A stretch of 64,000 bases of DNA from Octopus sinensis (GCF_006345805.1 NC_042997.1:188852001-188916000), one strand, 5' to 3'. Shown: positions 1 through 64,000, counted from the stretch's first letter. The notes: a model not told the origin generated them from the sequence alone. Translations and numbers: made by a program.

Positions 1-1077
1 CATCTAAGTACTCTTAAACACTTTTTTTCTATGTTATACGCTTATTAATAGGAATGCATTTACAACTATGCCCTTCGCATAGATTACACGCATTAATGTC
101 TTGTAAGAGAGCGCAAGCACCATAATTTACGGAAGTTAAACTCCTGTCGAAAAATGTTCAACGCTGAAGTTGATAAGATGCCAAACAACTATCTGAGAAA
201 TCTGTAGTTTCTATCATCCCTCAAATGTCAGTTCTCCTACTCTACAAGTAGGTACTATAAGATTGTATAATTCGTTGCACTATAATTCATTAATTTACAT
301 CGAGTCCAGTTCTTCCCATCAGAGAAGTCACGGGCAATAGATGAGTATTATATCGAAGACGTTTGTCTCGTCCAATTAACCCAAGAAAGTTTTAAGTTGT
401 GATTCAGTGAATTACACCAGTCCATAAAGGTTTCTTGTACTTTTTTCTTATTGTATTTTCCAGCATACGAGTCGAATTTTTCAGACCAAAATTTACGGCC
501 ACAAATGGTAGGTCGACTTATACACCAAGGCACCTTCGGGGGTCTTGGAAAGGCAGTGATTGTTTGAATGTTTACACTTTCTTGATTTGTATGCCAGAAA
601 ATACGGTAATCATTCCCGCTAAGCCAAAACAATAACTCATTTTCAATTCCAAAAGCATAAAGGCCATTGCATCCTTTCCTCTTTGCTTTATCTCAAGTCA
701 GTAAGAGTGATCATTTGTCAATGTATGACTATCTCAAAGTACAAAAGATCAAGCATTTAATTCAGTTTACTGTGTTGTGAAGCTTATAGTTATATATGTC
801 TATATTCCAATGTGTGGTTACATAGATATACACATACAATCTGTCTGTAGTCAGTGTTTAGTAGTGAGTGATACAACAGCTATAGATATGGCGGTTTGCA
901 GAACAGTTCTTATGGAATTTCTTTGCAAACTCAGATTATAAAATATTAAAATTTTCCAAATTGTTCAATGTTCTTGAGATTGGATGGTGTTGTTCACATA
1001 ACTGGATTGTTATCATTAAACAATGTGGCATGAATAAATCTAATAAATGTTTATGTGTGTGTGTGTATGTATATAAT

Positions 1078-1352
1078 CATCATCATCATCATCATTTAAC
1101 GTCCGTTTTCCATGCTAGCATGGGTTGGATGGTTCGACCAGGGTCTGGGAAGCCAGGAGGCTGCACCAGGCTCCAGTCTGATCTGGCAGTGTTTCTACAG
1201 CTGGATGCCCTTCCTAACACCAACCACTCCATGAGTGTAGTGGGTGCTTTTTACATGCCACCAGCACAGGTGCCAGGGGAGGCAGGTAACGGCCATGATC
1301 GGTTGGTGCTTTTTACGTGCCACCAGCATGGAAGCCAGTCAAGGCGGCGCTG
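1078..1352 (-). mobile_element. RTE LINE 3' end (5'-truncated)
   Basis: (CAT)n + TTTAACGTCC... is the reverse complement of the 3' UTR and (GAT)n tail of the RTE at 31401-33699. Confidence 0.85.
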
Positions 1353-1574
1353 ACATATATATATATAGAGAGAGAGAGAGAGGAAAGAGGCACATGTTTT
1401 TTTAAAAATGAAGGAAATCTAAAACACAAGAGAATAGCTGTAAAAATAGCTTAGGAAAAAGTGGCTAGCAAGCCACTGCAGAGAAATGAGCTCTGTACCT
1501 CCCAAATTCTAGTCATTATATTGGCAACTAAAGTGAGATCGCAGCCACACATGTCTGGCTCTGTTAAGAATACC

Positions 1575-2148
1575 CCTGATGCATTGGCAATATGATATGC
1601 TTGAGAAGACCTACTGAGTCAAGTAAAACCAATATCGTTGCTGGGGCTGGGGCTGGGCCCCTGACTGGCTCCTGTGTTGGTGGCACATAAAAAGTACCAT
1701 CCGAATGTGGGCAATGCCAGGTCTGCCTGACTGGCTCTCATGCCAATGGTAAGTAAAAAGCACCAACCAGACTGGCTCCCATGCCGGTGGCATGTAATAA
1801 ACATGATCTGAACGTGGTCAATGCCAGGTCCGCCTGACTGGCTCCCATGCTGGTGACATGTAAAAAACACCAACCGATCGTGACTGATGCCAGTATCCCC
1901 TGACTGGCTCCTGTGCTGGTGGCACAAAAAATGCACCATCCAAATGTGATCGTTGCCTGACCTGTGCTGGTGGCATGTAAAAAGCACCCATTACACTCTT
2001 GGAGTGGTTGTTGTTAGGAAGGACATCCAGTTGTAGAAACTTTGCCAGATCAGATTGGAGCCTGGTACAGCCACTGGATCTCCAGACCTCAGTCAGACCG
2101 TCCAGCCCATGCCAGCATGGAAAACGGATGTTAATCAATGATGATGAT
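1575..2148 (+). mobile_element. RTE LINE 3' UTR with about 6 tandem units, diverged
   Basis: Repeated GTGCyGGTGGCAyRTAAAAAGCACC units, AGGAAGGACATCCAG motif and (GAT)n tail. Confidence 0.8.
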
Positions 2149-2164
2149 AATATATAATATATAT

Positions 2165-2330
2165 GGGTGCTGGTTTAGCTGCATGGTAAGAAAGTGGCTT
2201 CCCAAAGACATGGTTCCAGGTTCAGTACCATTGCACAGCACCTTAGGCAAGTGTCTTCTATTGAAGCCTTAGGCTGGCCAAAAGGTTGTGAGCGGATTTG
2301 GTAGATGGAAACTCACAGAAGCCTGACATA
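2165..2330 (+). mobile_element. tRNA-derived SINE group A (CORE-like), 5' half
   Basis: Matches the head of the full copy at 16556-16946 (GGTTCAGT B box, CTTrGGCAAGTGTCTT). Confidence 0.7.
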
Positions 2331-2490
2331 TGTATGTATATGTATGTATATGCATGTACATATATATATATGTATATATATATATATGTATGTGTGTGTA
2401 TATATATATATGTATATATATATATATTTATATGTGTATATATATATATATATGTTTATATATATACACATACATATACACACACACACA

Positions 2491-3003
2491 TGTATATAAA
2501 AATACAATAAGATATTATAATAATAAATACATTATATAAGTGGAGCTATAGCAATTAAAAACGAAAAAGGCAGAATACATAAATAAGGGTGCAAATAGCA
2601 CCTGCAATTGCTAGAAATAAGAGCTAAAATATATAACTCGAATAGCCACACAAAATCACCAACCTCATGAGATGCTCAAGGGACTGCAAGCAGCAAGCCA
2701 TAACATCTTTCCCCAGCAAAATAAAACTTGCAGAATGAAGTAATTTGATAACAACCTGTCATATGATTTTGAAAGGTAACCAATAAGGTTTCATTTCTCC
2801 TCAGGGGAATCTACAGTTTACTCCAAGTTAAAAAGATAGCTTGCTTCCAATTAACCGATGAGAGGGGGAAAAAAACCATTGAATAGTGAGCATTAAAATT
2901 CAAAATGGTTTGGTTGTATATAAAAATACAATAAGATATTATAACAATAAATATATTATAACATATGTGGCTATAGCAATTAAAAACCAGAAAGGTAGAA
3001 TAG
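2491..3003. repeat. Penelope-like remnant with ~85-bp direct repeat
   Basis: TGTATATAAAAATACAATAAGATATTATAA... at about 2491 and 2916; degenerate hammerhead-like core between them on the minus strand. Confidence 0.4.
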
Positions 3004-3005
3004 CA

Positions 3006-3272
3006 CTGGTCTGACCAATAAGTATCTGGACTGTTGCCATAGTAACGAAGCTAGAACACACAGAGTAAAGCTACCTGGCACAGGTTGTCCATGAACTCTG
3101 CTTTAATGTTCTAGCTTACTTCCGCTGTTTACAACAGTGCTTAGAAGGAAGATGTGTAGTGTGTGATCATCGCATTGACCATGATAAAGCTGAGTAGAGA
3201 ATCTGCACCAAATTTTGCCAAAAGCTTAGCAATACCTGCTCAAAGGCCTACACAAAGTTTTCAATAAGTTTT
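3006..3272 (+). mobile_element. mariner 5' fragment
   Basis: TIR-like start GGTCTGACCAATAAGTATC and decayed N-terminal RICTKFCQKL motif. Confidence 0.55.
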
Positions 3273-3618
3273 AATTGGTCTTGACACAATCAAGGAGATC
3301 TTGTTCAACTAACTACTGAAATAGTTAGGTGGGCAATAACTAACCATCATTAACCCATTACCCCAATGCCTGCCAAATAACCATCAGGAAAACAAATGAC
3401 TTGACAGCCTGTAAAGCTTACTTATTTCTTAAAATTCAGTTATGTGTTCAACATACTTCCTACTATGCATTACTAACCTACTTACAATTACTTCCAACCA
3501 CAAACAGATGATACTAGTTACTGTTCATTCCTCCTTAACTTTCCAGGCACAGGCCTAATCTGTGTGTAACTGAGACAACTTAAACAAGACTTGAATTGAT
3601 TCTATGAATCAAAGAACT

Positions 3619-3999
3619 GGATCTTTACCTTTTGACCTACAGATTTAAAAAATAATTTTTTGTAACTAAACACTTTCAAACTGGTAGAATGCGTCATATA
3701 AAGCATGTTTTACTCTTAGCATTTTTGAGAAAAACTTATATTTACGAAGTTATTTCATGTTAAAGTTCTCGTATTTTGGTAATTTCAACGAATCAATGAC
3801 GTGTATTCAGCTGAATAAAATTACAAGAATAAAATTATAAGAACTTTAACGTGAAATAACTTCGTAAATATAAGTTTTTCTCAAAAATGCTAAGAGTAAA
3901 AGATGTTTTATATGACACATTCAACCAGTGTCCGAAGTTTGAAAGTGTTTAGTTACAAAAAGTTATTTTTTAAATCTGTAGGTCAAAAGGTAAAGATCC
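3619..3999. mobile_element. Palindromic MITE with GGATCTTT termini (Merlin-like)
   Basis: GGATCTTTACCTTTTGACCTACAGATTT...AAATCTGTAGGTCAAAAGGTAAAGATCC; arms about 150 bp; internally deleted relative of 6673-7290. Confidence 0.85.
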
Positions 4000-4395
4000 A
4001 AGGGTCTTGACATACTCTACACTGATCATACTACACTTGCTATGGAAACAACCTCGCCCTATATAGTCTCCTTACCCATGAACAATACCTAACTGAATCT
4101 CTCAATCAATGAACTTTTGTCATCTGTCAAAGATGGTCTGAGTTTCTGGACCTAGAAAGTTCCTATCCCAAGGTGTAGACGTTTTATCATTTATCTTTTA
4201 CTTGTTTCAGTCTTTGAACAGTGGCCATGCTGAGGCACCACCTTGAAGGGTTTAGTAAAAAAAAAATTGACACCAGTACTTATTTTTAAACCTGATATTT
4301 ATTCTATTGGTCTCTTTTTTTGCCAAACTGCTAAGTTACTGGGATATAAGCAAATCAACTCTTGTTCCCAAATGTTGGTGGGAGACAAAGACCAA

Positions 4396-4552
4396 CAAAG
4401 TGTAGTATCTGTTCTTATCAGCTTAATATCTGATACGGTCCCTATTTGGGGCCATCAATATTTAAGTGATTTTTAGAAGGAGGCTAAGGGCTTGCTCCAC
4501 CTTTGCCACGGATTGGCCTGGTATTGCAGTGTTTCTAGGATTCAGCGCATCT
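4396..4552 (+). pseudogene. U2: U2 snRNA retrocopy lacking about the first 27 nt
   Basis: CAAAGTGTAGTATCTGTTCTTATCAGCTTAATATCTGATACG (branch-site motif GTAGTA, stem IIa), stem IIb GGTCCC..GGGGCC, Sm-like GATTTTTAG, stem IV CCTGGTATTGCAGT. Confidence 0.93.
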
Positions 4553-4968
4553 CCCACCCAGCACACAACCGGCCCCAGCCCATTCAAAGTACCTTGGATC
4601 GCAGGACGGCCAGCAGTGCTTACCTTGGATCGTGGGGCGACCTGCTGTGCTTGAGGAGACCTATTGAGTCAAGTACATCAACATCAAAATAAAAATCAAA
4701 TGGAATTGTAGTTGTGATACCCATGCTGGTGGCATGTAAAAAGCACCAATCGATTGTGGCTGTTTCCAGCCTCCTCTGGCCCCTGTGCCAGTGGAACGTA
4801 AAAAGCACCCACTACACTCACAGAGTGGTTGGCATTAGGAAGGGCATCCAGCTGTAGAAACACTGCCAGATCAGAAGAGTCTGGTGCAGCCTTCTGGGTT
4901 CCCAGACCCCGGTTGAACCGTCCAACTCATGCTCGCATGGAAAACAGATATTAAACAATTATGATGAT
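4553..4968 (+). mobile_element. RTE LINE 3' end fused to U2
   Basis: GAGACCTATTGAGTCAAGT, GGTGGCATGTAAAAAGCACC units, AGGAAGGGCATCCAGCTGTAG and ATGATGAT tail. Confidence 0.85.
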
Positions 4969-5061
4969 ATATATATATATACACACACACACAGACATAT
5001 ACATATATATACATGTACACGTACACAAACACACACATACACACACACACACACATGTAAA

Positions 5062-5285
5062 CTGACACTCTGTTGGTTACAACAAGTGTTCCAATTGATC
5101 CAATCAATGGAACAGCTTGCTCATGAAACTAACAAAACTAACATACAAAATTACAGGCACAACTCATTTTTGCAAGCTGAATGGACTGAAGTAAAGTGTC
5201 TTGCTTAAGGACACAATGTGCCACTAGGAATCGAACTCATGACCTCTTCATCATGAACTGAATACCCTAACCACCAAGCCACTTG
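5062..5285 (-). mobile_element. tRNA/CORE-type SINE sharing its tail with the element at 58242
   Basis: Reverse complement gives GTTCGATTCC B box, CCTTAAGCAAGACACTT, and tail GCTGTTCCATTGAT...GAGTGTCA. Confidence 0.6.
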
Positions 5286-5762
5286 CTTTCACATATACAT
5301 ACACATACATATATTTTTGATGGACTTCTTTCAGTTTCCATCTACCATATCCACTCACAAGGCTTTGGCCAGGTTGGGATTAAAGTGGGAGACACTTGTG
5401 CAAAGTGCCATGCAGTGGGACTAAACCCAGTCTGCCATACTGGACTGTTGTTATCTTATCAACTTCAAAAGGATAAAGCTCAAAGGTGACCTCAGTAACA
5501 TTTGAACTTACTGCAAAATATTTTGTCTAGCATTCTAACAACTTTGCAAATTCACAAAATTCACAAGTTGCTGCAGATAAGCATTAAACCTCACAATCTT
5601 TAATGAGCACTTCTGGTGAGCTCCCATATAACATCACTAAATTTGCATCTTAAAGTTAAGCTTCCCTTTTGGAACCTTTTTAACTTGATAAGTTTTGATC
5701 TTCTCTAAAGCTCAGAGCAGCCAACATTATAGTACTGATTACATATTTGGAATGGTGTTATT

Positions 5763-6346
5763 CATCATCATCATCATCATCATCCTCGTTTAACATCCGC
5801 TTTCCATGCTAGCATGGGTTGGATGATTTGACTGAGGACTGGCGAACCAGATGGCTGCACCAGGCTCCAATCTTGATCTGGCAGAGTTTCTACTGCTTGA
5901 TACCCTTCCTAACGCCAACCTCTCCGAGAGTGTAGTGGGTGCTTTTACATGCCACTGGCACAGGGTCCAATCAGGCGGTACTGGCAATGACCTCGCTCAA
6001 ATGTTTTTTCACGTGCCACCAGCACAAGTACCAGTAAGGTAACACTGGTAATGATCACGCTTGAATGGTACCTTTTATGGGCCACAGGCACGGAAGCCAA
6101 TTAGCTGTTCTGGCAATGATCACACTTGGATAGTGCTCTTAGCACCCCACTAGCATGGGGTACAAATCCCAGTAAGGCAACGCTGGTAACAGTCACACTC
6201 GAATTGTGCCTTTTACATACCACTGGCACGGAAGCCAGTTAGCTGCTCTGGCAATGATCACGCTCGGATGGTGCTCTTGGCGCCCCACGAGCAGGGATGC
6301 CAGTCATCAAATTTGATTTCGATTTCACTTGCCTCAACAGGTCTTC
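5763..6346 (-). mobile_element. RTE LINE 3' UTR, multi-unit
   Basis: (CAT)n tail followed by the reverse complement of the 3' UTR units. Confidence 0.85.
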
Positions 6347-6349
6347 GCA

Positions 6350-6567
6350 ATATTGATTTCAAATTTTGGCACAAGGCCAGCAAGTTCAAGGGAGGTAGGA
6401 AGTTGATTATATTGACCCCAGTGCTCAACTGGTACTCATTTTATCAACCCCCAAAAAGTGAAAGGTAAAGTTGACCTCAGTGGAATGAACTCAGAACATA
6501 AAGATGGATGTAATGCCACTAAGCATTTTGCTTGCCATGCTCATGATTCTACCGGCTAGCCACCTTA
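6350..6567 (-). mobile_element. SINE group B (Meta-domain-like)
   Basis: Reverse complement of GCCTTTCAyCCTTTyGGGGTyGATAAA..GTACCAG core. Confidence 0.75.
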
Positions 6568-6672
6568 CTTTTACACAATATTACACTCCAAAACATCCTA
6601 GACCATAAACATTTAGTTGACTCACTCTGCAACGTGTAACCACTGGCTCACACATACACTATTTCTTCTCTT

Positions 6673-7290
6673 GAATCTTTACATTTTGACCTACAGATTT
6701 AAAAAATATTTTTTTGTAACTAAACACTTTAAAACTTCGGACACTGGTAGAATATGTCATATAAAACATCTTTTACTCTTAGCATTTTTGAGAAAACTTA
6801 TATTTACGAAGTTATTTCACGTTAAAGTTGTCCTATTTTGGTAATTTCAACCAATCAATGATGTGTATTCAGCTGAATAAAATTACTGCTGTTGTTTGTC
6901 AACAAGAACTTCCGGCGGTGTATATTTTGTTTGTCACTGTTGTTTATGACAACCCTAACCCTAACCCTAAAACCTTAAAGCTAATAAAACCAGTACAAAT
7001 GCACGAATGATGTCATAAATAACAGTGGCAAACGAAAAATACACTGCCAATAGTTGTTGTTGACAAACAACGGCAGCAATTTTATTCAGCTGAATACACG
7101 TCATTGATTGGTTAAAATTACCGAAATAGAACAACTTTAACGTGAAATAACTTCATAAATATAAGTTTTTCTCAAAAATGCTAAGAGTAAAACATACTTT
7201 ATATGACACATTCTACCAGTGTCTGAAGTTTGAAAGTGTTTAGTTACAAAAAATTATTTTTTAAATATGTAGGTCAAAAGGTAAAGATCC
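6673..7290. mobile_element. Palindromic MITE (Merlin-like) with internal (CCCTAA)3
   Basis: About 270-bp inverted arms ending ...GGTAAAGATCC; telomeric hexamers at 6953-6970 in the spacer. Confidence 0.85.
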
Positions 7291-7884
7291 TTTCACTCCA
7301 CTATTTCTACATTGATCTTTACTCTTCTGAATTAGCAAATGCATACAACCTATGCCTTTATGCATCCAATGTCTCTGTTTTTTCTCTACTCATCAACCGT
7401 ACTGTATTGTGTCTCTCAACATATACGCCTGATATAAACATTTTCTGCTCCCTTCCCAGAACAATGCACTTCTAAAATTCTTTCTCCACCCATATTTTCT
7501 CTCACTAATTTTAACTCTTAACTTCTTGTAAGATGTGTGTGCATGTATGTGCTTGTGTGTGTGTACATACATACATACAATTATTATTACCCCTACCTGC
7601 ATCAAAGACCTTGAAGCACTTCAGGAAAAAGCAGCAGATATTCCAAAAAATCTTCTAATAACTTATTCTGCTACATTACTAATTAATGGTCCTTTGTATT
7701 GGAGAATTTTGGCAAAATTAATGTTGTATTACATAACAACAAATTTTTTTTATTATTATATGGGATATGAAAATCATTTGTAGAAAAGTCACTAACCTAA
7801 GCACTTGCATTGCTGTTGTTTCACTAACTGCTTATTATTAAGTCTACCAAATAGATCAGTAAGATTAGTGAGATTACTATAGGT

Positions 7885-8111
7885 CAGCATTTCTTAACTG
7901 TTTTTTTACCAGTGAACACCTTTGATTCCTATTTTACTCAGATGGACCCTCCCAGCCATTCAATGTTTAAAAAATCGTAATATATTTTTATAATTAGATA
8001 TCGTTAGGAATTGTATAAAAGAAACTGTTAAAATATTTTGTGTATAAATTTTAAGAGTAATATTTTATATGGACACCCAAGAGCCATATGGACCCCAGTT
8101 GAGAATCACTG
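7885..8111. mobile_element. hAT-type MITE
   Basis: TIR CAGCATTTCTTAACTG / CAGTTGAGAATCACTG; 8-bp TSD CTATAGGT/CTACAGAT (6/8). Confidence 0.7.
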
Positions 8112-8664
8112 CTACAGATCTTAAAATGTTAGAACTCAACATATTGAGAAATTACATTAGTGACACTGCATTTCTATACGGTGCCATTTCTTAGGATAAA
8201 GCAAAGCTGGTAGCTGTCAGGATTTAATGAAAGAATTACAATAGAGTCTGTGTAAAAGTAGAGAAGTCAATGCAAATAGTATGTGAAGTAATGTGTAGTG
8301 GAAACAAGTAACTTTCTAAAAATCTGTACAAAAGGAAGAATAGATTCTGCATTAAAATAAAACAATATGGAAAAACTTATCATTCAAAGAGAAGAATTCC
8401 TGAATTTTAGACCTGGTTGCCAATAGTTCAAGACAATGTGCTATATCAGATATAAAAATAGAATTGTGTAGTAGAATGTGTTTGGACTAAATTCAAATTC
8501 AACAGTAGCTCAAAGCTAATTATGTTTTTGCTCTAAAATAAGTCCAAGTGTCTTTGAAATCTCAGATTTAGCAATGTTAAGAATATAAGGTTTCTAAGAG
8601 TTTGCTTTATAATGAATAGAGCACTTTTATTTTGGAATTATACAAGAGAGGTGTCAGGTATTCA

Positions 8665-8878
8665 TTAACCCTTTTGTTACCATATTTCTGTTGAAATACA
8701 CTGCCTTTGGTTCACTTAATTTTGAAAATAATAAAGAATTTAGAGAAATAACAATTGTCATGTTGAAGCCACTGCTTGGAACATAAATTAACATGAAATT
8801 TTCATGTAAGGTCTTAATTTAGATCACTTTAAAAAAGCGAATTTGTATCATAGAATCAAGAGTAGTCTCAAGTGGGTT
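8665..8878. mobile_element. TTAA-CCCTT (piggyBac-like) MITE, degenerate
   Basis: TTAACCCTTTTGTTACC start; related to 45404-45624. Confidence 0.5.
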
Positions 8879-9096
8879 GCCACCAAACTGATTAAAGATC
8901 AAAGAGAAAAATCCTGGACTGAACAAATGTTTGATGAAGGCGTTCATATTTGCGATGCTTAAGATTTCAGATTTACATGTTTGGAGATGTATGTCATGAG
9001 AAAAGAAGTGAACACAAACAATAGCAATTGATGGAGATAAGCTAGAAAGCTGTGAATCCAACATATCCTTTGGATTTAAAAAAAGAAATTTTATTA

Positions 9097-9598
9097 CCGT
9101 AAATCCTCGAGTATAATCCACATTTTTTTCCCAAAATTTAAAGGTCAAAATCCCTAGTGCGTACTATATACAAGGTTAAAAATGAAAAATATCTTTAAGC
9201 AATGTCTGAGTCTCTATTTGCTGTCCAGCAATGCTTATTCAGACGCATTTTGTAATGTCAGGCGCAAAAATACCTCAAGCTAAGCCTGAAAGCAATGAAG
9301 TCATAAAAGAATCATCCATAACTTGCAATAATATTACTGTTGTTACTGTTATTTCTTTATTTTCTGCAAACAAAATGCACAAAAAAGCTACACGTTTGCA
9401 TTATGTTATATATATAATAATAATAAAGGATGTTACTGTATACATTTTTACAAACCAAGGACGTTATAATAACCTCCTTGACTCAAGTTAGAAAAGAGGT
9501 GCATTTTACACACACGGTTTAGGTTTTTCAGAGGTACATCCCCCTAAAATTCCCCTGTGTATTATACTCAAGGGCGGACTATACTCGAGGATTTACGG
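9097..9598. mobile_element. Tc1/mariner-pogo MITE
   Basis: TA|CCGTAAATCCTCGAGTATA ... TATACTCGAGGATTTACGG|TA; perfect TIR and TA TSD. Confidence 0.9.
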
Positions 9599-9601
9599 TA
9601 C

Positions 9602-10077
9602 TTTTATTTTCTATTGGAAGTCACTCTCAGCAAGGTGACAAGCAACTGACTAGCAACACAATAGGCTTTAAGTGACCACTTAGTATGTAGGAGTTACAAA
9701 TGAAAAGGAAAGGAGAAAAATCTAGTGTGAAACTACCCTAAGAATCATAAAATGATCGATGTAAGGTTTAAAAGAATTCTGAAAAACATAAAGGAAAAGA
9801 ATTCCATAAGAAAGATGTTAAATGAAAGAAACTACTAGAGTAGAAACACTTCTTACAAAGGGAAAACAACAATGAATGAATGAGAATTAGCAAAAAGCTG
9901 AGTCACTTGATTAGTAACCTTAAGAGGCAGTACAAGAGAAGAAAGTCTTGCAGAACAATAACCATGGGAGCATTTATAGAATAATGATAATGAAGCACTG
10001 TACCAGAAATTTAACTGCTCAAACAGGATCAGTATCATTAGAACTTGCTTCTGAATTTGATCAAGGAGAGACAATAT
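9602..10077 (-). mobile_element. CR1/L2-group LINE 3' fragment
   Basis: Decayed ASLSLFYK..HGYCSARLSSLV and SSFF....LWNS C-terminal motifs; similar relic at 42740-43170. Confidence 0.55.
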
Positions 10078-10312
10078 CTGTTTCTTTATTACCCACAAGG
10101 GGCTAAACATAAAGGGGACAAACAAGGACAGACAAACGGATTAAGTCGATTATATTGACCCCAGTGTGTAACTGGTACTTAATTTATCGACCCTGAAAGA
10201 ATGAAAGGCAAAGTCGACCATGGCAGAATTTGAACTCAGAATGTAGCGGTGGACGAAATACGGCTACGCATTTTGCCCGGTGTGCTAACGTTTCTGCCAG
10301 CTTGCCGCCTTG
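10078..10312 (-). mobile_element. SINE group B, full length
   Basis: Consensus match; flanked by a GGAGAGACAATATC direct repeat. Confidence 0.85.
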
Positions 10313-11140
10313 GAGAGACAATATCAACATTTTCTTAGTTCACTAGTACTACACTCTTGGTTACTGAATTCTCATTTAAGACTATTGTCAATTGACATTA
10401 ACTTATTTTGTAATTGCATAATTTATAATGTATTGGTGTATCTCATGCTGCATGTTGAGGGCTCATACACTTGCGTGTGATTTACCACCACTCAGTGAGA
10501 AAACAACATAGCCAAATGACAAACAGTCACAGTATTAGATAACAAATAACTGTCAACTTCAAGCTTTGATACTTGTTTAAGCATCATTGCTTAGCTGTGA
10601 TTTCTTACACGTTCGTAACACTTCATCAGAATGTTAGTGTTTTCAGCAATAAACTGGGTAAACAAGGAGAAAAGAATCAATTTTTAGCAGTTAGCAAACC
10701 TGGGCACCAAAACTGTTAATCGTTGATTAACAAAGTTAACATTTTCATTAACGATTTAACTTTTAGTTATCTTTGGAAATCATTATCAGACTAATTAACT
10801 TCTGTTACATTTAACTTTTGTTAATCAATTAATTCTTTAAAAATATAACAGAAGTTATCAATAAACCATTAACGTTAATTTTTATTATATCAAAAAAAAG
10901 AAAAAATCTGTTTTTGCTCAAAAACCACCTAAAAACACCTTTAAAATGTCCCAAAACTATAAAATCAGCCTTTTTAAGGGCTTTAGAACCACCCAAAAAC
11001 TATAGTTTTTTTTGTAATTTTGAGTTAAAAAACACTGATTTTATAGTTTTAACTTTTAAAAGACCTAAAAAAGGCTGATTTCATAGTTTTGGCCCTTTTA
11101 AAGTTTTTAAAGTCTTTTAGAGCCAGAAAAAAAGTAAAAC

Positions 11141-12817
11141 GATGCAATTTTCAAGAGGCCTTACAGGGCTGCTATGGCCAAGGTGCATGTCCTCTGGAAC
11201 CAGCAAGATCGCAGCACTGCGGCAGCAGACAACATCTATGCTGAAGTAGGGAGGAGGCTGGTCTGTCCCCAACATGAGACAGAACTCTACCTATGATTCT
11301 ATGGTGGTCCTGAACACCATCCTGGAGACTAAAAGGCCTATTCTCCACAGAGTCATGACCCAGTTGAAGGTCAACAGCCTCAAAAACCAGGATGTTGACT
11401 TAATGAAGGAGTATGCCAAGGTAATAAATTAATAATAAAATATTATTATCATATTATTATAACATATATTATACGAGCAAAATGGCCCTTGTCCAATGGA
11501 CGGTGCTGAGTTGTCAAACATTTAAACCAAATTTTTTCAAAACAACTTGTCTGACTGTCCCATATTCCTCCCCTTTGAGAAACATTTAACCTAAATTTGA
11601 GACACCAGCAAAAGAAGAAATAAAGATAGACTTTTTTCTATTCCAAAGAAAAACAATTTTATTCACTTTATCGATTGGATTCTCACTTGGAACCGATTTT
11701 TGCAATTTTTTCAAGACTTATACACGCCCTGATACTGTTGGTATCTACATATCAAATTTTAGCACAATCGGATGGAGGATGCCCGAAATCCTAGAAGACA
11801 TACACACAGACAGACAGAATGGATTTTATATAATAGATATAATATTATATTAGCAACTGCTAGTGCACGAGCTGTTGATAGAACCAATATATAATATTCA
11901 GAACACCTTGAAGAACTTCAGCTTCGAGACACATATCATATCATATATCAATTATTAATATAATACTAAAATAATATTATAGATACTAAATTATAAAAAT
12001 AATAATTACATCTGATTTGATAATATATTTTTTATAGTCTGTTTCACTACAAATTTGAATTTCTAAATTTGCTAATTCTCCATTATTTTATTTCCAAGTT
12101 ACATCACCTGTGGCCAAAGCTCTCAAGAAGATCCAGGTAAAGAGACAAGCCTACCTTGGGACTCTGCTGTCAACAGTTGTGACGATCTTTAGACTCAATG
12201 ACTTGAAGTCCAAGGGTCTCATCTACTGCAGCCCCTTGGCCAACACAATTTTGACAGGCATCAACAAAAGGTTTAGGATCCTCCTGGAGGATGAGTATTG
12301 CCAGCTGGCTGCTACCTTCCACCCCAGGTTTTGCCTCATCTGCTTGAATAAGAATGACAACACCAAGATCACCAAGGTGAGGAAAAGCATGGATGGTAAG
12401 GTCAAGGAGGCCATGAGGCAGCAGTCTGATGAAGTGAGCAACAACAGTGGAGGTAGCAACAATGAAGAGGAAAATGACTTCTTCAGTGTTGTCAACCAGC
12501 CAAAAGAGAGCAGCAAAGAGCCGCAAGTCACTCAAGGACAAGGCCCAGAATTTGGTCAAGACATGGTTGGAGATGAATTCCAAGGACTTACGGACAAATG
12601 CTGCCTTTTCGGTAAGCAAGTGTTGGTAGACTTGTTCAAGTTCAACACAGCCATCCCCTCCAATGTTGCAGTGGAGTGTTTGTTCTCTATGGGCAAGGAC
12701 ATCTTGAGGGTCAAAAGATCATCCCTGTCTGATGAAAACTTTGATATACTAATTTTTATGAAGGGCAACATGCATCTTATGAACAAAATGGAGAACAAGA
12801 AGAAGAGGAAAAAATAA
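11141..12817 (+). pseudogene. hAT transposase C-terminal half, two exons (11141-11420; 12098-12817), frameshifted
   Basis: NSTYDS motif (TRWNS-like), KEYAK|VTSPVAKAL junction, dimerisation motif NTAIPSNVAVECLFSMGKDILRVKRSSLSDENF. Confidence 0.85.
11474..11837 (-). mobile_element. Non-autonomous Helitron inside the hAT intron
   Basis: Minus strand A|TCTATTATATAAAA...(TGTC)n...GTCCATTGGAC hairpin...CTCG|T. Confidence 0.65.
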
Positions 12818-24996: not shown

Positions 24997-25293
24997 ATGT
25001 GGCAAAGAAATAAATGAGATACTTACTCATACCCATGGAAGAAGCAAAAATACTATGTCATGAGCACAATTAAGTACCCCAAATACATCCAACATAGAGT
25101 TGACTGATGATAGAGTATGGACGGATTTTTGAAGTCCAATGGTACCTTACACACATATTTGATTATGAAGATTTACAAACATACTTTCTCAGTGAAACTC
25201 AATATACCCACCATTATAGATAATACCAAATGTACATTTTCGGATTTTTCATAATTTCATAATGTGATGTAATTCTTTGGTATAGCAATTGCA

Positions 25294-25387
25294 TGCAGCT
25301 GAAGAGAGCTTTAAACCATCTGTTATGTCAATTACACATTGATGTAAGAATAGGTTGTTTTATAAAGCTTGAAACATGTGTACCGTG
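25294..25387 (+). ncRNA. Type I minimal hammerhead ribozyme, core intact
   Basis: CTGAAGA, stem II GAGCTTTA/TAAAGCTT, GAAA, palindromic ACATGT, GTA triplet; stem I weak. Confidence 0.6.
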
Positions 25388-25425
25388 AATATCCTTTGTG
25401 TTCTGTTTTTTATTTCATTTGATGC

Positions 25426-25449
<24 letters not shown>

Positions 25450-25456
<7 letters not shown>

Positions 25457-25616
25457 ACTTCTTCCAGTTTCTGTTTTCCTAATCCACTCAGAAGCCTCTG
25501 GTCAGCTTGAGGCTATAGTTGAAGACACTGCCCAAGGTGCCAACAGTGGAACTGAACCCAGAACCATGTGGTTGGGAAGTAAGCTTCTTACCACAGGGCC
25601 ATATCTGTGCCTGTAT
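25450..25616 (-). mobile_element. SINE group A head
   Basis: Consensus match. Confidence 0.75.
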
Positions 25617-25698
25617 ATGTGTGTATGTGTGTGCGCGCACGTGTGTGTGTGTGTGTGTGTGAGTGTGCTTGTGTATGTGTATATATATATATATATAT

Positions 25699-25932
25699 AT
25701 CATCATCATCATCATCATCGTTTAACGTCCGCTTTCCATGCTAGCATGGGTTGGACAGTTCAACTGGGGTCTGGCAAGCCCGAAGGCTGCACCAGGCCAG
25801 TCAGATCTGGCAGTGTTTCTACAGCTGGATGCCCTTCCTAACGCCAACCACTCCGAGAGTGTATTGGGTGATTTTATGTGCCACCGACACAGGTGCCAGA
25901 CGAGGCTGGCAGACAGCCACGCTCAGATGGTG
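25699..25932 (-). mobile_element. RTE 3' end
   Basis: Near-identical reverse complement of about 33460-33690. Confidence 0.9.
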
Positions 25933-26721
25933 TATATAAATATAAGGGTAAATGATTATTAATATAAAATTAATAAATTTTACCAAATAGTTTCAGTATG
26001 TAAAGAGAACCATTATCGGTAGGAACTTCTACAAAAATTCATATATATATCTAATGAACAATATATGAATTTAACTAATCCAGTGGTAATCACAGAAAAG
26101 CTCCTTTAGAAGACCAGGTTACAAACCACAGAAAGAGAAATAAAGAAATAACTGACATAAGCTTAAAGGGTCTCTTTAACCTTGCTGTGACACACAACCT
26201 CTAGAGTCAGTGACATGATAAAAAGCATCCAATTCAAGTTGTAATATGACTAACAACAGAAAGAGCATTGACCTGCTTAAAAAAAAATCTTAAATAAAGA
26301 CATTCCAAAAACAAGAAAGGAGTGAACGGGAGAGATATGAACTCTGCAAGACACAGTGCAGACAACCCATTTAGGCGAGCAATATCTCCAAATATAACAT
26401 GATAATAAGTAGGAGGAAGTCATCACTTCTGTCACAGAAAACTCCTTTTGTGCAAGTTGAATGACAAAATACATCTAGTTCATGCTGTTAAGTGTTACAT
26501 ATGTCATCTAGTTGTGAAAGCTATTAAAAACATGACATAAACAATAACAAAAACGTTGGTGTTTATTTCTTTGTTGCTCAGTATGCTGGATGATGAATGA
26601 TTGTAACAGGTGGTAAGACACTGCGAGAGAGATGTCCGACTCCTGCCAGTGTGGAAAAAAAATGGTAAAATGAACATTAGATGATGACTGCATAGAAACA
26701 TACACGCAGCCATGCACATCT

Positions 26722-26756
26722 AAATATATATATATACAAGCTTGCACATATGTATA

Positions 26757-26817
<61 letters not shown>

Positions 26818-26836
26818 GCATATATATATGTGTGTG

Positions 26837-26932
<96 letters not shown>

Positions 26933-27068
26933 GTATGTATATATATATATATATGTATATATATATGTATATATATATATGTATGTATGTATGTATATGT
27001 ATGTATGTATTTATGTACGTATGTATATATATATATATATATTTATCTGTGTATTTGTATGTGTATGT
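26722..27068. repeat. Compound (TA)n/(TG)n/(TATG)n microsatellite
   Basis: Direct reading; similar tracts at 2327-2500, 23677-23805, 35870-36057. Confidence 0.95.
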
Positions 27069-27407
27069 ACTAGTAAGTACAGGCACATAAGTACATAACA
27101 ATGTGGAGAAAATAGTACAAGAATAGACAGAGCTAACCATTGAGTTTTATTGGAACTGAAAAAACTTAACGAGTTCTCAGCTAACTGATTTCAAAAAGAA
27201 GTTTCAAACTGGTTACGTGAATCTTTAGAATAATGGTTTGTGACGTTTCTTCAGGTGCCATAAAATTCAGTACTTAAATCTACCTTTAGTATTTGAGTAC
27301 TATTCTTCCATTCTGTTATTTAAACTTCAATAAAACAACGCTCTCTTTCTCTCACACTCTCTCTCCTTCTCTGTATGTGTGTGTGTGTGTGTTTTTCTGT
27401 GTGTATA

Positions 27408-28392
27408 CAGGGTGCGGTGAATAAATTGTCGTCTAAATTACGCAAAAATGAAAATAACACTGACATCTTATTTTAACAGATATATTTACCAAAATTACAT
27501 TAAAAAATCTTGAAATACTAAAGAGTGAATTTATTCAATAAAATCGCCATTCACTTCAACCATGGCCACCACACAACTTTGGAATCTCCTGCAACTCTTC
27601 TGGATGGTCTTCTTGTTTAAGATGGTGAATGCTGCTATAGTTGAAGACACTTGCCCAAGGTGCCAATAGTGGAACTGAACCCAGAACCATGTGGTTGGGA
27701 AGTAAGCTTCTTACCACAGGGCCATATCTGTGCCTGTAAGTGTGTGTGTATCTTTGGTGTTACAAGGAGTTTTGTTGGTCTCTCGCTCAACTGTGCCTGA
27801 CACATAATAATCAAGGGGGTTGCAGTCTGGGAAGTTAGGTGGCCAGATGTTAGGGATGATGAAGTCACAGAAATTGTCTGACAGCCATAACTAGATTCTC
27901 CTGCTTGTGTGGCATGGTGCAGAGTCCTGTTGCCAGACATAGGGTCTTCCAGCAGCCACCCTCTTGACCCAAGACAGTACTACCTCCTCCAGACACTTGA
28001 TGTAGGCCTCTGTGTTGAGTCTGAGGCTATGTGGGAAGATGAATGGAGGCATGATGTTGCCATCACTAGTGATCACTCCAAACACCATAATGTTGACTGG
28101 ATGTTTGATTTTTATCACTCTAAGTACATGTCCTCAGATTGCACTGTCTTCAGATTGACACCCAGATACTCTGAAATGTCCGTATTGGAGCTTCCAGCAC
28201 AAATGCCAAGCAGTACAGCATGTCATTTCCAAATTTCTGGCGGAGTAAACTGCGTCATGGTGCTGTTTTTCTCACAGATAGTGCCCAACTGACCCTACTA
28301 TACTGTGTGTAGTCAACAAAATCAAAATCAAACAATGCACATACCCGAAATTAAAAATATAATAATGGCAACAATTTACTCATCGCATCCTG
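27408..28392 (-). mobile_element. Internally deleted DD37D (maT) Tc1/mariner element
   Basis: TA-flanked TIRs CAGGGTGCGGTGAATAAATTG / CAATTTACTCATCGCATCCTG; WQQD-x37-D counted (SAPCHTS...WPPNFPDCNPLD). Confidence 0.88.
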
Positions 28393-28425
<33 letters not shown>

Positions 28426-29690
28426 GTTTGTATTTTTCCCTTGTTAACAATTAACATGGAAAAAATAGATAAATAGTTACCAGGGTAGCAAAAAATCACA
28501 CAAGTAAAGAGGTTGTAACTCCTTGTTTTTAAAGGTAGAAACTTCGGGTTTATGTGGAATTTTTTTGTATAATATATAAATAAATAAATGGAGTTTAACG
28601 CACGTATAATTCAAATACTTCTACTTCTAACACATGTTTCGAAGATATCACTGATATTATTCCAAAGGAATAAATTGGTGTAAAACAATGTAATCTCCTC
28701 TTCAGGGAAGTGAAGAAATGAAACTCGTTAAGAAGACATTTTAACAGAAAATGATGGATATGTATAGTGATTTACTGAACGCTATTAATATTGTTTGAAA
28801 AAACATTATATTATATTACGTCAGAAGTAGCCTATAGAAAGAGGAGGGATATTTTTTAGTGAATGTTAAGTATAAAAAGAAAATTAATGTTAAATTATAC
28901 ATAATGATAGAGATTACTTATATTAACTAATGGTGTGTTTTTGCCAATGTTTACATCAGTATGCACGCTCTATAACTGTGTTTACTAGGGGATTTTTAGA
29001 AAAAATAATGAAAAATAGTTCAGAATTACAGAGAAGACAGAATTCCTGGCCTTTGTCATAAGGTATCGAGATTGAGAGAATCAACCATTCTAAATTAAAT
29101 TGTTCATTGTGGTCTTTTAGATCCCCAATTAATTTACTGAGCCCTGTACTGTTACGTTTATTCCTATCCCTAAATGTTGAGTAATGGATAGAAATTCTTT
29201 TAGATAACTATAATGACGTGCTTCCAATGTAAAATTGTACTTTATTATGAGTAATGATTTTACACTGGTATATAGAATTCTTAATTTTAGAGTTACTTGA
29301 CATAAACTTAATTCTGTTGGAATTGACTTCAGATACAATAACCTTGTTATTAATATTTCTAGAGGGATGGATGGTAAATGTTAGTATTAGTAATTAATGT
29401 TAGTATTATCATTCTAAAGGTAAATTTAAGAGTTTTGAAAATAATTACACTAAAAATAAGATAAATAGTTGTAAAAATGTTTGGCTCATTATTCCATACG
29501 GGAGGCAAATTAAATCTAATCTCCCATTGCAGTTTCGTGAAGCTATTATTTGGAATTTTCCCAAGAATTCTAAATATTACTCTATTATCAACTCACATAC
29601 GGTTAGGATTGGTTTTTCCAACACAAAAAATCTCTTACAAATGATCTCTTCACATAATAACAACCTATTAAATATTAATACATTTACTTT
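28393..29690. mobile_element. Penelope-like element with inversion
   Basis: Minus strand 28930-29340: IYQC..FYIGST..RNSTGLSK..CLLCNSE..CKH (GIY-YIG); plus strand 29490-29680: PYGRQIKSNL..NFPKNSKYYSIINSHTVRIGFS (post-RT linker). Confidence 0.8.
28623..28711 (-). ncRNA. Degenerate hammerhead in Penelope terminal repeat
   Basis: ACTTCC-CTGAAGA-GGAGAT..ATCTTC-GAAA-CATGT-GTT-AGAAGT. Confidence 0.6.
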
Positions 29691-29693
29691 TTA

Positions 29694-30025
29694 CAATTGC
29701 CGCAGCTTGGCTGGGATGTGTTAGCCCACCCTCCATATTCACCAGATATTGCTCCTTCAGATTCCCACTTATTCACGTCTCTGCAGAATAGTCTTAATGG
29801 TAAAAATTTCAATTCCTTGGATGATCTAAAAAGATACCTTGATGAATTCTTTGCCATGAAACCACCTCAATTCTGGGAAGAGGGTATTTTCAAGTTAAAG
29901 GAAAGATAGAGACACATTGTGCAACAAAATGGTTCATATTTGGTTGATTAGAAATGTAATGGCAAATATTTATTGACCTTTTTCATTCCTTTAAAAATTG
30001 GCATGAACTTTCCGGACAATCCAAT
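29694..30025 (+). mobile_element. mariner transposase C-terminus plus right TIR
   Basis: LGWDVLAHPPYSPDIAPSD motif; ends AACTTTCCGGACAATCCAA|TA. Confidence 0.9.
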
Positions 30026-30551
30026 ACATACTCATGTTCACCAATCATTCATATTAATATACACCCATACATGCATGCATCCTAAACACATACATGCACA
30101 TATGTGCATACAGCAGGCTCTAATGCACACACACGTGCACACACACACACACACTCATATAATTGATATATATGCAGCTGATATACACAGCTGACTCATA
30201 CACCCACATAATTATGCACATGTACTCACACATGGCTTATACACACCTGCATCCATATGCACACACACACCCAAGCAAACATGCACATATGCACCAACTA
30301 GATGATGCCATCAACTCTCACCCACATGCTAGCTTACACACATATGCAACTGATCACCACACGTACACACACCATGTACACATGTATAAACATCAGACAC
30401 CTGCACCTGTGCCCTCATACATCTGATATACACTTGCAGGCCATGAATCTGATAGCTTAGAAGTCCCTTCAAAGCCCTGTCATCAGCAAAAGTACTATCA
30501 GCATCCTTTCAAGCTACACAGTTCAAAAAATTCTGTTTTAATGCACCAGAT

Positions 30552-30715
30552 AGGCGCAGGAGTGGCTGTGTGGTAAGTAGCTTGCTAACCAACCACATGG
30601 TTCCGGGTTCAGTCCCACTGCGTGGCATCTTGGGCAAGTGTCTTCTGCTATAGCCCCGGGCCAACCAATGCCTTGTGAGTGGATTTGGTAGACGGAAACT
30701 GAAAGAAGCCCGTCG

Positions 30716-30754
<39 letters not shown>

Positions 30755-30960
30755 ATGCATGTCTGTGTTTGTCCCCCTGGCATTGCTTGACAACCAATGC
30801 TGGTGTGTTTACGTCCCTGTCACTTAGCAGTTCGGCAAAAGAGGCCGATAGAATAAGTACTGGGCTTACAAAAAATAAGTCCCGGGGTCGATTTGTTCGA
30901 CTAAAGGCGGTGCTCCAGCATGGCCGCAGTTAAATGACTAAAACAAGTAAAAGAGAGAGA
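30552..30960 (+). mobile_element. SINE group A, full length
   Basis: Consensus match. Confidence 0.9.
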
Positions 30961-31400
30961 TGTTCGTGGAATGTTGATCTTACTTCTAGGAACTCCGTGT
31001 GACTTACCTTGACCAATAGCTGCCCAGTTTCCACTAGCCATCTTGTACTTCCTGCATCTCTCCATTCAGTTAACTGGGCTCTCTTCTGTAAGAAGCCTGT
31101 GAAACTTTAGGTCACATGAGGCCAAAATCAAACTGCTTTAAATAACAATAATAATAATTATACACACACACACACATGTGTGTGTGTGTATAATTATTTT
31201 TACTATTGTGTGTATATTATTATTATTTTCAATGGCTGGATAACTGAAGAGATGGCGTTGTGGATTTCCACCTCAGCATCCAAAACTTGGAGTTTTATCA
31301 TGGCTACCGAATAATTGTCATATATATTTACAGATAAATTCCTCTATTTACATAATATGAAGGTCTCTTTCATTCTTTTCTTGTCTTACCATTTTTATCA

Positions 31401-32957
31401 GGCAGTGTCGGCTATAACCTAGTCACCCGTATAGTCAACCAGGTGATACACGAAGGAGTCATTCCCAATGACTGGTGTAGCAGCGTACTAGTCAACTGCT
31501 ACAAAGGTAAAGGTGATGCCCTAGATACAAATAATTACAGAGGTATCAAGCTGTTGGATCAGGTAATGAAGGTTACGGAGAGGGTCATAGCCCAACTAAT
31601 TAGAGAGAGAGTTAGTTTAGATGAGATGCAGTTTGGGTTTGTGCCAGGGAAAAGCACCACTGATGCTATATTCCTGGTAAGGCAGCTGCAGGAGAAATAC
31701 CAAGCCAAAGATAAGCCCCTGTACCTGGCTTTCGTTGACATGGAGAAAGCCTTTGATAGGGTCCCCCGATCCCTCATCTGGTGGTCAATGAGGAAACTAG
31801 GGATAGATGAATGGCTGGTGAGGGCTGTGCAAGCCATGTACAGAGATGCTGTAAGCAAGGTTAGGGTTGGCAACATGTACACAGAAGAATTCAAAGTAGA
31901 GGTTGGGGTCCACCAGGGTTCAGTACTCAGCCCCCTCCTATTTATCATAGTCCTCCAGGCAATAACAGAGGAATTCAAGACAGGTTGCCCCTGGGAGCTC
32001 CTCTATGCTGACGACCTCGCTCTAATTGCTGAGTCACTATCAGAACTGGAGGAGAAGTTCCAGGTGTGGAAGGAGGGTTTAGAATCGAGGGGCCTTAGAG
32101 TCAACCTAGCTAAAACCAAAGTACTAATAAGTAGAAAGGTAGGCAATCCACAAATGTCCTCAGGAAGATGGCTCTGCTCGATCTGTAGAAAAGGTGTAGG
32201 TAGAAACTCTATAAGATGTACCCAGTGTAAGCTATGGACACATAAGAGGTGCAGCAATGTCAAAGGTAGGCTAACTGGGAAGATAGTCTTTATATGTGGC
32301 AGATGCTCGGGAGCATTGACCTCCGAAAATCTGCAGAAAACAACTTCCGTCACTTTCCAGGGGGAAAAATTAGAAGTAGTTGATAGCTTCCGTTATCTAG
32401 GTGACCAAGTCAGTAGTGGGGGTGGGTGCGCTGAGAGTGTAACTGCTAGAATAAGAATAGCCTGGGCAAAGTTTAGGGAGCTCTTACCTCTGCTGGTGAC
32501 TAAAGGCCTCTCGCTCAGAGTAAAGGGCAGACTGTATGATGCATGTGTTCGAACTGCCATGCTACATGGCAGTGAAACATGGGCCATGACTGCTGAGGAC
32601 ATGCGTAAGCTCATGAGGAATGAAGCCAGTATGCTCCGATGGATGTGTAATGTCAGTGTACTTACTCGACAGAGTATTAGTTCCCTAAGAGAAATGTTGT
32701 ACCTAAGAAGCATCAGTTGTTGCGTGCAAGAGAGACGATTGCGATGGTATGGTCATGTGGCAAGAATGGATGAAGATAGGTGTGTGAGAAAGTGCCAATC
32801 CCTAGCAGTTGAAGGAACCCGTGGAAGAGGTAGACCCAGGAAAACCTGGGACGAGGTGGTGAAGCACGACCTTCGAACATTAGGTCTCACCATGGAAATG
32901 ACTAGAGACCGAGACCTATGGAAGTATGCTGTGCGTGAGAAGACCCGGCAAGACTAG
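31401..32957 (+). CDS. RTE ORF: reverse transcriptase with inserted PHD-type finger (endonuclease lost by truncation)
   Basis: NYRGIKLL, QFGF, AFVDMEKAFDRV, GVHQGSVLSPLLF, YADD, YLG; C4HC3 motif at 32175-32306. Confidence 0.93.
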   Translation, partial: GSVGYNLVTRIVNQVIHEGVIPNDWCSSVLVNCYKGKGDALDTNNYRGIKLLDQVMKVTERVIAQLIRERVSLDEMQFGFVPGKSTTDAIFLVRQLQEKYQAKDKPLYLAFVDMEKAFDRVPRSLIWWSMRKLGIDEWLVRAVQAMYRDAVSKVRVGNMYTEEFKVEVGVHQGSVLSPLLFIIVLQAITEEFKTGCPWELLYADDLALIAESLSELEEKFQVWKEGLESRGLRVNLAKTKVLISRKVGNPQMSSGRWLCSICRKGVGRNSIRCTQCKLWTHKRCSNVKGRLTGKIVFICGRCSGALTSENLQKTTSVTFQGEKLEVVDSFRYLGDQVSSGGGCAESVTARIRIAWAKFRELLPLLVTKGLSLRVKGRLYDACVRTAMLHGSETWAMTAEDMRKLMRNEASMLRWMCNVSVLTRQSISSLREMLYLRSISCCVQERRLRWYGHVARMDEDRCVRKCQSLAVEGTRGRGRPRKTWDEVVKHDLRTLGLTMEMTRDRDLWKYAVREKTRQD

Positions 32958-33699
32958 TGAAGCCATAACCTGTGGCCCCTACCTGGGACGTAGTCAGTCC
33001 ACCTGTGCATACCTTCCTGCTTGTGACACTTGTGAAGACCTGTTGAGGCAAATCAAATCAAAGTCAAATCGAATCAAGTCAAACCAAATCAAAATAGATG
33101 AACATCAATGGAATTTGTATCCTTGTGGTACCAGTGCCGGTGGCACATAAGAAAACCATCCGAACGGGACCGTAGCCAGTACCGCATCGACTGGCCTCCG
33201 TGCTGTGGGCACGTAACAAACACCGTTCGAGCGTGGCCGTCTGCCAGCCTCGTCTGGCACCTGTGTCGGTGGCACATAAAAACACCATCCGAGCGTGGCC
33301 GTCTGCCACCTGTGTCGGTGGCACATAAAAACACCATCCGAGCGTGGCCGTCTGCCAGCCTCGTCTGGCACCTGTGTCGGTGGCACATAAAAACACCATC
33401 CGAGCATGGCCGTCTGCCAGCCTCGTCTGGCACCTGTGTCGGTGGCACATAAAAACACCATCCGAGCGTGACCGTTCGCCAGCCTCGTCTGGCACCTGTG
33501 TCGGTGGCACATAAAATCACCCACTACACTCTCGGAGTGGTTGGCATTAGGAAGAGCATCCAGCTGTAGAAACACTGCCAGATCTGACTGGCCTGGTGCA
33601 GCCTTCGGGCTCCCCAGACCCCAGTTGAACCGTCCAACCCATGCTAGCATGGAAAGCGGACGTTAAACGATGATGATGGTGATGATGATGATGATGATG
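31401..33699 (+). mobile_element. RTE-clade LINE, 5'-truncated, young
   Basis: Uninterrupted RT frame, RLRWYGHVARM and RGRGRPRKTW RTE C-terminal motifs, 740-bp 3' UTR with tandem units, (GAT)n tail. Confidence 0.95.
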
Positions 33700-33909
33700 C
33701 GAATGGTTTACAATCCTGTAAATAACAATAAAGGTATTTTTGTATAAGCTTAAAACTTATAGCAATCACCATGCAATGACTACAAAAAATAGTCTAATTA
33801 AGGGGCATATAAGCCCTCAACAGAAAAATGGTTTTCCTGAGGTGTGTAAAACATCCAATTCACTGCTACATTAGTTGAATACCCCATTATTATTATTGTT
33901 TATATATAT

Positions 33910-35870
33910 TTTATTTCTTTTATGCACTTCAGCCATACAGCTACAGCCACACTGGAGCACCACTGTGACTTTGTACCCTTACTACAACCATCTTATGAGG
34001 TTGATTTCTTCTGGTTGTTGGGATTTCATATCACCACCTTAGCATGAGTTTTCCTTCTGGTGTATAACAGAGTTTGACACTGCTGCCTTTGCTCGTATTT
34101 CATACCAATTCATTGGTTCCTCTGATACTGTGGATAAGAGAACTTTCAGTTCTTTTTTTGAGGCATTGACATCCACATTCTGTAGGTTTCTTAATTCTTT
34201 TAGCAGAGCATTGAAGAGCTGTGGGCCTTTGAATCCTAAGCTATTGCAGTACCTGGTCCTTGCTTTGGACGGAGTGGACTGTACCTTTGGTACTATACAA
34301 CGGTGTCCAGCACGGGCATTTGTATAACTCTTGAGGTACTAACACTTCCAGAATTTTCCACATGTAAATTATTACATATCTCTGGCATCTTCACTCCAGG
34401 GAGTAAAGCTGTAATTTTACAGTTTCTCCTAGTAGTTCTTCCTCATGATCGCACTTGAGAGCAGTATTCCAGGTGACTAGGAACAAAGGTCTTCCACAGG
34501 GTCGACATGATTTCTTTGCCTCTTGTCCTGAAGGACCTTAGTATCCACCCTACCAGTTGTCTACACTTTGTTGCCATTTTGTTATTGTGAACATGAAGTG
34601 ATACATCATTACACATACTGATCCCTAAGTCATCCCACTGTCTGCATGTTTGGGCTTGCAGGCTGTGGTGGATTTTTGAGCTGATAGCACAGTGCTTGAA
34701 AATTTCCAGCATTAAACTGATTGTTGTTTTGTTCAATCCATTTGTATATTGCATTTAGGTCATGCTACAAACTTGTGACATTGTCAGAATTCTTTATTGC
34801 CTATGATAATTTTGCATCATTGGCATAGCAGGAGTGGCTGTGTGGTAAGTAGCTTGCTTACCAACCACATGGTTCCGGGTTCAGTCCCACTGCATGGCAC
34901 CTTGGGCAAGTGTCTACTACTATAGCCTTGTGCTGACCAAAGCCTTGTGAGTGAATTTGGTTGATGGAAACTGAAAGAAGCCTGTTGTATAAATGTATAT
35001 ATGTATGTGTGTGTATATGTTTGTCCCCCCAATATCGCTTGACAACTGATGCTGGTGTGTTTACATCCCCGTAACTTAGCGGTTCGGCAAAACATACTGA
35101 TAGAATAAGTACTAGGCTTACAAAGAATAAGTTCTAGGGTTGATTTGCTCGGCTAAAGGTGGTGCTCCAGCATGGCCGCAATCAAATGACTGAAACAAGT
35201 AAAAGAGTAAAAGAGTAAAAAATAGCTAGAGACAGAAGCTGTCTGAGTGACCATGAGCATGCCTAAGAGAGCTACTATAAACAGTAACATTTCCTTCAAG
35301 AGGGTACCATTGGCTGCAACAGCCTGAGTTGTATCTTTTAAGATGTCATGGAGCTACTCTCATAGATTACCAGCTATGCCAAGATCTCACAGCCTGTGAC
35401 ATATCATGCCATGATCCACTTTGTTAAAGGTCTTAGTATTGACATTTGAATGGTTGAGTAGCCACTTCAAAATCCAGCCATAACAGCTGTGCAAGGTAGC
35501 TTCTATCTGAATGAAAACCATATTGAGTAACATTCAGTTAGTCATTTTCTTCTTGGAACATTATTAGTTTCCTTCTAATAATTTCTTCCATGACTTTATT
35601 AACGCATGAAGTCAGAGAGACAGAAATACCACATTATTTAGTTTTTAGCTGCTGCTCTGCTCCCATCTTTACGGATAGGATATATGATGCTATCTTTTAT
35701 AGCTTATTAGGAAGTTTACCACATGGAAGGAAATTCTGGATGAGTATCTGAAGTGGTTTCGCTGAAGCCTGCTTACTTGTCTTCAAGGCAATAGCTGGGA
35801 GACTATTGGGACTAGTTGCTGAATTTAAGCTCATTTCATCAATGGTTGCTGTTATATATGCCTCCTCCAT
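33910..35870 (-). mobile_element. Decayed CR1-clade LINE, 3' part (SINE inserted at 34822-35220)
   Basis: KPLQILIQNFL..GKLP, KVDHGMI, GWILRSFRTR..LWKTFV.SHLEYCSQ motifs; 3' end at about 33910. Confidence 0.8.
34822..35220 (+). mobile_element. SINE group A
   Basis: Consensus match. Confidence 0.9.
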
Positions 35871-35892
35871 ACACATACGCACATACATGCAT

Positions 35893-35927
<35 letters not shown>

Positions 35928-35978
35928 TGCACGTGCACATGTATGTATGTGTGTATGTGTGTATATATATATATATAT

Positions 35979-36048
<70 letters not shown>

Positions 36049-36097
36049 ATATATACACTTAATTAATAAAGCTTAATTAATAATATACTTAATTATT

Positions 36098-36603
36098 AAG
36101 GTGGCGAGCTGGTAGAAACATTAGCACGCTGGGCAAAATGCTTAGCGGTATTTTGTCTGTCGTTATATTCTTAGTTCAAATTCCACCGAGGTCGACTTTG
36201 CCTTTCATCCTTTCGGGGTCGATAAATAAATTACCAGTTTCGCACTGGGGTTGATCTAATCGGCTTAATCCCTTTGTCTGTCCTTGTTTGTCACCTCTAT
36301 GTTTAGCCCCTTGTGGGCAGTAAAGAAATATATATATACTTAATTAATAAAGCTTAATTAATAATATACTTAATTATTAAAGGCGGCGACATGTTAGCAT
36401 GCCGGGCGAAATGATTAGCAGTATTTCGCCTGCCGCTACATTCTGAGTTCAAATTCCGCCGAGGTTGACTTTGCCTTTCATCCTTTCAGGGTCGATAAAT
36501 TAAGTACCAGTTATGTACTGGGGTCGATGTAATCGACTTAATCCCTTTGTCTGTCCTTCTTTGTCCACTCTATGTTTAGCCCCTTGTGGGAATTAAAGAA
36601 ATA
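36098..36603 (+). mobile_element. Two tandem group B SINEs (36098-36330; 36380-36603)
   Basis: Consensus matches, each preceded by the same ~49-bp AT-rich spacer. Confidence 0.88.
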
Positions 36604-36636
36604 ATACTTAATAAAGCTGCAAAGACATCACAAAAG

Positions 36637-36674
36637 CTGTTACTCAGAGTTTCACGTTCCTGTTTGTCAGACAG
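36637..36674 (-). ncRNA. 38-nt minimal hammerhead with CpG-type decay
   Basis: CTGT-CTGACAA-ACAGGAACGT-GAAA-CTCTGA-GTA-ACAG; two G>A changes from canonical. Confidence 0.55.
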
Positions 36675-36989
36675 TTCTAGTTGAGAATAGAACAAAAAAA
36701 AAAAAAGGTTATATGCATAAATATACATATACAATTACATTGATAGATGCACATTTCAAAATTGGTTTTGTTTCATTGGTCTTTTCAACTAACGGTCTCT
36801 TCAATCACCGGTTATATGAAATTAAAATTAAAATTATGATTTTAAATCATATTTAAAATCGAAGAAAACCTTAACTCAAAAATTAGCTTTAGTAGGAGAA
36901 AAAACTTGTATACCCAGGATAAATTAATTAATGGTAAAATAAATTTAAATTTATGTCATTTATAATAAAAATATTCATTTACAAAGAAC

Positions 36990-37400
36990 AGGCGCAGGAG
37001 TGGCTGTGTGGTAAGTAGCTTGCTAACCAACCACATGGTTCCGGGTTCAGTCCCACTGCATGGCATCTTGGGCAAGTGTCTTCTGCTATAGCCCCGGGCC
37101 GACCAATGCCCTGTGAGTGGATTTGGTAGACAGAAACTGAAAGAAGCCTGTCGTATATATGTATATATATATATATAAGTGTGTGTGTATATGTTTGTGT
37201 GTCTAGCATTGCTTGACAACCGATGCTGGTGTGTTTACGCCCCCGTCACTTAGTGGTTCGGCAAAAGAGACTGATAGAATATGTACTGGGCTTACAAACA
37301 ATAAGTCCCGGGGTCGATTTGCTCGACTAAAGGTGGTGCTCCAGCATGGCCGCAGTCAAATGACTGAAACAAGTAAAAGAGTAAAAGGGTAAAAGAGTAA
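36990..37400 (+). mobile_element. SINE group A
   Basis: Consensus match. Confidence 0.9.
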
Positions 37401-37624
37401 CTTCATAAAAATAGATATACGTTCAATTGTACATACACAGACCAAAATACCCATACATACATATATACACTAAACATATAAACGTTGGTACATGCCTGCA
37501 TACATATACAACCAGATACAAGCAAAATATATATACAAATGTATATATAGGTATCTACATACATTTATACTCACACATAATGGGTCTCCATGCGTATTTC
37601 TAAATGTACAACTTAGTTACTCTA

Positions 37625-38036
37625 CTCTTACTCTCTTTTACTTGTTTCAGTCATTTGACTGCGGCCATGCTGGAGCACCGCCTTTAATCGAGCAAATCGA
37701 CCCCAGGACTTATTCTTTTGTAAGCCTAGTACTTATTTTATCGGTCTCTTTTGCCGAACCGCTAAGTAACGGGGACATAAACATACCAGCATCGGTTGTC
37801 AAGCAATGCTAGGGGGACAAACACAGACACACAAACACATACACACACATGTATATATATATACATATATACGACAGGCTTCTTTCAGTTTCTGTCTACC
37901 AAATCCACTCACAAGGCTTTGGTCGGCCCGAGGCTATAGTAGAAGACACTTACCCAAGGTGCCACGCAGTGGGACTGAACCCGGAACCATGTGGTTGGTA
38001 AACGAGCTACTTACCACACAGCCACTCCTGCGCCTA
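37625..38036 (-). mobile_element. SINE group A
   Basis: Consensus match, inverted relative to its neighbours. Confidence 0.9.
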
Positions 38037-38340
38037 TTGTTGTTGCAAGCTAGAAAGAAAATTAAAGAGAAAAATGAAGAGGAAAAAGAAAATCAGAAAA
38101 TAATAAGTGGTGGGAGAAAGAAAAAAGAAAGAGAAAATAGAAAGCGAAAGAAGAAATAGAAAGAGAAAATTGAAAGAGAAAAACAGAGAGAGAGAGGAAG
38201 AAAGAGAGGGAGAGAGAGAAAGGATTTGGAAGTTGGTGTTCCCAAACAGTATCTAGCAAATGAAATACTTCTGTAAGCTTGCAAATGCACACATATAAAA
38301 CAGACATGCATATCTACATAAATACATACATATATACAAT

Positions 38341-38492
38341 AGTAAGTAGCTTGCTAACCAACCACATGGTTCCGAGTTCAGTCCCATTGCGTGGCATCTT
38401 GGGCAAGTGTCTTCTGCTATAGCCCCGGGCCGCCCAGTGCCTTGTGAGTGGATTTGGTAGACGGAAACTGAAAGAAGCCTGTCGTATATATG

Positions 38493-38527
<35 letters not shown>

Positions 38528-38725
38528 TTGTCCCCCTAGCATTGCTTGACAACTGATGCTGGTGTGTTTATGTCCCTGTAACTTAGCGGTTCGGCAAAGG
38601 AGACCGATAGAATAAGTATTGAGCTTACAAAGAATAAGTCCCGGGGTTGATTTACTCGACTAAAGGCGGTGCTCCAGCATGGCCGCAGTCAAATGACTGA
38701 AACAAGTAAAAGAGAGTAAAAGAGT
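38341..38725 (+). mobile_element. SINE group A, slightly 5'-truncated
   Basis: Consensus match. Confidence 0.9.
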
Positions 38726-39179
38726 ATATAGACACATACAAATATAAAAATAAACATACATGTAGATATATATATATATCTAAATACATATATTCACATC
38801 AAGATACATATATACACCATAACGTATATATATGCATACAAATATATTAAAACTAATTTATTGAATATTAAAATAAGAAAATAGATATAATATAATTAAG
38901 TGTAATGTAAATACAAATTTAAAACAATATAAATTTAAAATTTAAAATTTAAATATGAAAATGAGTAAAAATGAGTAAAAATTAACCTCGACAAAATTTT
39001 AATTTAAATTGGTAAAACAGTTGAAGACTTTCTTGAAAGTTGAATGTAAAAGATGACGGCGAATTATGTACCAGCATTGTAAAACTATATTTTAGGTGTA
39101 ATAGCCATGTTCAAATGTGAAGGTAAAAAAAATTTTTTCAAAACTCAAAAAATTACCCATACAGTATTTTTTTGGTTGA

Positions 39180-39460
39180 CACTTTAAACCTCGTAGTGTA
39201 CCTGCAGGGATTTAAAGGCTCATGTCTTTGATTCAATGTATGCTTATCCTGGAACAGGATGAAGAGTTTCTCAGAGAAGCACAATTTGCATCTCAGTGGT
39301 CGTCTAGATGCTCCATGTTTATATGGTGTTACTTTCTCCAGAATTGTCCAGCTGATATTGAAAGAATGGGAATCATTTTCCTTCAGTAACCAGACATGTT
39401 TTGCAACATTTGTTGCTGTCTTATTTTCAGGGTATCACAATAAAAGACTCTAGGAGTTAA
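39180..39460 (-). mobile_element. Penelope GIY-YIG C-terminal fragment
   Basis: TATNVAKHVWLLKEN..FNISWTILEKVTPY..RCKLCFSEKLFIL..LNQRHE..PCR. Confidence 0.75.
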
Positions 39461-40377
39461 AACAAATACTGCTTGAAAAACAATATCTATCACTGTTAAT
39501 AGACAATACCATAAAAATAATTGTTTGATGAAAAATTCACTATATGCTATTAAACATAAAAGATGTAATGCAGATTACATAGGTCAAACAAAACTTACTC
39601 TCTGAAATAGACTGACAATTCATCATCAACAAATACAAGAGCCCAGTAGTAGATAGATCCCACTGAGTGGGCACATAGGCATGTGTGCAAAAAATAAGTC
39701 CCCTAAATTTCAAGTCAGTCAATACCACAGATCAAGCAAGAATAAACAAGGAAAATATATCCATACAAAAATACAAACTTTGACAAAGTACATTCACCAA
39801 CAACTACTCACACACGAACTCATTCTGCCACTTGACATGTTGAATTTACACATCCATCAACCTTAGCTTTGGACTCAGTCATGACTTTTCTTGCATGACA
39901 CTAATGCACAAATATAGTGGAGAATAAAATTTTATGTCTTCATAACCATTCAGCCACTGGACTACATACAAACAACTCCTGTCCACTCTACTACTTGACA
40001 GATTAAATTTAGAGAGCCTTGATTGCTTGGGACTGTCACTAGACACATTCACTCAACCATGTCAGCTTTAACTTGACATGATATTAAAGCTTGGACAGAG
40101 GGTGGTGGGCTTACAAAAATCTATAAGCCTAATCACGTGATCATCCTCTGCCAATCAAATTGTATCCTAAGCAGAAACTAATTTGAGCCATGTTCTCTCT
40201 ATAAACGAGAAGTTTCAAACTCTAGTCAGAAGCAAGACAGTTGTGGCATATCACATCTTTCTACCTCAACTTTTGAAAATCAGAAAATCTTGTGAAACTG
40301 GTTAAGCCTTTGAAAACAAACCATCAAAAAGACTCCCTGTGCATTTTCAACTTATTTTTTCTATATATGTGTGTGTG

Positions 40378-40423
<46 letters not shown>

Positions 40424-40424
<1 letters not shown>

Positions 40425-40744
40425 GTGCCGGTGGCACGTAACAAGCACCATCCGATCGTGGCCATTTGCCAGCCTTGCCTGGCCTCCGTGCCGGTGGCAC
40501 GTAAAAAGCACCATCCGACCGTGGCCGTTTGCCAGCCTCGTCTGGCACCTGTGCTGGTGGCACGTAAAAAGCACCCACTACACTCATGGAGTGGTTGGCG
40601 TTAGGAAGGGCATCCTGCCATAGAAACATTGCCAGATCAGACTAGGCCTGGTGCAGCCTTCTGGCTTCCCAGACCCCAGTTGCACCATCCAACCCATGCC
40701 AGCATGGAAAGCGGACGCTAAACAATGATGATGATGATGATGAT
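40424..40744 (+). mobile_element. RTE 3' end following a (TCTA)n tract
   Basis: 3' UTR units and (GAT)n tail; (TCTA)n at 40378-40423. Confidence 0.88.
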
Positions 40745-40763
40745 AGAGAGAGAGATACACACA

Positions 40764-42056
40764 CAGGCTAAATGTGATAATTTTTTAATGTCTTCTTTTT
40801 TCAGGAACAGTTTGATATATTGGTGAACATTCAACTATATAGGAGAACATAAGGATTTAAAGTTGTAACTGAAAAAAAAGTTAGCTGACATGGAGGACTG
40901 AAAGCCATCTGAATATTGGAAAAGTTACCTGTATCATGATGATTCACAACTGGTATCAAAATGCCAACATCATGACTGCTGGTTAGTGCTCTGTGAACAC
41001 TAAAGACTGTAAGGTATAACACGGACACCTGCAACAGAGACTACATATCCATGAGTAGCGGGAAGGGTACAGCAGGCGATCTCAGTGTGTCCATATGTCA
41101 GGATAGATCCAACAACTGTAGGACAAGATGATGAAAGATCTAAGCAAGGGAATCTGGGCTTTGACAAAAGAGATGGGTGTTGGAGTCACCACAATGAAAC
41201 TGGCCCTGAATGCAAATCTTCACTACCACTCATACAGTTGGTGCAAGGGATAAATTCTGACAGCAAAGACCAAGGGGAACTGTTTGACAAGGGCAAAGAA
41301 GCTCTTGAATAAGCAGCAGTATCCTGTTGAGCCAGGGATGATCTGGTTCTTCTCAGATGAAAAGAACTTCTACCAGGACCTGTTGCACAACACCCAGAAC
41401 AACAAGTGGCTTGCCTATTATCCATGTGATGTCCTATGTATCAGGATAACCAAGTTCCTTAAACTGTGATGGTCTTTGGGTGTGTCTTCAGTGAGGGTGA
41501 CATCATACTGCTCTACGTCTTTGAACAGAGTCTTAAGCTCAATTCAGATAGTTATGTAAAGCTGCTGGAAACTGTGGTCAAACCCTAGTTCAAAAGGGTT
41601 GGTGCTGGATGGTCATCTGTGTAGCAGTAGGAATCAGCTACTTGCTATAAATCTGTAAAGAATTGGAAGTGGTTATCAGAGAATTTCTATGACTTCATCA
41701 ACCACAATTTCTGGCCTTCTAATTCCCTTGATTATAACACCATAGATTACTATGTGTAGGGTGCAATTGAGAAAGGCACCAATTGCTTTGCCTGCAACAC
41801 CAAGGCTGAGCTGGTGGCCAAGATCAAGCAGGTGGTCAAAGATCTTCCCAAGGACACAGTAATGAATGTGTATGCCAGGTTCCAGAGCTGTCTCAAGGCT
41901 GTGGTGGAAGGTGAGAGTTGATGCTTTCAATAAACTGTTATCTTTCAGACATAATCAAGTTGATACTTTTTGGTTTTTTAAAATACTTGTATTTTGGGAT
42001 GGAATACTGCTCTCTTTTCCTTTTATGCACACTGTCAAATTTAGCCTGATCATTCT
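40764..42056 (+). mobile_element. Decayed DD37D (maT) transposon
   Basis: WFFSDEKNF, VMVFGCV.SEGD and FWPSNSLDYNTIDYYV motifs; TIR remnant CAGGCTAAAT / ATTTAGCCTG. Confidence 0.85.
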
Positions 42057-42123
42057 ATATATATATATATACACACACACACCACACACACATACATACA
42101 CTCACTGGGTTTTCAGTTTCCAT

Positions 42124-42332
42124 CTCTTTTACTTGTTTCAGTCATTTGACTGTGGCCATGCTGGAGCACCAACTTTAGTTGAGCAAATCGACCCCAGGAC
42201 TTATTCTTTGTAAGCCTAGTACTTATCCTATCAGTCTCCTTTGCCGAACCACTAAGTTACAGGGACGTAAACACACCACCATCGATTGTCAAGCAATGCT
42301 GGAGCAACAAACACAGACACACAAACATATAC

Positions 42333-42367
<35 letters not shown>

Positions 42368-42542
42368 TACATATATACGACGGGCTTTTCTCAGTTTCCG
42401 CCTACCAAATCCACTCACAAGGCTTTGGTCGGCCTGAGGCTATAGTAGAAGACACCTGCCCAAGGTGCTATGCAGTGGGAATGAACCCAGAACCATGTGG
42501 TTGGTAAGCAAGCTACTTACCACACAGCCACTCCTGCGCCTG
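42124..42542 (-). mobile_element. SINE group A
   Basis: Consensus match. Confidence 0.9.
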
Positions 42543-43229
42543 TTAAATCCATTCACATACCTTTGGTTGTCCTAGAGCTATGTAGATGATGCTTGCCTAA
42601 GGTGCTACTCATTGGAATTGAACCTGGAACCATGTGATTGGTTCTAACCCATGGAGTCAAGTATCAAAACAAGTATGCCTATTTAGGATTGAACACATTT
42701 CCTCAAAACTATTGAATGAATAAAAACATTTATACAGTATTACGACTGAATGAATTCAGACAGGTAGTGCAATACCGTTCTAAGAACACAAAGGATTAGA
42801 GTTTAATATGTGTTAAAGAATAGTAAGTGATGTAATTGGCTTGAAAGCTCAAGGAGTAGAAATTATAGAACATCAGATGCTTGATCTGATTCAAAGACAT
42901 CAGGTTAGTTAGATAGTCAAAGAGATCAATAGGAAGATTATAACGATATTTTGGAGACAAAGAAGCAAGTTTGTCATTACATCTGCACTTTGAAAATGAT
43001 GTTATGTCATGTGTAATATTTAGTAAGTTCTTAACATGTAGGAAGTTTGAAACTAACTGGAGCAATGAAATGAGAATATTTATATATCAACAGAATTTTT
43101 GATGATTCTCTCTGATCAATATTCAGCCAGCAGAGTTGTTGTATAGCAATCTTTGACATTATCATGTCTGCATGTTGAATAAACTGGACAGCAACGTTCT
43201 CAACATGTAATTTATTGATGTTTGCTCTA

Positions 43230-43641
43230 CAACTCCAACAAAGAATTACACATATTGAGTCTCTCCAGGTTGAGCTGTTTACTTCTCTGCAATAAGAGGT
43301 CACAACTCCAGTGCCACAGACATGTAATTAGAATGGCACAAGAAAAAAATGCAAGATATATTCTTCAAGCCAAGCCAACTGGTAGGAGACTTAGGGGTAG
43401 ACCAAGAACATAGTCTCTGTTGGTCAGACTTGGGAATCCAACTGGAAAATTTAATAACAGTTACTTCTGATAAGACTCTATGGACTTTACTGTTGATCCA
43501 TGGTGAAGTAGTACACGAACAGTGCAGTGTTGTAACCTGGGCGAGTACGTAGAGAGATGTTGATGTTAGGATGAATGGTGGCGACGGAGGACTTTACTCC
43601 CATGTCCCTCCCAGGAACAGTGGTCAATGAAGATGGATGGG
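43230..43641 (+). mobile_element. Second RTE family (Expander/Rex3-like) 3' fragment
   Basis: RSQLQ..RHVIRM..ILQAKPTGRR.RGRPRT; GAAGATGGATGG tail. Confidence 0.7.
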
Positions 43642-44611
43642 TATTTTGAAAGCAAAGACATACAATTATGAATATATTCTATTTTGCTGAGATGGAGATA
43701 ACAATTCAGAAAACCTTACTAAGATGGTTGTTGAATATTAGTTGTGGGTTTTAATTAGATTCTCAAATATTTCAGAGTAAGGGTGAGTTGTACAATTTTA
43801 TCAGTTTAGTAAAACTATCTTAGATATGGAGACACTATATTGAAGGAAGACATAGAGATTTATGTTTTGAATTCATTGAGCTTAAACATATAGGAATTTA
43901 TCCATCATTTTCTTATATCACATTTTTACTATTTTCTCTTTTATCTGTAGCATACACTTCAGAAAATTCCTCTCCTCTCTATTATATATACATACATTCG
44001 AATGTAGTAGATAACAGCTAACCTTTGGCCGCATTTTGGACCCTGTTGTGTCGACTACTCTGATTGGTTGGTATTGGTGCAATTTTTCTCTTGCCAATAT
44101 GCAACCCAACCAATCGCAGCTCTCAAATAAGGTCACATGTGACAGCCTGTTTTCTACCCAACTTTGAGCCTACAATCCCTTATAAAAACCTAAATTTTCC
44201 TCGTCTCGAGGTCTTTCGGTTCCAGACCTTTTAAGTTCTATCCACTGACCACACAAGATAGCCAGTTCAGCGACAACACAACAGCCACCACGTGGAGACT
44301 CACCAACTTCGTCCAACAGCATTCAGTGACCTCCATCTCCATCACCACCATTCATCCTAAGGTCAACATCTCTCTATGCATTCGCCCAGGTTACAACACT
44401 GCATTGTTTGTGAACTACTTCACCATGGATCAACCGTGAATATACAACCTGCGAGAACTCCTGTACCAAGTGACCCAGGCAGCAGTATTACAGCCACAAC
44501 TTTACGTATAACACATACTGCAACCGGCTCTGCATCATCACCACAACTTCTTGATACAGTATTTCAATTAATGTGTACAATTGACAACGAAATGGTATTT
44601 ATCATTCTTGT

Positions 44612-45201
44612 GTAAAATACCCCAATGCGACCGTACGACAGGCACCCATGCCAACCCCCTTTGCTTGTGAAGACATGTTGGGGCAAGCGAAATCGAAATC
44701 GAATTGAACCAGCCAGGATCCCTGGTCTGGTGGTACGTAAAAAGCACTATCCGACTCGTGGCCGTGGCACGTAAAATACTCCAATGCGACCGTACGACAG
44801 GCACCCTTGCCAACCCCCTTTGCTTGTGAAGACATGTTGGGGCAAGCGAAATCGAAATCGAATTGAACCAGCCAGGATCCCTGGTCTGGTGGTACGTAAA
44901 AAGCACTATCCGACTCGTGGCCCAGCACCGCCTCGACTGGCTTCCGTGCCGGTGGCACATAAAATACACCAATCTGACCGTGGCCGTTGCCAGCCCCGCC
45001 TGGCACCTGTGCAGGTGGCACGTAAAAAGCACCCACTACACTCACGGAGTGGTTGGCGTTAGGAAGGGCATCCAGCTGTAGAAACATTGCCAAATTAGAC
45101 TGGAGCCTGGTGCAGCCTTCTCGCTTCCCAGAACCCCGGTCGAACCGTCCAACCCATGCTAGCATGGAGAATGGACGTTAAACGACGATGATGATGATGA
45201 T
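44612..45201 (+). mobile_element. RTE 3' end with ~155-bp 5' duplication
   Basis: 44612-44763 repeated at 44771-44922; (GAT)n tail. Confidence 0.88.
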
Positions 45202-45403
45202 GTGTCTATGAACTTACTCCTCACTTCGATGGCTACAGACTCTTTCACTGTCTCTTCTTCATCGCCATCCTTATATGTTCTTAACACGTGTACGTCTATG
45301 CTTACATACACATGCATACATCTTATGACATCCTGTCTATTATTCTATATATATAATGCACACACAATCACACATGTTAACATATCAATAAATCTTCTCT
45401 TAA

Positions 45404-45624
45404 CCCTTTCGTTACCAACCCGGCTGAAACCGGCTCTGGCTCTGAGTACAAATGTCTTGTTTTCATAAGTTTTGAATTAAAATCTTCCACTAGACCTTAG
45501 TCACAATTTATGTTCCTAACACTAGCTGAGTGATAACTAAGTTATTTTAATTAAATTCTTTGTTATATTTAAAGTAATTGAAAGGAACACAGAGCATCTC
45601 AAAATAAATATAGTAACGAAAGGG
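45404..45624. mobile_element. piggyBac-like MITE
   Basis: TTAA|CCCTTTCGTTAC...GTAACGAAAGGG|TTAA. Confidence 0.88.
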
Positions 45625-46065
45625 TTAAACATTCTACCCGGTTGAGTCTCTTATCTCCCTCTGGCACATATATGCATTGTTCCATTTATATTTATTGTAT
45701 CGGCCGTGTGATGTACTAAGGAGTCATTCTCGTCTCCTTGCTTTGCACAGACGTCACAAATTGGAGACCCCGTTCCAGCTCCTTGAAACTACAAAACAAT
45801 TATAATGGGAGAAAGAGATACTCCACAGGTATCATAAACCTTCCATTCCATTATAAGTTAGAGGAAGAAGAACAACACTTATGGCTCGTTTCAGGATTTT
45901 CATGACTGGTAATTTGAAGGGAAGGAGTTATCTGTCTTCTGATCAAAGACATGGCCTCAATGTTTGTAATAGAAAGGACTTTGCTAAAGGTAATCAAGAG
46001 CCAGGTAGTGATGTTAAACTAGGCCAGCTCTACACTGTGATAGCAGATTTTAGCTTTTACAGAGT

Positions 46066-46475
46066 TTCTTATTTCTTTATTGCCCACAAGGGGCTAAACA
46101 TAGAGGGGACAGACAAAGGGATTAAGTTGATTACATCACCCCCAGTGCGTAACTGGAACTTAATTTATTGACCCCGAAAGGATGAAAGGCAAAGTCGACC
46201 TCGGCAGAATTTGAACTCAGAATGTAATGGCAGATGAAATACTTATTTCTTTACTACCCACAAGGGGCTAAACACAGAGGAGACAAACAAGGACAGACAG
46301 ATGGATTAAGTCGATTATATCGACCCCAGTGCGTAACTGGTACTTAATTTATCGACCCTGAAAGGATGAAAGGCAAAGTTGACCTCGGCGGAATTTGAAC
46401 TCAGAACGTAACGGCAGACGAAATACTGCTAAGCATTTTGTCTGGCATGCCAACATTTCTGTCAGCTCGCCACCT
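46066..46475 (-). mobile_element. Dimeric group B SINE
   Basis: Full unit plus 5'-truncated unit; TSD TTTTACAGAGTTTCT. Confidence 0.85.
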
Positions 46476-47243
46476 TTTACAGAGTTTCTTTTAACTAAAG
46501 AGTTTCTTTTAACTAAAGTTCACTCATAAGACTTTTGTGGCCCCTAGACTATGGCAGAAAAATACCCTAGTGTTATGTGGTGGATCAACTTCCAAACCTT
46601 GAAGTTACAAAGACTTATTGACACAGCTACACCTGTAATCAAAAATATCATTCTGAGGCCTCAAAAAATTGTAGTTATGTTTCAGTGGTTAGCAAACTGA
46701 AACCCAAACACGTGATAAAAATATCTTAAACTGAGTTGAGTCCAGCAATGTTTATATTAACTGGAAGAGCCTAGAAATAAAAACAGGTCAGTAAGACACT
46801 GGTGTGCCATAAGATAGTGTAAAGACAGCATATTGAAATTCACCCCAGCTGATGATCTATTCTCCAATAAAGAGAGATAGGTTTACATCAAGTCAGTTGA
46901 TCCACTGTCTAGCTTTCCTTCTATTAATATTCAGCAGAATATTTTTACTCAAAGTATGTCAGCCATTTCCATAATCTGTACTTGCCAATGCAATGATTCG
47001 GCTTTCTTGAATTCATCACTTTACCTTACATGTCATGCTGGCTTGTCATCTTACTTAATTTGCCCTTCAAATTCACATTGGACACCAACAGAATGATGCA
47101 CAATTAATCTACTCTTCATCTTACATTATCTGCCCTTCAAATTCATATTGAATACTGGTAAAATAATACTCTCTTAATTTGCCCTTCATTTTACCTAACC
47201 TACCCATCAAATTCGTAATAAATACCAATACAATGATACTTGT

Positions 47244-47748
47244 TTAACCCTTTAGTGTTCACATTATTCTGCCAAAATTAATCCTTTTTTATCCACATTG
47301 TTTTGAACTAATCAGGCATTAATCTTGTAGCTATGAGATTTTGATGAGGTAGCTGTTAATTTTTAAAACGATATTGTAGGGTTGGTGTGAGAGACCAGAT
47401 CTGGCCAGTTTGAACATAAAACAGGCAGACTACTTTGGCCAGATATCATCATCATCATCATCATCGTTTAACGTCCGCTTTCCATGCTAGCATGGGTTGG
47501 ACGGTTCAACTGGGGTCTGGGAAGCCCGAAGGCTGCACCAGGCCAGTCAGATCTGGCAGTGTTTCTATAGCTGGATGCCTTTCCTAACGCCAACCACTCC
47601 GAGAGTGTAGTGGGTGATTTTATGTGCCACCGACACAGGTGCCAGACGAGGCTGGTGAACGGCCACACTCAGATGGTGTTTTTTACGTGCCAGCGGCACG
47701 GAGGCCAGTCAATGCGGTACTGGCTGGTTTAAATGCTAAAGGATTAAT
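47244..47748. mobile_element. TTAA-CCCTT MITE containing an RTE 3' end (47445-47726, minus strand)
   Basis: TTAACCCTTTAG...CTAAAGGATTAA; RTE tail inside. Confidence 0.7.
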
Positions 47749-48369
47749 CCACCCGTCAAATTCACTTTGTGCACCAATAGAATGATGCTCAATTTACTGT
47801 TTTCCATGCTTTACATATTCTGCATCCACTTAAATTCCACTGTCTCACAGCTACACATGTACAAACCATACAATCTAATTCTGTACAAAATAATGAATCT
47901 TTTCTTTTCTTTGAGAACAGTAGTCATTTTTGCATCTTCTAATGACTTCGCCTTCCAAATGCTAAACTGTCTTTGATCTCACTCACAGCATTTAATTGAA
48001 TCACCTGAGAAACAAAAGATCTTTATTTCTTCTCTCAAAGATAATTGAATCTATGAACTACTTTTTCTTTTGTAATCAAATAAAAATAACTAAACATAAA
48101 ATTTGAAGATCAATATGGAAAATATTTTAATATAAATTCAAAAAAGCAAAATTAATATATAAATTTATAAGTTGATATATCTTAGGATTTCATTGTATAA
48201 ATTATTTTTCCAATTATAATGATGAGGAAGATTAAAAAAAAATACAGAATAATTATTTTGTAGGTGAAGTAATACAGATGATTAAATGCAGATAAATTAG
48301 ATGCAGACGATTAAATTGGTCCTTCAAAAAGAAAAAAGAAATGATTAATCTCTTAGGCATGATCAAATG

Positions 48370-48755
48370 AAGGCATGACTGTGTGACTAAGAAGCTTGCT
48401 TTGCAACTTTGGATTCAATCCCGACTGCATGGCACCTTGGGCAAGTATCTTCCTTCAACTATACTTCTGTGCTGACCAATGCCTTGTGAGTGAATTTAGT
48501 GGATGGAATCTGAGTGGATGTCTGTCATGTATGTGTGTGTGTGTGTTTTTAGATTTTTCTGTGTGTTTTTGTATTTGTGTATGTCTCCACCTTCACTGGT
48601 TGATAAACTGGTGTTGGTTTGTTTACATCCACATAATACAGCAGTTTTGCAAAAGAGATTAGTAGAATAAGTGCCAGACTTCAAAAAATTAAGTACCGGA
48701 GTTGATTCCAGCATGTCTGCAGTTCAGTGACTAAAACAAGTAAAAGACAAAAGAA
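48370..48755 (+). mobile_element. SINE group A, old
   Basis: Diverged consensus match. Confidence 0.7.
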
Positions 48756-48959
48756 AAAATATTTCCAAAATAATAATTATGGTTTCTAATCTTGGTACAA
48801 GGCCAGCAATTTTGGGGAAAGGGCTAAGCCGATTAGATCAACTCCAGTACTTTATATTATCGATGCCGAAAGAATGAAAGGCAAAGTTGACCCTAGTGAA
48901 ATTTGAACTCAAAACATAAAGATGGACGAAATGCCGTTTAGCATTTTGCCTGGCAGAGT

Positions 48960-49503
48960 AATTTGATTTTGGCGTCCGTGCTTGCGGGGTGCAAAGAGCA
49001 CTATACCAGTGTGATCATTGACAGAGCGGCTAACCGGCTTCCATGCCAGTGGCACTTAAAAGGCACCATTCGAGTGTGATCATTACCAGCGTCACCTTAC
49101 TGGCACTCGGGCCCCGTGCTAGTAGGGTATTAAGAGCACCATCCGGGCGTGATCATTGCCAGAGCGGCTATCTAGCCTCTGTGCCGGTGGCACGTAAAAG
49201 ACACCATTCGAGCGTGATCGTTACCTGCATCGCATTACTGGCACCTGTGCTGGTGGCATGCGTAAAAGATTCAAACGCGGTCGTTGCCAGAACCGTGTGA
49301 CTGGCCCTGTGCCAGTGGCACGTAAAAGCATCCACTACACTCTCAGAGTAGTTGGCATTAGGAAGGGCATCCAGCTGTAGAAACTCTGCCAGATCAAGAT
49401 TGAAGCCTGGTGCAGCCATCTGGTTTGCCAGCCCGCAGTCAAAATCGTCCAACCCATGCTAGCATGGAAAGCGGACGTTAAACGATGATGATGATGATGA
49501 TGA
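48960..49503 (+). mobile_element. RTE 3' UTR, multi-unit subfamily
   Basis: Same subfamily as 5763-6346; (GAT)n tail. Confidence 0.85.
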
Positions 49504-49767
49504 GTAATGATTCTGCCAGCTCCCCACCTTATAATGGTTTCTAATTTAGACACAAGACCAGAAATTTTGTGGGGAGGGGTATGTCAGTACTATTGACACC
49601 AGTACATGACTGGTACTTTATTTCATTGATCCTGAAAGAATAAGAGGCAAGGTTGACTCCAGTTATATTTGAAGTCAGAATGCAAAGTTCAGAAGAAATA
49701 TTAAAAGAAATACCTTGAAGCATTTTCTTCAACACTAATAATTCTGTCAGTTTACTTACAAGGTTAT

Positions 49768-50062
49768 TTGTTGTTTGTTCCTTCTCAAGCCATGCCTGGC
49801 TCATTAGGGCCGGATTCCCGGTTTCCTTGGCATATAGGTTCCCCACCTGGATGGGATGCCGGTCCGTCGCAGGTGAGCTGCAAGATGCAGGAGGAAAGAG
49901 TGAGAGAAAGTTGTGGCGAAAGAGTCAGCAGAGGTTCCCCATTACCTTCTGCCGGAGTAGGTATTTCGCTCATAAACACACACATCGCCCGGTCTGAGAT
50001 TCGAACCTGCGATTCCTCGGCCGCGAGTCTGCTGCTCTAACCACTAGGCCATGTGCCTCCCC
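49768..50062 (-). mobile_element. SINE group C (V-like body)
   Basis: Reverse complement of 19051-19352. Confidence 0.85.
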
Positions 50063-51164
50063 TAAAAATAAGGTAAGCAATCTTAATGAGAGGAGAAGTC
50101 AATGATATCGACATCAGCGCTCAACTGGTACATATTTTATCGACCTTACAAAAATAAAAGCAGTTGACCTCTGTGGCATTTGAACTTAGAATATAGAAAA
50201 CCAGAAAAAATACCACCAAGCGTTTTTCTAGTGTCCTAAAAATACTGCTAGCTCACTATCTTAATAATCCTTTCTACTATAGGTACCAAACCTGAAATTT
50301 GGGGTGGGGATAGTCAATTACATTGACCCCAGTACTTAACTGGTACTTATATTATTGACCCTGAAACGATGAAAGGCAAAGTCGACCTCGGTAGAATTTG
50401 AACTCAGAATGTGAAGACAGACGAAATACTGCTAAGCATTTTGCCTGGCGTGCTTATGATTCTGTTAGCTTGCTACCTTCCATTGTCTTAATAATAATAA
50501 TGGTTTTTCAAATTTTGGCACAAGGCCAGCAAGTTCGTGGGTGGCTGTAAAGTGATGATATTGACTCCATTGTTCAATTGGTACTTACTGACCCTGAAAG
50601 GATGAAAGGCAAAGTAGATCTTGGCAGAATATGAACTCAGAACATAAAGGTGAATGAAATGCTGCTAAGCATTTTGTCCAGCATGCTAACAATTCTTCCA
50701 GCTAACCGCCTTAATAATAATAATAATAATATAATAATAATAATAATCCTTTCTACTAAAGGCACAAAGCCTGAAATTTTTGGGGAAGGGACTAGTTGAT
50801 TACATCGACTCCAGTGTTTCACTGGTACTTAATATTGAGCCTGAGATAATGAAAAGCAAAGTCGACCTCAGGTGGCATTTGAACTCAGAAAGTGAAGATG
50901 GACAAAATACCATTAAGCATTTCACCTGGGGTGTTAAGGATTCTGCCAGTTCACTGTTTTAATAATAATAGTAACAATAGTAGTAATCTTTCCTATTATA
51001 GGCGCACAAAGCCTGAAATTTTGGTGGAGGGGAATAGTTGATTACAGCAACTCCAGTGCTTGACTGATACTAATTTTATCGGCCCTGAAAGAATAAAAGG
51101 CAAAGCTGACCCTGGCTTCATTGTTGTCGCTGTCGCCACCGTCGCCTGTCATCGTCGTCATCAA

Positions 51165-51722
51165 TGCCCTGATGCAGTACCAGACAGTGGTTCTCATGGC
51201 TTCTCATCTTAACTGATTGGAAGTGTTATCATGTACATTGTTTTGTCTTGGTATAAAAGATGGGCTACAGCAATTATTCTGCTCAATACCACAGAATTAC
51301 TTGTCAGTTGTTTGACCTTAACCAGTTGATCATGTCCCTTAGTGGCTGACGATATGTGCATCTCTGATTACAAGCAGAAGTAGTGGGGGAGCATCATAGC
51401 CATGTGTTGAAAGGAATTCTTAGAGGTTTGGATAATTCACCTTTGGAAACATGGGTGGTTCATTCAGCATTCTTAAACAATCCTTATTCAGGGACATTTT
51501 GAGTGGGATGGGCTACTCGACCAGAAGAAAATTCTAACTGGGCCCCACCTGCAAAGTCATGTGCTGTTTATCTTGATATGAGATCACCATTTCATGCACA
51601 TATGGTTGTTGATTCATGTGCCTGGTGTACCCTTATCAGCTGGGTATACTGATGGGTATACTGGGCTTCATATATTTTACCCCAGTGTCACTTTGATGGC
51701 ATGCACTGCTCTCTCACTCAAT
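51165..51722 (+). mobile_element. ~550-bp retroelement 3' UTR ending in (TAA)n, probably R4/Dong
   Basis: Closely similar to 53876-54422; both end CTCTCTCACTCAATAAT in (TAA)n. Confidence 0.6.
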
Positions 51723-51726
51723 AATG

Positions 51727-51758
<32 letters not shown>

Positions 51759-51885
51759 CCTTTCTCCTAAAGACACAAGGTCTGAAACTTTGGGGGAGAG
51801 GACTAGTTGATTACATCAACCCCAGTGTTTCACTGGTACTTTATTTATCAACCCCGAAAGGATGAAAGGCAAAGTTGACCTGGCG

Positions 51886-51946
<61 letters not shown>

Positions 51947-52519
51947 CCTTTCTACCATTGGTACAAGGTCCGAAATTTTGGGTAAGTGGGCTAGCTGATT
52001 ACATCCACCTCAGTACTTGACTAGTACTTATTTTATCGACCCCCACAAAAGTATGAATGTAATGTTGACCTTGGCAGAATTAGAACACAGAACAACATAA
52101 AGCTGGTAGAAATGTTGCAAAGCATTTTGTCTGGCATGCTAACAAGTCTGCCAGCTCACTGCCTTAACAACAACAACAACAGTAGCAGTAACAGCAGCAG
52201 CAGCAGTTGCAGCAGCAACAACAGCAACAATGATTTCGAATTTTGGCAGAAGGCCAGAAATTTTGGGAGAGGAAGTAAGTCAATGACATCGATCCCAGTA
52301 CTCAACTGTTACTGACCCCATTTTATTGACCCCACCAAAGAATGAAAAGGTAAAGTTGATCTCAGCAGAATTTGAACTCAGAAGATGAGATGAAAATATT
52401 TTGCCCAGCATGCTAATGATTCTGCCAGCTCACTGCCTTACTACTACTACTACTACTACCACTACTACTACCACCACCACCACCACCACCACCACTACTA
52501 CTACTACTAATAATAATAA

Positions 52520-52778
52520 TAGGCACAGGAAAATACATCAAGCAAAAGTCGAAATTGTCCTTTTGATATTTGTGCACTTGGAACAGTTTCAAAGAATCTG
52601 GATGCAATACCTGAGATCTTAGGCATACTAGATATACTAAGGAGTGCACAAATGGCTGTGGTACTTGGAATAACTCCTGTGCTGTGGAAGATGTGCTTCT
52701 GAGCTGCAGGAAGCAGCTGAGGTATAATTACACACAACCCAGCCATAAGAGGTCCATGTGTCGGGGAACAACAATCTT
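52520..52778 (+). mobile_element. R4/Dong-type LINE C-terminus in (TAA)n
   Basis: KVEIV..I.ALGTVSKNL...LGI.DI..SAQMAVVLG; (TAA)n on both sides. Confidence 0.7.
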
Positions 52779-52796
52779 AATAATAATAATAATAAT

Positions 52797-53846
52797 AACA
52801 AACACACTCGGAGAGTGCAAACCACTGCCAAGGCAACACCAATGTCCTCTCAACGATTAACCAGAAATGATTTTTAAAATGAGAATATCTGAAATAAACT
52901 TGACTGCTCTCACAAACGAGAATACTAAAATTGAAACTGACCACTCTCAAAAATTAAGCAAAAAAACTGGAAAAATAATCCAGAATCCTGATTTATCCCA
53001 ATGGTAGTCATGGAATGTGAAGGTGGATGTGCGGGCTGTGTTTGTAATGCTGTGTGTGTGTTGTCTGTAGTGGGAACAGGGACAGTTTTCTCTACGATGG
53101 CCTTTTTCAGTCTATCCACTGAAATAGTGTCTTTATGATCATTAAAGTCTATTGTGAAAAATTTATCCTAGTGTGAAAGAAAACGGAAAGGACCTGCATA
53201 TAATGCTGTTAATGGAGGTTTAAAAACATTGTAGCACACAAAAACGTGAGTCTAAGAAGTAAAGCTTCCTTCAAAGCAGAGCTAGAAATGCAATTGTCAA
53301 ATAGGTAAGAGGTTTTAAACAGGAGTGATATATTCAAAATTGGTAAAACTAAAAATTGTCGAGGATAAATTAAATTTATTATTGTTACTGAATATGTTAG
53401 TGTTATTTAATTTCTGAACAGTTTTGCTACTATTTATTTATGTAGTTTCATTTCTTTATCTCTCAGTTTCTACTAAGGTAGAGACGTGAGTAAAATTAAT
53501 AATAGAGAAACAAAAATAAAACTTTGGAAACAGCAATGCCGCCATAATTTATGTGGAAACCATGAGCATGCTTTCAAGGGAGATAATTAGAGAAAGACTT
53601 GAAAGTCAAAGTAAGATTGTAATACTTCATGTAAAATAAAGTAAATATTACAAATAATCCAGAATCCTTATCTGATACTGGATTGATCCCATAATCTAAT
53701 CAGTTTATGCCAGTCACAAGGCCAAACAGCACTGAAAGTTTCATCTGAACCCATCCAGCAGTTCTTGAGATATCTTGTCCACAGACAAACAAATAAACAA
53801 ACACAACTGAAAACAATACACCTACCTTCGATAAGGCAGAGGTAAT
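52797..53846. mobile_element. Helentron-associated (HINE-like) element carrying an insert
   Basis: ACCACTGCCAAGGC near one end; (CAAA)n then AAAACAATAC...AAGGCAGAGGTAAT at the other. Confidence 0.5.
53005..53250 (-). pseudogene. Gypsy integrase C-terminal (GPF/Y module) fragment
   Basis: KPPLTALYAGPFRFLSH*DKFFTIDFNDHKDTISVDRLKKA. Confidence 0.8.
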
Positions 53847-53875
53847 AATAATAATAATAAATAATAATAATAATA

Positions 53876-54417
53876 TACCAGGCAGTGGTTCTCATGGCTT
53901 CTGATCTTAACTGATTGGAAGTGTTATCATGTACATTGTTTTACCTTGGTATAAAAGATGGGCTACAGCAAATATTCTGCTCACTACCACAGATTTGCTT
54001 GTCAGTTGCTTGACCTTAACCAGTTGAGCATGTCCGTTAGTGGCTGACGATATGTGCATCTCTGATCACGAGCAGAAGTAGTGGGGGAGCATCATAGCCA
54101 TGTGTTGAGAGGGATTCTTTGGGGTTTGAATAATTCACCTCTGGAAACATGGGTGGTTCTTTCAACATCCTTAAACAACCCTTATTCAGGGACCTTTTGA
54201 GCGGGATGGGCTACTCAACCTGAAGAAAATTCTAACTGGGCCCCACCTGCAAGGTCATGTGCTGTTTATCTTGATATGAGATCACCATGTCGCGCACATA
54301 TGGTTGTGATGCATGTGCCTGGTGTACCCTTATCAGACGAGTAGTCATGATGGGTATATTGGGCTTCGTATATTTTACCCCAGTGTCACTTTGATGGCAT
54401 GAACTGCTCTCTCACTC

Positions 54418-54422
<5 letters not shown>
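53876..54422 (+). mobile_element. Second copy of the putative Dong 3' UTR
   Basis: Matches 51178-51722; inserted in (TAA)n. Confidence 0.6.
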
Positions 54423-54454
<32 letters not shown>

Positions 54455-54664
54455 GTTTTGAATTTTTCCACAAAGGCAGCAATTTGGGGAAGGGGATGAG
54501 TTGATTACATCGACCCCAGTGTTCAACTGGTACTTATTTTATCGACCCTGAAAGGATGAAAGGTAAAATCAGCCTTGGTGGAATTTGAACTCAGAACATA
54601 AAGACGGATGAAATGCCGCTTGGTATTTTGCCTGGCATGCTAATGATTCTGCCATCTCGCTGCC

Positions 54665-54710
<46 letters not shown>

Positions 54711-54713
54711 TAG

Positions 54714-54749
<36 letters not shown>

Positions 54750-55317
54750 AAGTTGAGTTAGTATTAATATGGTTAATGTAGTTAGAATAAAAAAACTGAT
54801 TAGAAATACTTTATGCAGTGGAAGTAACAACAAAATTATTAATTATTGAGTAAAATTATTTTGAGTCTTTCAGTAATTATGAAAGACAACTCTGTACATA
54901 CTCCAGTGATATTAGACCTCCTCAGCAAAGTATGGACTTCACCTGACTTGCTGAAGAAGTGATGAAAGAATTTCAAAGTACATTTACAATAATGAATAGC
55001 TGCAGGTGTACAAAAATACAATCATCCAGAGAGTAAATTGCTCTTAGGCACTATCTGCACGTAAGAAATAAAATAAAAAACAACAACAACAAAACAAACA
55101 AGAACCAAACAAACAGTGGTTGAGTTTGTGTAAACATGTTTAATGCTGGGAGCATGCATTAAATATGTTAATACTATTTCTTTCTTCATGTGGTTGCCAT
55201 GAAAGTGTACTTTATCTTTTGAACATTTCTAATAACGTTATTTTGTTTTATAGGTCAAACAATTTGAGACGGGGAAACATAATTTCCTGCTCCTGCCCCC
55301 TTTGCTAAAGAAATAAC

Positions 55318-55729
55318 GGATCTTTTCGGTTTGAACGGCAGTTTTCTCTAGCAGTGTCATATGAAATTGTCACCCATAATTATGACCCTAGTATCGATCT
55401 ATCGCATTTCAATCTGTTTTAGGGTTAGGGCTGGGGGAAGGGTATCTTTTTTTTTCTTCAGAAATGTAAATAAACCCAATCTGTTTCTTAAACGAGGGAC
55501 ATATTCATATGGCACAGAATGTTTTCACCTCAATAGACGTCATTGATTGGTTGAAATTGCAGAAATTGAAGAAAACAAACAACAAATATCTTACAAACTA
55601 TAGAATTTTCTCAATAAAGCCAAGAGAAAAAGATGTTTTATGTAACACATTCAACCAGTATACGAAGTTTAAAAGTGTTTAGTTACCTAGAAATTATGTT
55701 AAAAACTGCCGTTCAAACCGAAAAGATCC
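55318..55729. mobile_element. MITE with GGATCTTT termini and internal TTAGGG
   Basis: GGATCTTTTCGGTTTGAACGGCAGTTTTT / AAAAACTGCCGTTCAAACCGAAAAGATCC perfect TIR; TTAGGGTTAGGG at 55419. Confidence 0.88.
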
Positions 55730-56422
55730 CCGCCCTTTGTTAAAGAAAAAACTCAACTAGATATAAGAAAGTACTACAATATTGAAGGGATACGAAGTAT
55801 TTGGTCTTCAACTAGTTGTGATCGTCGTGATTATGATTCTTCAATTTAATAGAAACATTAATTATTGGCCAGTTTATTTTCTTATAATACATACTGAAAC
55901 CTAGTGAATCCTTTTGATTATCACAAGTGGCTATGTATGAAATATTGTCTCATTTTTTTTCTCTGAAACTTCCCTCGTACTTTATCTTCTTTTAAACATA
56001 ATAGCAGAAATTTGTCAGAAGCTAAAAAATATTGATTTAGCATGCAGAACAAGGGAAGTAACATTAAATATCTGTAACACGAACTGAGTTACTTCCCTTA
56101 GACAAACATCTGTAATTATATTACTTTTTAATGTAGCACTGCGTGATTTCAGCTGAAGCTTAACCATTTCTTGCGTGCCATATGTGTAAAATAAGTAATT
56201 CTCTTAAGATTTATAACGTATTACTATATTACTTCAGCTGTAGCTAAACCAGAGCTTACATGCCATTTACAACGATACAGCACTTCATTAAAAGCTTGAC
56301 GAATATGTTGATTAACTTTATTTCCTTACAGCAGATTTATGAATCTGTGAGGAAAAATTAATTAAGCTGTACGTTTACTTAGGATAGATTAATAGTCAGC
56401 TGAATAAGACAGCCAATATTTT

Positions 56423-56830
56423 GTCGGTGAGCAGGCAGAAACGTTAGCACGCCGGGCGAAATGCTTAGTAGTATTTCGTCTGCCTTTACGTTCTGAGTTC
56501 AAATTCCGCCGAGGTTGACTTTGACTTTCAACCTTTCGGGGTGGATAAATTAAGTACCAGTTACGCACTGCGTTCGATGTAATCGATTTAATCCGTTTGT
56601 CTGTCCCCTCTGTATTCAGCCCCTTGTGGGTAGTAAAGAAATAGGTATTTCGTCTGCTTTTACGTTCTGAGCTCAAATTCTGCCGAGGTTGACTTTGACT
56701 ATTCATCCTTTCGGGGTCGATAAATTAAGTACCAGTTACGCACTGGAGTCGATGTAATCGACTTCATCCGTTTGTCTGTCCTTGTTTATCCCCTCTATGT
56801 TTAGCCCCTTGTGGGAAATGAAGAAATAAG
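56423..56830 (+). mobile_element. Dimeric group B SINE
   Basis: Same dimer junction as 46066-46475; AATAAGACAG flanks. Confidence 0.85.
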
Positions 56831-57219
56831 ACAGTTTATATTCTGAAAATACCTTTTAAAATAACGTTAGAAATCAAACCTAAAGTTACATTTTCTGTTA
56901 TTGATATTAATTAGCAGAATAGTATAAAACAGATGAATGTAAAGGCATCAAATGAGCAGAGATTACTGAGAATTATCAGTGAGTTTATATAAAACAGAAA
57001 GGCCGAGTTTGATTATCTGGTGTTTAGTGAGATTGCAAATATTTCCATGATTCTGTGCCCCACAACACAGGACTAAGAATAATGTATTTTGAATGTTATA
57101 AAAATAAGTCTCTTCAAATACTACTAAATTTTTTATATGTAATTTCTGCTGTCTTTTAGTTTAGTCTGAAGATAAAAGGCATCTCCCAGTTACAACTTAT
57201 TTGTATTGTCATTGCAAAT

Positions 57220-57425
57220 AAAGGCGGACAGCAGGCCAAATTAAATACCTTGGCATTTCTTTCATCTTTACATTCTGAGTTCAAATGCTATTGGTGTTGA
57301 CTTAGCTTTTTGTCCTTTAGGAGTCGATAAATTAAGTACCAGTTATACATTAGGGTTGATATAATTAACTAGATCTACTCCCACAAAATTTTAGGCCTTG
57401 TGTCTATAACAGAAAGGATTATTAA
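57220..57425 (+). mobile_element. SINE group B, old
   Basis: Diverged match; ATTGCAAATA flanks. Confidence 0.7.
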
Positions 57426-57499
57426 TTGCAAATACAAATCAGAAACAGCTATTGATAATTTGAAGCAATTCTTTTACTCTTACACTTGTTTCAGTAATA

Positions 57500-57558
57500 T
57501 GTCTGTGGCCAACGCCCTGTGAATGGATTTGGTAGACAAAAACTGAAAGAAGCCCATC

Positions 57559-57597
<39 letters not shown>

Positions 57598-57970
57598 TAA
57601 ACAGTAAAAATAATTACAGACATGGACAAGAACATGAAACACCACAGAGACGACACAAGAACCACAGGACGGGACATTCGAAGCCCTCAGTCATCAGTCA
57701 AGAACCAGATCATCTTAGCAATATATATATATATATGTATGTGTGTGTATATGTTTGTGTGTCTGTGTTTGTCCCCCCCCCCAACATCGCTTGACAACTG
57801 ATGCTGATGTGTTTACATCCCCGTAACTTAGCAGTTCGGCAAAAGGAACTGATAGAATAAGTACTAGGCTTACAAAGAATAAGTCCTGGGGTCGATTTGC
57901 TTGACTAAATGTGGTGTTCCAGCATGGCTGCAGTCAAATGACTGAAACAAGTAAAAGTATAAAAGAGTAT
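57500..57970 (+). mobile_element. SINE group A with an insert in its (TA)n middle
   Basis: Consensus halves around 57596-57720. Confidence 0.8.
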
Positions 57971-58241
57971 TCAGTTGTAGAATTTTTTTGTTTATGACAA
58001 GTTCTTTCAAGTTTTAGAGTAAAAGAAATGCAAATATTAGAATTCTTTTGAGATTAAGCAAAATAAGAAAATGGCAAGTAAATCCCCCTCCTCTTTGCTC
58101 AAGACACTACACAGTGGGACCAAATCTGAGACTACAAGGTTTGGGAAACAAATGCCTTACCACCCAGTGATGAGATAAGAAATTTAAGTCTATGAAAAAA
58201 ATAAAAAACAAAATAGATATAAAATATCTTGCTAGTTATGG

Positions 58242-58623
58242 TTGGAGACGTGGAGGCAAAATGGCCCAGTGGTTAAGGCAGCGGAATCACGGTCATAGGA
58301 TCGTGGTTTCGATTCCCAGACCAGGCGTTGAGTGTTTATTAAGCGAAAACACCTAAAGCTCCCTGAGGCTCCGGCAGGGGATGGTGGCGAACCCTGCTGT
58401 ACTCTTTCTCTCACTCTTACTTCCTGTTTCTGTTGTGCCTGTAATTCAAAGTGCCAGCCTTTTCACACTGTGTCACGTTGAATGTTCCCAAGAACTACGT
58501 TAAGGGTACACGTGTCTGTGGAGTGCTCAGCCACTTGCATGGTAATTTCACGAGCAGGCTGTTCCGTTGATCAGATAAACTGGAACCCTCGACGTCGTAA
58601 GCTACGGAGTGCCAACAGCAACA
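58242..58623 (+). mobile_element. SINE group C with a third tail type
   Basis: TGGCCCAGTGG / GTTTCGATTCC boxes; TSD-like ATGGTTGGA. Confidence 0.85.
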
Positions 58624-58645
58624 ATGGTTGGATACAGGAGTGAAT

Positions 58646-59463
58646 GGCATAGTTTCGGTTGTAGTAGCACAGATTTCCGTCGATTTCCGTAAAAAACTTT
58701 TATTTTTTTACATAAGTAATGAGAGCGAAAGAGACTAAGAGGAAGCGATTTTATGACGAGAAGGTTTCTCTTTGAAGTCGGCCTGTGTGTGTTTGATGGG
58801 GTGTGGGAGACAGACAGTATGTTGTGTAAGTGAAGTGCTTCTGTTAGTGTGTGCGAAGAGACAGACATACATATACACATACACCGAGTAAAAAATTACG
58901 ATGAATCGGCCATACATACATACACACACACACATACATAGATACATACACACACACACATACATACATACACACACACATACTTACACACACACACACA
59001 CATAGATACATAGATACATACATAGATACATAGATACATACACACACACACATACATGCAGACATACATATACACATACACCGAGTAAAAAATTACGATG
59101 AATCGGCCATACATACATACACACACACATACTTACACACACACATACATACATACACACACACACACACATACATGCATACATACATATACACATACAC
59201 CGAGTAAAAAATCAGTTATCTCTCTCTTTCACACATTACTCTCTCTGTCTCTTCGCACACACTAACAGAAGCACTTCACTTACACAACATACTGTCTGTC
59301 TCCCACACCCCATCAAACACACACAGGCCGACTTCATAGAGAAACCTTCTCGTCATAAAATCGCTTCCTCTTAGTCTCTTTCGCTCTCATTACTTATGTA
59401 AAAAAATAAAAGTTTTTTACGGAAATCGACGGAAATCTGAGCTACGACATGCGAAACTTCGCC
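58646..59463. mobile_element. Merlin-like foldback MITE with ~220-bp near-perfect TIRs
   Basis: GG...CC termini; 8-bp TSD GAGTGAAT/AAGTGAAT; internal tandem CACCGAGTAAAAAA-(CA)n units. Confidence 0.85.
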
Positions 59464-59519
59464 AAGTGAATGATTGGACAAGCAAAATTTTAATTTAGAG
59501 TCCTTATATATCGCATAAA

Positions 59520-59532
59520 AAAGTCCGTCGTG

Positions 59533-59578
<46 letters not shown>

Positions 59579-59800
59579 CATGTATTCGTCTCACACACAC
59601 ACACACAATCGCCTAACAAACGATGTTGGTGTGTTTACGTCTCCGTAATTTAGTGGCAAAAAAAAAAAAGACCAATAGAATAAGTACTAGGCTTACAAAG
59701 AATAAGTCCTGGGGTTGATTTGCTCGACTAAAGGCGGTGCTCCAGCATGGCCGCTGTCAAATGACTGAAACAAGTAAAAGAGAGTAAAAGAGTAAAAGAA
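59520..59800 (+). mobile_element. SINE group A, 3' half
   Basis: Consensus match. Confidence 0.8.
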
Positions 59801-60198
59801 TAATATATATATATACACAAAAATCAGGGATAACTTGACAAGCAATCATAAGGGGAGATAATTCAAAGGAATTAAAAAATTCTCATGATTAAAAGAAAAT
59901 ATCATTTAAGGTAGCAACGACGCCATTCATATTGTTGCCTTATTGGACCTCTTCCGTGCAGTACAGTCAGCACGAACCTGCTTGATTAATCGAAAACAAT
60001 TTCTTAACTATGGAAAAATGTTTAGAAATATTTTGGCTGATATTAACTTGCATAGAATAAGAAAATTGACCTAGGGGGAATAACTCCTATTTAATTTAAG
60101 GGAATTAACTTATAATTTAATTTCATAAATATATGCTTCATGCTTTGGTTTTTTTAATTCGAATTGTGATATCTAAGAGTTACGTCGCTTACATAGTT

Positions 60199-60500
60199 AA
60201 TAATAATAATAATGAAATTATTGTATACAGTGCTCAGGTGCACCACAACTTGTCAGAAAGTGCATATAAAGTACATGCAGTAATGTAGAAATGTCTGGAA
60301 AGCGAACAATGTATGAGTCAGATACATGCTTGCGTGTGTATGGAGAGGAGAAAATCAGGTGTAGTGTTGGCGAATCTCAGGAAGCATGGAAGTTTTGAAG
60401 GATGCAGTGCTCCGATAACTAACAACTGATGCCAGCAGTTTGTTCCATGCTTCAGCAACTCTCAGCGTGAAAAAATGTTTCCTGAAGTCATGGGAGCTGT
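60199..60500 (-). mobile_element. CR1 LINE 3' end
   Basis: FRKHFFTLRVAEAWNKL..SVV....TASFK; (ATT)n tail. Confidence 0.85.
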
Positions 60501-60817
60501 TGAATGGATACTGAATAAAAATAAAAATTAAAAAGCAAAAGAAAAAGAAAAATTTTGAAAGAAGCGAGTGTAGTGATTAAAGAAACTAATTTCGCTTTCC
60601 AAAAAATGTTTTAGTCTTCTGTAAAAGATTTATTGTCTTTTATAAAAAAAAAATCAGTGAGCAAATAATGATCTTTGGGTTGAACTCAAAAATGTCTAAG
60701 TCTCACGTGTCTTATTCAGAAAGCTCCAGTAAAGGAAATATAATAAGTTAAGATGGTTGATAACTAGTATTCTTAATTAAAAAAAAAAAATTTTTTACGT
60801 ATTTTGACAGAAAAAAA

Positions 60818-61186
60818 ACGTCAACACTAACATTAAAATAAAAATCAAATGGAAATTGTAGTTAAGATACCCATGCAGGTGACATGTAAAAACCGTCCGA
60901 ACGTGACCGGTGCCAGCGCCACCTCGACTGGCTTCTGTGCCGGTGGCACGTAAAAAGCACCAATTGATCGTGGCCGTTGTCAGCCCTGCCTGGCACCTGT
61001 GCCGGTGGCACGTAAAAAGCACCCACTACACTCATGGAGTGGTTGGCGTTAAGAAGGGCATCCAGCTGTAGAAACTATACCAGATCAGACTGGAGCCTGT
61101 TGCAGCCTCCTGGCTTCCCAGATCCCGGTCAAACCGTCCAACCCATGCTAGCATGGAGAACGGACGTTAAACGATGATGACGATGA
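60818..61186 (+). mobile_element. RTE 3' end
   Basis: 3' UTR units and (GAT)n tail. Confidence 0.88.
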
Positions 61187-61363
61187 AGACAAAACTGCAA
61201 AAAAGAAAAGAAAAAAAAAGCAAACAAACAAAAACACACCGCTTTTACTCCATAATATTTTACAGAAAAAGAAAGGATTGCCCGAATGGAATTAAGAGAA
61301 ATTATTGCCAGGAATGTAGCACAAATGAATCTAAAGGTCCAGCTGTTTATATATTGGTAATGC

Positions 61364-61416
61364 GTCCCCAAAGCCCATCCCCTCCTCACTGTGGTGGGGA
61401 CGCTGGCAACGGATAG
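61364..61416 (+). ncRNA. Putative HDV-like self-cleaving ribozyme (P4-less)
   Basis: P1 GTCCCCA/TGGGGAC; P2 CCATCC/GGATAG; L3 TCCTCACT; GGCAAC with candidate catalytic C61407; G1 is the first base of the element. Confidence 0.5.
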
Positions 61417-61739
61417 TGTCAGAGCTATGCCGTCGGGAACTTCGGTTCCTGGTAAGTCCACCCAAGGCGGATTGGTCTGACACCGAGTGGTATTAGGGCC
61501 GCAACCCGGCAGACAGGGCTCTGGTGAAAATCCTCAGAGTGTCTGTTTCGGCAACCGGCAGCTTCTCGGTCGTTCTGTCCCTGCGTCTGCGGACAATCAG
61601 CAGCAAACAGGATGTCTCTACATGCGAGATTGTTGGGGACCGCTTGTAAAATCCACATATTCCCACGAAACTTCTTCCATGGTAGAAGAAGCCGACTCAA
61701 CCCGCCCAGGGTGAATGTCGCCACGAGTACAAGTACAAG
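61364..61739 (+). mobile_element. 376-bp non-coding retroelement with (TACAAG)n tail
   Basis: Exact 14-bp TSD TATATTGGTAATGC (61350-61363; 61740-61753); GC-rich, many hairpins, no tRNA boxes. Confidence 0.88.
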
Positions 61740-62067
61740 TATATTGGTAATGCAACATAGCTAAATATAGAAATTAAAGTATTAAATAGCCGGGGATGGC
61801 TGAGACAAGAATTGTTTCATGATGATCAGCTGCCATTTGGGAATAGCAATGATGTTATTTTAGTTATTTATTGAAACAGTTGTTATACGGAAGATTGTTT
61901 TGATATTTATTTTACATTCTTACTTTAGAACATATTCATTATTATTTGTATTATTTCCTTAATGCTTTATTTTAATTTATGCAATTAAAAAGTGGTTAAA
62001 ATGCAAAATAGAAATGTTGAAGTATTGTCATGTAGTGGTTTATTCCAAAAAAAAAACAAAAAAACAT

Positions 62068-62241
62068 GTGCAAGCATGACTGTGTTGCAAGGAGCTTGCT
62101 TCCCAACCACATAGTTCTGGGTTCAGTCCCACTGCATGGTACCTTAGACAAGTGTCTTCAACTATAGCCTTGGGCTGCCCAAAGCCTTGTGAGTAGATTT
62201 AGTTGATGGAAACTGAAAGAAGGCTGTCATATGTATGAGTG

Positions 62242-62280
<39 letters not shown>

Positions 62281-62515
62281 ATGTATGTATGTATGTATGT
62301 ATGTATGTATGTGCGTTTGTGTGTGTTTGTTGATCCCCATCCATTGCTTGACAACTGGTGTTTGTGTATTTATGTCCCTATAACTAAGAGACTAATAAAA
62401 TAAGTACCAGACTTAAAAAAAAAAAACAAAAGTGCCAGGGTCTATTCATTTGACTAAAAATCCTTCAAGGCAGTACCCCAGTATGGTTGCAGTCTAATGA
62501 CTGAAACAAGTAAAA
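62068..62515 (+). mobile_element. SINE group A, old
   Basis: Diverged consensus match. Confidence 0.8.
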
Positions 62516-62874
62516 CTGTAGAACACTTTATATCTAGAAGTGTTCTACAGTTTTAAATCTATTATTAAGAAAGTTTATAATACAACATTGATGGCATCAA
62601 AAATACTTTTATGAAACTAAAAGATGTTATCATCTTGCATAGCATTCATTTAGCAATAATTCAAGAAGTGTCTTACTACCTCAAAAATAGAAAGCCTAGT
62701 ATTCAAAATCACGATAGGATCAGCCTAGACAGAACCTGCACAATGATGTGTGAGTGTGTAATAAGATAAATGTAAATACGTATATAAGAAATATCAAATA
62801 TGACATTAACAGGAACGAAACTGCAAACAGAAGCTTTCAAAATAAAAGGCAGCGACATGAAGCTCATTTAGTCT

Positions 62875-63317
62875 TTCAGTTGTTTCAGTCATTTGACTGC
62901 GCCCATGCTGGAGTACTGCCTTTAGTCAAGCAAATCGACCCTGGGACTTATTCTTTGTAAGCCTAGTACTTATTCTATCGGTCTCTTTTGCCGAACCACT
63001 AAGTTATGGGGACGTAAACATACCAGCATCGGTTGTCAAGCGATTTTGGGGGGACAAACACAGACACACAAACACATACACACACATACATATATACGGC
63101 GGGCTTCCTTCAGTTTCCGTCTACCAAATCCACTCACAAGGCTTTGGTCGGCCCGAGGCTATAGTAGAAGACACTTGCCTAAGGTACCACGCAGTGGGAC
63201 TGAACCCGGAACCATGTAGTTGGTAAGCAACTTACCACGCAGTGGGACTGAACCCGGAACCATGTAGTTGGTAAGCAACTTACCACACAGTCACTGCTTA
63301 CCACACAGCCACTCCTA
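62875..63317 (-). mobile_element. SINE group A with ~48-bp tandem duplication in the head
   Basis: TACCACGCAGTGGGACTGAACCCGGAACCATGTAGTTGGTAAGCAACT twice. Confidence 0.88.
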
Positions 63318-63410
63318 AACATATATATTTTTCTAACACAAATCTCACCGACCGTCCCACTAAAATACACACTCAACTCCCACCCTTTACCAGAGTATGA
63401 CACTGAGTAC

Positions 63411-64000
63411 GGATCTTTTTCTGTTTGGTTGCCAGCCTCAATTTTCTGTTCGAATTGATCCCATATTCAGTGTAATGATACACTTTCATAGACAGGCTAA
63501 TTAATGGCGTGAAAGTAATTTTCGATATATATCAATAAATAAATAGTTATTAGTAATTAAAGTTTGAAAATTTTGTTAATTTTAGCCAATCGTAAGCCAG
63601 GGACACATTCATGTCTGTTTCGAAAGTAACAAGCGGACACATAAGAATTCTTTTTTGTTATTGCCAAAGTAACAGTCTTTGAAAAGTTTGCGAGGAAGTA
63701 CGTTTTGACAGCAGTCTTGTTTGCTCGTTTCTTTTTGTCATTGAGCATCGAGGTGGTTGTGAGGTGTGCTAAAAATAACAGCTAAATATGATCTTTGCAA
63801 TAAATCTTTTAAATTAAAATTTATTTGCCAATATTTCGTTCAGAGATTTAAAACATATTACCGGAGACATAACACGTGTTGTTTACAAATATAGACAATA
63901 CGTACTATTTTCGGGATGTTGACGACAAAATGTGCAGTCACGCACAAAATGACAGCTTCCAAATCCTGTTTCCTGACTGGTTGTAAATGATCAAACTTTA
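63411..64000. mobile_element. Possible left end of another GGATCTTT-terminus element
   Basis: GGATCTTTTTCTGTTTG resembles the 55318 terminus; partner end not in the window. Confidence 0.3.

What the first reader, a model, noticed from the sequence alone, without database searches (positions are those of the whole stretch)
61364..61739. Ribozyme-headed short retroelement: HDV-like fold starts at the first base after the TSD
Seen: a perfect 14-bp TSD, (TACAAG)n tail, no A/B boxes and no convincing ORF. The first 53 nt can form P1 GTCCCCA/TGGGGAC, P2 CCATCC/GGATAG (one mismatch), a 2-bp P3, an L3 starting TCCTCACT (HDV genomic UCCUCGCU) and GGCAAC before P2'. The rest is rich in stems: GTGTCAGA/TCTGACAC, GGAAC-TTCG-GTTCC, CAGACA/TGTCTG, CTTCTT/AAGAAG. 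Established: HDV-like ribozymes cut 5' of P1 G1 and define the 5' ends of R2 and RTE elements and of R2 SIDEs. Inference: a promoterless non-autonomous RTE-dependent element released from read-through transcripts by self-cleavage, possibly an undescribed cephalopod family with a minimal P4-less ribozyme.
Basis: partly seen in the sequence, partly recalled or inferred. Interest (0 to 1): 0.75.

Follow-up and report, generated by a model that had tools for sequence, protein, structure and literature searches.

The report
RTE-derived short retroelement, HDV-like head
This 376-base repeat is an internally deleted copy of a ~3-kb RTE-like jumping gene (LINE), and the 5' end it shares with that LINE likely folds into a large HDV-like self-cleaving ribozyme, not the 53-base one first proposed, that would cut the element's RNA free of upstream transcript.

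Summary
The repeat, its target-site duplication and its (TACAAG)n tail are real. It belongs to a family with at least 1,576 first-look candidates in the 2.7-Gb genome.

It is not a classical SINE. Positions 1-316 are the 5'UTR plus the start codon of a ~3.05-kb single-ORF LINE (endonuclease + reverse transcriptase). The last ~58 nt are that LINE's 3' end.

Its catalytic C61407 is A there, and its P2 loses two pairs.

A larger HDV-like fold of about 157 nt fits both families:
- a 5'-terminal P1 with three compensatory pairs;
- P3, L3 and P1.1;
- a GCAA junction (J1/4);
- a ~100-nt P4 domain whose closing helix covaries;
- a conserved G-C-N-R-A junction, with the candidate catalytic C at window 61510;
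- a CCCC/GGGG P2.

None of the 23 differences between the two families breaks a pair.

Rfam scores are far below threshold, the pseudoknot helices are invariant, and no cleavage or RNA-end data could be obtained. I put the odds of a real ribozyme near 0.55. If it is real, it is a new member of a known kind.

The parts
61350..61361 (+). Left target-site duplication, the 12 unambiguous nt. The following GC (61362-61363) is shared between the TSD and the element's 5' end.
   Evidence: sequence; family 5' ends and TSD analysis.
61362..61739 (+). Internally deleted (SIDE-like) copy of an RTE-like LINE, family M. It comprises the 5'UTR, the ATG, the LINE 3' end and a microsatellite tail.
   Evidence: family; LINE copy L121 shares both ends.
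61362..61370 (+). P1 5' strand, GCGUCCCCA (positions -2..7). The predicted cleavage site is just 5' of 61362, or possibly 1 nt further upstream.
   Evidence: Rfam RF02682 alignment starts here; three compensatory pairs versus S1; 5' ends.
61379..61382 (+). P2 5' strand, CCCC (positions 16-19); predicted.
   Evidence: invariant in M and S1; complementary to 152-155; chance estimate.
61384..61394 (+). P3 (C21 C22 / G30 G31) enclosing L3 (U23-U29). C24 and A25 are predicted to form P1.1 with G42 and U41.
   Evidence: CM alignment; U23, C24, A25 and G28 conserved; 26, 27 and 29 vary.
61395..61403 (+). P1 3' strand, UGGGGACGC (positions 32-40).
61404..61409 (+). U41 G42 (P1.1 partners) and the J1/4-like GCAA.
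   Evidence: (Rfam HDV consensus GGGCAAC).
61410..61508 (+). Predicted P4 domain (positions 47-145). The closing helix is C47-G145 .. U51-A141. Inside it are stem 53-60/113-120 and the UUCG hairpin 73-86. In the window copy A50 (61413) breaks pair 50/142.
   Evidence: (51/141 compensatory, 48/144 and 56/117 G-U).
61509..61514 (+). Predicted J4/2, G146 C147 A G A C. The candidate catalytic C147 is at 61510.
   Evidence: GGC-NRA-C conserved: M CAGA, S1 CCAA, S2 CUAA; Rfam consensus GGCuAA.
61515..61518 (+). P2 3' strand, GGGG in the family. The window copy reads AGGG, because G152>A at a CpG breaks pair 19/152.
   Evidence: (61515 A>G in other copies).
61679..61681 (+). ATG start codon of the parent LINE ORF, retained. 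The internal deletion junction lies directly after it.
61682..61727 (+). 3' end of the parent LINE (end of ORF plus short 3'UTR).
   Evidence: query 318-376 matches L121 3194-3250 at 89.8%.
61728..61739 (+). (TACAAG)2 microsatellite tail. In other copies it is followed by (TAAG)n.
61740..61753 (+). Right copy of the target-site duplication.

Best explanation
The 376-nt element is an internal-deletion derivative of a ~3.05-kb single-ORF RTE-like LINE, and the first ~157 nt that both share are predicted to fold into a large HDV-like self-cleaving ribozyme that would release the RNA from read-through transcripts at the base of its 5'-terminal helix.

Shown:
- The family, its TSDs and its tail.
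- Identity of both ends with a LINE that carries a reverse transcriptase.
- 5' ends that map to the first base of a terminal helix in two sister families, although the helix differs in sequence and length between them.
- Covariation in that helix and in the helix that closes the following ~100-nt domain.

Inferred:
- The pseudoknot pairings: P2 (16-19 with 152-155) and P1.1 (24-25 with 41-42).
- C147 (window 61510) as the catalytic base.
- Cleavage 5' of G-2 (window 61362).
- Mobilisation of the short element in trans by the LINE's protein through the shared 3' end.

The window copy carries two substitutions (61413 and 61515) that break model pairs, so it is probably an inert insertion.
For: Family and parent LINE:
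- The family is large: 1,576 first-look candidates, of which 40 were scored at 91-100% identity. A 35-mer from positions 28-62 has 165 exact matches and 0 for the reversed control.
- L121 carries element positions 1-318 at its 5' end and 318-376 at its 3' end, 3,054 bp in all. Its ORF starts at the retained ATG and has RVT_1 at 3.4e-17.
- Homologous proteins of 1,000-1,050 aa carry endonuclease and RT domains on 3.3-3.8-kb contigs.

Position of the 5' ends:
- Family M: GC precedes G1 in 45 of 71 copies (GT in 7). In 30 copies with a TSD of 10 nt or more, the DNA between TSD and G1 is nothing in 7, C or T in 8, GC or GT in 5, NGC-type in 6 and longer in 4. The control gave 0 of 302 mismatched pairs with a match of 9 nt or more.
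- Family S1: CT precedes ACCC in 21 of 30 copies. The modal extra DNA is CT. This is again the first base of the helix.

Match to HDV-like models:
- Rfam RF02682 aligns with its position 1 on G-2. It scores 12.5 bits for the window copy and 15.6 bits for a majority-like copy.

Fit of the full fold to M versus S1:
- The two families differ at 23 positions.
- Four pairs change on both sides and still pair (1/38, 2/37, 6/33, 51/141).
- One pair is gained on both sides (-2/40).
- Two changes give G-U pairs.
- Eleven changes fall in predicted unpaired positions.
- None breaks a pair.
- In L3, U23, C24, A25 and G28 are conserved while 26, 27 and 29 vary.
- G-C-N-R-A followed by (C)GGGG sits directly after the P4 closing helix.

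Chance of the 3' half: placing a J4/2-like motif and a P2 complement right after that helix succeeded in 259 of 200,000 shuffles (a post hoc test).

Context: HDV-like ribozymes are reported in RTE elements that lack promoters and are co-transcribed (PMC6765202, passage read).
Against: - Rfam scores (12.5 and 15.6 bits) are far below the gathering score of 44. No model aligns the whole fold.
- P2, P3 and P1.1 never vary between M and S1, so no covariation supports the pseudoknots.
- The geometry is not canonical. To my recollection, P1 is 6-7 bp and P3 is 3 bp in known members. Here P1 is 9 bp in M and 8 bp in S1, P3 is 2 bp and P2 is 4 bp. The base pair at the cleavage site is G-C in M and C-G in S1, where I recall G.U as usual.
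- The 5' ends are ragged. T is enriched at -3 (42 of 71) and -4 (36 of 71) in M, and before CT in S1 (11 of 21). A precise cut does not predict this, unless the reverse transcriptase adds untemplated A.
- A loose descriptor for the 3' half passes in 1,204 of 20,000 dinucleotide shuffles.
- Family S2 keeps the GGCUAA-CGGGG motif and the P4 domain but lacks the 5' strands of P1 and P2. That region therefore also has some other role.
- The more distant D family shows no HDV-like match.
- No RNA-end or cleavage data were obtained.
Confidence: 0.55

Rival explanations
1. There is no active ribozyme. The 5' end is set by transcription initiation from an internal promoter in the conserved, CpG-rich 316-nt 5'UTR. 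The terminal hairpin and the conserved ~100-nt structured domain would then serve other roles, such as RNA stability, translation initiation or binding of the LINE protein. The HDV-like features would be a relic of an ancestral ribozyme, or chance.
For: - The 5' ends are ragged, from -4 to -1, in both families.
- The pseudoknot pairs show no covariation.
- Rfam scores are far below threshold.
- The CM alignment of the majority-like copy places the model's catalytic C opposite G50.
- S2 keeps the 3' motifs without P1.
- The loose descriptor passes in 6% of shuffles.
- Positions 47-145 are better conserved between LINE families than their RT protein is: 3 M/S1 nucleotide differences inside 52-140, against 64-72% RT amino-acid identity. 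That fits a DNA-level or other RNA-level function.
Against: - The 5' end tracks the base of the helix in both families, although its distance to the conserved domain differs by 2 nt.
- The order and spacing of P1, P3/L3, the GCAA junction, the P4 closing helix, G-C-N-R-A and the P2 complement follow the HDV layout. The conditional chance estimate is 259 of 200,000.
- The L3 conservation pattern matches.
- Elements of this clade are reported to lack promoters (PMC6765202).
Confidence: 0.36
2. One reading: a minimal P4-less 53-nt HDV-like ribozyme starting at G61364, with P2 CCATCC/GGATAG and catalytic C61407.
For: - P4-less minimal HDV-like ribozymes exist (preprint 10.1101/2023.06.13.544163, passages read).
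- The GGCAAC motif resembles the HDV junction.
- The window copy's A50 improves the proposed P2.
Against: - Copies commonly carry GC, TGC or TTGC upstream of G61364.
- C44 is A in S1 and S2, which have equally sharp 5' ends.
- Two of the five P2 pairs are lost in S1 without compensation.
- G48-U51 pair with 141-144, and that helix is supported by covariation.
Confidence: 0.04
3. A classical Pol III SINE whose head is too diverged to recognise.
For: The element is short and abundant, has a sharp 5' end and has no run of four T in the sense strand.
Against: - No tRNA, 5S, 7SL or snRNA match at E<=10.
- The whole 5' 316 nt is the 5'UTR of a 3-kb protein-coding LINE.
- Several independent deletion classes exist.
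Confidence: 0.02

Closest known systems
HDV-like ribozymes at the 5' ends of RTE and other non-LTR retrotransposons (Ruminski et al. 2011; seen only as a reference entry and through the PMC6765202 passage)
   Same: - The position at the 5' terminus of an RTE-like LINE.
- The order of P1, P2, P3, L3, P1.1, J1/4 (GCAA), P4 and J4/2 (G-C-N-R-A).
- The predicted role: release from co-transcripts.
   Different: - No member was aligned here, and Rfam HDV-type models score only 12.5-15.6 bits.
- P1 is 8-9 bp, P3 is 2 bp, and the P4 position holds a ~100-nt conserved three-way domain.
- The pair at the cleavage site is G-C or C-G rather than G.U.
- Activity is untested.
R2 SIDEs: non-autonomous elements made by internal deletion of full-length R2 (PMC3414825; title and start of abstract seen)
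   Same: Short derivatives keep the ribozyme-bearing 5' end and the 3' end that the parent's protein needs. Several independent deletion classes exist.
   Different: The parent is a dispersed RTE-like LINE with TSDs and a microsatellite tail, not a 28S-specific R2. The copy number is in the thousands.
L1Tc/NARTc Pr77 (PMC3383444 and PMC3185411; abstracts seen)
   Same: A LINE and its truncated non-autonomous partner share a 5' element reported to act both as an HDV-like ribozyme and as an internal promoter. This shows that the two readings offered here need not exclude each other.
   Different: A different clade and host, and a 77-nt element. No sequence relation was tested.
Minimal (P4-less) HDV-like and theta ribozymes (10.1101/2023.06.13.544163)
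   Same: The first ~47 nt resemble the 5' half of any HDV-like ribozyme.
   Different: Those ribozymes lack P4 and come from phages and metagenomes. Here the P4-less reading fails the comparison with S1.
A canonical HDV-like ribozyme family in the same genome (L122-L139)
   Same: The sequence runs parallel over the 5' half: [UCC][UCACCGU][GGU]G[GGGACGC]UGGCAAC here, against [ACA][UCCUCAU][GGU][GUGGACU]GGGCAAC there.
   Different: That family scores 27-35.5 bits on RF02682 and 33 bits on RF00094. It has a short P4 followed by GGCUAAAA, has only 14 copies, and is not at the 5' end of its repeat unit.

Membership tests
HDV-like self-cleaving ribozyme | Nested double pseudoknot (P1, P1.1, P2, P3, P4) in the canonical strand order | tested here: inconclusive
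   All elements can be drawn in the right order for M and S1. The lengths are atypical (P1 8-9 bp, P3 2 bp, P2 4 bp), and no tool here folds pseudoknots.
HDV-like self-cleaving ribozyme | Cleavage at the first nucleotide of P1 (PMC4908430 passage), so the RNA 5' end coincides with the base of P1 | tested here: inconclusive
   Retroelement 5' ends map to the helix base in M (G-2) and S1 (C-1), with extra T in about half of the copies. DNA copies are only a proxy for RNA ends.
HDV-like self-cleaving ribozyme | Catalytic cytosine at the first position of J4/2 (preprint passage) | tested here: inconclusive
C147, in G-C-N-R-A directly after the P4 closing helix, is conserved in M, S1 and one of the two S2 copies. 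Its function is untested.
HDV-like self-cleaving ribozyme | Covariation supporting the helices | tested here: inconclusive
   P1 has 3 compensatory pairs plus one coordinated gain. The P4 closing helix has 1 compensatory pair and 1 G-U change. P2, P3 and P1.1 are invariant, which says nothing either way. Only two independent lineages were available.
HDV-like self-cleaving ribozyme | Score at or above the Rfam gathering threshold for an HDV-type model | tested here: not met
   RF02682 scores 12.5 bits (window copy) and 15.6 bits (L036) against a threshold of 44. No other HDV-type family appears at E<=10.
HDV-like self-cleaving ribozyme | Mg2+-dependent self-scission abolished by changing the catalytic C to U | not testable with these tools
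   This needs an in vitro transcription and cleavage assay.
RTE-clade LINE (parent element) | A single ORF with an N-terminal AP-type endonuclease and an RT, about 3.2 kb long, with a short 3'UTR ending in a microsatellite | tested here: met
   - L121 is 3,054 bp.
- RVT_1 scores 3.4e-17.
- The N-terminus reads ..CWNVRTLLDD...
- Homologues carry PF03372 + PF14529 + PF00078.
- The tail is (TACAAG)n(TAAG)n.
- In the frameshifted L121 itself, Pfam did not call the endonuclease domain.
RTE-clade LINE (parent element) | Phylogenetic placement of the RT within the RTE clade | not tested
   No tree was built. The link is indirect: 37-39% RT identity to an intact 1,123-aa family. That family resembles RTE-2_OV as described in the PMC9115989 passages.
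SIDE-like internal-deletion derivative | Both termini are identical to those of the autonomous element and the internal coding region is missing | tested here: met
   Several breakpoints occur in M and in S1.
Pol III SINE | A head derived from tRNA, 5S, 7SL or snRNA, with an internal promoter | tested here: not met
   No such Rfam match at E<=10. The head is a LINE 5'UTR.
   The proposed catalytic C and two of the P2 pairs are not conserved in S1. Nucleotides 48-51 pair with 141-144.

The most novel reading that the evidence does not exclude
An active HDV-like ribozyme of unusual build heads two abundant LINE/short-derivative families. Its unusual features are:
- a long P1;
- a base other than G at +1 in one family;
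- a ~100-nt conserved three-way domain in place of P4, which doubles as a platform for translation or protein binding.

A third lineage (S2) replaced the ribozyme's 5' half with the leader of another LINE, switching from ribozyme-defined to promoter-defined 5' ends.
Probability: 0.25. Interest if true: 0.6.

Novelty: new member of a known kind. Interest (0 to 1): 0.45.

Why it matters
If the ribozyme is active, thousands of dispersed copies would be self-cleaving sites inside host transcripts of a genome noted for retroelement activity. Many of those copies probably lie in introns. The short derivatives would then be a second example, outside R2, of ribozyme-headed deletion derivatives parasitising their parent LINE.

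The M/S1/S2 series would also offer a natural comparison of how a LINE defines its 5' end, by ribozyme or by acquired leader.

If the ribozyme is not active, the finding is an ordinary LINE-derived repeat with a conserved structured 5'UTR.

None of the octopus transposon papers examined mentions a ribozyme in these elements. PMC9115989 and PMC13282606 have 0 occurrences of the word. Full-text searches found no paper linking the two.

Tried and rejected
- **RNA evidence.** The look-up of sequencing runs listed no RNA holder on record, and all runs were Logan contigs. Laying X1, X3, X9 and X10 showed only that family sequence is in those runs. No begin or end pile-ups were reportable.
- **Long-range pairing.** The MFE fold of the whole element pairs the 5' end with UUGGGGAC at about position 270. 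That partner does not covary in S1, so I rejected it in favour of the local hairpin.
- **Other 3'-half solutions, all rejected.**
  - P2 = CCA12-14/UGG125-127 after stem 53-60/113-120: U125>C in S1 is uncompensated.
  - P4 = 47-49/67-69 with C71: this clashes with the UUCG hairpin, which has a compensatory change in S2.
  - C62 in GCUAU: no P2 partner.
- **Within-family covariation.** Impossible. The copies that looked divergent (82-88% identity) are the same young family with different deletion breakpoints.
- **D family.** The 5' end of this family (intact 1,123-aa ORF) has no HDV-like match at E<=10, and its fold z-score is -0.85.
- **Metagenome scan.** A scan for the conserved core found 0 matches.
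- **The search of earlier findings.** It held nothing for this genome.
- **The count of structure pairs.** Not used, because MAFFT placed the S1 gap inside the P1 3' strand. I made the pair table by script instead.
- **Papers not held.** PMC3256349 and PMC3308841 could not be read. Statements about canonical helix lengths and the G.U pair at the cleavage site are therefore recalled, not read.

Full report
**What is at the coordinates**

Window 61364-61739 is flanked by the identical 14-mer TATATTGGTAATGC, at 61350-61363 and 61740-61753. It ends in (TACAAG)2.

Rfam finds no tRNA, 5S, 7SL, snRNA or named ribozyme at E<=10 in 60000-64000.

In the window's own genome (2.72 Gb, 13,516 contigs) the 376-nt query has 1,576 first-look candidates. 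All 40 that were scored are 91-100% identical, and nearly all start at query base 1-3. A 35-mer from positions 28-62 has 165 exact matches, and the reversed control has 0. The repeat, the TSD and the tail are therefore real.

**Where the element really starts**

I sampled copies by that internal 35-mer, so the choice did not depend on the 5' end. That gave 90 distinct copies, 71 of them full length.

|---|---|---|
| -1 | C (T in 9 more, as CpG decay would give) | 56 |
| -2 | G | 54 |
| -3 | T | 42 |
| -4 | T | 36 |
| -5 and beyond | background (T = 31%) | n/a |

Of 61 copies with a recognisable 3' end, 30 have a TSD of 10 nt or more. In the control, 0 of 302 mismatched flank pairs gave a match of 9 nt or more. 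The DNA lying between the TSD and G1 in those 30 copies is:

| DNA between TSD and G1 | Copies | Note |
|---|---|---|
| none | 7 | in 4 the TSD itself ends in GC |
| C or T | 8 | in 7 the TSD ends in G |
| GC or GT | 5 | |
| NGC-type | 6 | TGC/TGT 3, AGC 2, TCC 1 |
| longer | 4 | TTTTGC, TATTGT, a 12-mer ending TTGC, and a duplication |

Copies L012, L046 and L088 carry an internal piece of the element, then (T)GC or GT, then G1. A reverse transcriptase that copied GC at the RNA end before switching template would produce this.

The RNA template therefore usually begins at G-2 (window 61362) or 1-2 nt further upstream, not at G61364. In the window copy the last two TSD bases are overlap between target and element.

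**What the element is**

Several copies carry extra sequence at position 318, directly after an ATG. One of them, refetched as L121, continues for 3,054 bp:
- element positions 1-318 at the 5' end (92% identity);
- an ORF starting at that ATG (MNSQWRILTRLLLACWNVRTLLDDG...), broken by frameshifts in this copy;
- RVT_1 at 3.4e-17;
- element positions 318-376 at the 3' end (90% identity).

Relatives in the protein collection are 1,000-1,050 aa long. They carry PF03372, PF14529, PF00078 and PF20049 on 3.3-3.8-kb contigs.

So the 376-nt family (M) is an internal-deletion derivative of a single-ORF LINE with endonuclease and RT. It keeps the 316-nt 5'UTR, the ATG and about 58 nt of the 3' end. Other deletion classes exist, of about 400 and about 500 nt.

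The build matches the RTE clade: about 3.1 kb, one ORF and a microsatellite tail. Microsatellite tails are described as common in RTEs in PMC9115989 (passages). I did not build a tree.

**Sister families**

A search with the RT segment found tiers of relatives, and I fetched the DNA upstream of 26 of them.

| Family | RT identity to M | What was seen |
|---|---|---|
| M | 80-88% | the window's family |
| S1 | 64-72% | homologous 5'UTR; 1,134 first-look candidates; its own short deletion derivatives of 332-468 nt |
| S2 | 43-50% | two copies; shares the domain from about position 17 onward; a different, longer leader related to family D |
| D | 37-39% | intact 1,123-aa ORFs |

S1 copies begin with CUACCC. 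CT precedes ACCC in 21 of 30 copies, and a T precedes that in 11 of those 21. The modal extra DNA between TSD and ACCC is CT.

I compared majority sequences of 108 M copies and 30 S1 copies.

- The terminal helix is real and longer than proposed: GCGUCCCCA/UGGGGACGC in M (-2..7 with 32..40), and CUACCCUA/UAGGGUGG in S1.
- Pairs 1/38 (G-C to U.G), 2/37 (U-A to A-U) and 6/33 (C-G to U-A) change on both sides. Pair -2/40 is present only in M.
- In both families the element's 5' end is the first base of this helix.
- G48-U51 instead pair with 141-144. Pair 51/141 is U-A in M and C-G in S1, and 48/144 is G-C in M and G.U in S1.

The 53-nt P4-less model is therefore not supported.

**A larger HDV-like fold that fits**

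Rfam's HDV-F-prausnitzii model aligns with its position 1 on G-2, giving P1 GCGUCCC/GGGACGC, P3 CC/GG, a 7-nt L3, and then U-GG-CAAC.
- The window copy scores 12.5 bits (E = 4.2 for 181 nt against 4,227 families).
- The majority-like copy L036 scores 15.6 bits (E = 0.88).
- The gathering score is 44.

Extending this alignment with the S1 comparison gives the following model:

| Element | Positions | Note |
|---|---|---|
| P1 | -2..7 / 32..40 | covaries |
| P2 | C16-C19 / G152-G155 | invariant |
| P3 | C21 C22 / G30 G31 | invariant |
| L3 | U23-U29 | U23, C24, A25, G28 conserved; 26, 27, 29 vary |
| P1.1 | C24-G42, A25-U41 | invariant |
| J1/4 | 43-46 | (G/U)(C/A)AA |
| P4 | 47-145 | whole conserved domain; closing helix C47-G145 to U51-A141; contains stem 53-60/113-120 and the UUCG hairpin |
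| J4/2 | from 146 | G146 C147 N R A: CAGA in M, CCAA in S1, CUAA in S2 |

For comparison, the Rfam HDV consensus reads GGCuAA at J4/2.

All 23 M/S1 differences in -2..169 are compatible with the model:
- 8 form 4 compensatory pairs;
- 2 form the gained pair;
- 2 give G.U pairs;
- 11 lie in unpaired positions.

The nested part of the model costs 3.9 kcal/mol more than the MFE: -65.4 against -69.3.

**How much of this could be chance**

- A loose descriptor for the 3' half is met by 1,204 of 20,000 dinucleotide shuffles. It asks for any helix of 4 bp or more from position 47/48, then C-N-R-A within 2 nt, then a 4-bp complement to the bases next to P3.
- If the closing helix is taken as given, because it has its own covariation, the same junction and P2 directly after it occur in 259 of 200,000 shuffles.
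- Both tests were designed after I had seen the motif.

**Weak points**

- The pseudoknot helices never vary, and there are only two lineages.
- From my recollection of the family, which I could not read here, P1 is usually 6-7 bp, P3 is 3 bp and the cleavage-site pair is G.U. Here they are 8-9 bp, 2 bp and G-C or C-G.
- The 5' ends are ragged, with T or TT upstream. This could come from untemplated A addition by the reverse transcriptase or from real heterogeneity of RNA starts.
- S2 keeps the J4/2-P2 motif and the P4 domain without the 5' strands of P1 and P2, so that region has at least one other function.
- No RNA-end data were available.

**Mechanism I commit to (odds about 0.55)**

LINE and short-derivative RNAs are made as parts of longer transcripts. 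The 5' ~157 nt would fold into an HDV-like ribozyme that cuts 5' of G-2. The LINE protein would then copy the RNA from its shared 3' end by target-primed reverse transcription, giving TSDs and 5' joins with 1-2 nt of microhomology.

The main rival (about 0.36) is a promoter-defined 5' end with a structured, possibly relic, leader. The L1Tc case (abstracts) shows that both could hold at once.

The window copy has A50 and A152, each of which breaks a model pair, so it is likely an inert copy.

**Comparison with what is known**

HDV-like ribozymes in RTEs and in some non-autonomous elements, with the role of freeing promoterless elements from co-transcripts, are described in PMC6765202 (passage). 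Deletion derivatives that keep the ribozyme end are known for R2 (PMC3414825: title and start of abstract).

If it is real, this is a new member of a known kind with some variant features. The octopus transposon papers that I searched by term (PMC9115989, PMC13282606) do not contain the word ribozyme.

Noticed in passing
L122-L125 (minus strand, 1501-1578) and L126-L139: A separate low-copy repeat (14 genomic matches) carries a canonical-looking HDV-like ribozyme, GGUCCAC...GUGGACU-GGGCAAC-P4-GGCUAAAA. It scores 27-35.5 bits on RF02682 and about 33 bits on RF00094, both below gathering. It lies inside a repeat unit of at least 1.6 kb, not at its 5' end. The ORF upstream in L123 looks Helitron-like to me (..FKIQGQTYHRIGSILP..FLQIYFMGD..), a resemblance I recall and did not test.
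   Followed up: partly
L162-L165 (for example G000:C1:449625-452961): Family D is an RTE-like LINE with an uninterrupted 1,123-aa frame. Copies are 98.6-99.1% identical over 2.7-2.9 kb, so the family may still be active. In ORF and UTR size it resembles RTE-2_OV as described in PMC9115989. Its 5' end has no HDV-like match.
   Followed up: partly
L156 and L159 (family S2): The 5'UTR looks chimeric. A D-like leader is joined to the M/S1-type conserved domain from about position 17. The terminal helix's 5' strand and the CCCC of P2 are missing, while GGCUAA-CGGGG is kept.
   Followed up: partly
window 61672-61695; L167, L168 and L186 in S1: In both M and S1 the end of the 5'UTR (CUUCUUC just before the ATG) is complementary to GAAGAAG in the LINE 3' end. 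The commonest deletion junction lies between these two arms. This could reflect a 5'-3' contact in the LINE RNA, or microhomology-guided template switching that creates the short derivatives.
   Followed up: no
flanks of L012, L023, L031: An unrelated, apparently very abundant repeat with a tRNA-like B-box motif (..GGTTCAGTCCCACTGCGTGGCACCTTGGGC..) recurs beside copies of the family.
   Followed up: no
window 62227-62316, 62511-62555, 63005-63143: TG/TA microsatellites and a short palindrome give spurious sub-threshold miRNA matches in Rfam. These are artefacts of simple sequence.
   Followed up: no
L012, L046, L049, L088, L108, L183: Some copies have a partial duplicate of the element's own 5' region joined upstream of the full 5' end. 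This is consistent with end-to-end template jumping by the reverse transcriptase.
   Followed up: partly
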